Below are positions 1 to 64,000 of a stretch of 64,000 nucleotides of DNA, piece by piece. The notes beneath the pieces are model-generated. The model was not told the origin of the DNA and did not search any database. It saw only the letters and a program-made list of their open reading frames with translations. The translations under genes were made by a program, and so were the position numbers. The number at the start of each line of letters is the position of its first letter. Position 1 is the stretch's first letter. Source of the DNA: Cystobasidiomycetes sp. EMM_F5. Taxonomy: Eukaryota. The stretch is taken from the NCBI GenBank assembly GCA_051047955.1, contig JBPGPT010000002.1:1116001-1180000 (forward strand), given 5' to 3'.

Positions 1-1504
1 GCGCGCCTACAGCCAGGGTGACAGACAAGACGGTAGGCATAGCAATAGGGATACCGCCGATAAGGAGGACGAGAATGTTATCAAGTCCGCGTCGGTAACT
101 GTAGCGGAAGCCGGCGTAAAGGACCAAGATCTCGGCCACAATGAAGATACCGATGGATACCAGGCAAAAAGTACCAATCTGTGCCAGAATCTTCTGCAGA
201 TGTCCAGCTGAATCATCGTCCTGTCCAACCAGAGTAGCAGCGCGGCCGAAAAAGGTGTTGGCGCCCGTAGCAATGACAACGCCCTCGGCTTCTCCCTGTT
301 TACATGTGGAAGACGAGTAGCATTGATCACCAACCTTCTTATTCTGTGGAAGCGATTCGCCAGTAAGAGCAGCCTGATCTATGGAGACATTGATGGCGTC
401 GTATAAGCGGCAATCTGCAGGAACAATATCGCCAATCTTGAATGCAATAACGTCGCCCGGAACGAGGTCTGCAGCATCCATGTCTTTCCATTCGCCATCC
501 CGACGTGCTCTGGCCTTGGGTGCCAGCTGTTTCATAAGGGCTTGGACTGCATTGCCTGCACTGCGTTCCTCGTAGAATCCAATCTGTACATCATTGAGGG
601 GGATTGACAGAAGAGGCGAATTTGATGTGTGTACACAGGCGTGAGATTAGTGGTCAGAAACTGCGAGCTTTTGCTCTTCACGGATGCGTGTGGCAATACT
701 CACTGCTGAATTGATTAAGAGTAGTAGGACGATACCGACAAAGTCTTGCCAGTCGGGCGGCTTCCCTTCTCCATTGGACAGAGCAATAGCGACGAGTGCT
801 GCACCCTCCATGACCCATGAAAGGGGATTCCACATGAAAGAGCTGGCGGATCCATCTGATTAACAATAGATCTTCCAGAGACACACGTCCGCTGGTCACT
901 CACAGGAACTGAAGAAACGCATTGTCTTTCTTCGCTTCGAGCCGATTCGGCCCAAAGATTGCAGTGCGCTCTGCAGCTTCTTCTTTGGTGAGACCACTCT
1001 CTGTAGTTCTGCGGTCGGAGAAAAGGGAGCAAGGTCGATCGCGTCAGATTGGATATCTCCGACAGTGACAGGGCAGGAAATACTCACCTAAGCAGCTGCC
1101 AGACATCCTCGAGGACAATCTTGTCAAGGTCAACCTTGTCCTTGTCGTACTATCACACAATCAGTCGAACAGTAAGATATGTATTCGACGCCACAAGCCA
1201 GAGGGTGGGCAGCAGTGCACTATCCACAACATACCAGGTCTTCCGCCTTCAGCTCAATCGTCGACATGTCCACAAAAGCGTGCTGAGCGGCCTCTTCGTC
1301 GGCGTGTGCATTCTTCGGGCATCAATCCAGCTACATTTTAGCCTGAAACGTCAAAACCACATTAAAACGACGCAGACTCACATCCGCAGCGTCGAATCTG
1401 CCGGCTTTCGAGGGTTTCTCTGCTGCAATCGCGACTTTATCTTCTGCTGCGGTCATCGTTGGCGATGTGCCGGCTGCCGAGGCCTTCTCGTTCATGTCCG
1501 CCAT
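1..1504 (-). CDS. PMA1: Plasma-membrane H+-ATPase (P3A ATPase), 5' part; gene runs off the left edge; multi-exon
   Basis: Spliced translation gives MADMNEK... then [89 protein letters not shown] (TGES) and [22 protein letters not shown], all hallmark P3A H+-ATPase motifs. Confidence 0.96.
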
Positions 1505-2447
1505 GGTGCAGATTTATCGGCTGCTGCGATTGTTGATGTTGGCACCGCGACGACTGAAACACAGCCAGACAAGCCAACTCACGGGAAATAATTCCAAAAA
1601 GGTTCACAGACAGTGCCAGCTGAGTAAAGGACGTGTTATGTTTGACAGCGTGCTAAGCGAGCCGGCGGGTTTCGAGGAGTTGCACAGGGCGCGCGTATGG
1701 GTGAAATGGGTGTAAAGTCGACACCACAAATGAGAAATGCAAGTTGCGAAGAAAGCGGAGCAGTGCAAACGAGTGCGGATATCGTATAGAGAGCACTAGT
1801 CAGCCCGGAAACGCCGAGAAAAATCGGTATTCTGCGATGGAGCGACTCGACGGGTTTGTCCAGCCATTTCGCTTGGACGGGCCATGTTTATGGCGCACCC
1901 ACTGCACTTGGCACTGTTCAGCGTATGGACAAATGAGCATATACGTACAATATGAGCTGCTTGACGAGCAATGGCGGACACCTTATGCCCAAACAAATCA
2001 GGCCGCTGTCGTCGAGAAGCGGCGAGCTGTCGTCTGGGCAGCTGCAGCTGGCGACTGGATGGAGCAGATAGAAGGACACAGGTGTTCACCAGATGACAGT
2101 GGGAGACCTACAACAACCCCCTGTGCTGGTCTTTGCTCGCCGTCTCAACAGTGAATGGCAGCCCTGCTTGGTCAGGCATCGCGGATGGTCTCCGCACCAC
2201 TTCCACCCATACACGCCTTCTTCACGGCATCGCAAGGCAACGACCAAATGTCCATCATCACGTCTATCTATAGTCATGCCGGATGCAGCTCGGTTACTCC
2301 GCCTTTTACGCCCTCGGATCCGATGGTCTGCATATCGTCGAAAGGGAATCCACCAAAGGTTTGGTCATTTCTATACAACTGTGGGAAGTTTACGGATACA
2401 ATGAAACGGCTGAACATACGTAATCGACTGCTTCATCCCTGGGACCG

Positions 2448-3108
2448 TCACGTCTTCCCAGCCCTCGCTGCCGACAGAGCCAGCATCGCTGCCTCATAGC
2501 GGTCATTCGGAGCAGGGTCCATTGCTAGCGACTGCTTTGTTTGTGAAGCTTCCCATGGCCGATCACCGTCCTTTGGCAGATCCCCGCTTGTAGACGTATA
2601 AGGGGTCGCCAAGTACGGGTGACGAGCAATCTCTTTGGCGGAGGGCATCGCCAACCTAGTTGGTGCCGATGGAGATTTGACCGTATGAGGTGTATAACTA
2701 GAAGAAGTGTTACTCTGTGGTCGTGATGAAACGGAAGATGGGGGATGAGCATGTCGGCGGTCCTTCCCAGTTGAGACGCTGTAGAACTCGCTTCGACGAT
2801 GGCTGCGGGCTTCTTTATGCGAGGAAGAGTTTGGTGTAGTGTATGCTACAATGAGATCCGCAAGACTCGCCATGACGAAAGCCAGCAGGATCAGCGCAGC
2901 GACGGTCCAGAGGAGATGTCGAAACTGAAAGAGCAAGCCTCAACTCAGTTGTCACCGGATGGAATACGGCAGCAGCAAGGTGTCAACTGACTTGATAGAG
3001 CCATCCGTACAGCATTGAAACGATGGCGTATGCTGCTCGTCCTAGGAGAGATAGCGGACTCAAGACTGGCCAGAGGAGCACTCGCACCATTCTCCACGGC
3101 GAAAACAT
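2448..3108 (-). CDS. Hypothetical membrane protein (2 exons; hydrophobic N-terminus, S/P-rich tail)
   Basis: ATG at 3108 (MFSPWRMVRVLLWP...); intron 2925-2991 (GTCAGT...CAG) joins in frame to FRHLLWTVAALILLAFVMASLADLIVAY... ending at 2448. No family recognised. Confidence 0.55.
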
Positions 3109-3438
3109 AGTACATATGCCAATGATTGGATGCAGATGTTTGAAGCAGCAAGAGCTCGTCGACTGCTCTGTCCCTTCAGGCAGCTATCAGAACAGACCGG
3201 AGTTGAAGCAAGCGGCAACACACCTTCCTTACTCTCACCAGCAGACTTGACCGAGCTGCCAGGTTTTCGTTTAGATATTGATGTAAGACTGAAACGACAT
3301 GCGGGCATAGTGCTCTTCGTTCGTCTACTCTAATAAACCTAATAAGCGCAACAACACCACTGCAAATGTGCGATATCACTGATTCGACTGATTAGACTGT
3401 CTATCCGGAAATGTATCTGCCCTTTTCGTAGGCAGGTA

Positions 3439-4641
3439 TCAGGCAGTGGAAGCGGTGTGCTGCGTACCCGACTGATCCCCATTAGCAAGTTGTCGTACAG
3501 CAGCTGTACTTTGCGGAGCGTCCGAAATAGCCGTTCTGACTGTGGCTGCATTTGCGAAGGAAGCCTCCCCTGATGCATTCTCGACACCGCTGTTGCCAAG
3601 CTCTCCTGCATCCATCACCCTCACAGCGGCTATTGGTTGGCTGGGTGCAGCATCATCGACCGGTCGTGTCGATTCAGCATTGTCGATATTGCCGTTCACT
3701 GCTCCATTGGTAGGCCGAGAGCGAGGTATCCACGGCTCTGCAATCTGCTCGAGCGTCTTGTCACTCGCTCCGCCATACACTTTTGGCAAAACGTCCTTCA
3801 AGCTCGGCGCGGCTTTGGCCACATCCTGCTGTCCTGCGACGAGGACGAATTTGTCGATGAGTTCTTGGCTGAGTAGATACTTGAATGCAGTAAATAGGAC
3901 GCGGATGAAGAGCGGTACAGATACAAAGATGCTCTGTCGCATCACTTCGACGTAGTGCTGTGTTTTCGGCAGATTCAGATTAGGGTGTAGTCAAACGAAA
4001 GAGAGGGAGAAACAGCCTACTGCCGTCATTGGAGGCACGATAGCTCTTGACGCGTTGCGCGTGTAAGAGTCGAGTTTCCACATTGACACGTCTGTGTAGT
4101 CTGACACTTGGACGCCAAGCTTGGTGTCTTCTGTCCCGTCGCCAGTGTAGTCTTGTATGTTGAGGGCGCCGACTGCTCTCTCCTGCAACCCTACACGCCA
4201 TCGCAGGTATGCTTCGACGGGGAAGAATGCGGCTTTCGTGTCTTTGCTCGCAGGGCCTGCGCGGGCGTTCAGTCGTCAAGATGGACAGTAATGAGTGCGA
4301 CGATATATCAACACACCAAAAAGTGACCAGCAGACTGAATCGTTCCCCACGGTCGTAATGTAAGCCAGACCATTGTACTGCGAACCGTGATCCTCCTCGT
4401 AGGCTGCCGAGAGCGGATTGAACTCTCTCCTCCATTTAAGCGTCTCTGTGAGCTTCCTGACAGTCACCTCGACGTCGTTGTTTCTCGCTCGCAGGTTCTT
4501 TGCAATCAGCAGCCGGACGGGGGGCGTCGCTGGCTGGACGCCCATATCAATCCCGTACAGCTCAGAATGGCCGGCTTCCTCGATTATGCTGGGGAGCCGG
4601 GCAGCTACGGCGTCGATACTCTGGCTGGTGACCACAATCAT
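3439..4641 (-). CDS. SFH5: Sec14/CRAL-TRIO phosphatidylinositol transfer protein, Sfh5-like
   Basis: GHSELYGIDM, LIAKNLRARNNDV...LTETLKWRREFNP, YLRWRVGLQERAV, QVSDYTDVS, HYVEVMRQSIFVSVP across 3 exons match the Sfh5 subfamily pattern. Confidence 0.8.
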
Positions 4642-4970
4642 GGTGAGGGTGCTCGAGTAAAGTTGAAGAGTCTCCAATTTGTAGACTTGAACTTGTCAAC
4701 TTTTTGGAGAGTGTGCCTGAGAACGGACACCTGTACAGCTGGCACAATCAGATTAGCCAGAATATCAAAGGCAGCTTTCGGAGACCGATAGACGCATTAA
4801 TCATATGTTACAGAGTCATTCAATATACTTGTATCCCCCAAAAGCAGCACTTTGCTCGAGCCATGATAAGCGATTTGAGTGATCATGCGGACCGAGATCA
4901 AGCTTGAGATTTCTCGACGAGGCTTGAATGAATACAATACTGCTCAAAGGAAACAAGACTTTCCGCAACC

Positions 4971-7204
4971 ATGACCACCAACGGCGTCTCCTCCGACGTG
5001 CTATCGAGTATCCTGCACGAACTCCGCGAGCTCCGGGCTTCCCAGGGTGTCCTCGAGGAGCGGTTATCGCAGCTCGCAGTCGCAGGCAGCCAGAGTCCGC
5101 TCATACGTCCAGCCTCGTCGTCCACCCTCTCTGCGCTTGTACAGCCCCTCTCGTCGTCACCGTCCCAGTCCCAGCCTGTGAGCATTCCTGGTAATGGCTC
5201 GGCTACACCCCTCCAGCTCGAATCTCCTCAGCTCGGTCCATCGTCCCCCCCGGCTGCAAGTATCATCGGCGCACTGCACTCGCGAAAGATGTCCACTTCA
5301 GACAACAACGCCGCAAAGCAAGAGTACATCAACTGGGCAAGGAGCAGCCCACAGCCCCAGCCCCAAACTTCCGACCGTGCTCTCTTCCCGTCCAGAGTAG
5401 TTTTGACGAGTGAGTGAGAGCACAGCATTCACGTATGCTATCTGATTCTTCATATAAGCCTACCCCGGTCAGGTCGGCGTGAACCCCTTGCCGCTAAAGT
5501 GGGCAGCGTCTACGGCACAGGAACGTGGACCCATTCTCGCATCTCGTCAAAAGATATCGCTCGGCTTGCGCAATGCCATCGGTGCCTACGGTGGTGCATA
5601 CTCTGTCTACCACGCCCTGTCTGTGGCAATCGGAGCTCTCGACCCCAACCAGCGACCAAACTATACAAACACCGAGCCGACATTCGAGGTTCCACCAAAC
5701 CCTTCCTGGTTTGACCCTACAAAGATTGTGACGCTCGATCCGTGGGGTCATCGTGTTCAAACGGATTTCAAAGCCCAGATTGATGCCGGCATTGACATCC
5801 GCCCTACGCTGTCCATCACTCGTGCCCATCTAAAGATTGCAGAACTCGATGATGCGGTAAAGGCTGGTCGTATCCAAGTCGATGGCAAGATTGTCATACC
5901 CTCCTCTGCCGCGACGATGGCAGATATGGTTGCAGCCAACAACGCCGACAAGCTCGACACTCAAGCACAAGAGACGCTCAAGACCATCGCCAAGGATGCA
6001 GGAGTTGAAGTCAACGTGTCCAAAGTCGCCTTTGAGCATGTATGGTACCTCCCAGGTGTAGCCCAACGACTAGGTGTTTCCGAGACGCTCCTCCGTCGTT
6101 GCTTGTTTGAGGATACTGGCGGAATGTGTGAGTGCCAGCTATCTTTGAACACGGTAGGTTGACTGAGCTCTTCATATTTTGACGCAGACCCAGAGCTCCT
6201 GACCCGTCAAGATCTCAAGACTTTCCTGCCGCCTATCGGTGGCGGTACTTGCTACATCTTTGGCAAGACCGACGCTCTTCGTGATCCCAGCATCAGTAGG
6301 TCGATACATACATCAGTATTCGATGTCGCGGGCTGACTGACAGCACTCGAACAGACCTCGCTTGTCGTGTACACGATGCCTGCAGCGGATCTGACATCTT
6401 TGGCGTACGTGCTACCCCAGGTTCGGTGGTGTGATACAAAAGCTAAGCATCGTTTCAATTCTTCAGTCCGATATCTGCACGTGTCGACCATACCTGCTTC
6501 ACGGTATCGAAGAGGCCATCAAGTGTGCCCAAAAGGGCGGTGTAGGCCTCATCGTCTACTTCCAAAAGGAAGGTCGTGCTCTTGGAGAGGTTACAAAGTA
6601 CCTCGTGTACAATGCGAGAAAGAGAGGCGGTGACAGCGCTTCGTACTATTTCCAACGTACAGAGAACATCGTGAGTGTCGTTTTGACTGGGTTTAAGCGT
6701 GCGCACTGACGGTCTCTTGTGATTGTTCAGGCCGGTGTAAAGGATATGCGTTTCCAGTCCTTCATGCCAGATATCCTCCATTGGCTCGGCGTCAAGAAGG
6801 TGCGTGCGAGACAGAGTGAGGCTACTTTAATACAACGCTTACGGAGCTTGCCTCACAGATCCACGATTTGTACTCTATGAGTGACATGAAATACGATGCC
6901 ATCACCTCTTCTGGCATTGAAGTTCTCAACCGTCATGATATTCCAGACTACCTCGTTCCCCCTGACTCGGCTGTCGAGATCCAGGCCAAGGCGAGTCGAA
7001 ATGTGTCTGCGACAATGTGCGAGGGTATGACTGACATGGTCACACCTCTATTAGATCAACGCAGGGTACTTCTCAAGCAAGGGACATGTCGCAACAGAGG
7101 ACTTGTCCAAAACTGTGGGACGGTGAGTGGGATTGTCGACAGAAACAGACGCGTGCTGACTCATAAAACATTGCAACAGAGCTTGGGAAGAGTTGGAACA
7201 TTAA
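4971..7204 (+). CDS. urg1: Uracil-regulated protein 1 (Urg1)-type GTP cyclohydrolase II-like protein
   Basis: YPGQVGVNPLPLKW, RNAIGAYGGAYSVYHAL, DIRPTLSITRAHL, VWYLPGVAQRLGVSETLLRRCLFEDTGGM, RVHDACSGSDIFGSDICTCRPYL, KEGRALGEVTKYLVYNARKR and AGVKDMRFQ; about 9 exons; stop TAA at 7202-7204. Confidence 0.92.
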
Positions 7205-7606
7205 ATCTAGACGACAAGCGGGGCAACTTACACATTAGCAATGAGACGGGCTAGACTGGCCGGAAAGCGATTGCAAGGCATAACGGGCCCAGCCAGTGTA
7301 ACATTGAAGCAGCGTTCTCGAATGCTGAAACAGTGACGAGACTACTTTACCCTGCTTTTGTCTTTCTTTTGCGGTTGTACGCGAGTGTTCGTTGCGATCA
7401 GCGTTATGTCGAGTTCGCTACGACAGAGCCCAGCCCAGCTTGAGACTTGCATACAAACCTGCCAGGAAGTTGTGCTGCAACCATACTGCGAGCTGCATTC
7501 TGAGCTGGACTTTGCGGCGCTCCGGCTTCCTGACACTTCGACGTCAAGGCTACGCCAAAGAGGCCGACCCATTCCTCGAGGCATACATTACAAGCAACAG
7601 CCAGCC

Positions 7607-9675
7607 ATGGACGGAGCAGACTCGAGCAGTGCCAGCCTTGACCTGGTAAGCTGGCTCAAAGTACCGCTGGCTCGTCAGGCATCGTTACTCGTATGCGCGA
7701 AACAGGGCATTTCGTGCTGCAAAAGACGAGAATGATGCATTGGATATATCGCAAAACTCGCGTACAGTACGACTCGCTAACTGCTGTTGTCCCACTCTTC
7801 TCGCCAGGTATTTATAATGGACTGCACGGGCAGCATGGGGTCATACGTGAGTCGTGGTGATTCTCTATAAAATTACAATGTTGAGCACTCGTGCCTAATC
7901 TCTTTACACGTTCTTCTATGAATGTCCACGTTGATGTGCGCCTCGTCTCTGCTTCTCTGCGCACAAAATCCAACATCCCAACGTGGCCGATGTCAACAGA
8001 TCGCCTCGGCCACCCAAAACATCGAAGCCATCTGTGAAGAGATTGTACGGTCTGAAAAGCTCCCATCAGCACAGAGTCTACGTCTGGCAATAGTGGCCTA
8101 TCGTGATCATCCTCCGCAAGACGAGACGTATGTCACAAAGAATCTGCCATTCACAAGTGACGTAGGGCAAGTAAAGGAGTTTCTCAAGTCCTTGTACGCG
8201 TCAGGCGGTGGAGATGGACCGGAAGCAGTCACTGCGGCCATGCATGAATGCCTGAGTCTGGAGTGGAGACAGGAAGCGAGTAAGATGGCAGTTCTCGTGG
8301 CCGATGCACCACCTCACGGCATCGGCGAGTATGGCGATGGCTTTAGCAATGGTGATCCTTGTGGTGGGTAATCATAAATACTTCCACATGTATGAGCAGC
8401 CTGCTGATTCGGCAAGAACAGGCCAAGATCCTCTTCAAATAGCACGTCTGATGGCGACTCTCGGAATAGCATTTGTGAGCCACTCTGACATTTAGCAGCT
8501 CAGTCGACGTACTGACACGCTCTTCGTATGCTTTACAGTTCGTAGTCGCATGCGAGCCCGCGTTATCACAATATTCTGTAAGACACGGCCCAAATCGCCT
8601 CCGAATGACACGCACTGACCCTCTTTTGTCGTCATCCGGGATCTGCAGAAAGCAACCGACTTCTTTAGAGCGCTGTCACAATTATCGGCTGGTATGATGT
8701 TACCACTCACGAATGCTGCACTGCTGGCTCGCGTCATTGTTGGATCTGCATTGGAACACCTCGACATGGACAGACTCATCCAGGAAGTCGGAGCGGCGGT
8801 TGCTATGCGCATTCACGGTAATCAAGAGAGTGTCGATGAAGTAGCCAGGCAGTTGCATGAAAGCCTGGCTCTGAGGTATGTGTGCATGCGCGTCAAGTTG
8901 CCTTTCCGAATTCTAAAACCAATGAATTGCAGAAACGAAAACACAAAACAGCTCGTAGTCGAGAATATCTATGTGAGTTACGGAGATTGTTGTGTGAAGT
9001 GTCTTGACCGCTGAGCCTGTGTATGTTCGGTCGACTAGCGCGATACGCCAGAAGCGCGGCACAATGTCGACGTCTGGATGAAGTAAGTGTGCAGAAAGGT
9101 ATCTGCCTACCCTTGCTGGATGCTAATAATGATGTAGTGCCCCGGATATCGCGTCGGCCAAACCGCACATCAAGCGCATAACTGGATCCAGATTTACTGA
9201 GAAATACCTGGAACAGCGCTATGGAAAGTCATCAGTGTACCGGTCAACTCCGCCTGTGCCGCCTCGCCCAGCGGAATCAACAGAATTATCGAGGAGTCCG
9301 GGTACACCTTCTTCGACCGCGGCGGCACATAGTGGATCTCCATCATCACCGTCACGGAGAGTGGTGTCTAGTTTTGCCGCCTTTTCTGCACCTTCGATGT
9401 CGCTCGAAAGTACTCCTATGGCAGCTGCGCCCAAGCCTGCAGCTATGCATTCAATGTTTGGAGGCTTTGGGGCGCCCGCTGCACCCGCTGCGCCTCCGAG
9501 CGGTGCCGATGGACTGGGGAGCGCATTTGGCAGTATGCGAGACTCGACAGTTGTGGCGAAGGGTGATGATGACGATGAAGACGAGGAAGGTGTTCATCTG
9601 CGGCAAGGAGGTATCTCATTGGACCAAGCCAAGCGTATAACAATGCAATCTGCATGGCGATCATTACGGGCCTGA
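7607..9675 (+). CDS. von Willebrand factor A (VWA) domain protein, stand-alone
   Basis: Spliced start MDGADSSSASLDL|VFIMDCTGSMGSY|IASAT has a MIDAS-like DCTGS; AYRDHPPQD, ASGGGDGPEAV and VLVADAPPHG motifs follow; low-complexity C-terminal tail; no kinase domain seen. Confidence 0.85.
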
Positions 9676-10086
9676 TACACAGAGCGCTTTCCTCTGCGGC
9701 CTAATGTTCTCCTATGCTCCTGTATACTTGGAATGTGTTGTACTTCCATAGTATTCGTAATGCACGCATGGCCGTTATTCTGTTGTATCACCCTAATGCG
9801 AAGCTAGTGCTCGACGTTTCGAAACCTCAGCAAGATCCAACGAAGACTACCCTACATTACGTTACGCTGAGAATAAAAATCTACTTTTACACATTTGATG
9901 CGACTCTGTTGAAGTTGTCTTCTGGGTACACAACTTGGACACTATGACATACTTCATCGAACCTTAGTAGTACATACTGCTGAATAGCTTGACGGCGCAG
10001 CGAAATGGAGACTAAAATGCAACTTTTGACTTCGAGAGTCCATAATGGTTCGAAAATAGGATGGATGAATGAATGTGATGGGTTTG

Positions 10087-13000
10087 CTACATGAGAAGCA
10101 GCGTCCAGCCGCGCGAAAGGGCGATATCCTTCCAGCTTTGAGCGCAGTCTCCCGCTTGTAAAGCGTCTTCGTTGCGCTCCCAGCACTCTTCCAGCACGCT
10201 CCGCAAACTCCATACGTTTCCGCACGGAGCGTGCCATGTGCTATCAAGGCGGCGATGTAGCACACTGCGATCAGCATGGTTTACAGCAGCCGCCCCAGCA
10301 ACGAAGAAAGCCCAGATTCCGCTGATATTGTAATTGGAATCTATGAGATCCCATTTCAATACGAAGCGTACGACAGACTATGATGCGAAAACTCACTTTG
10401 TTCAATATTGCTTAGCAAGTTTACCATTTCGGTAATTCGCATTTGAACGGGAGAATCGTTTGGCGCCATGCCTTGCAATTCCGTGAGCAAGTGTATGCTA
10501 GCCGCCAGACGGAATAGATCAAAGAAGCGCACTGATACCGCACGGTGTATCTGCGCTTCGTTGGCTACGACCGGAGGAAGCACTAATCGTCCAGGTCGAG
10601 CGAATTGTATTTTGCACTCCAAGTCGCGAATTTTCCTTGAATGTTTCGAAATCAGAGCCTGCCGAGCTGCATTTGTAACTTCGTCTAGGCTCTGTACATC
10701 CGAGGAGAGAAGTGCGACCTGTTCCTCTTTTAGTATCGAGATATCATTCAATAAAGCAATGAAGAAGGTTGGCACTCCTTGCAAACCCAAATTGACATAA
10801 TTCTCAGTCACGCTCGAAAGACCAGCAAGGCGTTCTTCTTGCATATCCCACTGTTCGATGATGTCGATGAGGACGCCGAGGGTGTATATCCCAGGTGATA
10901 AATCCCGCAAGTCACCAGGTCGGCGGGCCAAATTGGCCATGACCTCGTACCATACGTGTAGGCGGACCAGGAACTTGAAGTCAGGATTGGCTTGAAGTAT
11001 ATTCTGCCCTAATCTCTCGAAGCGATCATTTATGATGCTTTGAGCTCGACGCGAGAAATGCTGAGACTGCTGAGTCCCTGCGTCGAACGCATAGTAGAGT
11101 GACAAGAATAGTAGGGTGAAGAGACTGATATCATCTTGCTGTTCAAGAGAGCGTACATAGTAGTCGACACTCGATTCGAAGTACAGCAAGCTTTCAGCTC
11201 TCGCCTCCACTGACAGTGGTGACTGATTTATCGTTGCAACAGCCAAGATTGCAAACAACAGCGGCATCGACTCTGCCGCATGCTCTGCGACGAAGGTGCG
11301 GAAAGGGTTGTTCGGATGGTCAACAGTGTTGAACAGCGGACATGTACTGATGAAATCTGGGAAACAGAAAGTTTCAGGATTATGCATTTCTACACCGTCA
11401 CTGAGCAACATTACATACAATGACGAAGCAGTTCGACATGTCGTTTATTTTCCATAGTCTTCATCTGTTCGCGCATCTTTGCCGGTATTGACCAATCGCG
11501 TTCAGATCCTGGATGTATCGGAGGCGGACCCAAGTCCAGTTCCTCCAGCGTGGGAACGTATGGAGATATTGATGACTTGCCTAGCCTGAGTAGATTTCGT
11601 TTGTGTAATTCAGAGTTGCATGAAGCAGCTAACAAAGGATCAATGGCTGGCTGGGCAGTAAAGCTTGGTGCAGGGGCTGCTGGAGCTGGAAGAGCCGGTT
11701 TCTGGGGGTGCGACACACCCAGGGATGTCGGCGACGACGAGGACAGAGTGTTGAAGACAGATGGAGGTGTTCGTGCGCCGGCTTCCATCTTGACAGAATT
11801 ACAACTCGCATTGTCGATTGGCATGGAAGCAGATGGTGGCAAAGAATCCGCCATCAACGGTCCTTGTAATACCTGATGTAGTTGCGGTGGGAGCGGTAAA
11901 GTCAAAGACAGGTCTGACAAGGGTGAGATTGTCGATGATCCCGTGTCTGGCGTGATATTGAATGCCGGCGGCATTGCTTGTGCTTGAGTTTGCTCTGCCA
12001 CATTACCATTGACGGTATTGACGTTCGCACCAGCAAAGTTACCCGGCGCTGGGACATGTAGTGTCAGCCTTGGACTTTTAGCACAGTAAGCATAAGAGAC
12101 TCACGTAAAGGACTATTTGCATTAGCAAAACTCCTAAGCATTTTGTCGACGAACGCTTCGTCATCCCAGTAATTGTTGGGATACGGTGCTGAGGCATTGA
12201 CGGGAATGTTCTTCGAGGGATTAGCGAAACTGAAAAGAGAATCGAAATCTACTGGAGTCGGCACTGCAATGGGAGTAGGATGTGTGACCAATGTCATGGG
12301 TGTTGACGGTGCCGGTGCAGATGAGGGAGTGTCGAGCTGCTGATTGAAGTCCATCATGCGTACATCGGCATCTGGCAATCCTTCGACCACAGATTCCATG
12401 CCGCAAGCCTGGTTGAGTGTCAAAAGAGGTATGTGTGGAAGGCCTGGATATTCGGCAGTGGCAGGAACGTTGAAACTTCCGAACAGCGGTGCAGATAGAG
12501 GACCGGAATTGCTTGCAAACCGAACGTGATGAGGTTGCGTACGAGACGGATCGAAGTTCAGCCCTGGTGGTCTTGGCCAGGAACTTTTGTTGATTTCTGC
12601 ATACGGCAGAGCAACTGCCATTCGATGATGTGGGCTGTTCACTGCCTGTTCGTCTCTGTGCAGGCTCTCAATTGACGAGACAGAGGAGTCTCTTGAAGAA
12701 GCTGGAGTGGACAGAGAGTGATAATCGCGTCCGTGATAATCGCCTCCAAAGCTTGAGGGCGGTGCAGAATTTATCAGATTTCCCGCAGACGCGTGAGTTG
12801 GCGATGGCGCTGGATATGCTGTTCCCGGATTCCGGCTGGCCGTTGCGTCCTCCGAGTAAGTACGGAAGACAGTCGGCCTTTGCGTACGCGTAGCGGGCCG
12901 ACCTAGACGCTCTGAACCGGCAGGGGAGGTGGCAGCAGCAGACACCGGTGTGGCACTGCCCGAACGAGCAGCCTTTGCCAAATTACGTTCGGTTGGGCGT

Positions 13001-13865
13001 TTTATACCGTATCCTTCGCAAGTCAAGTGACCGACCTGACACCGACGACAGACTGGATGCTGCTCGTCACACTTGATCTTTCTCCGTCTGTACCGTGTTA
13101 ATTTGCGCACGAAGACAGTAGGTACGTCACATAGGACAAAAGGCCGGATGCGAACGAATGCGGTTGGAAGAGGTTGCGCGTTATGCCAAATTGATCAGCA
13201 GCATCGTCGTTGAGGAATGAAAAGCGTTGTCGGTAAGAAAGACGCGTTTTACACGTCCGATAGCGTGTAAATTCCGGTTCACGGGTAGCAGCGTAGTTTG
13301 TCGCCCGTTACGCATGTCATACGGAATCCGGTACGATAAGCCAATCGTCCGTTTAGAGGAGATCACACCGTGGACGAGGCGTAATTGTCGTACGTGTCAC
13401 CCAAAAGTGCATACAGATTATGATTTAGGGTTTCCGAAGCGCCGGACGACCATTTTGCGATTTGTCATGAGTCGCAAGCCGTTGAGCGGGAGTTGGAGAC
13501 CGCGTTTGACGGAATGGAGGTCACATGGCGTATCAATGTGAACCGATGGCGACGAATGCAGATTTTTCGTTGGCGTTCGGATCAGCAGGACGAGGATAGG
13601 TATGGTCGATAAGTCAGTCAGCAAAGCCAGAATTAAGAAGGCGCAACTACGCTTACCGGCACGTCCAGCATCCAGATTTTGTACGCTGGCGCTTTTGTGT
13701 AGCAGGGGCTGCCTTCTTGACCTGATTTGGCGTCCCTCGCTTTACGTGCTCTGGGGACGGAGTTGAAGATGCGCTAGTCCTGCCGTTGACTCCATTCTTG
13801 CCGGATCTGGTCGTTGAAGCAGCAAATTGCTGCTTGTCTGAACCAGTTTCTGGTGTCGTGTTCAT
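10087..13865 (-). CDS. Zn(II)2Cys6 transcription factor with C-terminal fungal-specific TF domain (Fungal_trans_2-like)
   Basis: RTKSGCWTCR|RRKIKCDEQHPVCRRCQVGHLTCEGY across intron 13088-13656; C-terminal domain with FLVRLHVWYEVMANL, FRLAASIHL, IWAFFVAG and SWKDIALSRGWTLLLM*; 5 exons. Confidence 0.92.
13088..13656 (-). other. 569-nt intron inside the Zn2Cys6 motif, with a 5'-proximal branch-point consensus, a ~557-nt AG-free zone and tiled hairpins
   Basis: Donor GTAAGC at 13656 and acceptor TACAG at 13088 restore C-x2-C-x6-C. There is no CT on the + strand (no AG on the sense strand) from 13090 to 13646. GCTGACTGAC lies at 13622-13613. Confidence 0.88.
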
Positions 13866-14747
13866 GCGATTTCTTGGCTGCCTGGCCAATGTAGAGGATT
13901 ATCTTTGCGCGTGTGGACGTCGAGATAGCAGTTGTCGCAAACGAAAACAGCTTTAGGAGCTCCTGCGTTGCTTCGGCGATGGATGGCGACGGTTAGCGGG
14001 GAAAACTGGCGTTTGTTGTGAGATCCGACGCTGCGAATTCGTCTGGAATGCCCGCACAGAACGAGGGTTCTTCTGCTTCAGCCCAGCCGTCACAATGGAC
14101 GCTGTTGAGCGAACCCGGACGAGCGGACGAGTGCCAGGATCGGCCGGGATGTGTGAGACAGTCACTTCTCTGGCTGAAGGTGGCCACCTGATAGGGATGG
14201 CGTTGGAGCTTTCTTTTGTAGAAATAGAAAGGATTACGAGGGGAATGTGATATGAGATTCAATAGAAAGTCTTGCGTTGTAGTTCTTGATTGAAATATCC
14301 AGCAAAAGCACTAGCAATGCTGCTTTTTCGACAAAGAAAGCCGCAAAGCCGGCCAAACCGAGACTAACTGCCTCGTCCAAAGGTTGAACGGGTGTGCAAA
14401 TTTCTTTCGCCGAACGTAGTTCGATGGTTTGACGTTTCCGATACCGTTTGGGCGTCGGACGAGCTCCCGGCCCACTGATGGATGGCTATGGACGGCAGAG
14501 TCTGACTGTTGCAAGCTGCCCAGGCTGGACTCGCAGCACCCGAAGGCTGGCTGAGCCTGTGCAAGCCTCGCAGCCTGGCAAGCTGGGCGCACCTCGAGTT
14601 GTGTGCGAGCCAATGTATGTCTTTGTCTCTGATCATAACGTGGCCGTGTAAATGAATTCAGGTTGTCTTTACATCAATTGCCTGCGTTTTCTGAACATCC
14701 TAAGTCACTGCTGGCAGGCTTCTGGACTCATTATTACTCTCGCAATA

Positions 14748-15702
14748 ATGTGTGCGTCCCATAGTCCACGACGGCCTGAGCGACATCATTACGTCGCCAA
14801 ACATCACGTATCCCAAGATAACCTCTGACATTCTCGAAATGGCTCCATATCTCCACAGCTCGCCTTGGACTTGCCTCGAGGAGGTTAGGCAAGGAACTGA
14901 CGTCCCTGCGCGAAGCGTGTCCCGCCGGTTGCGCTCTCGTCAAAGCCGATGATTTGGAGACATGGTGTGTCGAGACTTGGGCGCACATGCCGTAAAAGAT
15001 ATTGGACGACGTGCGCTATGCACTAACGCTCTCCTGCAACCTAGGTTTATCTCCCTGGAACTGCTCGGAGAGTCAATATACGCCGGCGGTAAGCAGGGTC
15101 GTCGCATATGTGAATCGGCTCTTTGCAAGACTGAGCTCTTTCGGCTGGCCTAGAACGATATCTACTACGGTTCAGATTCGATAGCAAGTATCCCATGGAA
15201 GCGCCAGAAGTATTATTCGTAGTGTCAGATGAGTGGAAAGCCCCAGAACGTGAGTTTTCAGATTCATAGGACTTTAGTTATATACTGACCGCTTGTTTCC
15301 ACAGACCCACATGTGTACTCGTACGTCGGCAAGTGTATGTTCAGACGGCTCGCTGAATTTCATCGCTTCGCAGAAACGGGCACATATGCATGAGGTAAGC
15401 GGACTAAAGCGTGCATACCGCAATCACCTGACATTTACTGTGACCCTCTTCAGCCTTCTTGGCACTGGATGGACTCCCGTCCTGAACGTGGAGTCACTTT
15501 GCGTGTTTGTGCACTTCGCACCCTACTCAATGCCAGCCAATACTGATAACAAATTTCCATACTTCAACATTCCAGGAGCATCCAAAGTATGCTGGCCTCG
15601 TGCAAGAAGAAGGAGAGGCCGCAAGGCAACGATCGCTACGTCAAGACCGCGCCGCTGAGCCCAAAGAATACGAGATGGGACTATCATGACGATAATGTAT
15701 GA
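14748..15702 (+). CDS. UBE2W: Ubiquitin-conjugating enzyme E2 W (N-terminal ubiquitinating E2); 8 short exons
   Basis: Spliced: MSRLGLASRRLGKEL...RFRFDSKYPMEAPEV...HPHVYSNGHICMSLLGTGWTPVLNVESLCVSIQSMLASCKKKERPQGNDRYVKTAPLSPKNTRWDYHDDNV*. HPH instead of HPN, the catalytic Cys in NGHIC and the C-terminal WxYHDD are characteristic of UBE2W. Confidence 0.92.
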
Positions 15703-15898
15703 TTCCGTAGACATCGTCCATTCATAGCTGCAAGACTGCTCGTCAGAAGTCAGTGTACACCGTCCTTCGTACCATGTATCCGCTTCGGATGTTTCGCAAC
15801 AACTTGTCCATGTATCTCATCGCAACAACATGTATTCGTCTAAATATGGCACATCAAGGACACATCTACGTCCATGCACATCGTAAACACTACTGTAG

Positions 15899-18800
15899 TC
15901 AACGACTAAACATGCGATTGTACAATCCACCCAGCAGTGAAGACTGACTTTTGCCTTCGGATTGGCTGGACGAGACAGAGCTGCTTGCATCTGCATCCAC
16001 GCCCAACCAAGCATTGCTTGCAGCCGGCGGAGAGGCGCCTTTAGCACTGTTCTGTGAAGGCAGAGCGGCTACCTGATCCGTGTGCCGGTTATCATCGACA
16101 GAGACCGGAGCCGTATCCTCATTGATAGAGCTTGAATCAGACACGATCGTAGTCTTCAGGCTGACCGTTTCCAAATGGCCATCGGTGGCATTACCAGATG
16201 CATCAGCAGCTTCTGCCAAATCCTCTCCGTGATGATCTGCATCGACACTGTTTGTAGAAAGCCTCACGGGCGGTGCAAGCAGGTCGTCATCATCGTCGGA
16301 TGACTCCAGTTCGTCCAGATCATCAATGATGCTCGTGAAGGCATGTCTAGAGTGAGAGGCTCCAGCAAAGGAAGGCAACTCTATCGATTCGGAGTGCATC
16401 AATATCTCATCTGGTGTAGTTGCAGGTCGGTTACTCAAAAGCGCAATATGCCGCTCCAGTTCGTCGTCTATATCGTTCGCGTGTTGTTGCGCGACCGGAC
16501 TTACGGAAGAAGCAATATTCACTTCTTCTTGTTCTTCCACAGCGGTGGGCGGGACTGACTGTTCATCAGGACTGGTTTCTTCCAGTTCTGGTGGATCCTG
16601 CGGCAGTGTGGGTGTCGAGGCTACCGCTTCGGGTAGGTGCTCCCTACTTCCATCTTGCAGATGGTCCGCATTCTCATTTGGGACAGCTTGCTCTTCACGC
16701 TGTTCGGACTGCGCGTCATCAGCAGTCGAGCTGGTTTCTTGCATGGTCACTGAGACTGGAACCTCATCATGAACCAGTTGTCCGGGTTCGTTTGTGCCTA
16801 TCTCGTGTGTATACGACGTCGGTAATGGCACCGTATCGGTATGCTCGACCTGAGTCATTGCTGCCGGTGTTTCATCACTCTGCTGTCCATTGTCTCCTGT
16901 ACTATCAACACCTTGTTGATCTGACCTAGGCGCCTGTTCCGCCGGCGGAATAGGTGGCTCGCGATGATCGATGTCCTTGTCTGATGATTGTATGATCGCA
17001 GCGTTGTCTCTTGCGTCCTCCTCTACTTGATCGGCTATGGAATGTATGCTTGTTCTTGACCCGGCTGCTTGCGTCTTGACAAGGGGAAGCGCGCGCGGTA
17101 CTAAAGGGACGGACAAGCCTCCTGACCCGTTGTCGGACACTATTGGCGGGGAAGACAGAGCCTTGAAAAGTATAACCACCTCCGGTACCATCGTCCGCTT
17201 GCGCCGCTTGGGGAAGGTTGTTTCATCGACATCATCGTCGACATCCATCGTTGCAAACATGGCATATTCTGTATCGCTAGTTGAGCGAGATATATTGCTC
17301 TTCTTCCTTGATCCGGATTCTGCAGAGATTGAATCCGCTTCCTCTCTTGATCGTTTGAGATTTGCGACAGTGTCTGAAGTGGATCGCGCATCGTGCTGCG
17401 CCTGTAGACCGGGGACAAGCGGTACATCCCCGTCGGAGTCTTCAGAGTCGTCAAGCGGCTCGTACACGATCGTTACCGGATCCTCGTTCGTCCGAGAAGC
17501 GGATGCATCATTCCGAATCTCGCCGGTGGAAGTATCAGTTACGCTAGCAGACCTTGTGGCCTGTTGTCTGGCGGCCTTTTCGGCGGCCACTGCAGCCTTG
17601 TGCGCTGCGATCGACTGACCTGCCAAAGCACAACGAGCACGCTCCGCCTCCTCTGCAGCTCTAGCAAACTCGGCTGCTCGCTGCCTATCGATATCCTTCG
17701 CCTGCTTGCCCGTGACTGGTACAGGGTTGTTTGAATATAAGGCAGCGATATGCGAGTTGTTGCTCGATGAGCCAGCTCTTGCAGGAATCTTATTTGGCTT
17801 GCGCTTCTCTACAAACATTGTACGTAACGTAGCCGGCGCAAGAGGTTTCAGCCTCGTCTGTTCGACTGCAGTTGCGGCTGCCGTCTCTTCAGGAAGTGGT
17901 TCTTCGTCTAAGCCGTCAGGTGCGGTGCTCATATCCATGTCTATCTCCATATCCATCTCAGGGTCAGTATGACGGACTTGCTCGCCAGAAGCATTCCCAG
18001 CGGGACCCGATGTAGTATCAGTCGCAGTCTTGTTCGCTTCGCCAGGCAAGGGCCGTCGATCTATTATGGCATCCACAGCAGAGTCGACCTGCTTGGTCAC
18101 CTCGTCTGCTACAGCTTTCAGCACAACTCCAGCTGGTGCGCTGAGATCTGCCAGAGTAGGCAACACAGCCTTCTTTTTGTTCTTCAGGTAGTCGGGCACA
18201 ATATCGAAAATCGACGGTCGAGGTGGTTGGCGCTCAGGAGGCTGGGGAGGAGGTTCCGGAGTCAGAGATCTCGGGCGCGCCACGTAGGCTGGACTAGCGC
18301 GAGCACTGCTAGAAGCGCTGGTTGACTCATCGGGCCGCCTGTTCATGTCACCGGACAAGAGACGTTGAGATAGCTGCGACGTAGTAGCAATGTGACTGCG
18401 TGATGAGTCTGCTACTGCGTCGCTTGTAGAAGATGCAGGTGCAGAGACTGCCACGGGGCTTTGACTTGCCAGTCCTTCAATCGGAGATTGTGCAGCCATC
18501 TGCGCCTGCCTCCGAGCTCTTCTAGGATCTACCGGACGCTGTTGTACGTGCTCAATGTGTACACTGACCGGATCCACAGTCTGTGAAACGCTTGGAGCAG
18601 GCCCGCTAGATATTGATGCAGGAGTAAATTGTGGTCGAGCGGGTAGGGGATGCTGTAGATGTACCGTGGAAGGAACATCTTGCGACACTTTCTGCGGCAA
18701 GGACGGATGTCGTTGATGTCCATTTACATTGGTAGATTGCTTCTTCGGGGACTCCTTCGCCTCAGGCTTATTGATATCTCCGTTCGGTTTGTCATGAGCA

Positions 18801-19883
18801 TGTGTGCCGTTTGCAATTATGGTTGCAGCTTGAGTAGGCGGAGGGAGCAGTTCGATAGGCGGAAGTGAGTGCGAAGCGGCATCAAGATCGCGTATCGAGA
18901 AGGAGAGGTACTTTGTGTGCGTCAATGAAGCGAGCTTTCGCATGAGTTGTGAACGTTCTGCTCTTTGAAGTTCAAGTTGTGTAGCATCTTCTGGATGCGG
19001 AGCTGGAGATGTTGCTCTATCCACTGTGATATGCTTGGAAAGCGTGATTCCCTTCTTCGCGGCACTCTTTCGCAGAGCGTCGGAAAGCTGGGATAAATCT
19101 ACCATCTCAGGAGTGTTTTGTACAATTGCGGACTGGCTACCGGACTGAGACTGCAATTCCCCTTCTTCTAGCTGATCCGACATGTCCACATCTGCGTGAT
19201 CTTTGGCGGTTTCTGGGGTGATGTCCGGTTCGAACGCGACCTGAATGCCTTGATCCAGCTTGTCCAGACCAGTCGGAATGTCCGTTGATATGCTAACGTC
19301 CATCCCGGTCGCATGGCCAGACTTGTCGATATCGATATTGTCATTTGTCGAACGGTCGGCGGCGTCAGCAGCAATACTGCTGCACACATTGAGGATATCT
19401 TGGAGCTTCTCTTTGCTAGTGTCCCATAGCTTTGCTTTGCGTTGCAGCATACGGAGGCCGAGCGTAGGTTTCTCGTTTATTGTGGCATGAACCTGTACAA
19501 TCTGAGCGGCATCGTCCAGGTCTGCAGGGCGGGCGTGGTAATATGATTCCGCAAGGGATACGGACAGAGTATCAAGGTGAAACAATACCATCAGCCCATC
19601 TAAAAAGTCACATTCTCCAACAATACCTACCATGCTTGGTCAACCACAACACGACATCTTTACGCGACAGGGAGTATGAAACGCCGTCAGCTTGAGCGTG
19701 TCCATATCCTGACGCGCTGCCAGCCTCGGATCCAGCGTCAGAGTCTTCATCTCCATCTTCATTCTCGTCGGCGTCCGCGTCCAGCAGCTCGAGCACATCG
19801 CTCAGCACGGCGTCCATGGTCAGACTGGACGCCGCAGCAGCAGATGGCTCGCTGGCCTGCACGGCATCGACAAGTGCAGCCAT
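15899..19883 (-). CDS. Large hypothetical, mostly disordered acidic/S/P-rich protein (~1300 aa)
   Basis: A 3.7-kb open frame 15899-19633 plus an upstream exon (MAALVDAV...) joined through intron 19522-19630. No domain recognised; start uncertain. Confidence 0.7.
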
Positions 19884-20119
19884 ATCCTGCGTCAAATCAT
19901 GGTGGACTCTGCATCAAAAGCTGACCTTTTGAGTGACCCCGACATGCTCAAAAGGCAGTCAAATATACGTCTTTCAAACAGACAACATGGGCTAGTATGG
20001 TCTTGGACCTCTTTGCTTAATGGCAATGCTACATGTTCTACGCACCCAACGGCCGACTCAGAACCCACTAAACCCACATCATCGCTATACCAATAAATAA
20101 ACAGAGCACGTCGACTTGA

Positions 20120-21084
20120 TCACTTGCGTCGTTTCGGTTGTGGAAGATGACCCCATCGAATCTGAGAGTCTGTCGTGTCAGTCTTTGCGAGCGGGATGCC
20201 CGTCTTCTTGACATTCAGTAAGGCTGAATTGGGCGGCGCTTCGTGGTATTCAGACTCTAGGTTTCTCCTATTCCGCTGAGCGTGGACTTCGTTGTGATGA
20301 TCATCTTCGTCCTCGGGATGCTCGTGCACAATGGTCGGCACGCCGGCGGGCGGAGGCTTCGATCCACTCACACTGCCGCTCGCGCGTTGCTCGTCCTGAC
20401 CAAAGAAGCGATTGAAGCTTGTCCGGTTTGCGATATTCCGGAGATCGAATCGACGAGGCGGGAATTGCTCGCTCGGTCCAGTTCTATCGCTTCTTTCGGG
20501 ACTGCTTGCCGCAGCACTCTGCTTGCGTGCAATATCATTCTTGGCCGCCTTCACCGCATTGATGTCGACAGCGCGCACATTCAGGTCGGGATCTGCCTTT
20601 GCCTTGTCCCGTGTCTCCCGGTTCGGGTTTGCATCGACCACCTCGACGTCCTCTCCATTGTTGCGCTCGATAACCAAATGTCGTCCACTGATCCAAGCTT
20701 TGGCTGCATCGTCATCTACATCCCTGCGTTCTCTCCTACACCATGCATCTCTGGCGGCCTTTTCTTCGTTGGTCAGCTTGGACTGACCCCGTAGATAGGC
20801 TGGACGGGAGCCGAGACCCATGAAGCCCAGCATCGAGTTTTGTTTTGTTGGGGCAGTGGGGCGCGAGACAGGTTGGTCTGTTGCTGCCTGCTGGTCAATC
20901 TCCTTCTCTTTGCCCTTGACCTGGTGAGCAGCCTTTGCGCCGGTATCGGCAGAGAGCTTTTCTGAGGCTTGAATTTGTGCCTCATTGTGCGTCTCCTCAC
21001 GCGCTACCCGCTCGCTAGCCTGATGCAAGAGATCGTCAGACTGTCTTCTACTGTTCTCAGCGCTGTCCGGCGATACATCTTCCC

Positions 21085-21115
<31 letters not shown>

Positions 21116-23569
21116 TGCAGCTTCGTCTTCTGGACTGTCGCTAGTGAGACCAGCGCCGCGCTCAATCATCGAGGCAATTTCGGCCATACGGTGTCCTGGG
21201 AATCCGGGACCAGTAGCCGGACTACTCGCTTCGGCTGCAGACCTGTTCGATTCGTGTGATCCTGATCTTCGTCCTCGCTTGGTAGACCCATTCGCACTGC
21301 CAGCGGACCCGCGATGTCGAACTTCAACGTCCTCCCCATTGTTGTGCTCAATTACAATCTGGGCCAAGATTGTCAGCCAGTGTATTTACCAGGTTTACTT
21401 GCTGACTTACATCAGAACCTTCATCCCATTCTCCAGATCCTTCGCTATCGGAGCGGTCATGCCGCTCCTGTCGATGATCGTCTTTCAATAATCGAGACAT
21501 CTTCTTCTTTGCGTTTCGAGCTTTGCTATCACGTTGTCGAATACCACCGACCCGCGTTTCCTCGGAATCTCCTTGCGCTGAATCTGTGTTTGAATTCGCT
21601 GCCGATGAGGATTGCTGTGAGGGGTGCCTCGAGTAGTCTCTGGCAGAGACGTCGCCAATGTCCATGCCGGGGTCATCGATGGCAGAATCACCTCCTGCCT
21701 CGAGGTCGACATCCGGCCTGTGACGACGCTTCTCCGCCTGCTTCTCCGTCATCTCTGGCGAGTCATCGCGACCTTCGCGAGCATTCGTCGTGTCGCCAGC
21801 TCTCTTGACGCGAGACAGCCAACTCGGCTCGGCGTTCGAACCTTGCGTCCACGTCCGAGAGATGGAGTGTACTCGTCTACCGAGGTTGAAGAAGGGTATA
21901 GAAGAACCATGTACAATGATGGAACAGAGTACGAGAAAGTAGACTACTGGCTGTATAGCATAGGCAAGATAGTCGTTGCTGGTTTCGGGCGGGAAATTTG
22001 GCGTGGGCAACCTGGTCAACGCCAGCGTGCCAATAAAGATGGCACCGACACCCATCTGTGTATGCTCACTGTCAGTAGACGCCCAATCTTGTGCACAACA
22101 AGCTGGACATACCGGACCAAACCAGCCGGCAAAGACTGCCTCCCTGAAGGTCTTGATATCCGGAACCCATTTGTAGAGAAGCAAGATGGCAGGGAGTCGT
22201 CGGACGAGCAGTACAGCAATACCTAAAACCACCAATCGCCAGGGATAGATTGAAATTACAGGATTGTTGAAATCGCTAAATGGCATGGTGGCGCCGATAT
22301 AGATAAATGTTGCACAATTGACCAGTAGATCGAGAATGTTGGAGAAGTTTGAGTCCTCGATAGATTCGGAAAACCAATCGTCCCAAGCGAATGCGGCTCC
22401 GCATGCAAATGCGGCGAGAAGATCGTCCGAACCAGCCAAAGTGGTCACAGCCGTGGTGAAAAGAGCAAGAGAGACATACATGGCGACCATAGACTCTCTG
22501 TCGATGAGTGACCGTCTCTTTGAGAATTTGAGCACTTTGCGGGCAACGATGCCAGTCATAGCGCCGATGAAAACTCCCAGCAGGATCTGATACATGATGA
22601 CTAGCACTACCCACCATCCTATCGCTTGTCCAATTGAATGATCCTCCCTAAAAATGAGAAACATCGCCAGGTAGAGAAATGGAAAAGCTGCTCCGTCGTT
22701 GCACCCGGATTCGGCTTGGAGCAGATGTCGAATATGCGAGGGTACATGCTGCTGCGCAAACTTGCCCTTTCCGACAACTGACGCTGCCAAGATAGGGTCT
22801 GTCGGAGTGGCACACGCCGCAATGACGAGTGCACCCAAGAAATCAACGCCTGGGACCAGTCCGTAGACGAGCGCTCCTGTGATAAGCCATCCTGCAATCA
22901 TGTTTGGTACAATGATAATGAAGAGCGATTTCCAATGCCTCGCAACATAAGCTCTGGTAAATGGACAGAACTGCTCAGTCTCGAACCTCATCTAGCGCAT
23001 AAAAGGCTTAATCACCTGGGAAGTTCTACTCCAACCGCGAAAACGGACAGGGCCAGTACCACGCGTGTGAACTCGAGGGTGATGTCGTCGAAAGTCGGGT
23101 CACCCCATGTACGCGGATGTATGAGATTTGCAGCATATGGACCAAAGATGACACCGAATGCAGTGGCGACGATAGCTTCACCGATGTAGAGGCGTTCTTT
23201 GATGACGGCACTGGAGGCTTTAAGTCAGCAAGGCGCAAACAGCAAGTACATTAGACCCACCTGAACATGCCAAAGACGAGTACGAATGCTGTGAGCGAGA
23301 ATCGCAACCAGCGTCAGCGGTTCCCTCTTCGAAAGACTTGGCAGCACCCAGGCGTTTGCGACAATGCTACGAGACGAAGAAAAGTACTAACCTCCTAGCA
23401 GAGTGAATGTAAGATGCGGAATTGTGACCTGGCAATGCAGTTAATAGGATTGCCGGAGTCTGATAGTCGCTCGCAAATCCAACTCGATACTCACCTCTGG
23501 ACTGACGGCGTAGAGATGATGGGCCGCATCGTCCTCCGTGAGGCCATGGGTAGTCTCGATAGTCGTCAT
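20120..23569 (-). CDS. NHA1: Plasma-membrane Na+(K+)/H+ antiporter, Nha1/Sod2 family (CPA1)
   Basis: IKERLYIGEA, ACATPTDPILAASVVGKGKFA, AESGCNDGAAFPF, GSDDLLAAF, LVRRLPAIL, GWFGP|MGVGAIF and IIVHGSSIPFF, followed by a long hydrophilic C-tail. Confidence 0.95.
21085..21114. repeat. (CAT)10 microsatellite encoding a poly-Asp tract in the Nha1 tail
   Basis: Ten perfect CAT copies, read as D10 on the minus strand. Confidence 0.9.
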
Positions 23570-24412
23570 GGCGCAGTTTCCTCGCCGTTTGTGCCCGTAG
23601 ACTGCGGTTCTGAGCGTTCCAAACTATGTGGCTCGCCAGATATCAAGTGAGCCGGACAGCCAAGCGACGGGCCTTTCAAATGGCAGCCCTTCAGCCAGTG
23701 GGAGCCGTGTATTGTTCAGCCTCGAGCAGAACTTGGTCAGGCTGCATTCGTTGACAGTAGGTACTCTGCCAAAGTAGCAGACGCAAATCATACAAATGAC
23801 CGAGCGATCAGGCGTACTTTGGCCTGCGTCTGAGAATAAGTTACGACAAGCATGGAATACATTGAAGCATCGGATACAACGTGCACGAAGAGAAAGCCGG
23901 TACTTTGATATCTAAAAGCATGTTCGAAACTTGGGTTGGAGATGAAGCCAACTCCGCTGGTGGTAAAGCAATGCGGTAGTACCCCTCGAGGCCGCTCGAG
24001 CGTTGAATATCGAGTAAGAAGATATTGTAGACATGCAGTAAGTCTCAATCAGCATCAGCGAAAATCATCAGAAGGCAACAGCACAGTGTTCAAAAGTCAT
24101 TACGGATGATCCCGCCTGGGGCATCTATTGATTGGATAAATTGCAGAATGGAAGATGTATGTTGTACAAGGGCAGGCAGGAAACATTAGCAATCGGAGGG
24201 GGATATCCGACTTCCACCAAGCTCATGCGGGAAGGAGAGGTGTTTCGCTAGCCTGAGGGTGATATTGGGGATCTCGAAAGAAAGGACGAAAAGAGGGGAG
24301 GACTCTGCATCGACTATTGATATTACCGTATCCGCGTGTTGCAGGGTGAGATGTGCTGCAACACAGCAGAGTACACCGCAGCAGGATTTTGTATTCTGCG
24401 CTGGATAGTCGC

Positions 24413-25190
24413 TCACCGCGCGGTGAGCACACCTGCAAGAACGGATGTAAAGACGCAGATGCTGATGGACGCAATGATAGGCAGCGTTCGGAAGGTGTTG
24501 AAGCCTGCCGAGTCGTTGCCTCCGTCATCGCCGCCATTGCAGTCTGTGCATGCACCTGCAGTCGAGGATGCCGATGCAGAAGCAGAAGCCTCACCCTCGC
24601 CCTCGTCAGAGTCCCAATCACTCCATTTGTCTGAAGTAGTAGCTGGAGGAGGTGCAGCTCCACCTCCGGTATTGCCACCCTCGGCTGTGGTGGTGACTGT
24701 CGGGCGATTCGTCCTCGTTTCCGAAATTGTGGACGTAAGCGTGCTCTGTCCTCCGCCTACATCAGAACCAGCACCACCCGGAGCGGGTCCGCCCCCTCCG
24801 CCGCCACCTCCAGTAGTCGTCGTCGCTGCGGGATGGGTTGCTGTGGCAGTCCTCGTTACTGTCTCGGTCAGCGGAGCCCCTTGTTCATCAATCGTCACCG
24901 TCACGTATACGATGACGGGTTGTCCACGAGGCTCGCAGTCCGGATCGGCTCTTTCGTCTAGATCTCCGTAGTCATCATCCAAGCCGCGCTCGTACCAGTC
25001 GCCTGGCGGGCCATCACTGTCAAGCAATCCGGCATGCCTGGCTTGCAATTCGTCTTTGGGGTCGCTGGCTGTCGCTAGTCCTTGCAGGAGCAGTGGTGCA
25101 AAGAGATATAGGGTCGATCTAGAACAGACAACGCTGACGCGTCAGCAACAAAGCAACGTTGGCGAATGGGTCATGGACTTACTTGCGCAT
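24413..25190 (-). CDS. Secreted/GPI-anchored-like Thr/Gly-rich cell-surface protein
   Basis: ATG CGC AA|GTAAGT intron gives signal peptide MRKSTLYLFAPLLLQGLATA; T/G-rich body; hydrophobic C-terminus (LPIIASISICVFTSVLAGVLTAR). Confidence 0.75.
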
Positions 25191-25483
25191 GTCAATTGGT
25201 ACGCATATGTTGGTCTGTGGGTGAAGTATATATATGGTGCAGTCAGTTGGGAGTGGACCCCAAATCAGCGCAGGGTCCAGAGTACGTGGTCTGGGCGGTG
25301 TTGTCAGTATTATTGCGTATGCGATGCTCAGGGAAAGGGGAGTGGCAAGGAAACATCTTACTTGCCGGACTGCTCCCGAGCACCACGAGTGTCACCGATA
25401 TTGCAGCACGGCGCTGAATCGCGTCAAAATGCATTGCTAGACACTTGGACCGCCTGCTGAGTGACACCATATTGGGTACCAAC

Positions 25484-27460
25484 TTAGAATCCCCCTCTCT
25501 GACTTCTGAGGAAATCTTCCAAATTGATGCCACCACCTCCTCCAAACGGACTACCCCCAAAGCTTGATGCGAAGGGATGATGGTGACTATGGAAGCCGCC
25601 GCCAAATCCAGACTGCATCTCTTCGTCATCTTCGCCCAGGTCGTATCGTTGACGCTTGCGCGGGTCCGACAAAACACTATAAGCCTCCGACACTTCCTTG
25701 AACATTTCTTCTGTGCCACCTTTATCTGGGTGGTGGAGCAAACTTTGTTTCCGATAGGCCTTCTTGATCTCGACTTCAGTCGCCGTCCGATGCACGCAAA
25801 GTGTCTTGTAATGGTCTTTTGTCTTTGATCGCTTGAGCGCAACTTCTGCTTGACGGTGTTCAGTCTTCATCGCTCGTTCTTCGGATGTGCCTGACGGTGC
25901 TTCCTCGTATGCCGCTGCAAAATCCGCAACGGCTGATTCGTAGCTCTCGGTTGCAAAGTGAGCTCTCGCTCGAGTTCTCAATCTGTTCGAGGAAGTGAGA
26001 CAAACTTGCAGTCAGTCATGATGGTTGAACAAGGATACTGCCAGCTTACGCTTTAAAGTGCTTCGACTGTGCTGATAGGATTTCATCACAGTCCTTGATT
26101 GCAGCATCATGTTGACCGAGCTACAAGCCTACATGAGAACCGGGTCATGATGGCTTTGTGCATGACTTTGACATACCTTCTGATGAGCAGTAGCTCGGTT
26201 AGATAGAAGTGTAACCCGTATTGACTCTTCCTCCGCTTCAAGCATGTCTATACATTCTGTATATTTGTCGATAGCTTCTCCATGCTGACCACGCTTGAAG
26301 AGGTCATTCCCGGCTTCCTTTGTGGTATCTAATAAGCGAGCTCGTTTCAACAACGTCCTGGTCAGAAACAGTCAGTCAGAAGGAATCGCTTGACAAAGCG
26401 ACAGGAAGAATAGCGTACTTGGCGGCCGAATGATCTGGATCGTTCCTCAAAGCTTGTTGAGCGTGGGCTATCGCTTGTCCTGTATTGCCTTGATTGAAAA
26501 ACACCAGCCCGCGTACCCATAGCACATCGGGATCTGAGGTATTGGCGCGTAAGAGATCGCTGGCCAGTGATGCTGCATCGTCGACCCTTCTCTTGCCAAG
26601 ATATGCTTCCACACGCATGATGCGCCAAGGCAGCGGCGGCGTATCGACCTCTCGTTCCAAAGAGTCCAAACCGTACAAGACGTATGTCCATTCCCGCTTT
26701 GACTTTTCTCGTCCAACGTTGCTCAAGTCTCCCCTGATCTTCGCTACTCGAGCCCGATCTGCCAGCGCTTGACTGTTTGCGGGTTCTTGCGCTAGAACCT
26801 CCGCAAGTGTTCGGTCTGCAGTATCTACTTGCCCGAGAGCTATTTGACACCTCGCCAAACGGTTCAGCGTCTTGACCTGCGGATTTGATGACTGGAGGTT
26901 TGCTGCATTCTGGCAGTCTTGTAATGCGTGCTTGTATCGCTTGAGCGCCACTGCAAAAATACGGTGTTTGGGAACGAGTGGCCGCAGATTGATTATGATG
27001 AGCACCTACTGTATGCGGCAGCGCGGTTGTTATAGTACGCAGCTTCGTCAGCGTCAAGGTCGATGGCCTCAGAGTATGCAGCCACGGCGGCCTACGAACA
27101 GGGTTTGACATTGTCAGCAGTACTCCAATCGCAAACGTAGTCACCCACATGATAGTCTTTCGCTTTGAACTTTTCATTCCCTGCTGCTTTCGCTTTTTCT
27201 GCACGCTGGCTGGGCGTTAGTCCGCCGTCCAAATTTATGCCGTCAAAATCTGGAACGCTGGTGCTGCTTGACCTGTCCCAAAGTCAGCCGGCCTGAACTG
27301 GAAACTCGTAGTAATCCCCAGCTCACTCTGCGTGGTCACTGCCATTGGTTCCGTTGGCCTGGCCTGCTCCTGCTGAGTCCTGCCCATGGTCCGAGGCGTC
27401 ACCGTTGGTCGCATTATTTTCGCTGGCTCGCTTCTTTGCTGCCGACTTCTTCTTTGCCAT
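25484..27460 (-). CDS. DNAJC7: TPR-repeat J-domain co-chaperone (DNAJC7/Tpr2-like)
   Basis: TPR helices ([39 protein letters not shown]) and a C-terminal J domain KDHYKTL...[18 protein letters not shown]...[14 protein letters not shown] with a G/F tail. Confidence 0.92.
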
Positions 27461-29140
27461 TCTGCGGCGGTAGAACTCTGACTGATCCAGCTTGGGTGTA
27501 GCTTGTCAAGAACTATTGCGCCCGTTGTCTGCGTGCTTGCTGCTGTTCTGTCCGGTTTCAGATGTTCAAGTAGGAACGGCGGCAACCGTGCAAACATCGG
27601 ACAAACAGCCAGACGCAGCTGAAGAAGGCCATGACAGCTGACGAGCTGATATTATGTATGCTTACAGCTGACTGAGACTGCAAAGCTCTCGAGACTTGAG
27701 TTTTCTCATCACGAAAGACGCGCGTAAAGCACTGGTCCAAACAGCATTCTGTTTCCAAGAGAGGGCATAGCTCTTCTTCACGGGCCTGTATAGAGTGCTC
27801 TAGGCGAGAACGTCCATCATGATGACCAATTCAAACGTCGACACTGGCAGTCGCGTACATTGTTTTTCAGTTTACTCCGTTCGGACTTGGTCTGTCTTCA
27901 GCTGCTTTCGAACAGCCAGCACGTACATCAGCAGTGCAGCCGTAAGCACAATGTGTACCTTCTAGCGAATACTGACTTTGCTGCTGGCCAAACACGCGCA
28001 AATCCAGCGTAATCGCATTGAATACGTTTCTTTTGCAACTTGTACAACAAACGCGTCCGGAACTGAGGGATACGTCTGCGATGTCACTGCTGTTGCTGAC
28101 CACAAGATCTCAGTGTGATCTTCCGAATAGTGTGGACCCGGCTGTCTGATATTGCGGGTGAAGCCACGCGGCGTTTCCGATGAGGGACTAAAAAGCAATC
28201 GATGCGATATTGCACGCGTAGACGTCGCATTATAGGTGAAGCCGCCAGTTCACGCATGCGGGGCAACGGCGCTGTGACCGGTAGGACGGCCGGCGAAAGC
28301 TTTCGTTCTTTCATCATCCTCGTCGGTATCCCTTTACGCGTCTTTCCGATATCCGTGGAGTCTGCAGAAAGCGGACGACAAGTAGCTTTCGCACTGCTGG
28401 TCAGAAGCATCGGAGTGCAACATCGTCACTGGTCGAGCTGAGCGTAGCCATCTGCGAAAAAGCGCCAATCCGCTGCGTTCGTCTCAACCACCTTGTCAAT
28501 TGCAAGGTCAGTTGATACTAGAAATTGCGAGCGGAATGCAAGCATACGCCAATGAGGGACATACTGCTCCATTACAGACGCTAATCTTCTCAAGCTCAGA
28601 TCTAGGATCCCCTGCCCAATTTTCTGGTAGTGTCCGAGGGTCATCACTTTCGTCGAGACCGTTACTCCCGCGCCAGCCGGGCCGCCAACTTGGCCACTAG
28701 AGCATTTTCATAGGGCACAGCGAGGCGACACAGTGCAATACGACCATTCAGAGCTGCTACAACACCCACTGTCTCCTCACAATGGCAGACGTGCAATAGC
28801 CTGCATCTTTCTGTGAAGAAAGTGGCCATCGCGTCAATCACGTGCGTTCAGCGAATTCCTGCTGCTTCCTCCGACCACAATTTGGGGAGCAAGTCGCTTC
28901 GTTGTTGTTTGTGTACGGTACTGATGATGTTTTCAATAGGTGCGAACGTCCTCAATCCGACGTAGTCAGCTACGGCTCTATCATCCGTCCCCTTCAACCA
29001 AAATCTTTGGCTCCGATTTGTGGGGAATCTTTCCAGCCAAAACCGACGACCAGCTCTACCTAGCGGGAAGGCACATCATTCTGTCACCTTAGCCTCCGGT
29101 TTCGCTAGGCTACCCTCTCTATACGTAGAGAGGACAGAAT

Positions 29141-30676
29141 ATGTCAGCCCCGTCGCATGAGCTCGCAAATTGGCTCCCGCCTTCCGCGTGGGGACAAACT
29201 TCGACTTCCTCATCTGCAAACTTCTCATCCAATAACACATCTTCCAAGTTTCAAACATTAGATCATCTCGATCTAACTCCAACCCGCCTGGAATTATGTC
29301 GCGATCCTACGAATGTCCAAGCGTGGCTAGCCCGAGCATCACCCGACAATACAAGCAGGGCTGCCCGCGCCAATGCTCGGCACAAGGCTACAACCACGTC
29401 GAGCGCTTCCCTCAGCACGCAGCAAACACAGATTTCCGCGAGCGCGCCAGCCTACTCGCCGCCAACGGCTGACGACAGTCATGAAATTGTACAGCGCCCA
29501 TTCGCCAGCTCACGCACGACGTCCAGCTCATCTATCCCTTCGTACTATACGAGCTCGGCCAACTCGCCGGCAGACGACGACAGCGTTACAGAATCTACCT
29601 CTACGACTTATACCTCCTCCCGCACGAGCGCAAAGAAGAATGTTCGCCTTGGTGTAGTCGAGAAGAGACAGATGTGCGAAGAGTATGTGCATACCCGAGT
29701 TCGGCAAAAGGATCTCAGTATCAAGTACGGTGTGGAGCGCTCCACGGTCAGCAAAATATTGAAGGAAAAGGAGGCTTGGTTGGTGACACCTTCGTCTGCT
29801 GGTGCTGCAAATGTCTCGACCAGCCGACAATCAACCCCACAAATCTCGCCAGTCTCTCCGCCGCGGAAGCTCTGTCGCGGTCGATATCCCTTGGTGGAAG
29901 AGCTACTGATCCGCTGGGGTCGTACGTACGAGGGGAAATTCACCGACGATCTCGTTCGTGGGCAAGCACGAACGATCGCACAGTCGCTCGGTGTTGAGTA
30001 TAGTACCTTCAAAGCTAGTTCGGGCTGGCTTGAAAATTTCAAGGCGCGCACCGGATATCGAAGCAGTAAATTCGGTCGCATAGCTTCCATGCCGGCAAAC
30101 ACTCCAAAATCGAGCCAGACCACCACAGATGGCTTCGTAAGCCCCGGCGCGTCGACCTCCGCTAGCGCTCAACAGCCGTTGAATACGTCATCTGCGTGGG
30201 CAGCCTCCTTCGCTATGCAGCCCAATGTTGATTCCCAAGTATCGATGAACGAAGCAGATGCCGTAAATCAATCTTCATCTGGACCAGCTCCGGCAATAAT
30301 CGCGCCTCGTCCAATGCAAGTCATCAAATTAGAGCAGATGCCTTCCTTCCTGATGGAAGCTCCACCGATGATCTCGCCGGCGCTTTCCTTTGGCTCCTCC
30401 TCGGAATACTCTTACAATTCTTTTGGGCAGGCTCCATCCAGTCTCCATACGCCATACTCCGTATATCCCGGCAGCCACATGCCAACTATGACCACTTCGG
30501 ATCTGAACAACACGCCTATTCAAGCCGACTTCACGAATTGTTACAATTACGCCCCCTTTTCGGAAACTTTGATGATGCCGGTACCGTCAGCTCCAATGTA
30601 CCTTACTTCGAGCAATGGTCAACAACAGCCATACACGTCAAATGAATTCTTATCACAAATACCATACAATTTTTGA
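29141..30676 (+). CDS. CENP-B/pogo-type DNA-binding protein (psq-type HTH + Tc5 HTH) with no DDE domain; intronless
   Basis: RLGVVEKRQMC...RQKDLSIKYGVERSTVSKILKEKEAW (HTH1) and RYPLVEELLIRW...TDDLVRGQARTIA...FKASSGWLENFKAR (HTH2), followed by a low-complexity S/P/M-rich tail. Confidence 0.88.
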   Translation: MSAPSHELANWLPPSAWGQTSTSSSANFSSNNTSSKFQTLDHLDLTPTRLELCRDPTNVQAWLARASPDNTSRAARANARHKATTTSSASLSTQQTQISASAPAYSPPTADDSHEIVQRPFASSRTTSSSSIPSYYTSSANSPADDDSVTESTSTTYTSSRTSAKKNVRLGVVEKRQMCEEYVHTRVRQKDLSIKYGVERSTVSKILKEKEAWLVTPSSAGAANVSTSRQSTPQISPVSPPRKLCRGRYPLVEELLIRWGRTYEGKFTDDLVRGQARTIAQSLGVEYSTFKASSGWLENFKARTGYRSSKFGRIASMPANTPKSSQTTTDGFVSPGASTSASAQQPLNTSSAWAASFAMQPNVDSQVSMNEADAVNQSSSGPAPAIIAPRPMQVIKLEQMPSFLMEAPPMISPALSFGSSSEYSYNSFGQAPSSLHTPYSVYPGSHMPTMTTSDLNNTPIQADFTNCYNYAPFSETLMMPVPSAPMYLTSSNGQQQPYTSNEFLSQIPYNF

Positions 30677-31116
30677 ACCAGCAGTCTTGGGCTGCAATTC
30701 GCCTTTCTTGCTTATCTTCGAGCAACGCCTCGACTGTCACATGCAGCCGCAAGCGGCTTCCTCTTTCTGGTGCAGTGGAGGAGATTCTCACGATCTCTGT
30801 CGGTATATCGTTTGGAAGACCAGCCGTAATTGAGAAAGCCGTGAACGAAGCTGTTCATTGAGTGCCATCAGTCTGGTGTACTGAGGTCATATATGCTTGC
30901 GGGAAGATTATATTTGCGATTGTTGGTGCATGCGGCAGCCAAGTCTCATCTAGTCTAACAAAGCTTCTCAAGTCTTCATCAGGGATGCACGCATTATAGA
31001 GAGCAAACGCAAATACCGTTTGCTAATCGTCTGTAGAGGTTATGGCATCGGTATGCTACATGTGTATCGTTTAGTAGCCAAAATGCAACTCAATCTGTTT
31101 TTGCGGAAACTCGGCC

Positions 31117-32914
31117 TTAATCGTCCTGTATCTCGAAAAAGTTTGTTAATTTCTCGTTGCCTTGCCCGTCGACTTCCGCCTTGTCGGGCTTGACGGGTGA
31201 CGAACTGCCCTTCCGCTTCTTGCGCGGTTGCACCTTTGTCTTATTTTCGCCCGCGACCTTTCGCATGCTTGGGCGAGATCTAGTTTCGTGAGCAGGACTG
31301 TCACCCTCCTTGGGGTCATCCTCGCTATCATCCAGTACAATTGGCTCCTTGCGTTTACCCTTCCCTTTCGCTTTCGCGCTCGACGTGACAGGTTGGACCA
31401 CTTTCCCCTCTGTGTCGCTTTTGGGGAATGACGCGTCGAGGCTTTCTACCTTATCACCCTCATCCGGGTTCAGAGGCAATTCTTCGCCTGTCTCTTCCCC
31501 GTCCACCTTTGTTGCTGGCACACCTGTCTTAATTTTGGTTTTGCCAGAAGAAGCCGGCTTTGAAGGGCTGTATTTGGAATCTAAGGTGGATTCGACTGCT
31601 TCGTGCCGCGAAGGCTTATCTTCGTCTCCATGTTCAGCTTTGTGTGCATTTTTCTCCGCCTGCTTGGCAAACATGCTTGATATGTTACCCTTCCGTTCGG
31701 CCACCGGCTTGTACATCATATAGAAGATTAGCATGTTGATAGCTAAGAGAAATCTCAATTGTTACGCTGTGAACTCACTTTAAGAAAGTCTGAGCTCTGC
31801 TGTCCGACTTTGCCGACCTCCTTTGGAACGATATAGCATTCAAGCTCGCCCTCGTACGGCTTTAGTAGCTTCGATAGATCTTGCGTCCAATTGCCCGAAG
31901 TGGTATCTAGCCAGGTCTCGATGTCGCTGACCGAATCGAGAATGACGGGCATACGGTCATGGAGCTAGCAACAGTCAAGTTTAGCCATCCTCGCCGCATA
32001 TAGTGCAATGACACTCACAAATGCCAATTGTTTGTTGCTATTCGTAGTAATGATGGTGTAGGTGTACAGCGGATCCTTCTCCCCTTCGAAACTGCTATGA
32101 GCGTTTAGTGTCTGTATAACACGTATGTAAAGACCTCCTTGCTCACATCACATCGTCCCACATCCCCGCAAAGCACATGAGTTTCCCGTCCTTGCGTTTG
32201 ACATGATGTGGAATCCGGTCGTTGCCCTTTTTGAGCCATTCGTAGAAACTACGATAAGCTGAAGTGTCAGCGTGATAGTGTCTAAGTAAGGCTCGGCGTG
32301 GTACGGCGCACCCTTCTGCCACTACAATACACCTCTTGCGACCACGCACGCTTTTCCACATCGATCCACCCTCTCTGTCGATTGAAAGAGCAGATCATCA
32401 GCATGAATCCCATCGTATCGACGAGGTGATATACGCACTGGATAGTATCATCCCTTGCATTGATCGTCTTGAGCATCGAAGAATGATCCGGCAAGCGTTT
32501 CATCCAATGCGGAACTAGACCCCACTGCATGTTCTGGATGCGCAGTGGAGATAATTTCGACGGCGAAGGCGTAGTCGCTGCGTTGTTGCTGCTGTCGTAG
32601 TTGTCTGATACTCCGCCGCCACCTCGCAAGACTACGGGATTGTATGTACGCGGAGGGATATTGTACCCTCGTTCGGGTCCATTGTAATCGTCTTCATCCT
32701 AGTAAACACTTTATAAACGTAAAGATCACCCTAGTCTTTGTGCAACTTACCTCCCAGGCTCCAACATGTCGATCCAGCTGCTCCTCGACGCGAGCTCTGA
32801 CTTCGGGACCCGGCAGACGGAGGGCATATCTGAGAGGCAGTCAGGGAGCGAGCATCAGATTAATGCCGTGTTATTAGGGCCAGTCAGGCAATGTTGTGGT
32901 CACCTCCCGCACAT
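31117..32914 (-). CDS. HMCES: Abasic-site processing protein, SRAP/HMCES family
   Basis: N-terminal MCGR (catalytic Cys2), MQWGLVPHW, TINARDDT, RCIVVAEG|FYEWLKKG, FAGMWD, YTYTIITT and HDRMPVIL; basic tail ending in PIP-like KLTNFF. Confidence 0.94.
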
Positions 32915-33105
32915 GTTTTCGGATGGTCGGCTAAAGAGCTAAGCTAATGATTGCCAGAAGTTTATATAAACGCTGCAAGTACTGCTACAAGCAACATGAA
33001 GACTTGCCTGGCCTGAAGCGAGCTGGAATCCTGACTGCAACTTCCCCTCAAACTACCGCCTTTGCCCCATGCACTATGACGGGGATCCTTCATTGACGTC
33101 GACCG

Positions 33106-33512
33106 TCACCTTCCTTTGGCCTTCTGATCCGCCGGCATAGCTTCCCCACGCTGCGCTACTTCCTTCATCATGGACGACAGCTTGCCCTTTTGCGCAGCTT
33201 TGGCAGCGGCTAGGCTCTCAAAGTGATCTCCGTGGGCACCTGAACCAGATTTCTGCACACGGCGGAGTGAGCGGGAAGCTGCGTAAACCAAGCGAAACGA
33301 TTGCTACCTTTTTGATTTCCGCGTGCACTGCTGCAGCCTTCTTGGGCGGTATAGCTCGGCCTGCGTTGATCTCTATCATCAGCCAATTTTGACCAGCTTC
33401 GAGATTGGATTGTCTGCTGCTCACCGCCCTTTTTGGTCAAGCCTTTGCCCTTGTTTTGGCTGGCAGATGACCGGGCCTTCTTTTCGAGCTTGTTCTTGAA
33501 TCCCTGCGCCAT
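33106..33512 (-). CDS. Small basic UPF0390/DUF2462 (C19orf53-like) protein
   Basis: MAQGFKNKLEKK...KKG|GRAIPPKKAAAV...LAAAKAAQKGKL; the MAQG start and the KKGxRxIxPKK motif are typical of the family; 3 exons. Confidence 0.72.
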
Positions 33513-33807
33513 AGTAGCTGGCAGCTTCAAGTTGGCAGCTGCGAGACCCGTCGATGCTGCCATTGCCCGGAGTGGTCATGAAATCATCTGAAACATTTCA
33601 AAGCTCTGTAAGGCAGTCTTATGACATGCCAGCAGAATGAAAGCATACCTAAACAACGCTGTAATGCCTTGATAACTATCGCTTACAAGGTTACTTGACT
33701 TATCGATTGGCTGTATTTCAGCTACGATTGCGCGTCACTGCGACGACTTTGGTTGCGTTTTGACGATACAGACCAATATCCAGGCTTACTCTTAAACAGC
33801 TTTCGAC

Positions 33808-35513
33808 ATGGTCCGTAGGCTGCAGTCGTGCAGGGTCGCCTGGGTCTCGCAGGGATTGCCGCTGACAATGACTGTTCGCAGGGCCAAGGTGCATCAAACA
33901 TGCGACCCGGCGCTGGGGGACCACCGGGTGGTGCGGGAGGAGGCAAGGACAAGAAGAAGGACCCGCCCAAGAAGTTTGAACCGCCAGTACCTACGCGCGT
34001 AGGCAGAAAGAAGCGCAAGGGTCCAAATACTGCCCAGAAACTGCCAGTCGTGTATCCAAACGCGAGATGCAGGCTCAAGCTGCTCAAGCAGGAAAGAATC
34101 AAGGACTATCTGCTTCTCGAGGAGGAATTTATTCAGAATCAGCAGCGGTTGACGCCTCAGGCCTCGGAGGATAAGAATCAAGCAGAACGGAATCAGGTAG
34201 ACGACCTTAGGGGCAGTCCAATGCAGGTCGGAACGCTCGAAGAGATTATCGATGACGATCACGCTATCGTGTCGTCGACGACCGGCTCAGACAGCTACGT
34301 TACCATTCTCAGCATGTGAGCAGCCAGTTGGTTGCTTAATGGGATGGTGCCTGAGAATCCATCACCTTTACAGTGTGGACAAGGACATGCTAGAGCCAGG
34401 CTGCTCTGTATTGTTACATCACAAGACCTCCGCTGTCATTGGTGTGCTATCCGACGATACAGACTCATCCGTTAACGTGTGAGCATTTTCAGCAACCTAT
34501 ATACGCAAGCACTCCTGACATGCCCTCTCTTACTCAGCATGAAGCTCGACAAGGCGCCTACAGAAAGCTATGCTGACATCGGCGGGCTTGAACAGCAGAT
34601 TCAAGAGATTAAAGTATGTGACTTTGTCTTATCGGAGGAAGACCATGTTCTGATAGTACACCCGCAGGAATCCGTTGAACTACCCTTGACACACCCCGAG
34701 TTGTACGAAGAGATGGGTATCAAGCCTCCAAAGGGTGTCATTCTTTATGGCGTACCGGGAACCGGCAAGACTTTACTCGCCAAAGCCGTCGCCAACCAGA
34801 CATCCGCAACATTCTTACGTATCGTCGGAAGCGAGCTTATTCAGAAGTACCTCGGTGATGGACCAAAGCTCGTCCGTGAACTGTTTAGGATGGCAGAAGA
34901 GCATGCGCCGAGTATCGTCTTCATTGACGAGATTGACGCGGTCGGCACAAAGCGGTACGACTCGAATTCTGGAGGAGAGCGAGAGATCCAGAGAACCATG
35001 CTTGAGTTGCTCAATCAGCTCGATGGCTTTGATTCAAGAGGAGACGTCAAAGTCATCATGGCTACGAATCGGATCGACTCGCTCGACCCCGCCCTGATCC
35101 GACCAGGCAGAATAGACAGAAAGATCGAATTTCGTAAGTCACAAAACGACATTTTACTCTTGTCAGAGCTGACTGTCGAGTTGTTCCATAGCCCTGCCCG
35201 ATATCAAGACCAAACGCTACATCTTCAAGATTCATACATCGAGAATGAGTTTGGCGGAAGACGTAGACTTGGAAGAGTACGTCATGGCCAAAGACGAGCT
35301 GTCTGGTGCAGACATCAAGGCCGTGTGCACGGAAGCCGGACTGCTCGCCCTCAGAGAACGGCGGATGCGCGTAAACAAGCAAGACTTTACGGCCGCGAGG
35401 GAGAAGGTCCTCTACAGGAAGAACGAGTGAGCATTTACTTGTTCAGGTGATGATGTGTGCATCGCTGAACATCTCTGTCACTCAGGGGTGCCCCGCAAGG
35501 CTTGTACTTGTAG
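33808..35513 (+). CDS. RPT2: 26S proteasome regulatory ATPase subunit 4
   Basis: ATG-only first exon, then GQGASNM...; [36 protein letters not shown], Walker A GVPGTGKT, Walker [38 protein letters not shown] and C-terminal HbYX GLYL*. Confidence 0.98.
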
Positions 35514-35683
35514 CCATAGATACGAAACTGCCCAATGCTACGATTCTGATGTCTGCTCTGCACGTCTGTTATGTGAATGTCATGTCGACACTCCTATTCT
35601 CTCGTTGAAGGGACGACATTGACGTAAAATGCGGCCAACTGACAACACCTCCCCTTTCCCCCCTTCCTCTGATGTTGAACATT

Positions 35684-36060
35684 TCATTCCTCCTTGCTCT
35701 CCACCAGCATCACGATTGGCTGAATTGGTGACCATACAGCAAAGGCACACGTCTGTACCCACACGGGCATTCTCGCCATGTTGCCACCTTTGATAGCGGC
35801 CGCGCAGCCCAGTACCACAATAATGGGGAAGATGGTAGTGATGTACACCATCATGACGATATAGCAGGCCAGAATGATGACTCTTTGGCGCCACTGCGCT
35901 GCATATCGGTGTGAGGGAAGTGCTGGCTTTGCTGACTTTTCGTGCAATTTATGGGATAGTGCTGATTGTATTGATCTCAGCTGATAGATGTATAACCATC
36001 GCAGGTTGTGTGCATACCAGTCGGTGATTGCAGGATCTGCAAGTCTGGTACTCCGGCCAT
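35684..36060 (-). CDS. Small hypothetical membrane protein (~106 aa, 2 exons)
   Basis: ATG at 36060 (MAGVPDLQILQSPT); intron GTATGC...ATCAG joins in frame to LSHKLHEK...VIILACYIVMMVYITTIFPIIVVLGCAAAI (TM segment). Confidence 0.55.
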
Positions 36061-36666
36061 TTTCGACGGACCGTTTGCAGATGTACAGTTATTTGAGAAG
36101 AAAAGCAAGACGTGCGCCTACTAAAACCAACGCAGCTACTACAGCCACAAGGGTATTCTAAGTCAACCACGTACATTGGGCGCTACAAGGGTTATCTTTT
36201 GTTTGGCTGATTGACGGACAAACACCGCGGTGGTACCCAAGCTATGCCGTCATCGCCAAAAACGTAAAATAGCCAATTGGCAGCGGTTGTATTGGTCTGT
36301 AAAGTGTCGATAGCGTGTGTTGACAGTGTGGAGACTCCAAAGTTGACATCGACGTCAAAGTCTGGCTGTACCTGTACCTGAATACCATAGTAGCCGACTT
36401 TACGTGGACGCTTCTGATACAGCGCTACATTGCTTCAGTACAAACACAGACACACTGACTATGCACTGCCCGATGTATTCGAGTGCTCCGGATTCGTACA
36501 CCGAGCACTGTGCCCGGTGCAATAATAGGGTCACGTGTGCTTTCCCCCCGTCTCCACGTCGGCGCGAGATCCGGCACGGAGTTTGGCAATGTGTTTTGCG
36601 ACTCTCCAGGATTGCGCGGTGGGCGCTGCTTGACTTATTGTTATCTGACACAACGACATCTACAAT

Positions 36667-37774
36667 ATGGCTTACACACATCCGTCCATAGACAGACCGA
36701 GGGACCAGTCTGCTGCTAATGCCGGAGTCGGACCCGCTCCCTTCTTTCGTTCCCTTCTCGACCTCTCTACGTGGCTCCTCATCGGCGCGTCTGCTCAGGC
36801 AATCATCACCCTTCTGCCTTTATCCAAACGCTATGTTATCCTACCTCCACTCGCTCTGCTATCGTATCGGATACTATCGACCATCATTGCCGCCTCGACG
36901 TACAAACCCGGTCAGAATGGGGAAATTCTGCACAAAGTAACAACAGACTTCAGTAGAGACCCCGCATCTGACGGTTCGGTTTGCGTACTGCTGCTGGGCT
37001 TCAAGATTAATCAGTATGTAGTGTGCACACTACTGAAATGCATGTGACGTACTGAATTAGATTGTCTCGACAGCCCACTGGGTCTGCTTGCACCCGGAAC
37101 GAAGCAGATTGCAGCCTACGCACAGAAGATGAACGAAGACTTGTGTACCAATGCCGTAAAATTCAATTATCTCGGCTCTTCGCGCTGGATAAACGCCAAC
37201 GACGGGTCATCTTGCCATGAGATAATGACTCTGTTCTACTTTCGCAAACGAGAGGATGTGCTCCACTTTGCAAATTCCGAAAGTCACCGAGAGGGTTGGG
37301 CGTGGTGGAACAAGGATCTGGCAAAACTTGGACACCTAGGGATGTGCGTTGACTATTTCCTCCGCTTCTCTTACACTGTGACTGAGCATTCTATGACGCT
37401 TGTTCTCGTTGCTGATATCTCTCCTGCACTGCGACTGAAAATTACGCATCACCTCGTCCCGTTGGTATCACACAGCTCTCATGAGGTCTTTGAAGCGCCC
37501 ATGGGTAGCTGGGAGGGCATTTACGTCAACTACAGGCCTAGCGGAATCTGCGCAACGACCTTCAAAGCGGTCGATGAGGCGAGTGGGGAGGAGAGATGGA
37601 TGTCGCCGTTACAAGATGCAAGTAAGGGTCGTTATCGGACGCACGAAGGGCGTGTCGGTCTTGGCAACGGCGCAGAACATGACAAGTATGCTGGTACGTC
37701 GTATTACTCTCGTCGTGCCTGTCAGTTTGCGAGAGACTGATGCATGGCGCCTCACAGACACGCCGAGACAGTGA
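36667..37774 (+). CDS. DUF4188-family monooxygenase-like protein (Af470-like) with N-terminal TM helices
   Basis: VCVLLLGFKIN|xPLGLLAPG, YFRKREDVLHFANSESHREGWAWWNK, HLGI|SHEVFEAPMGSWEGIYVNYRPSGI match the family pattern. Confidence 0.78.
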
Positions 37775-38094
37775 TAGTCACTGCGGTCTGGCACTAGAAT
37801 GCGCAGGATGAAGTATCAACAGTGATCAAGCGAATATGCAGTGTTTGTGTAGTTTATGCCATAATCGGGCTTCGCGTCGGCTCGACACGAAGACGGCGTA
37901 TTGAATGACAGAATATCAGGAGAAGTAGTGCAACCGCTCTTGTGCCCGGAGTGCCCTTGTACAGACCATTGCGGGGCTTCTTTTCTCGAGATCTTTCACC
38001 TCGGCGCTGTCCAAACTTGGCAATAATTCTTGTCGCCGAGAAAGTTGCGATAGAACACTGCCCATCCTGCCATGCTCACCAACGACACGCAGAC

Positions 38095-39351
38095 ATGACT
38101 GCCGTGTCGCACAGCAGTGGTCCACGACGCCATGACTCGCTGATTGAAGATGCTGAACCGCCGCCGCCGTACGAGTCTGTGGGCGCAGGCGGCTCCATGC
38201 TCGTTGAAGCCAACTATGCGAGACCGTACGAAGTCCAAGATGCTGGGGTGTTTTCGGAAGCGCCAGCACTGCCAAATAGAATACCGCAGCAAGCACCTCA
38301 GTCGCAAACGCAAACGCAGCAGCAGTATTCCCAGTCTTTTGCGCCTCCACCAGGACCGCCGCCTCGTCATCCGAGCACTAATGCATCGACGTCCAACGGC
38401 AGCTCCTCTACGCCAAATGCTCACTACGATGGTATATCCACCTTCAACAGACCTGCTCTGCCAAATCAGACGCCAGCTCACCAGCAGGATGCACCCCAGC
38501 CCGCAAAGTATGGCCCAACAGTGCACCCGACCAGCGGGCAGCCCCTGCTCAATCACGGTAGAATCCTCATATACCCGCAGAATCACTATTGTATGAAGTG
38601 TGGTGCGTTATCCTGCGTTGTTCTCTGGCTCGCCCTTTGTGAAAACTGAAATACACCCTCAGGCAATACCGGTTATAAAGCATGCGATCCTTCAAATCCC
38701 CACATCGCGGTAAGCATTTGGAATACTTTCATACTTTACTGCCAGACTGACTATACCTCCCGTGGATAGTGTTGGGAGAAATATGGCAAATCGTACACAT
38801 CCATCATTCGCAACATGCCAAATTTCAATTTCGATAATCCTACTCTACAAAAGCCGTTACCAAGCGCAAGATACACGCCAGCTGCGCCTCCTCTGCCTCC
38901 TCCACCTCAGCATCCGTCGTACTATACCGCCCCGAGCATGGGCGGGTACGGTCGACCCCAACCACCGATGTGGCAGGGCACCCATCCTTCGTACAACCAA
39001 CAGCACGCATACCAACCTGCCATGCAGCCAATGATGAGTTCTCCGCCCATGCAGCAAGGCCCCAGCGTCATTCTCGGTCGACCTCCGCCCGGAGCTAGCG
39101 TATATCTGCCAGGTGATCCTCGAATAGGTGGGTCTTGCTCATAACATAGCAACTATTGTATGCTGAACACAGCATGCTTCAGGTGGCCACTTGTGCATGA
39201 TTTGCCGAGGTGCTGGTCAGATCTCGACAGGCTTCTTAGGCCTCGATACCGACTTTTGTCCGTCTTGTCGGGGTGCGTAGATATTGCTAGTTTTGTATAT
39301 CGACCAAGCTAACGCGCCGTCTTCTTGACAGGGAGCGGACGCGTATTCTAA
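38095..39351 (+). CDS. HUA1: Proline-rich Hua1-like protein with CxxC zinc-finger motifs
   Basis: PPPPY motif, GQPLLNHGRILIYP..YCMKC|GNTGYK, CWEKY, PPPGASVYLPGDPRIG|GHLCMICRGAG and CPSCRG|SGRVF*. Confidence 0.75.
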
Positions 39352-39453
39352 GCAGAGGCGCCAAATTTGAACGAACGTGTAGCCGTAGTGAAATCATGAC
39401 CATGCTGATTGTAGCCATTATTGTCGTTGCCGAGTGATCGTTGTATGCGCATT

Positions 39454-40146
39454 CTATACCTTCTTGACCCACATCTCATACTGCCACCCTACATCGCCTT
39501 CGGTGACGGTATCAGATGGGACATCGACGCCTGCCAACCAGTCTTTGTGCTCGGCATGAGTCGCCTGTTCCCACTTTGCTGTATCCAAGTCTGGAAAGAA
39601 GGTATCGCACGTCCACTCGTCGTCTCCCCGAGTGATCCGAGTGAGGAGTATGCGATTCGCGTACTGCGCGTCTATCCCCGACAGAGCTGCATTGTAGAGC
39701 TGCGCGCCTCCTATGATGAATATGTGATGCAATTGCTTTGTCGTTGCTGACGATGAATGGAGATGCTGCATAGCTTCTGATAACGAAGAGGCGCGTACGA
39801 CACCATCAGGAACTCCGCTGTGGACAAAGTACGCGTCAATAAGCTTGCCCGAGCTGTTTCGCCAGGCCAGCATGGGAACCCACAGGTCTTCGCGGCTCTT
39901 GCTGCTGAGGACGACGTTCAAGCGGTTCTTGAGCGGTCTGAACTTTGGCGGGATACCCTCCCACGTCGTCCTGCCCATGATGACTGCGTTCTGGTGACCC
40001 TCTGGCGCCGCGGTCGTTGCATTTGCGAAATATCGCATCTCCTGCGATAGCCGCCATGGAAGCTTGCCATTACTGCCTATCCCGCGTTTCGAGTCGTGCG
40101 CTACGATGAGCGTCGCTCGCTTCATGGGTGTGCTGGCTGTTGCCAT
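39454..40146 (-). CDS. DFR1: Dihydrofolate reductase
   Basis: LIVA...GIGSNGKLPWRLSQEMRYFA, NAVIMGRTTWEGIP..FRPLKNRLNVVLS, FIIGGAQLY and CDTFFP; one 66-nt intron 39818-39883. Confidence 0.96.
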   Translation of the reverse strand: MATASTPMKRATLIVAHDSKRGIGSNGKLPWRLSQEMRYFANATTAAPEGHQNAVIMGRTTWEGIPPKFRPLKNRLNVVLSSKSREDLWVPMLAWRNSSGKLIDAYFVHSGVPDGVVRASSLSEAMQHLHSSSATTKQLHHIFIIGGAQLYNAALSGIDAQYANRILLTRITRGDDEWTCDTFFPDLDTAKWEQATHAEHKDWLAGVDVPSDTVTEGDVGWQYEMWVKKV

Positions 40147-40511
40147 ACTGTGATTCGGTGTCCAGGTTGTAAAGAAACTGAGCGATGTTTGGAGTCGCGT
40201 ATGTAACATTTTTGGGGTTGGCAGGTCGGACTCTGTTCAAAGGTGTTTGCTGATATCTTGGGAGCTATGTACGATACACGCTGACCGCGTACTGATTAAA
40301 TGGTCATCCATGCTTCAGGCTGGCCCTACCATAGCCTGACTGCAGCCTCGTCAGCTGACTTTGTGGCTCGTTTACGCGAGGAGGACTGTCCAAGATAGCA
40401 CAAGGACAGCTTGGAAGACTACTTTCTGACTGACTGACAAACACATTGACATACACTTACAAGGCGCACTTTTAAAGGCTCGTGCAGGCCTCGTTCCGTC
40501 GCCTTTGAGAC

Positions 40512-41264
40512 ATGTCGGCAACGGATCCAATCAAGCCATTGGTCATTGACCCGCCAGAACGGGCCAACAGCGCTCTCGTATTCCTTCATGGCTTCGGCGA
40601 CCGTGGAGACAGTCCGTTATTGGTATTTGTCGCCCTGCCAGATACCCTGACGCTGGAATCATTCACAGGCTATCAGAATCTGGCAGACCAAATACACAAG
40701 GCTGGCAAGCTACAAGCTATGCGTTTCGTCTTTCCTACTGCTTCCTTTCGGCAGGACGAAGGCGAAAGGGCGTGGTATCCGTTAAAGTCTGTCCACATGG
40801 ATGACGATACCCTCGGAGATCTAGAAGACTATCGGGAAGCTGTGCATATCGCAGAGGATCTTATTCGCAAACAGGAGAAAGCGGGCATACCTCGCTCTCG
40901 AATTGTGTTGGGAGGTTTCTCGCAAGGATCCGCAGTCACGTTTCTTTGGTCAATTCTCAATCAAAACCAGCCGCAGGAACGGATTGCGGGACTAGTCTGC
41001 ATTGCTGGCTACGTGCCCATGAGAGGTAAATTCAAAGACATCGTCGAATCAGACAGAGCGCTCTTAGCGGATCAGCCTCTCGTCATCATTCACGGCCAGC
41101 AAGACTCGATGCTCCCGCTCTGGGTCGCAAGAAAGGGCATACCGGTACTGGAGGAGCTGGGATTTGAGGTCAACTGGGCAGAAGTCGCTGGGATGCAGCA
41201 TAACGTCCCAGGGCAGGCTATACGGATATTGTGCCGGTTTCTCGAGAGCGTGCTGGAGCAGTGA
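40512..41264 (+). CDS. Acyl-protein thioesterase / phospholipase-carboxylesterase (alpha/beta hydrolase)
   Basis: LVFLHGFGD, RFVFPTA, RAWY, GIPRSRIVLGGFSQG (nucleophile Ser), HGQQD (Asp) and GMQHN (His); 57-nt intron 40612-40668. Confidence 0.9.
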   Translation: MSATDPIKPLVIDPPERANSALVFLHGFGDRGDSPLLVFVALPDTLTLESFTGYQNLADQIHKAGKLQAMRFVFPTASFRQDEGERAWYPLKSVHMDDDTLGDLEDYREAVHIAEDLIRKQEKAGIPRSRIVLGGFSQGSAVTFLWSILNQNQPQERIAGLVCIAGYVPMRGKFKDIVESDRALLADQPLVIIHGQQDSMLPLWVARKGIPVLEELGFEVNWAEVAGMQHNVPGQAIRILCRFLESVLEQ

Positions 41265-41456
41265 CACAAAAGCCTGTAAAGGAAGCTTGAAACGCGTTCG
41301 CAGGACTGCAATATTAATAACGTATTGCGGACGACCTTTGGTGTATATTTGACTGTCTTTTTGACATCGTGTACCAAAGAAGTTTTACGCGCGCGGTGTT
41401 GATCCGTCATCAAAGGCCAAGTCGACCTTTCAAAGCCACGCCAACCCGAGCGGACG

Positions 41457-43227
41457 ATGAGCAATGCGGATACTGCTATGGATGCCCATCATGGACAAGT
41501 ACAAGTCGAGCAGAGTAGCGCAGTGACCGAGGACGCTTTGGAGCATCACCCGTCGGCTTCAACGAGTTATCCGCCAAAAGCCAGGCCAAAAAGCATGGAA
41601 GCCATTCCTACAGAATCCGAAGCTCCTACAAGTACAGACATAGACGTTGAAGCTGCGCAGAGTCCAGCAAATAATGAAGACGATACGCCGAGTCGTACAA
41701 ACGATGTACCGAGTTCACCGCCACCAGGCAATACTGACGACGGAATCATTACACCAGCAATGCGAACCCGTGTGAGCCTGGGACGTCGTCTGTGGACTGG
41801 CTTCAGTGCACTACGGGGCCGGTCTCGCTTCTTTCTCCTCTTCAATGGCCTGTCGACGTTCGCGCAGATTGCGACACTGACGACGACTCTGAGTCTGTCG
41901 GCCGCAAGACACCAGACGTGCAGCAAGCCAATACAGACGTACCTCGCAGTGTACATTGTTCGAATCGCAATCATCTTTCCCATACAAGTCTACAATGCTC
42001 TCGCACCACCCTCGTAAGCCAATGCTAGGCGTAAAGCACGCGACTTGGCAAGTACTGATTCTGCGAATAATACTGCAGACGTCCGCCGAGAGGTGTATCT
42101 GACACTCCTGAATGGAGAGAGTCCCGCGAACTGAGGAGGATCATCGGTTCACCTGTCCTGGACACTCGGTTGAAGTCGTGCGTTTTGCTTGATGGTATCC
42201 TGGCTTGATATCCTCGCTCATATCGTTCAATTACAGTCTATCTGATCTGCTGGGCGTCTTTGCCGTCGTGTGGTTCGTCGTTGGCAATGTGTGGACGTGG
42301 AATGCACTCGAATGCAAGGAAACGAGTCCGTACCTATTCTGGTCGTCTATCGCGACTTTGGTCATCGCCTACCTTCGTATCGCGGAGATAGTGGCCATCC
42401 TGTTCGCAGTCATCTTTTTCCTGCCTGCCGTGATCATCTTCCTGAGAATGACGGGTGGTCTGGAAAAGAAGCACGAGATTGGACCGCTATCGAAAGACGA
42501 GATTGCAAAAATTCCTGTAGTATACTACATTCCTGCGCCAGCAGAAGAGCCTTCTACCACCAACGCTTCTGTTGACGGTGAGATTTCGCCGCAAGAGAAG
42601 AAGCCTGCTAGCCGCCCTGCAACTCCAGCTGTTACGACAATTATACCTTCTACACAGAAAGACCAGTCTCCCTCGTCCACACCCTCGCGCAGACACGGCA
42701 AGCTTCAGCGACTATTTCTTCGACGTAAGCAAGCCAAGGTGTCTAATTTCGGCGCGCACGTCGGATCGTCAGCGAAGGGACATGACGATGCAGGCTACGT
42801 AAAGACAGCCTATCCACTCCACCCTCTGCCAGACAATCTAAGCAGCTGTCCAATCTGTTTGTCAGACTACGAAGCGCCTCCGTTACGGACTGCATCTCCC
42901 GAGGAGCAGGCGAAAGGCTTGGAGGATCTCGAACCGCTCAATCTCCTGCCGTGCAAGCACGCAATACATAAAGATTGTCTGGCACCGTGGCTGCAGACGA
43001 GTGGCAGATGTCCGGTATGCCAACAAGCTATCGTGCCGGAAAACCCGAAAGACACCAAACGCCGAGCGCGTGCATCCTCGAGAGCAAATGTACAGACACC
43101 ACTAACAACAAGGACGGAGCCCCAGCCTACACCTCTAGCTCCAGCGTCAGCTCCAGCATCAGCTCCGATATCAGCTCCGGCATCAGCTAGTTCTGCTTTG
43201 CCCGTAATAACAGTAGCTGCAGTGTGA
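41457..43227 (+). CDS. Multi-pass transmembrane RING-H2 E3 ubiquitin ligase
   Basis: TM segments with CSKPIQTYL and VWFVVGNVWTW...C...PYLFW; RING-H2 CPIC...LPCKHAIHKDCLAPWLQTSGRCPVC. Confidence 0.88.
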
Positions 43228-43717
43228 GTAATAGTCGAAGTGCCGCTCGGGCCTGCTAGATCAAATGCGACTGGCCAAATCCCACTCTGCCAATCAGAAA
43301 CCAAAGCCTAAATGTATCCAATCCATACCATTCCCGTTTCTGCAATTCCAGGGGTCAAACTAGTTATCCGTACGCGTGTAGCATTTTTTCTGCCACATAA
43401 ATGTCGTCTTCCGAGATAGTAGACAATGTCGATCAATGAACGTCACGAAATTTGAATGAAGACCACTGCGTGTTCATCCGAGAATGTTAAATCGGATGGA
43501 TGGCTGATAGTTTCAGCCAAGGTGGCTGCACGACGGCTGTTCTTTGTTTTCCAGGCGCAGAAACAGTCACTTTACAGACTCTCTAGTATTAACGAAGCGT
43601 CACACAACATATTCAAGGAAAAACATCAAGTAAATCATGAACTCAACGGGCCCTTCGGAATAAGAGGGTCTGAGCGCTGATTGGAATCGATACCCAAGCG
43701 AACGCAGTCTGACCAAT

Positions 43718-44748
43718 CTAGAAGAATGCTCCGATGGCAGCAAGTACGCCTACAGCAAGTGCAGAGAGGCCTGTTCCAGCTACGCTGTTGGTGCTCGCTG
43801 CGTTAGTGGGTAGCGGTACTGACGAAGTGGCTGCGGGGGTGGACGAAGTGGAGAGGGCATTGATGACCGATGCGGTCGTGGAAGTAGCTCGAGAGGTAGT
43901 CGTCGGCACTGACGAGGATGGAGAGGACGTTGATGTCGACGCGCGGGCTGTGCTGCTGGAAGCTGGAGTAGTAGTGACTACACCAGACAAGCCAGACACA
44001 CTAGTTGGACCACAACAGCACACCGTCAGATGGGACACATATGAGATAAAGTATGAGAGTACACGTACGTCGTCTGGACATTCGCGAGGCAGTTTGTCGC
44101 GGTGGGAAGTGGAGTAGTCACGGTTCTCGTCAAGCTCATGGCTTTACCCATCCCGGAGTCGGCATAGAAGGCAAACACTTCAAACGCCTGACCGTTGGCG
44201 AGCTGAAGCTGGAAGTCGTATTCCTGCGCATCGGGTGTCTGAATGTTCTGAATGACTTGGAGAGGCTTGTAGGCTACTGCTTGTTGGAGGGACAGGGTTC
44301 CCGACCTCGCTGATGCGGGCACGGCTGCCGAGTCAAGGAGGAGTACTGTGAGAGGTCTGTAGGTAGCAGGCTCAGCATTAGTCGTCTGTTTGGAATTCTC
44401 GCTGTGTTGCAAGGCTTCTCCGCCACTTCGAAGACCAACCTCGTATTTCCCGAATCGAAGAAGAAGAAGTTTGTATTCTGGAGAGTAGTATGTATATCAG
44501 TATAAGTATAAGTGTTTGGTGGATAATAAAGCGCAGCCCACCTCGCATTGGTGCAGCCTGGGAATATTTCGCGAGCGCGTCAGCAAACAGTCAACAAAGT
44601 CAGCGTTTGGGCGACAAGTGTGCCGCGACGGCAGAGAGAAAGTACCAACAACTCACGAGCCAGGCATCGTCGCGCGCAGGCTCGACAGCTGAGCCATGAC
44701 TGCGGCTGGAGCGGCCACAATGGCAGCGAGGGCGAGAATGCTGTGCAT
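43718..44748 (-). CDS. GPI-anchored-like cell-surface protein (signal peptide, Cys-containing domain, S/T stalk)
   Basis: MHSILALAAIVAAPAAVMAQ signal peptide; exons with LHQCE and FEVFAFYADSGMG; S/T-rich stalk; GPI-like end NAASTNSVAGTGLSALAVGVLAAIGAFF*. Confidence 0.8.
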
Positions 44749-45325
44749 GGTTGCAATTGTCTGGTAACGAGGGTGTGGTGGATGTTGGTGTTTGCTGACG
44801 GGCTGGCTGACTGGCTGACTGCTGCAACGTCAAGCTGCTCAAGAGAACGCGGTGACCTTTTCTAATTGTATAAAGTGGAATGCAGAGACAACAGAGGAAT
44901 GGGCACCGACATGCCTGCGTTTTATGCCAGGGCGGCTAACTTATTTCCTGCTGACCGTCTACTGCGATGCTGTGCGATGCTGCACTAACGACTGACTGCA
45001 CGCTGTACCGCGGTCTACCTACTGCGTGTATTGCTCGACAGTGGGTACGACCCATGCGAATGCGGTGCTGCCTTGCGGTGCAGCCATCTGATGCGGAGAC
45101 GTGAGCGAAGGGCAGCTGAGAGCAGGGTTGATGTCGCACAGCTGTGTTCGTGCACAACGACGGTCAGCATTGTCGACCAAACAGAGCCATACACACAGTC
45201 CACCCGACACAGATGTCACTGGCGGAGTTTAGGAACCGGAAATGCCGAAAGAGTGCGCGGACTGATGGTGCCCGGGAAGCTTGACCATGTGCGATGCTGC
45301 TCTGACACCAACACCGGCGTGCACA

Positions 45326-48300
45326 ATGACACCAAGTATACTGAACCTGCGCAATGATGCCGCCGCGTCTCCCGCTAATGACGGAGACGAAGGTGGCCTC
45401 TCGAGCATTGCGACCGAGATCTTGAACGGCCTGCGAAAGACCGAGAGAATCGTGCCAGGAAGGAGCAGCGAGGATGAGCAATACGCCTTCACCAAGACTA
45501 TCCCTACAAGTGTGTAGCCTGTCCATCGTGCTCAAACGACAGAAACGCTGATGGCTTGCGGTGATTGTCTAGTGATTTTGTATGATGACAAAGGTACGGA
45601 GAATAGGGCACCTGGCCTTCAAAGCAGACAACAACTCAAGGTCGCATATTCTCACAGGTCTAGACATTTACGATCGTATTACCGCGCTCGAAGAATACTA
45701 TCTCTACAGCTCCGAGCTAGCTATACTCGAAAAGCACGGGGCGGATATTGTAAGCCACACTGCAACAGCCAATTACGTAATTGTACTGAACGTGCGTATC
45801 TGCGCTGGCAGGCAAGACGCTTGTTTGGCTCTAATCCTACATCCGCTGCGACTCCCAATAAAGTCAAGGAAGCCATTTCTGCTAATGAAGCCTCAGTGTC
45901 ACCTTCGAGATCTACTAACTCTGCAAGTGAGGACGACGGCAAGTCAAATGACGACGAGAATGAAGAGGATCATGACATTCCGAGCGATTCCGGCTATGGC
46001 GACCGAGAGGAGCGAGCAAAGAAGGAGAGATGGGGCGACGGCGCTGTGGGGAAGAACAATTTCGGAGTGAACGGAAATCTGGGCCTTGAGGATAATCAAA
46101 GCAGATGTTCCGGCTCCGTGATTGAACTGGGCGCCGGATCGCTTAAAAAGACGAGTGTGCTGCTGCGCAACCTGGCAGAACTACTCAAAACTGGCAACGT
46201 GGATAGTCTGAAATACTATGCTCTTGACCTCGAACACGGCCAGCTCGTATCCACACTCGAGCAGCTGGAACGGAAAGAGTCGGACAGTATCACACTTGAT
46301 ACGGGAAAGTCAGTACGCAGCAACGGCAAGAAGATTATTGCGAGCGGTATATGCGCTTCATACGAAGAAGCTTTCCCATACCTCAAGCAGGGCAAGCTTG
46401 GCAAGGCAGATACGGAAGATACCAGCAAGAAATGCATCCTCTTTCTCGGGTCCTCTGTCGGCAACTACTCTCGCACAGAAGCTGTTGACTTTTTGCGAAA
46501 CATCTCCGATACAGCCATGTCGGCTGGTGATTCCATGCTCATTGGCATCGATTCGTGTGATGATAAACTTCGTGTAGAGACTGCATATAATGATCCGCAG
46601 GGCGTTACAAGGGACTTCATCCTCAATGGTATCGACCATGCTAATCGCATTCTCGGAGGAAGTGCCGGCTTGTCGCGTAATGACTTCGAATATGTCTCAC
46701 GATACAACCAAGGGGAGGGTCGCCATGAGGTACGTCCCGTTTATCTCAAACGCATTACAGCCTGATATTGACATCGCGTCGTTGGCACATCAGGCATATC
46801 TTCGCGTCAAAGTCGACATTGCGCTGAAGGTTCCTGGCGGCGAGATTCAACTTATAAGGGATGAGTTGGTGTCCATCGAGCGATCCTATAAATACACGCT
46901 GGATGAAGCAGAAGCATTATTCGCAGCTGTCGGCCTGCGTATCGTAGCGAGATGGAACGACACGGACAGGACTGGCGACTACAACCTCTTCATGGTCGAG
47001 AAACCGCCTTTTGGGTTTCCGAGCACGCTAGAGACTGTTGAAAAGGGAGGAAACCCATTCGGTCTGCCCACTATTGCAGAATGGGACAGTCTGTGGAAGG
47101 CTTGGGACTGCGTCGTGAGCAAGAGATGCAATCTACACCGCTGAACTCTCGTGTTGATGTATAAGTGGTCCAGACCTTATCAATGATTCCACAAGACCTG
47201 CTACACTCAAAGCCAATCGACTTACGCCATATTTGTCTGTTCTATCTGGGCCACATACCAGGATTTCTAGACATACATATGAGCGTAAGTCAAAGCTCGT
47301 CCCTCAGCATGCTATTACTAATGCAGCGCCTGTTTCTGTGCTTGACAGCGCTACTTGAAGGCACCGTATACCGAGCCAGCTCACTTTCCAGACATGTTCG
47401 AGCGCGGTATTGACCCGAACATGGATGTAAGTGGGTCTGCACGCTTTGCTGAGACCGATCCTTATGTGCGTTCTACCTTCAGGACCCTTCTAAAGTGCAT
47501 GCACATTCGGTTGTGCCCTCAAGAATGGAGGACTGGCCTTCCCTTGATGAGATTGTGGAATATCGCGACCGTGTTCGAGCCAGACTGCACTCAGTCTACA
47601 GTGAGCTATTGTCGGACTCTGATAGGATCGATACGCGGCTGGTCCGAACCATGAGCATGGTGTACGAGCATGAAGTCATGCATCTCGAGACTCTCTTATA
47701 GTATGTTGCCGGTTGAGGAATGTAGATGGCGGCAGTACTGACTCAGTTCGCGGCAGCATGTGCGCACAGATCGCGCCAGGAAAGCTGAAAGCTGCACCCT
47801 CTTTCAGCATTTGCGATTTCAAGCAATTGACAGAAATGTGGAACCTGGAAGTAGCACTGGAACAACGCGATACGCGCGCACTGGTGACATCGTTTGGTCA
47901 ATCGACTATCGAGATTGGCCACGATGACTTCGACCATCTAGATTCGCAGACAAAGTACGACCCGTCCCATACATTTGGATGGGACAACGAAAGTCCGAAA
48001 CGTTCAGTGGTTGTGGCGGCGTTCAATATAAGCCTACTTCCCATCAGCAATGAGGACTACAGGGTCTTCTTTGAAAAATCCGGCTCCCCGAGATCTCTGT
48101 TACCTGGATCTTGGACAGAGATCAGTGCTGGCAAGTACGGCATCAAGGTTCTGACGCAGCCGAGTGTAGTTCCGCTAGAACTTGCAAAGGAGTGGCCATG
48201 CATGGCTTCCGGCAAGCAGCTCGCAGCTTACGCGACTAGTGTCGGCGGGCGACTTCCTACGGAACCGGAACTCCGTAGATTTATGCTGGACCACCCCGCC

Positions 48301-48815
48301 GATCATATTGGCAGCAATATCGGGTTCAGAAACTGGCACCCTGTACCGTAAGCCGTCTATCGCAGCGTAGCAAGTCATAGCTGACCGCGGAGTCAACACA
48401 CAGAGCGCGTCTTCCCAAAACTCTACGGGATGGCACGAAGACTGGCGCGTCCAACGGCGGTGTTTGGGAGTGGACTTGCACGGACTTTGCAGCTCACGAA
48501 GGTTGGCGAGCATCGGAACTGTATCCCGACTATTCCAAAGATTTCCACGACGGATGCCACTGGGTCATGTTGGGCGGCAGTTTCGGTATGTTTCCCCATC
48601 AATGTAGCTGTTTGCGCGCCCGAAGGCTGATGGGATGATGACCGGGTAGCTACCATACCTCGCGTTGCGGGCAGGAAGACGTTCACAAATTGGGTATGCG
48701 CTGCTCCTGCCGCTGATTGTCGAGCCCTGACTGACTCTCTCCTCGGCGTCACCTTTAGTACCAGGCAAATTATCCATACGTGTTTGCTGGTGCGCGTGTA
48801 GCATATGACGCTTGA
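45326..48815 (+). CDS. EGT1: Ergothioneine biosynthesis protein 1 (histidine N-trimethyltransferase fused to hercynylcysteine sulfoxide synthase)
   Basis: KTIPT|xILYDDK|GLDIYDRITALEEYYL, IELGAGSLKKT, FLGSSVGNY and AYNDPQGVTRDFILNG (EgtD-like); KPIDLRHICLFYLGH, FERGIDP and EHEVMHLETLL (HxxxHxE iron site); FGWDNE, RLPTEPEL, GGVWEWT and YQANYPY (FGE-sulfatase-like domain). Confidence 0.96.
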
Positions 48816-48952
48816 TCCGAGTATCAAGGGATGTGTAGCCAACCTTGTGCCGTAGTAGCTGTCTGCCACGAAAAGGCAATGTCTTGCCCCGCTTTTCCGG
48901 ATGTTGGCATTGTTGCTATGCAAGTTGTAGTACCCTTTTCTCTGACCAAAGA

Positions 48953-49800
48953 ATGTCTGCAACAAAGTCCAACAATGCGCTCGAAAAGTTGCGAGCAGAG
49001 CAGGACAGTAACATGCTGTTTGCGACGCATATCGCCCATGCCAACGGGAACCTGGTGGGAGCCACTACGAACTGGTCAGTCACAGGGCAGGTCCAGGATG
49101 AGCAGGCTTGTGGTGAGCAATAAGTCAAAGCAAGGCATGCGCTTCAGTTGAGCTCAACGATGCCATTTCCAGATATTTGTAAATGTCAAGAAACCACTTG
49201 TGTACGGCCAAGCTTGACAGAAGCGTGAGTCTTGTACGAAAAGAATGAACTCGGCCGCCCAACTTGATGTCTATACGGTTACGCAGCTGCACTTTCTGTA
49301 CGGATAAACGATTACAATGGTGAGCGTCAAAGCTGCACTGAGGATATGTAACAATCGCTGAAGCTGGTCTACAGCGTCGGACCTGGTAACAACCGAAGAA
49401 CTCGAACGTACGAGGTTGTAAATCAAACAATGTAGGTTCAAACGTCTTGATCTACCTTGATATACTCCGTCTGACTTCCGGGTTCTGCAGACCGGGACAA
49501 GAGGAATCACACGGCGAATACTCTGTGGGGCAAGCCGTACACCTGAAGAACGCGGCTGGACGATGGGACGAACACCCGCATCTCGTCATGCGTGCAATAT
49601 ATAGGCAGATATCTGTGGTGTTAGACGACGAGGCTAGCGCTGCAGTTCCCGTCGAATCAGTCAGACCCTTTGGCAGCGAGAATTGGGTCAATGAGGCCAA
49701 TGCTACGCTGGATGGCAATGCAGCCCTTCTCTCCGAACTGCTAGATCCCGGACTTACAAGTCGGTCAGCGAGCGTGGACACCAAGCCTGATGCTGTCTAG
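48953..49800 (+). CDS. Small (195 aa) divergent Zn(II)2Cys6 protein with a putative C-terminal Tudor/SH3-like barrel; 5 exons
   Basis: Exons 48953-49112, 49173-49224, 49287-49319, 49375-49407 and 49491-49800, all with GT...CAG introns, splice in frame and give ACDICKCQETTCVRPSLTEACTFCTDKRLQC (C-x2-C-x6-C-x8-C-x2-C-x6-C). Confidence 0.75.
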
Positions 49801-49908
49801 AGTCGGCACGATGCAGCATTGTTTCACTCAGACTGGCGTACAACAACAGGATCCGATGGCTACGCTCGTCCCAAACGCTTGCGGTACTACGCTCTCAGAA
49901 ATTCACCG

Positions 49909-50996
49909 TCATGCTCTCTTGATGAGCCATTCTAGCGTCTTGTCGATGTTGTTGGAGTTCAGGCAAGAAACCGAATATATACTGGAGCGGAATCAGGATC
50001 AGAAAGTCAAGCTGGACATCCAGTGACCAGTACGACCTTACCTGCACTCCCTTCCGGAGATCTTTGTCAATTCGCTAGTGCGAAACAATCAGCAACCTTT
50101 CAAGGAGAACAGAGTCCGCACATACAGCTTTTCTATCAATTCTTCAGCGGACAGTGCTCCTGGCAAGTCGTTCTTATTGCCCAACACAAGGAGGGGGATG
50201 CCGGCCATTTCCGCCCTATCTAGCACTGTTGGAAGAAAGCCACTCAGCACAACACAAGCGGGGCTTGCGACAAGGCTTACGGCTAAACAGCTCCGCCTTT
50301 GCAATGTCGAGCTGTGTAGCATCCGCCGCATCTATGACAAAGCTGTTGGCTCAAGATAGTCAGAAGCCGAGTCAGGATACATCATCGGGAATGCGTGACG
50401 TACAGGACTGCATTTGCTCCTCGGGTGTATCGCTGCCACATACTCCGAAAGCGAGCTTGGCTGTTGTTGAGTTAGAAGTTAGACGGAATAAAAGTGAGAA
50501 GACGGCAGTACACACCCTCCGATGTCCCACAGCTTTATTGACACGTTGCCTTTCTTGAATTTTTTCATGTTGAACCTGTCGCCGACCTGTCAATCTTTAC
50601 TCTCCTGCCGTCGTTGCCAATATCTGAATCAACTGACCCGCTGTTGGCAGTAAAGGTCATTGCCTCAATTAGCCGACCTCTATCGTTGTTGTTTCGATGA
50701 ACAGACAACCTTACACTGTCGGAACCATCTCCTCTGAGAATTGACCAGCCTGGCAATTGCTTTCAGTGGATAGATTACTAAACACACTACAAGAGAAGTG
50801 CGCCCACCGATAAGACGTTGACCAGAGAGGTCTTGCCTGAATGTCGTCAATTTGGGTAATTCAGCATTGGAGACACTGCTCAAATGAGCCATGGCAGCCG
50901 ACCAGCATTCTGCAGCCCGACGATAGTAATCTCGAGCTCCTTTGTAAAGAAGAGGCCTCTGAGCCAGGCGACGAAAGCCGCAAAGATGTTGACCAT
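49909..50996 (-). CDS. ARL8: ADP-ribosylation factor-like GTPase 8
   Basis: Amphipathic N-terminus without Gly2 (MVNIFAAFVAWLRGLFFTKELEITIVGLQNAG|KTS), PTVGFNMKK, KLWDIGG|QARFRSMW and GIPLLVLGNKNDL; ends WLIKRA*. Confidence 0.92.
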
Positions 50997-51251
50997 TTCA
51001 GGCCGCTTTGAGGGTTTCGAGGCCAGTCAAGGCAGCCAAGCTACTGCCGGCACCGCTGTCGACTTCTGTCCACCAAATTGGACGTGCTGCAGAGTTCCCA
51101 GCTCTTTAGGCTGGCAGAGCTGGACAGCTGTCTGGAGAATACTGACTGGTCGATGACGCTGCGCTAATGCAAAGAGGCTGAAGTTCAAAACTGACTTGTC
51201 TATTTTGTTGGACCGTAGAAACGCTGAGCACGTTGGCTTTGAGCCACGTCC

Positions 51252-52033
51252 ATGAATACTGAACACCACACTGCACAGACGGCGGGTGTGCCAGTCTCGC
51301 GCGAGGTGCACAATGACCGGCTGGTGATTGCGGCAGCCCAAACGGATGATCACATACAGACCAACAAGGATGGTTCCGACCGCTGGAGCTGACTCTGCTG
51401 ACCGTAACCAAGCCAGCAATGCGCAGCTTAGGATAGACAGCCTCGCGTACAATAAGACTGCAGTTCGAGCGACATTCGTGGCAGTCGCAGGCAGTGCCGC
51501 CGCTTCCTTCATAGTTTATCTGACGGGCGTCAGCGGCTTCTGGCTTGTGCTAGTCACTCCGTTTATCGTATTTATCACGAGCGAACTGGTCCGGACGCAA
51601 ACAGACAAGCTCGTCACTGACGCACAACAAGCTGTCGCTTGTGCTCGCGATCCGGTATATCGAAATTGTCGGCACTTCGAGGCGACTCTCACTAATGAAG
51701 CCTCTCTGCTAGCTACGTCGTCGGAAAGGCAACCTCTGCGAGGGCGATACAGAAAGCGTCGAGTGGCTCAAAGTCGTCATTTCGAAAATATGGCCTCAAG
51801 TCAATACCGACTTGTTGATACCTGTATTAGACTTGATTGAGGATGCTCTAGTCACCCGCATGCCCAAGATTGTCACGGCCGTTCGAGTCGAAGATCTGGA
51901 TTTCGGTTTGAACGCAATTCGGTACGCGTATTACGCCCATCATAGTCAGTACAGCATGTATCGCCGCGCAGCAGTCAAGGTCAGGACATTCCCGCACTGC
52001 AGTCAAGGTCGTAAGATTCGGACAAATATCTAA
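51252..52033 (+). pseudogene. Truncated SMP-domain (Mug190/tricalbin-like) membrane-tether gene
   Basis: A TM hairpin is followed by DTESVEWLKVVISKIWPQVNTDLLIPVLDLIEDAL...VRVEDLDFGLNAIR (start of an SMP domain). A stop follows within about 100 nt and no C2 domains fit before the convergent RasGEF gene. Confidence 0.6.
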
Positions 52034-52106
52034 TACCAATCTGCATGTCACGTTACGAATAGGTCATGGCTATGATGAGCAATGCAATACTGATGAAGTC
52101 GTAAAT

Positions 52107-55100
52107 TCATAAACGCCAAGCAAATATTTCGCGCGTCGCGCTCGGAGGAGGAGCAGCGCTGTCTAGAGGGCTCGTCTCGCGCGGCTCAATCAGCTGTAAT
52201 GCAAATTAGGACATTTCGCGGATACCGAGGCACCGAACCCACTAGACTGCGCCTATAAAGATCGTGGTGATCCCCGTCGTTGGCAATGTTAGATAAACCT
52301 GGATACTCGAGTCAGCGCTGCGATGGTAACCGCAGAGCAATAACATACACAAGTGTAGGTAACTCTGCATCTCCGGAATTTCAAGCAGATTGTAGGGTTG
52401 TTGAAATCTTTGCAAATCCCCGACAATCTTTGCGATTTTCTGTATGCGGAGTGTTAGAAAGGGTCCAGGGTAGCGCGGGAGGAGTCATGCCCACCTGATA
52501 GCGGTCGAAGTTGATGAGGCGTAGGCTCGAATCTAAGGGTGACAAGCGATGCTGGGGATTCCCATCCCGGCAGAAAGTGATGTCCGTCAGGTACAATCCA
52601 AGGAAGGGTAGGCAGGGCGCCACAGCGGTCCGAACAGCGCTGCGATACTGGGCATAATTGCGGCTATGCTCCACAAACTTTTGCTGAGCCTGCCATAAAG
52701 CGGTATATTTGTTGTTCAAGCCGTCCCACGTCTTTTTAAGCCTCGCTATAGTCGAGGAGCCTAGAGCAGCCACGATGGCCATCAACGTATTGAAGTTCTG
52801 GAGAGCCATCAAGCGCTTTAATGCCTGTCAGTTGCAAGTCTTTCTGGGATCGGGGAATAGGATGCAGCGACTTACCTCGTTGACCTTTATAAAATATTTT
52901 ACCAAGCCAGTTCGCTTCTTTGCATCTTGCTCACTTAGAATATGGTCAGCAACCCAGCCAGTAAGGCGAGTACTGACGGCGCTCATAGCCTTTATTTTAC
53001 TTGCGCGATTGATGCCTTTCTTGCCCGAGTCCAATGTCAACAATTCGTCTAGTTCGATGCCGCAAAAGAGTCGATTCTCCATAATTGTCAATTGCCTGGC
53101 CAGCTCCAGTGGATCGAAATCCAAAATGGAACCGACGATGCACATAGGTGACCGCAAAGCTGTCATGAGGGATTTTGAGACGATGGAAGCGGGCGGCAGA
53201 CTCGACATCGGACCGGGTAGCGTCGCAGAACCCAACGGCACGGCGTCGGAGATTGGTTTACCTGAACGCAGCTTCTCGGCAGAGACCATGCGCATCAGTC
53301 CGCGCGAACCGCCGCGATGGGGAGCTGGTGAGAGTACTAATCGTTTCTGTACTAGATCTACCAGCCTTTGTGCGGCAGCGGGCATAGCTGGCACCATCGA
53401 TTGGCGTGTGAACACGAGCAGAGACTCGAGTACACAGCTATCCGTATCGGGGTGCCAATGACTCTCGAGCCATGTCTTGAAGGTATTGTATACCCTTAGA
53501 CGCACTGGAGTCAACTTTTGTACGACCCATTGTCGAGCTTCTGGCTCCGGCAACTGATGAGGGGCCGTGATGAGGAAGCGATTGTACAGTGCTTGCGCGA
53601 GCTCAGGCGGCGTGGTAAACATGCGGAATGTCATGAAGAAGGTATTCGCGAAAGTGGGATCAATCGTCTGATCATGTAGGGTCATTCGCTCCACCAGGCA
53701 GGAAAAAGTGCCGCCGATAAGATTGCCATCCGCATTATACGCACATTCCCTCGGCTGATAGTCACGCTCAAAGCGTCCGGCAGGTCCTTCCGCCAATCCG
53801 GGTTTCGGACTCAGCGGAGAGGACACAAGAGGCTGACTGTGGCCATCAGTCATTCGCAAGGCGACGAGACGGTCTGGTGTCGACCCGGACCTCGTACGAT
53901 TAAAAATGGACGGCCTGCGTAAAGCGTCGTGAGCATGCCAATCCTGCTTTTCGTCGATAGGCGAAGGTATGATGATGGACGATCTTGGAGACGTTTCCGC
54001 CGTACTTGCCTCGGAAAGATACGTTCGATTCGAGGACGTAGCGGTACTCACTGCTGAACCCCTGGAGGACTCGTCGCGGGACATCGCTTCTCCACCCGCC
54101 TTCGATGATGAGATACTGACCGTCAGCGACGGTGTCGCTGATCTGGCTGGTACATCAGATTCGGCCATCTTGTCGCCTGTCGGTACGCTCGGAGAGGTAG
54201 CTTTGTCATTCAGCGATGTGACAGTGGATGTCGCCGAAACACCACTCGAACTAGCAGGCCTGGTGTTTAGCAAGCTCAATTGTGGCTTGATATGGAGGTT
54301 AGGAGGGGGAGCGACACCGCGACGATCTGAGATTACACTTTGACATGGGTCACTCCTGTCATCTCGTTGCTCTACGATGAGGCTCGCACGAGGTCTGCGC
54401 GTATTTGAAGCGTCACACTTAGCTTCATCAGCAAGTGAGTCCGTTTGCCGCTGTTGCCAGACCAGCACTTTTGCTGCTGCATTATCATCCTTATGGCTAC
54501 CTCCTTGAGGCGCGGACGTTTGAATGTGGCCATGCCCCAAGCCTGCATCGGGCTGCTCTACGCCTTTTATACCGGCGTGTTGAGACTCGCTGGGCGCTTC
54601 ACTCCAAGTACTATTATTACTGCAAGTGCGCGCTCGCTCGGACTGCACCGGCTTATTGCTGTCCGAGACCGTCCTGCTGGGACTGATCATATAGGTGAGC
54701 TGGTCGAAGCCCTTTTTAAGCAGGAGAGGACGGGTTGATGTAACGCAGTCAGCACTGGAACGCAAAAGGGCTGTCGCGCACTTCAACAGCTCGTCCTTTT
54801 CATCGTCCTCGTCGCGGTGTCGATCGTTCGAATCATCATTGCCGCTGCCTGCTGCGGAGCCGGCCGCCTTGCGAGCTGGATTACTCGTAACTTTCTTTGC
54901 GGATGTCACCAGAGCCGTAGTGGCGAAGTAGAGTGCATCGCGCTGCTTGCTCAGCGTTCGCAATTCCCTGTGCTGATTCTGTAGATCTGGGTGCCTTGAG
55001 ACTGCATCGGCAATTAGAATAGTTTCGCGGACTCGTTCTAGTATCTCCTGCATGATCTCAATTAAATGAGCATATGAGGAGGAGTGCGATTCTCTTGAAT

Positions 55101-57245
55101 GTGCATGGACGTGACCAATGAAGGCTGCAATTGTCGATATGAGGTGATCATGTATAGCGGAGATAGTACGGTAAACCTCGACAGCTACTTGAGGCTGGTC
55201 AGCACCATCGGCAGGGGTGAGTGGACCTGCTGACGACACGATAGACGATCTATCAGAACAAATCGATTCGTTTTGTTGCCATGCAGGATCGGATTGCGCG
55301 GGCGTATACACAGCTGGTATAGACGGCCGTCGAACCATCGCGGCCTGCACAATCTGTGATCGTGGCATATGGTGCGACGCTGGCTCTTTCTCCAAGAAAG
55401 TGAACTGCAGATGATGTGGAATGCCGCTACTCTTGTGGCTAAGGCCGTTGTGATGGCCGCCTTCGCCGCTTGCCGAGCTCGTGCTACTGGCTTCTGACGC
55501 TTTGCGACGTGCTCGAATGTCGCTGAGGCTTCTGGCTTTGTGGACACCGCGAGCTGGCGTATTGCTCCGCTTAAGACCGCCGCTGTCCTTACGGCCCGTT
55601 TCGACGGTAGGGAATGATAAGCAAGTATCCAAGTCTGGCGTGGAGATATTTTCCAGTCTCAAGAGTTGAGATAGACCTTGACCACCAGCCACATGCACGG
55701 AGTCAGACGATGTTGGCGAATCGACGAGTTTGACTCCGCACTGCTGAGCGATAGTCAAAAAGTGTTCGACATTCTGTTGTATGCGAGTTGCCATCTGAAT
55801 CATTGTGGAAGCGGCAGTCTGCTGCGAATGATCGCTGAGCTCTGAGCTGGAAGCCGTCTTCGCCTGCGATACCAATGCTGCAAGGAACGACAAGATCTGT
55901 CGTCGCTCTTGTGCAAGTATATGATTCTTGCGCAGTACTGGCGACTCCTTAGCGAGGCAATTTGTAGCGGCTAGTAGAGACCGCACGGTGGCTATCAGAC
56001 ACGTTGTAGCTGGCTGATAGTGCGAGACGCGACGCGCATCTAGAGCGGCTTGCATTAGTGCGACTGCTTGCACGACTGGACTGGACAGGTCGCCGAGGGC
56101 TTGCACGGAGCAATTGTAGCCTTGTTCGACTGACGTGAGCATCATGTGAGCAAGACTTGATCGCTGATGATTGTTCGAGTATTCGCCATGACCGTGATTA
56201 CCGGCTGGTGTTGGCACTGGCGACGAAGCAGCCCGTTGCATCCTCTCTGAGGTCGATGTTGCAGCTATGGATGGTGCGGTCGACGTGAAGGAAGTTCGAG
56301 AGCTGTTCACAGCGGCCGTGAATATCCCATTATCGCTCGGCGCGCGATAGGCAGAGTTTACGCTACTGCGACGAGAGCTAGTTCCACCCAAGACGAGTGT
56401 ACGGGCCCCAGCTTCATCTGTGCAGTTACTTGCGCTACTCTGTGCCAATGCAGGCTTGACCTCGTGCTCGTCCATAGCTTCTGACGTTGAAGGACACCTG
56501 GGCGTATCACATTGAGTCGTCTGATTATGAGGTTAAGAGGTGTAGAAGACGGCGGGAGGCATCAATGACAGCCAATCAGCTCCTTGACCAGAGACATGCA
56601 GGTGATACCGCCACCAAGGGGCGTCAAAACATGTCATACATGGATGCCCCTGGTGATCACAGTACCCTGTAAAGCTAAACCCACCACGTAATTGGATGGG
56701 AACCATCCTCTGATGTCATCAACCTCTCCGTCCCACCAGCCAGAGGCATCCTTGTTGAAGACCTTGATGAGCTGGCCGGCTGTAAACGACAAACAGACGT
56801 TTGACCCCGAGTCTACTGCCGAATAATCGTGCAGAGCTTGAACGTATTCGTGCATTATTGGCGTGGTCATTGAATTCGCATCTTCTTGTTCTGATTCATT
56901 CTTGGACTGCAACATGACTGCCATGACCGTTGCATTCTCGTCTTGACTGGAATCCGCTCGGACCCCGCCCGGTGCTGGGGGAAGGGTCTTCTCTGTCATT
57001 TGCGAGTATCGAGAACTGGACGTGGACGTCGATGTCGATGCAACGATGCCAGCAGTCATGGCGTCCATGCGTCCTGACACTGCATCAAAGTGAAATGGGT
57101 CAGACGCGACTGAACTCCGATAGTCGCGTCGATCGTCATTGTATCCAAGAACGCTATGGCGCAGACTGCTCCCATCGCTGTTGGTGCTGGCGCTGCTACT
57201 CATTGTACTGGCGTTACCGTAGCTTACTCTGGCCTTGACAGACAT
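52107..57245 (-). CDS. CDC25: Ras guanine nucleotide exchange factor, Cdc25-like (SH3, REM, RasGEF domains)
   Basis: SH3: YVQALHDY...CLSFTAGQLIKVFNKDASGWWDG...RGWFPSNYV. REM: GGTFSCLVERMT...TFFMTFRMFTTP. GEF: FDPLELARQLT, QNFNTLMAI, PCLPFLGLYLTDITF, INFDRY, LIEPRE. Confidence 0.95.
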
Positions 57246-59534
57246 TTAATTCGAAATTACTTTGAATTGACGGCAGTTGAGAATGTTTCGCCAGGGGTAC
57301 CAAGGATCACAAGAGTGATAACTAGACGGCCATAGGTTTTCTTGTGGTGTTGATATAGCTACAGTGTGACCTCCGTCGATTCGCTTGTCAATTACGACCA
57401 GCGGTTTGGTGTATGTAGTCGGGGATCGATGGCACCTGGCACGATCCTAGTAGCGGTGGGCAAAATGCCACGCTGCTGTATCGATAGACGGAGCCGACTG
57501 ATGTTGGTGATATCGTAAAGTGCGTGTTGTTGCCAGCCCTTGCTGTTTTTCAACAGCGGCCTCTGGCCGGACAGGTCGCGCCCGCCGTTTGCGAAGGGTC
57601 CAGCCTCCAAACACAGACTTTTGCGCCGTCAACCGACTGCTTGCGAGCCTAAAGGCTGTCTTGCAGACTTTGTTGCCCTTGTTGCGAGTCTCTTTGACAG
57701 CGTTGACGGCTCGTCTCAATTGTTTGAGTTAGTCGCCAAAAGGTTTGCCAGGAATGTCGGGCACGGCTCTGTGCGTCGAGTGGCAAAATCCCCTGCGACG
57801 CGTCTCCTGTACCTGAATTTGAATCTGTTGTGTTTTCTTTCTTCTTTTCTGCAGTCAAGTTGTGCAGTGTTGACGATGGTCAGACTTTGATTGACTGATA
57901 CCAAGACGATGATGCTTTGCGGGAGACGGAGACCGTCAAAGTTGTCGATTTTGCGACGCGGGCTGAGGGAAAGTCGCTGGCAGAAGGGAGAGCAGCATTA
58001 GCAGTCTGGCTAGTATTCAGGGAGGTATTGCAAAAGATCGTAGTGCAAGATTGTCGAAGGGAGCTTGATGGTGCGCGTAGGGATTGTGAAAGTGCGGCAA
58101 GAAGCTATCACGGCGAAACCGCAAGCACCGGCACGTGAGCGAATCAGCCAGCTCTTAAAGCGCTGCCTCGTAGCATTTTCGCGATGCATATCGAAAATGC
58201 ATTGCATCGAAAGTCCATTGACACTTTATGCCCTACTTCAATCCGGACACCAATGCGCGTCGAGTGAAAACGAAAGAAATGACTCGGAAAGATAGATCAA
58301 AGAGAAGCAGGAATGGAGAAGAAGAACAAGGCAGGCAGCGGGCAGACTGATGAGCAACTCACTCCTCATGCAGGACTGCAAGCCGTTCTCTTTCAGGACC
58401 GTTGTGCCTTCTTCCGTGTTGGCGGAATCCGCCGTCGTTATGTCAGCAAAGTCCCAAGCAGCTACGCAATGCCAGTGACATATGCAAGGTCCTCCAACTC
58501 ACAAGACCGCTCGGTGTGCGCTGGTCCCCAACTCCGCGTCCTGCACGAATGTACCGCCGATGACCGCACAGCAGCTGCCAGTGTAGCCCGCTACCTTTTT
58601 ACTCAAACGATTTCCTGATGAAGGCTCACTCTGCCCAATTGTCGCAAGTTGTCGAGCTTCGCACCGTTCGTCTTCCCGCACGCTCTCCAAGTCTGCCAGC
58701 ACACGGAATCGTCGACGGTAATTTTCCTGACACGGAACTGCCTGCCAAACCCGCTTTTTTTTGGGGGTGCTTCTGTCGAACCAGCTGATGCGACAGGTGT
58801 TGGTTGTCGGCCATACGCGTGACTGGAGATGCTGCTGGGGTCACGCTTTCAGAACTGCGTCCTCTTTTTCGCAGTCTGCGCCCTACGACGCCGGCCACTT
58901 TATCGAGCGGCAATGGCCCGTACGAGGTCTTTACGCACACTCCAGAGCGCAATGATGCGTGCAAGATTGAGTCGAGCAGGATTCTTGCAAATGACGAGCA
59001 AGCCAGCACACGCACACTTACGCACACACAACATCCTGCTCTGCCTATGCTTACTTTTCATTGCGCACTCCGCAGCGCTGGGACCATCGGAGCTCGCCCT
59101 GACCATGTCCTGCTAAACGCTGACTACGGGCTGAGTCAGAATTTGCTAAGCTTCTCACTCCGCTTGAGGGTCTGTCTCTGGGTGGACTCGGTGACGGTGA
59201 GCTGCGTTGTCGCTTTCGCTCAGGCTTGCAGGAACGGCAACCGAAAGACGCAGTCTACCACAGTAGAGCATACCCAGCAAAGATATGCATTCACGTTACA
59301 GCAGACGCATCCCCTCAGGCCTGAAGCAAGCTAATCATCTGGCATTCCAAAGCCGGTGGATTGCCGCTCCGGTCCGAGACATTCTCCGTTAACTGACTTG
59401 CAGGCTCTGCCCAAGTGCCTTTACATACAAAGACCATCCGAGGCAGTCTACATGTTCAAGTATCCTCCTTTGCGCATCTTGCACCCGACTACGTACAGTA
59501 TCTAGCATCATGCCGACTGCGTGATAATCAAGAT

Positions 59535-60883
59535 CTATCCATCCAACAGGTCTCCCTCAATGTCCCAAAAGGCCGCCCGCTTTATGACGAGAACATCGAT
59601 ATGATTACCCACCGTGGCGCTGCTCCATGCTGAGTCTTCGTCCAAGTCATGGTTGAGATCTTCTTCGCGAACGAGAAAACCTGATGTCTGCGGCTCCTCC
59701 ATCAGCAGAAAATGGCATAGAGCTACCAGAGGAAGACGCATATCATTGAAATTGATGAACTGATCCTCTTGCGGATTGTGTGGGACAATGTCTGAGGACG
59801 CATGACGCATTTTCTAAACGACGCGATACCGTAACAGCGATCAATGCACTCACATCGATCGTAGTCACCAATAGTACGCCTATCGCGACGCTTCTCGTTC
59901 CCCAGATGTTCCAGCGCCCAATAAATCGAAAAGGAGTATGGCTCATCGGCATCCCGCCCGTCCTGGTGATCCATCGCAACATTGACGCGATACACATCGT
60001 CCACACAGCTGCGTGAGACATTCAGGTGGCACGACCAGCCACTGATCCATCGCGAGTAGACGACCGTCCCGTCTTTGACGACCTTTAGCGGACGACGAGC
60101 CGGATGTGACACTTTGCAACCATTGGACGATTCGCTAATCACGGAAGATTGCTGAGAGTAAGGCAAAGGTGGTCGGATGAGAGCTGGATACAGCAGCACG
60201 AGCAGTTGCAGAACGTGCAAGTTTGAAATGGTCAGAGTGGTCGAAAGCGTCAATCCCATGCTATCGAGTGCGCGCCTGAAGCTTGAGATATTCCGGGGCC
60301 AAGGTGTGCCAGGGTGTTCTAATGTAGTGATCGTAATATCGTCGAGTCTATTCTCAGACATTGCCGCATACACGCAGGCGTAGATGGCTCTCGCCAGACT
60401 TTGTATACCTCTCTCTTCGAGATCCACCTCGGCCGGTAGCCATCTCATCTTCCATTCAGCGCGGCTTTTGCTCTTTTCCAATGCCAACGACGTTCCATCC
60501 ACAGCTGCAGTATAGCTGTCACGTCCAAAACAATGCACGACAGGACAGTACTTGTTATTCAGTGAACACAGAAACTCTTTCCGGACGGTAGATTTGGCAG
60601 GCGTTTCCTGCTTCTTGGGAAGTGACTTCTGCGACGTTGTAAGAGTCGCGAAACGGGGCTGTAATTCGAGCGAGGAGGGCTCTTCGGGTGATTCTGGCCG
60701 CCAATTCATGGAATAGCTTTTGCCATTCGCTGGGGAAGTCCTGGTTTGTACACGGCCAAGCTTGGCATGGTCGGATTGCGGGGTGCCGGTCTTCACTTCG
60801 CCTAAAGCGCCGATACTCTTGACGGACGCATCGCTTTGTTCAGTGTCGTCCTGGGATGGACGCCAATTCATAGAGTATGCCAT
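59535..60883 (-). CDS. Degenerate siderophore-type N-hydroxyornithine acyltransferase-like (AlcB/SidF/SidL GNAT-like) protein
   Basis: HPARRPLK...GTVVYSRWI, FSIYWALEHLG, GDYDR, ALCHFLLMEEPQT and KRAAFW resemble family motifs, but the catalytic segments are altered; 2 exons. Confidence 0.6.
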
Positions 60884-61004
60884 GCCTCAGACAGCTGGTT
60901 GAAGCAGAGTAAAGACCAGTCCTTCAAGCTGAAATCGTTGTACGATAGCGATCACATGTTGGTTTTGTTACATTGGACAATTCTGCGAGGTCGACGAGGC
61001 TTTC

Positions 61005-61537
61005 ATGAGGTTTGAAGCGGTCGATATGGTCATGCTATGTCCGCAGTCCTGACGAGCCATGTTGGCCGTTGTTTTCAGTGGCCGCCGGCAGGATGCCAGT
61101 ACGCTCGAGCAACAGAACGATGCTCAGCTGGATGAGCTGCACAGCAAGATCCGAGCGCTTCATTCGGTAGGTTATAGACTCAGGATGTGCCCAGGCAAGG
61201 ACGTGGGCTGATAATTGTTATTGTTGCAAACAATGCGTTAGGTAACGATTGACATTCACAATGATTCAAGAAGCCAAAACACACTGCTGGACAGCACAGT
61301 GGGTGCAGAGTTCGTGTGCGGATGCCGAAACAAGGTAGCTCAATGCTGCCAATCCATTCTGCACCTTTCTTTCTGCCACGACAGTCGAACGCTTTCGATT
61401 CATTCAGTTCATCCCTCACAAATTCCGCTTCCCGTCTAGGCCGTAACATTACTAACCAGCAGAATCAGAAGCGTACTATCTTATACGTAATCGGGGCGAT
61501 ATGTGCGTTGTTTGTCGTATGGCGGTACCTTCTTTAG
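61005..61537 (+). CDS. BET1: Qc-SNARE Bet1 (ER-Golgi)
   Basis: Spliced MSGRRQDASTLEQQNDAQLDELHSKIRALHS|VTIDIHNDSRSQNTLLDST|SNAFDSF...C-terminal TM ILYVIGAICALFVVWRYLL*; 4 exons. Confidence 0.88.
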
Positions 61538-61793
61538 TCAGTCTAGCATGCATGGTTCGGAAGTCTCCATCACCAAGATCAGACCTTGTTTAACTGGCAC
61601 ATCCACCTATGCTATATGATCATACTGAACTATCTGCTAACATATTGCAGCATATTGGCCAAATGTAGTGACTATCTCACGAAAACAGACAATACCAAAT
61701 ATATAAATGATCATCAACATTGACTTTATACTCAGCTTCTACATAGCATCGGTACTGTGACTGCCGGTACCTGAGTAGATATTCTGCTGAGAC

Positions 61794-64000
61794 TTACTCA
61801 TCCTCTTCTTCCTCTTCTTCGACGATTGCAGCCCGCTTGAACGACGGACCTTTTGCGGCACCTCCGGCCTTGCGGATTGTACCGTTTGAGGGATTGGGCA
61901 TAGCGCAATCTGTACGTTGTCCGCTCAGAGCAGCATACCTCCCTTCTCCGAAAGCTGGCGTAGGCGACTGGCCAGGGTCAAAGGATTCTCGACCCCCGGC
62001 CCGCTTCGCATGTGAGCTGACGGACGCGGTGTCCGTGCCCAATTGCCCAAAACCACCCGTGTATGTTACTTTCTCGTCAACCCATTCCCCTTCGCCATCA
62101 GGATCTTTATCGCGAAAGACATCACGAATAGGACCATGTAAGTTTTGGGACGAGGTGCGCTTGTGGGAATGAGAAAAGTGGGCTCCATTAGGCGTACCGA
62201 ATGGATTTACCACCTTGTGCGCAGCAAAGAGAGTGGGGTGGTGTGCGCCAGACACCGTGTGATGACGCGAGTGCCCGGTTGTAATTAGATTGCCCATCGC
62301 ACTGGTCGAGCTACTGCGACTGTGAGCTTGGCTATGCGTATGTCGCCGTCGCCCATTGCCATTAGAATCGCCAGACTGACGTCGAGACAAACTGGGCTTA
62401 AGAGCGGTATCGGATATTGCGTTGTCTTGAACTCCCGATAGTTTGTGTAGCGCTTGATGACGCTCAGACTCTACAGAGGCGTCAAGAGTCTCATTCTCCT
62501 CGGCAATTGTCGAAGGTTCCGCGTCCGGAGCCTCCGAGATTGACGATTGCCGGGAGCCGGCACTGTGTACTGATGATGCATTCGAATGTGAACGCGAATG
62601 CGCGCTTCTCATCCTTGTGCTGTGTGAGGGTCCAATCCTTCGCACTTGCGTTACAGCAGGGGTCCTCCTGAAGGCTGCAACGGGAGATCCGCTCAACATT
62701 GTGGAGTGGCGTGACGTTGTAGAACCAGACGAGCCGGCTCTGACGTGGCGCGATCTTGGCAGAATTGCTGGAAGCGAGCTGCTTTGACCTACAGCTGCCG
62801 AAGCAAGCTGGTGTGAGAGGCTAGAAATATCTCGATCTTTCTCCTCCGATGTTCTCACGTCAGTTGCACTACCTATCGACTTTCGACTCGCGTCACTGCG
62901 ACGCCTTCGTTGCACAACCAGCGGTGAGACGCCGCCACTTTGCCCAATGCGCCGTGCTGAGGCAGAGGAGTTGCGCCTAGATGGACCTGAAGACGTCGGG
63001 CCATTTGAAGGTATACGCGATAAAGGCGGTCTCTGCAGCGGATGTGGTGATGGTATGACGGCTCGCCTGGTCAACGTGGCTTGATTTGCGACGGCACGAT
63101 CATGGTTCTCTTGGCCAAAAGGAACAGTTGACACCCTTTGACGCTTCTGCTTTCGCCGATCATCATTGAACCACATTTTGAAATTCGAGAATAGGCCTTT
63201 AGATGCACGATGTTCTTTTGTGGAGGAGGACACCGAAGTGTCTAAAGATTTACCGGGCAATGACGGCGATGACCTATCGGCATTCGCGGAAGCTGTTGCC
63301 GATTTTGATAACGATGCCTCCAGACTATCATCGGCATTCAACGACTGACGTTCGGTTTTGTTTGCAAATCCACTTTCAGGCAAAGCTGCGGACGCGGATT
63401 CTTTGACTACTTCGTCACGTTTTGCCTTCTCGGCCGAAATTCCAGCGCTCGTCGTATCGTTTTCAGTCTTTAAGACTGGTGCTGTTGCATTGGCTCCCGT
63501 GCCTTTGACTGCCCAAGAGGGTTGCAGCAGATCTTTCGACTTTTTCGTCACTAGCGGCGGCTTATCTTGCTGAACAGACCCGCCTGATGGTTTCCGACTA
63601 AAGAAAGCAGAGGCGAACGTGCTAGAGGAGAGCCTGGCTTGATCGCCGGTGGTAGGCGGACTATCGCCCGGTCGCAGTGTCTTTGAAACGCCTAAAGCCG
63701 AGCTTGCGCGAGCCAGCATGCTGACTGTATTGACTGAGGCACTTCTTGGTCTGCCAGGACTTTTCGATGGCGATGATGGTCCGCTTGATACGGACGAGGA
63801 TAGAGTCGTATTGAGCTTCGTAGCACTCGCCATGGTTTGTCGCCGTTTTCCTTCATTTGCTGAAATGTTGTTATCGCTGGGTGATGCGCTGAGGGTGAGC
63901 AGTGGATTTGCAGAATCGTTGATGGCCATAGAGGGAGCAGAGACAGAGGAAAACCTAGCCGCGTTTGCCGATACAATACGCAACTGTCTCGGAGATGGCG
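61794..64000 (-). CDS. C-terminal low-complexity region of a large protein, possibly a CAMKL-type Ser/Thr kinase; 5' part lies outside the window
   Basis: Frame open for more than 2.2 kb to the window edge; S/R-rich with FKMWFNDDRRKQKR, EWVDE and a terminal AIVEEEEEEDE*. The kinase call rests on recalled tail motifs only; no kinase domain is in the window. Confidence 0.55.
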   Translation of the reverse strand, partial: PSPRQLRIVSANAARFSSVSAPSMAINDSANPLLTLSASPSDNNISANEGKRRQTMASATKLNTTLSSSVSSGPSSPSKSPGRPRSASVNTVSMLARASSALGVSKTLRPGDSPPTTGDQARLSSSTFASAFFSRKPSGGSVQQDKPPLVTKKSKDLLQPSWAVKGTGANATAPVLKTENDTTSAGISAEKAKRDEVVKESASAALPESGFANKTERQSLNADDSLEASLSKSATASANADRSSPSLPGKSLDTSVSSSTKEHRASKGLFSNFKMWFNDDRRKQKRQRVSTVPFGQENHDRAVANQATLTRRAVIPSPHPLQRPPLSRIPSNGPTSSGPSRRNSSASARRIGQSGGVSPLVVQRRRRSDASRKSIGSATDVRTSEEKDRDISSLSHQLASAAVGQSSSLPAILPRSRHVRAGSSGSTTSRHSTMLSGSPVAAFRRTPAVTQVRRIGPSHSTRMRSAHSRSHSNASSVHSAGSRQSSISEAPDAEPSTIAEENETLDASVESERHQALHKLSGVQDNAISDTALKPSLSRRQSGDSNGNGRRRHTHSQAHSRSSSTSAMGNLITTGHSRHHTVSGAHHPTLFAAHKVVNPFGTPNGAHFSHSHKRTSSQNLHGPIRDVFRDKDPDGEGEWVDEKVTYTGGFGQLGTDTASVSSHAKRAGGRESFDPGQSPTPAFGEGRYAALSGQRTDCAMPNPSNGTIRKAGGAAKGPSFKRAAIVEEEEEEDE

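What the first reader, a model, noticed from the sequence alone, without database searches (positions are those of the whole stretch)
13088..13656. A 569-nt AG-free intron with a distant branch point splits a Zn2Cys6 DNA-binding motif: candidate RNA splicing switch
Seen in the sequence: this intron is about ten times longer than the 50-70-nt introns typical of the window. After its first 10 nt the sense strand has no AG from 13646 down to 13090 (~557 nt), whereas about 35 would be expected at uniform base composition. A tandem branch-point consensus GCTGACTGAC (13622-13613) sits only ~38 nt from the donor, where a normal short intron would place it, yet the first downstream AG is ~525 nt away. 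The intron lies between Cys2 and Cys3 of the zinc cluster, and retention reads TGC CGG TAA, an immediate stop. Established knowledge: long AG-exclusion zones mark distant branch points in regulated splicing, and RNA structure between branch point and 3' splice site controls acceptor choice in yeasts. Inference: selection keeps a long functional element here while purging every decoy acceptor, which could act as an on/off splicing control of this transcription factor (temperature, ligand or protein sensing) or host an ncRNA. Caveat: a weaker TTAAC ~10 nt upstream of the acceptor and two internal GCTGAT sites are alternative branch points.
Basis: partly seen in the sequence, partly recalled or inferred. 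Interest (0 to 1): 0.88.

Follow-up and report, generated by a model that had tools for sequence, protein, structure and literature searches.

The report
Long AG-free intron in fungal regulator
A transcription-factor gene of a yeast-like fungus has an intron ten times the usual length that contains no AG at all, probably because splicing branches near the intron's start and must take the first AG over 500 bases away; no RNA data yet test this.

Summary
On the minus strand a 569-nt GT..AG intron (13656-13088) splits the Zn2Cys6 motif of a transcription-factor gene. Apart from two AGs in its first 10 nt and the acceptor, it has no AG. That gives a 557-nt AG-free stretch where 25-37 AGs are expected, and the next longest AG-free gap in the window is 148. 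The sequence is complex and non-repetitive, so this is neither chance nor low complexity. The splice junction is supported by Pfam and by a full-length ortholog from Cystobasidium minutum, in which exactly one residue, the split codon, lies between the two exon alignments.

Nine ordinary introns of the window are 52-64 nt, with the branch A 37-45 nt from the donor and normal AG density upstream of it. The long intron has a tandem consensus branch site with As at 39 and 43. It therefore looks like a normal short intron whose first usable AG lies 526 nt away.

Best reading (about 0.55): an AG exclusion zone kept by selection downstream of a 5'-proximal branch point. I found no excess RNA structure, no Rfam family and no further copy, so the 'switch/ncRNA' idea has no support. 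RNA evidence and orthologous DNA could not be obtained.

The parts
13657..13865 (-). Exon 1 coding part (ATG at 13865). It ends ...SGCWTC plus the first two bases (CG) of a split Arg codon and carries Cys1 and Cys2 of the zinc cluster.
   Evidence: Translation. Residues 59-69 align to residues 92-102 of the C. minutum ortholog P0023.
13651..13656 (-). 5' splice site GTAAGC
   Evidence: Sequence. The same donor type occurs in the ordinary intron 48348-48403.
13090..13646 (-). 557-nt AG-free zone (sense strand)
13613..13622 (-). Tandem branch-point consensus GCTGACTGAC, with candidate branch As at intron positions 39 and 43 (13618, 13614)
   Evidence: The offset from the donor falls in the 37-45 range of 9 ordinary introns.
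13587..13611 (-). Pyrimidine-rich stretch just downstream of the tandem branch site (72% C+T in 25 nt; intron mean 57%, sd 8.6%)
13581..13586 (-). GCTGAT, second branch-like site (A at intron position 75)
13194..13199 (-). GCTGAT, last YTGAN branch-like site (A at intron position 462, 107 nt from the intron end)
13129..13174 (-). Most pyrimidine-rich part of the intron (25-nt windows of 72-76% C+T starting at intron positions 483-504)
13097..13101 (-). TTAAC, a weak branch-like site 10 nt from the intron end
13088..13090 (-). 3' splice site CAG, the first AG after the AG-free zone
   Evidence: Removing exactly 569 nt is the only tested offset that gives a complete Zn2Cys6 motif.
12105..13087 (-). 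Exon 2. It begins with the third base of the split Arg codon, then RRKIKCDEQHPVCRRC..., carrying Cys3 to Cys6.
   Evidence: Translation. Pfam Zn_clus profile positions 8-36 of 39. Aligns to P0023 residues 104-129.
10090..12104 (-). Rest of the gene, with three ordinary introns (12104-12049, 56 nt; 11418-11357, 62 nt; 10396-10341, 56 nt) and the Fungal_trans_2 domain

Best explanation
This is a U2-type GT-AG intron whose branch point lies near its 5' end, at the tandem CUGACUGAC with branch A 39 or 43 nt from the donor. That is the same geometry as in this fungus's ordinary 52-64-nt introns. After the first step the spliceosome takes the first AG more than about 10 nt downstream of the branch. 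Here that AG is 526-530 nt away, at 13089-13088, and only this AG restores the reading frame and the C-x2-C-x6-C spacing of the zinc cluster.

Any new AG in the tail would become a premature acceptor and destroy the DNA-binding domain. Purifying selection therefore keeps 557 nt free of AG, an AG exclusion zone. Failure to splice gives a stop two codons into the intron.

Shown here: the AG-free zone and its statistics, the exon junction, and the position and quality of the branch-like motifs relative to other introns. Inferred: which branch point is used, first-AG choice over this distance, and selection as the cause. Regulation of the transcription factor through slow or conditional exon ligation is possible but has no evidence.
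For: The AG-free run of 557 nt has 25-37 AGs expected; 0 of 20,000 shuffles fell below 11. The effect is strand-specific: the other strand has 44 AGs, seen as CT 44 on the sense strand. Only AG is missing, and the sequence is complex.

Of 1671 possible single substitutions, 239 would create an AG. The state would therefore survive 5% neutral divergence with P = 0.014.

The first AG after the desert is the one acceptor that gives an open frame and a complete Zn2Cys6 motif. Pfam shows exon 2 starting at profile position 8 of Zn_clus. The annotated C. minutum ortholog has the motif contiguous, with exactly one residue between the exon 1 and exon 2 alignments.

In 9 ordinary introns of the window the branch A lies 37-45 nt from the donor and 14-22 nt from the intron end. 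All 9 have a TGA core (YTGAN: CTGAC 4, CTGAA 2, CTGAT 1, TTGAC 1, TTGAA 1). AGs occur at normal density upstream of the branch (17 in 278 nt). Downstream of it they occur only within 4-7 nt, in 2 of 9 introns. The long intron's CTGAC As are at 39 and 43, followed by a 72% pyrimidine stretch.

The 3'-proximal alternatives depart from this pattern: TTAAC at 10 nt, GTGAC at 39 nt, CTGAT at 107 nt.

Precedent comes from passages read in PMC1431707. In human distant-branch-point exons the branch site and pyrimidine tract sit at the 5' end of the AG exclusion zone. Inserted AGs capture splicing, and zones of 288 and 381 nt were verified by mutation.
Against: There is no RNA evidence of any kind for the junction, the lariat or the expression of the gene. 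No orthologous DNA could be fetched, so conservation of the intron and of its AG-free state is unknown.

A branch-to-acceptor distance of 526 nt exceeds the cases in the passages I read. These are a 381-nt zone in human PTB exon 11 and distances of up to 166, 471 and 185 nt in Saccharomyces, C. glabrata and K. lactis, quoted there from a database (PMC3239191). In S. cerevisiae, extending the distance to about 120 nt abolishes splicing, and distant-branch introns need a stem. The authors conclude that the yeast spliceosome does not scan processively. Here no such stem is detectable.

The most pyrimidine-rich part of the intron lies near the 3' end (intron 483-528), as a conventional 3'-proximal branch site would predict. 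The set of ordinary introns is small (9) and was chosen partly by eye.

How a 500-nt AG-free tail could arise stepwise is unexplained.
Confidence: 0.55

Rival explanations
1. The productive branch point is near the 3' end (TTAAC 10 nt, GTGAC 39 nt or CTGAT 107 nt from the intron end). The AG-free state is decoy avoidance: upstream consensus branch sites are competent, so any AG behind them would create a short cryptic intron, and AGs are purged although the distant branch is not the one used for the productive mRNA.
For: The strongest pyrimidine-rich stretch (72-76% C+T) lies at intron 483-528, between CTGAT (459) and the acceptor. A branch-to-acceptor distance of 10-107 nt is closer to known fungal practice. 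A candidate 164-nt intron in the RasGEF gene also ends with TTAAC 12 nt from its end.
Against: Losing one upstream motif by mutation is far easier than purging 25-37 AGs, yet a tandem perfect CTGACTGAC is kept at the standard offset. TTAAC lacks the TGA core seen in 9 of 9 ordinary introns, and its 10-nt distance is below their 14-22 range. AGs 4-7 nt after a branch A are bypassed in 2 of 9 introns.
Confidence: 0.22
2. The intron is a young insertion (an introner-like or transposon-derived intron) that was AG-free when it arrived. The pattern then reflects selection on a mobile family, or recent origin, rather than long-term selection at this locus.
For: It is about ten times longer than ordinary introns, as introner-like elements are (PMC3609843 passages). 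With under 1-2% divergence an AG-free state could persist without selection (P = 0.42 at 1%, 0.18 at 2%).
Against: There is no second copy in the 64-kb window: the best non-self blastn match is 15 nt at E = 0.10. There is no excess predicted structure, although stable structure is a stated hallmark of introner-like elements. No terminal inverted repeats or tandem repeats were found. This reading does not explain why such an element would lack AG unless it too is spliced from a 5'-proximal branch point.
Confidence: 0.1
3. The constraint is unrelated to 3' splice-site choice. Examples would be avoidance of CT on the plus strand for an antisense transcript or a DNA-level process, or a protein-binding platform in the intron RNA that excludes AG.
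For: Nothing beyond the fact that the depletion is strictly strand- and dinucleotide-specific.
Against: The zone ends exactly at the functional acceptor, and the first AG is the correct one. No ORF family match on either strand, no Rfam family in the intron, no repeated motif. Repeat-induced point mutation does not fit: the zone has 50% G+C, TpA/ApT is 27/37, and CpG is enriched rather than depleted (counts).
Confidence: 0.05
4. Chance or compositional artefact.
For: None.
Against: P is about 3e-17 at the window's AG frequency. 0 of 20,000 composition-matched shuffles had fewer than 11 AGs. Every other dinucleotide-free gap in the window is at most 246 nt.
Confidence: 0.01

Closest known systems
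Human/rat distant-branch-point exons with AG exclusion zones (PTB exon 11, GABBR1 exon 23, alpha-tropomyosin exon 3; Gooding et al. 2006, PMC1431707, passages read)
   Same: A long AG-free zone ends at the acceptor. A consensus branch site followed by a pyrimidine-rich stretch sits at the 5' end of the zone. The logic is first-AG choice downstream of the branch.
   Different: The zone here is longer (557 nt against 288 and 381 nt in the verified cases read) and covers practically the whole intron. The host is a basidiomycete yeast-like fungus whose other introns are 52-64 nt. There is no flanking alternative exon and no evidence of regulation. The branch point is not mapped.
Distant-branch-point introns of Saccharomycotina (COF1, UBC13; Gahura et al. 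2011, PMC3239191, passages read; APE2 thermosensor of Meyer et al. 2011, recalled and not read)
   Same: A fungal intron with a branch-to-acceptor distance far above the norm.
   Different: The yeast introns depend on a stable stem that shortens the distance and hides silent AGs. Here there are no AGs to hide, and folding is no more stable or compact than in shuffles.
Introner-like elements of Dothideomycetes (PMC3609843, passages read; PMC4457414, passages read)
   Same: Much longer than regular introns, with canonical splice signals.
   Different: No other copy in the window, no excess predicted structure, and a different fungal phylum. The passages I read do not mention AG depletion in those elements. 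Their sequences are in supplements that I could not open.
Stwintrons (spliceosomal twin introns; PMC8469720 and PMC9024468, search listing and abstracts only)
   Same: An unusually long, complex intervening sequence in a fungal gene.
   Different: A stwintron needs an internal intron with its own AG acceptor. There is no internal AG here.
U12-type introns (consensus recalled, not from a call)
   Same: A TTAAC-containing branch-like site about 10 nt from the acceptor.
   Different: The donor is GTAAGC, not the recalled RTATCCTT-type U12 donor (sequence).

Membership tests
U2-type GT-AG spliceosomal intron | GT donor and AG acceptor whose removal restores an open frame and the conserved protein motif | tested here: met
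   GTAAGC...CAG. The spliced frame is open over 400 codons, and the Zn2Cys6 pattern spans residues 66-93 across junction residue 70. Only removal of 569 nt works among offsets 30-628. Pfam Zn_clus starts at profile position 8 in exon 2. The ortholog alignments leave exactly one residue between the exons.
U2-type GT-AG spliceosomal intron | Spliced junction seen in RNA | not testable with these tools
   No RNA data could be obtained for this locus.
Distant-branch-point intron with AG exclusion zone | AG-free zone of 100 nt or more directly upstream of the acceptor | tested here: met
   557 nt
Distant-branch-point intron with AG exclusion zone | Consensus branch site near the 5' end of the zone, with an adjacent pyrimidine tract | tested here: met
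   GCTGACTGAC lies at intron 35-44, and the zone starts at position 11. The next 25 nt are 72% pyrimidine against an intron mean of 57%. The richest tract lies elsewhere, at 483-528.
Distant-branch-point intron with AG exclusion zone | AGs at normal frequency upstream of the branch point | tested here: inconclusive
   Only 34 nt lie upstream of the motif, and they hold 2 AGs, both in the first 10 nt. In 9 ordinary introns the density upstream of the branch is 17 in 278 nt.
Distant-branch-point intron with AG exclusion zone | Branch mapped to the distant site; an inserted AG captures splicing | not testable with these tools
   Needs lariat mapping and minigenes.
Structure-dependent distant-branch intron (yeast COF1/UBC13 type) | Stable stem between branch point and acceptor that shortens the distance and masks AGs | tested here: not met
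   Intron z +0.98, with 81 of 100 shuffles folding at least as well. Tail MFE z +0.44, and effective distance 20 against 18.2 +/- 10.2 in 150 AG-free shuffles. There are no AGs to mask.
Introner-like element | Many near-identical copies in the genome | tested here: inconclusive
   No other copy in the 64-kb window. The whole genome is not held.
Introner-like element | Stable predicted secondary structure (low free energy) | tested here: not met
Stwintron | An internal intron with its own donor, branch site and AG acceptor that interrupts a splice signal of the outer intron | tested here: not met
   No internal AG after intron position 10
U12-type intron | U12 donor consensus (recalled) | tested here: not met
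   The donor is GTAAGC.
Zn2Cys6 / Fungal_trans_2 transcription factor (host gene) | Six-cysteine binuclear cluster plus the fungal-specific transcription factor domain | tested here: met
   Zn_clus E = 4.8e-6 and Fungal_trans_2 E = 2.6e-21. Complete cysteine pattern after splicing. 71% identity over 319 residues to the C. minutum ortholog.

The most novel reading that the evidence does not exclude
The intron is a built-in gate on a transcription factor. Branching occurs at the normal 5'-proximal site, but exon ligation must find an AG more than 500 nt away. The second step then becomes rate-limiting and tunable by temperature, RNA compaction, second-step factors or an exon-exon duplex, and the unspliced RNA ends in an immediate stop. 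It would also be the longest natural substrate for first-AG selection, showing that a fungal spliceosome can locate an acceptor over more than 500 nt without a dedicated stem.
Probability: 0.15. Interest if true: 0.85.

Novelty: new variant of a known kind. Interest (0 to 1): 0.6.

Why it matters
AG exclusion zones behind distant branch points are documented in mammals. In budding yeasts, distant branch points instead work through RNA stems. The case here is a 557-nt zone that covers a whole intron, in a fungus whose other introns are about 55 nt, with no detectable stem.

That would extend the first-AG rule to a new lineage and to a greater distance than the cases I could read about. It would also give a natural substrate for an old question: does the spliceosome find the acceptor by linear search, or by proximity after RNA collapse?

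The intron sits inside the DNA-binding motif of a transcription factor, and retention gives an immediate stop. Its splicing efficiency therefore sets the level of the active factor directly.

My four literature searches turned up no report of such a zone in filamentous or basidiomycete fungi. These were word searches of an open-access library only.

Tried and rejected
**Genome and reads**
- Whole genome: not held, so no genome-wide scan for AG-free introns or further copies was possible.
- Sequencing runs: no RNA holder listed. Two DNA rows had small shares.
- Laying them gave only short contigs. X1 covers 13575-13725 and 13759-13909 without differences. X2 covers 13883-14083 with one difference. 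The rest of the stretch has no cover, and no joints were reported.

**Orthologous DNA**
- Metagenome contigs with exon 2 and with a C-terminal alignment, genome contigs and viral contigs all returned no relative.
I re-sent a narrower alignment.

**Proteins**
- Exon 2 against longer proteins: none.
- Against proteins of similar length: only the window's own ORF call and one unrelated zinc-cluster protein.
- The representative search with the C-terminal ORF gave 17 hits, mostly fragments.

**The intron itself**
- Structured RNA: no excess stability or compaction.
- Rfam: one sub-threshold match (mir-278, 22.7 bits against a gathering score of 55), outside the intron on the other strand.
- Coding potential: 0 Pfam families in 5 ORFs.
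- Repeats: none.
- Copies: none in the window.

**Ideas set aside**
- Repeat-induced point mutation does not fit the counts.
- Stwintron and U12 readings fail on sequence.

**Other sources**
I could not test whether those elements are AG-poor.
- Earlier findings of this scan: nothing that bears on this locus.

Full report
**The observation.** The region was read on the minus strand. A GTAAGC donor at 13656 and a CAG acceptor ending at 13088 bound a 569-nt interval. Its only AG dinucleotides are at intron positions 4-5, 9-10 and 568-569, so 13646..13090 (557 nt) has no AG on the sense strand.

The window's minus-strand AG frequency is 0.0659, which gives 36.7 expected AGs and P of about 3e-17. 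The intron's own base composition gives 25.5-26.3 expected. In 20,000 mononucleotide shuffles of the inner 557 nt the mean was 25.5 and the minimum 11.

The gap is the longest for any of the 16 dinucleotides on the window's plus strand (CT-free 559; next AA-free 246). The next AG-free gaps on either strand are 148 and 143 nt, about what chance predicts for 128 kb.

The depletion is specific. The opposite strand carries 44 AGs in the same stretch, and all other dinucleotides are within 0.68-1.66 of expectation. No trinucleotide without AG is missing or more than 2x over-represented, and 503 of 552 hexamers are distinct. Tandem Repeats Finder reports nothing.

**It is a real intron in a real gene.**
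- Exon 1 (ATG at 13865) ends ...SGCWTC plus two bases of an Arg codon. Exon 2 begins with the third base and then RRKIKCDEQHPVCRRC....
- Pfam matches exon 2 to Zn_clus from profile position 8 to 36 of 39, so the first cysteine pair is missing from exon 2. The downstream ORF matches Fungal_trans_2 at E = 2.6e-21.
- Splicing in silico inside a script gives an open frame of 400 codons. The pattern C-x2-C-x6-C-x5-12-C-x2-C-x6-8-C spans residues 66-93 across junction residue 70. Of all removal lengths from 30 to 628 nt, only 569 gives the complete motif.
- A search of protein cluster representatives found 17 relatives, mostly fragments. One cluster holds a named full-length protein of 1102 residues from Cystobasidium minutum MCA 4210, a member of Basidiomycota, Pucciniomycotina, Cystobasidiomycetes.
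- Exon 1 residues 59-69 align to its residues 92-102. Exon 2 residues 1-26 align to its residues 104-129. Exactly one residue is left between them, which is the split codon.
- tblastn of that protein on the window gives 71% identity over 319 residues in the C-terminal domain. It also marks two further short introns of the same gene.
- The host is therefore a yeast-like basidiomycete related to Cystobasidium, not an ascomycete mould.

**Ordinary introns of the window as a control.** An ORF-bridging scan gave 18 candidate short introns. I kept 9 that have one clear acceptor:
- plus strand: 34479-34537, 37014-37073, 45510-45572, 46730-46793, 48348-48403
- minus strand: 21410-21359, 12104-12049, 11418-11357, 10396-10341

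I dropped 9 rows. Three overlapping rows at 29922-30018 have no evident branch site. The other six are alternative or ambiguous rows: 37021-37107, 52875-52825, 52875-52798, 25182-25134, 25182-25119 and 10371-10322.

The 9 kept introns are 52-64 nt. All 9 have a YTGAN branch motif: CTGAC 4, CTGAA 2, CTGAT 1, TTGAC 1, TTGAA 1. The branch A lies 37-45 nt from the 5' end and 14-22 nt from the 3' end.

Between donor and branch site they carry 17 AGs in 278 nt (0.061), the genomic density. Downstream of the branch A, AGs occur only 4-7 nt away (2 of 9 introns) and are evidently bypassed. AG is therefore not avoided in introns of this organism in general, only behind the branch point.

**The long intron against this background.** Its tandem GCTGACTGAC places candidate branch As at positions 39 and 43, inside the 37-45 range. 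A 25-nt stretch of 72% pyrimidines follows, against an intron mean of 57%. The first 44 nt therefore look like an ordinary intron of this genome, except that the next AG is 526-530 nt away instead of 14-22.

Other YTGAN sites lie at 72, 121 and 459. Near the 3' end there are only off-consensus candidates: GTGAC 39 nt and TTAAC 10 nt from the end. The most pyrimidine-rich part (72-76%) is at 483-528, which keeps a 3'-proximal branch site possible.

**Mechanism proposed.** U2 pairs with the 5'-proximal CUGAC. After lariat formation the first AG beyond the bypass distance is used. Because that AG must be the one at 13089-13088 to rebuild the zinc cluster, every AG arising in the tail is selected against.

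The state is fragile. 239 of 1671 single substitutions would create an AG, so it would survive 5% neutral divergence with P = 0.014 and 10% with P = 0.0002. It is therefore either maintained by selection or very young.

This matches the AG exclusion zone model for mammalian distant branch points in PMC1431707 (passages read). There the branch site and pyrimidine tract lie at the 5' end of the zone, inserted AGs are used as acceptors, and zones of 288 and 381 nt were confirmed by branch-site mutation.

**What argues against it.** Passages of PMC3239191 state three things for S. cerevisiae. Lengthening the branch-to-acceptor distance to about 120 nt abolishes splicing. Natural distant-branch introns depend on a stem that shortens the distance and hides AGs. 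The authors conclude that processive scanning does not occur. The same passages quote maximum distances of 166, 471 and 185 nt for Saccharomyces, C. glabrata and K. lactis.

Here no such stem is seen:
- Intron alone: MFE z = +0.98, with 81 of 100 shuffles folding at least as well.
- With 60-nt exon flanks: z = -0.83, with 4 of 20 shuffles.
- The 516-nt tail: z = +0.44.

The same calculation gives a useful point, though. In the minimum-energy fold the exterior-loop path from branch region to acceptor is only 20 steps in the native tail, and 18.2 +/- 10.2 in 150 AG-free dinucleotide shuffles. Generic collapse of a long RNA may thus bring the acceptor near the branch without any selected structure. 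I recall this as a known property of large RNAs but read no paper on it. This is an inference from predicted folds, not evidence of function.

I found no support for it:
- No Rfam family lies in the intron. The one sub-threshold match is outside it, on the other strand.
- There is no excess structure.
- No family match in 5 intron ORFs on both strands.
- No repeated motif.

Regulation remains possible, because retention gives an immediate stop, but it is untested.

**Rivals.**
- Introner-like element: fits only in length. A stable predicted structure is a stated hallmark of those elements (PMC3609843 passages) and is absent here. No second copy exists in the window. The genome-wide copy number could not be tested.
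- Stwintron: excluded by the lack of any internal AG.
- U12-type intron: excluded by the donor, judged against a recalled consensus.
- Repeat-induced point mutation or another symmetric DNA process: does not fit a strand-specific loss of one dinucleotide in 50% G+C sequence with enriched CpG.
- Chance: excluded.

**What could not be done.** The scans are listed under Tried and rejected. Conservation of the intron and of its AG-free state, the actual junction, the branch point and any regulation therefore remain open.

**Literature.** Four word searches found no report of an AG exclusion zone or distant branch point of this size in filamentous or basidiomycete fungi. They cover an open-access library only. 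PMC10946897 (abstract only) reports purifying selection against spurious AG signals near 3' ends of short introns, which agrees with the selective logic used here.

**Verdict.** The intron and its junction are well supported. The distant-branch / AG-exclusion reading is the best explanation but rests on sequence logic alone (confidence about 0.55). The regulatory-switch reading is speculative. I rate this a new variant of a known kind, of moderate to high interest, with simple decisive experiments available.

Noticed in passing
window 13661-13675 and 13053-13067 (minus-strand RNA: exon 1, 5-19 nt upstream of the donor; exon 2, 21-35 nt downstream of the acceptor): The two exon flanks can form a perfect 10-bp duplex (15 nt at 87%). 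A duplex of 10 bp or more arose in 78 of 5000 synonymous recodings of the same peptides and in 1 of 5000 shuffles. It could bring the far acceptor next to the donor. It does not appear in the minimum-energy fold, and the test was post hoc.
   Followed up: partly
window 13192-13205 versus 13056-13069: The same exon 2 segment can alternatively pair with an intron segment (14 nt, 86%) that overlaps the CTGAT branch-like site at 13198-13194. This pairing appears in the fold with flanks. Its significance is unknown.
   Followed up: no
window 13090-13646: CpG is enriched in the AG-free zone: 56 observed against 33.7 expected, O/E 1.66, while the window O/E is 1.01. Part of this is forced, because G cannot follow A there. 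Relative to C, G and T as allowed predecessors the excess is about 1.3-fold (my arithmetic).
   Followed up: partly
run X1 contig pieces laid at window 13038-13080 (records 1-3): Three short metagenome contigs match only the zinc-cluster coding part, at under 90% identity. They come from other Zn2Cys6 genes. By my reading of the 30-letter loose ends, one continues the cysteine motif without an intron at this position, and the other two seem to have an intron a few codons further upstream. Orthology is not established.
   Followed up: partly
window 56521-56684, minus strand: A candidate 164-nt intron lies directly after the SH3-like end (...GWFPSNYV) of the RasGEF gene, with 5 internal AGs. A CTGAT lies about 55 nt and a TTAAC 12 nt from its end. 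If real, it is a second longer-than-usual intron, and it is not AG-free.
   Followed up: partly
window 29129-30676, plus strand: A 515-codon ORF carries a Tc5 transposase DNA-binding domain (HTH_Tnp_Tc5, E = 6.9e-9). It could be a pogo/Tc5-like transposase or a domesticated CENP-B-like gene.
   Followed up: no
window 45518-48351, plus strand: Adjacent ORFs carry a histidine-specific methyltransferase domain (Methyltransf_33) and an FGE-sulfatase domain. I recall this pair as the architecture of the ergothioneine synthase Egt1. Here it is split by short introns at 46730-46793 and 48348-48403.
   Followed up: no
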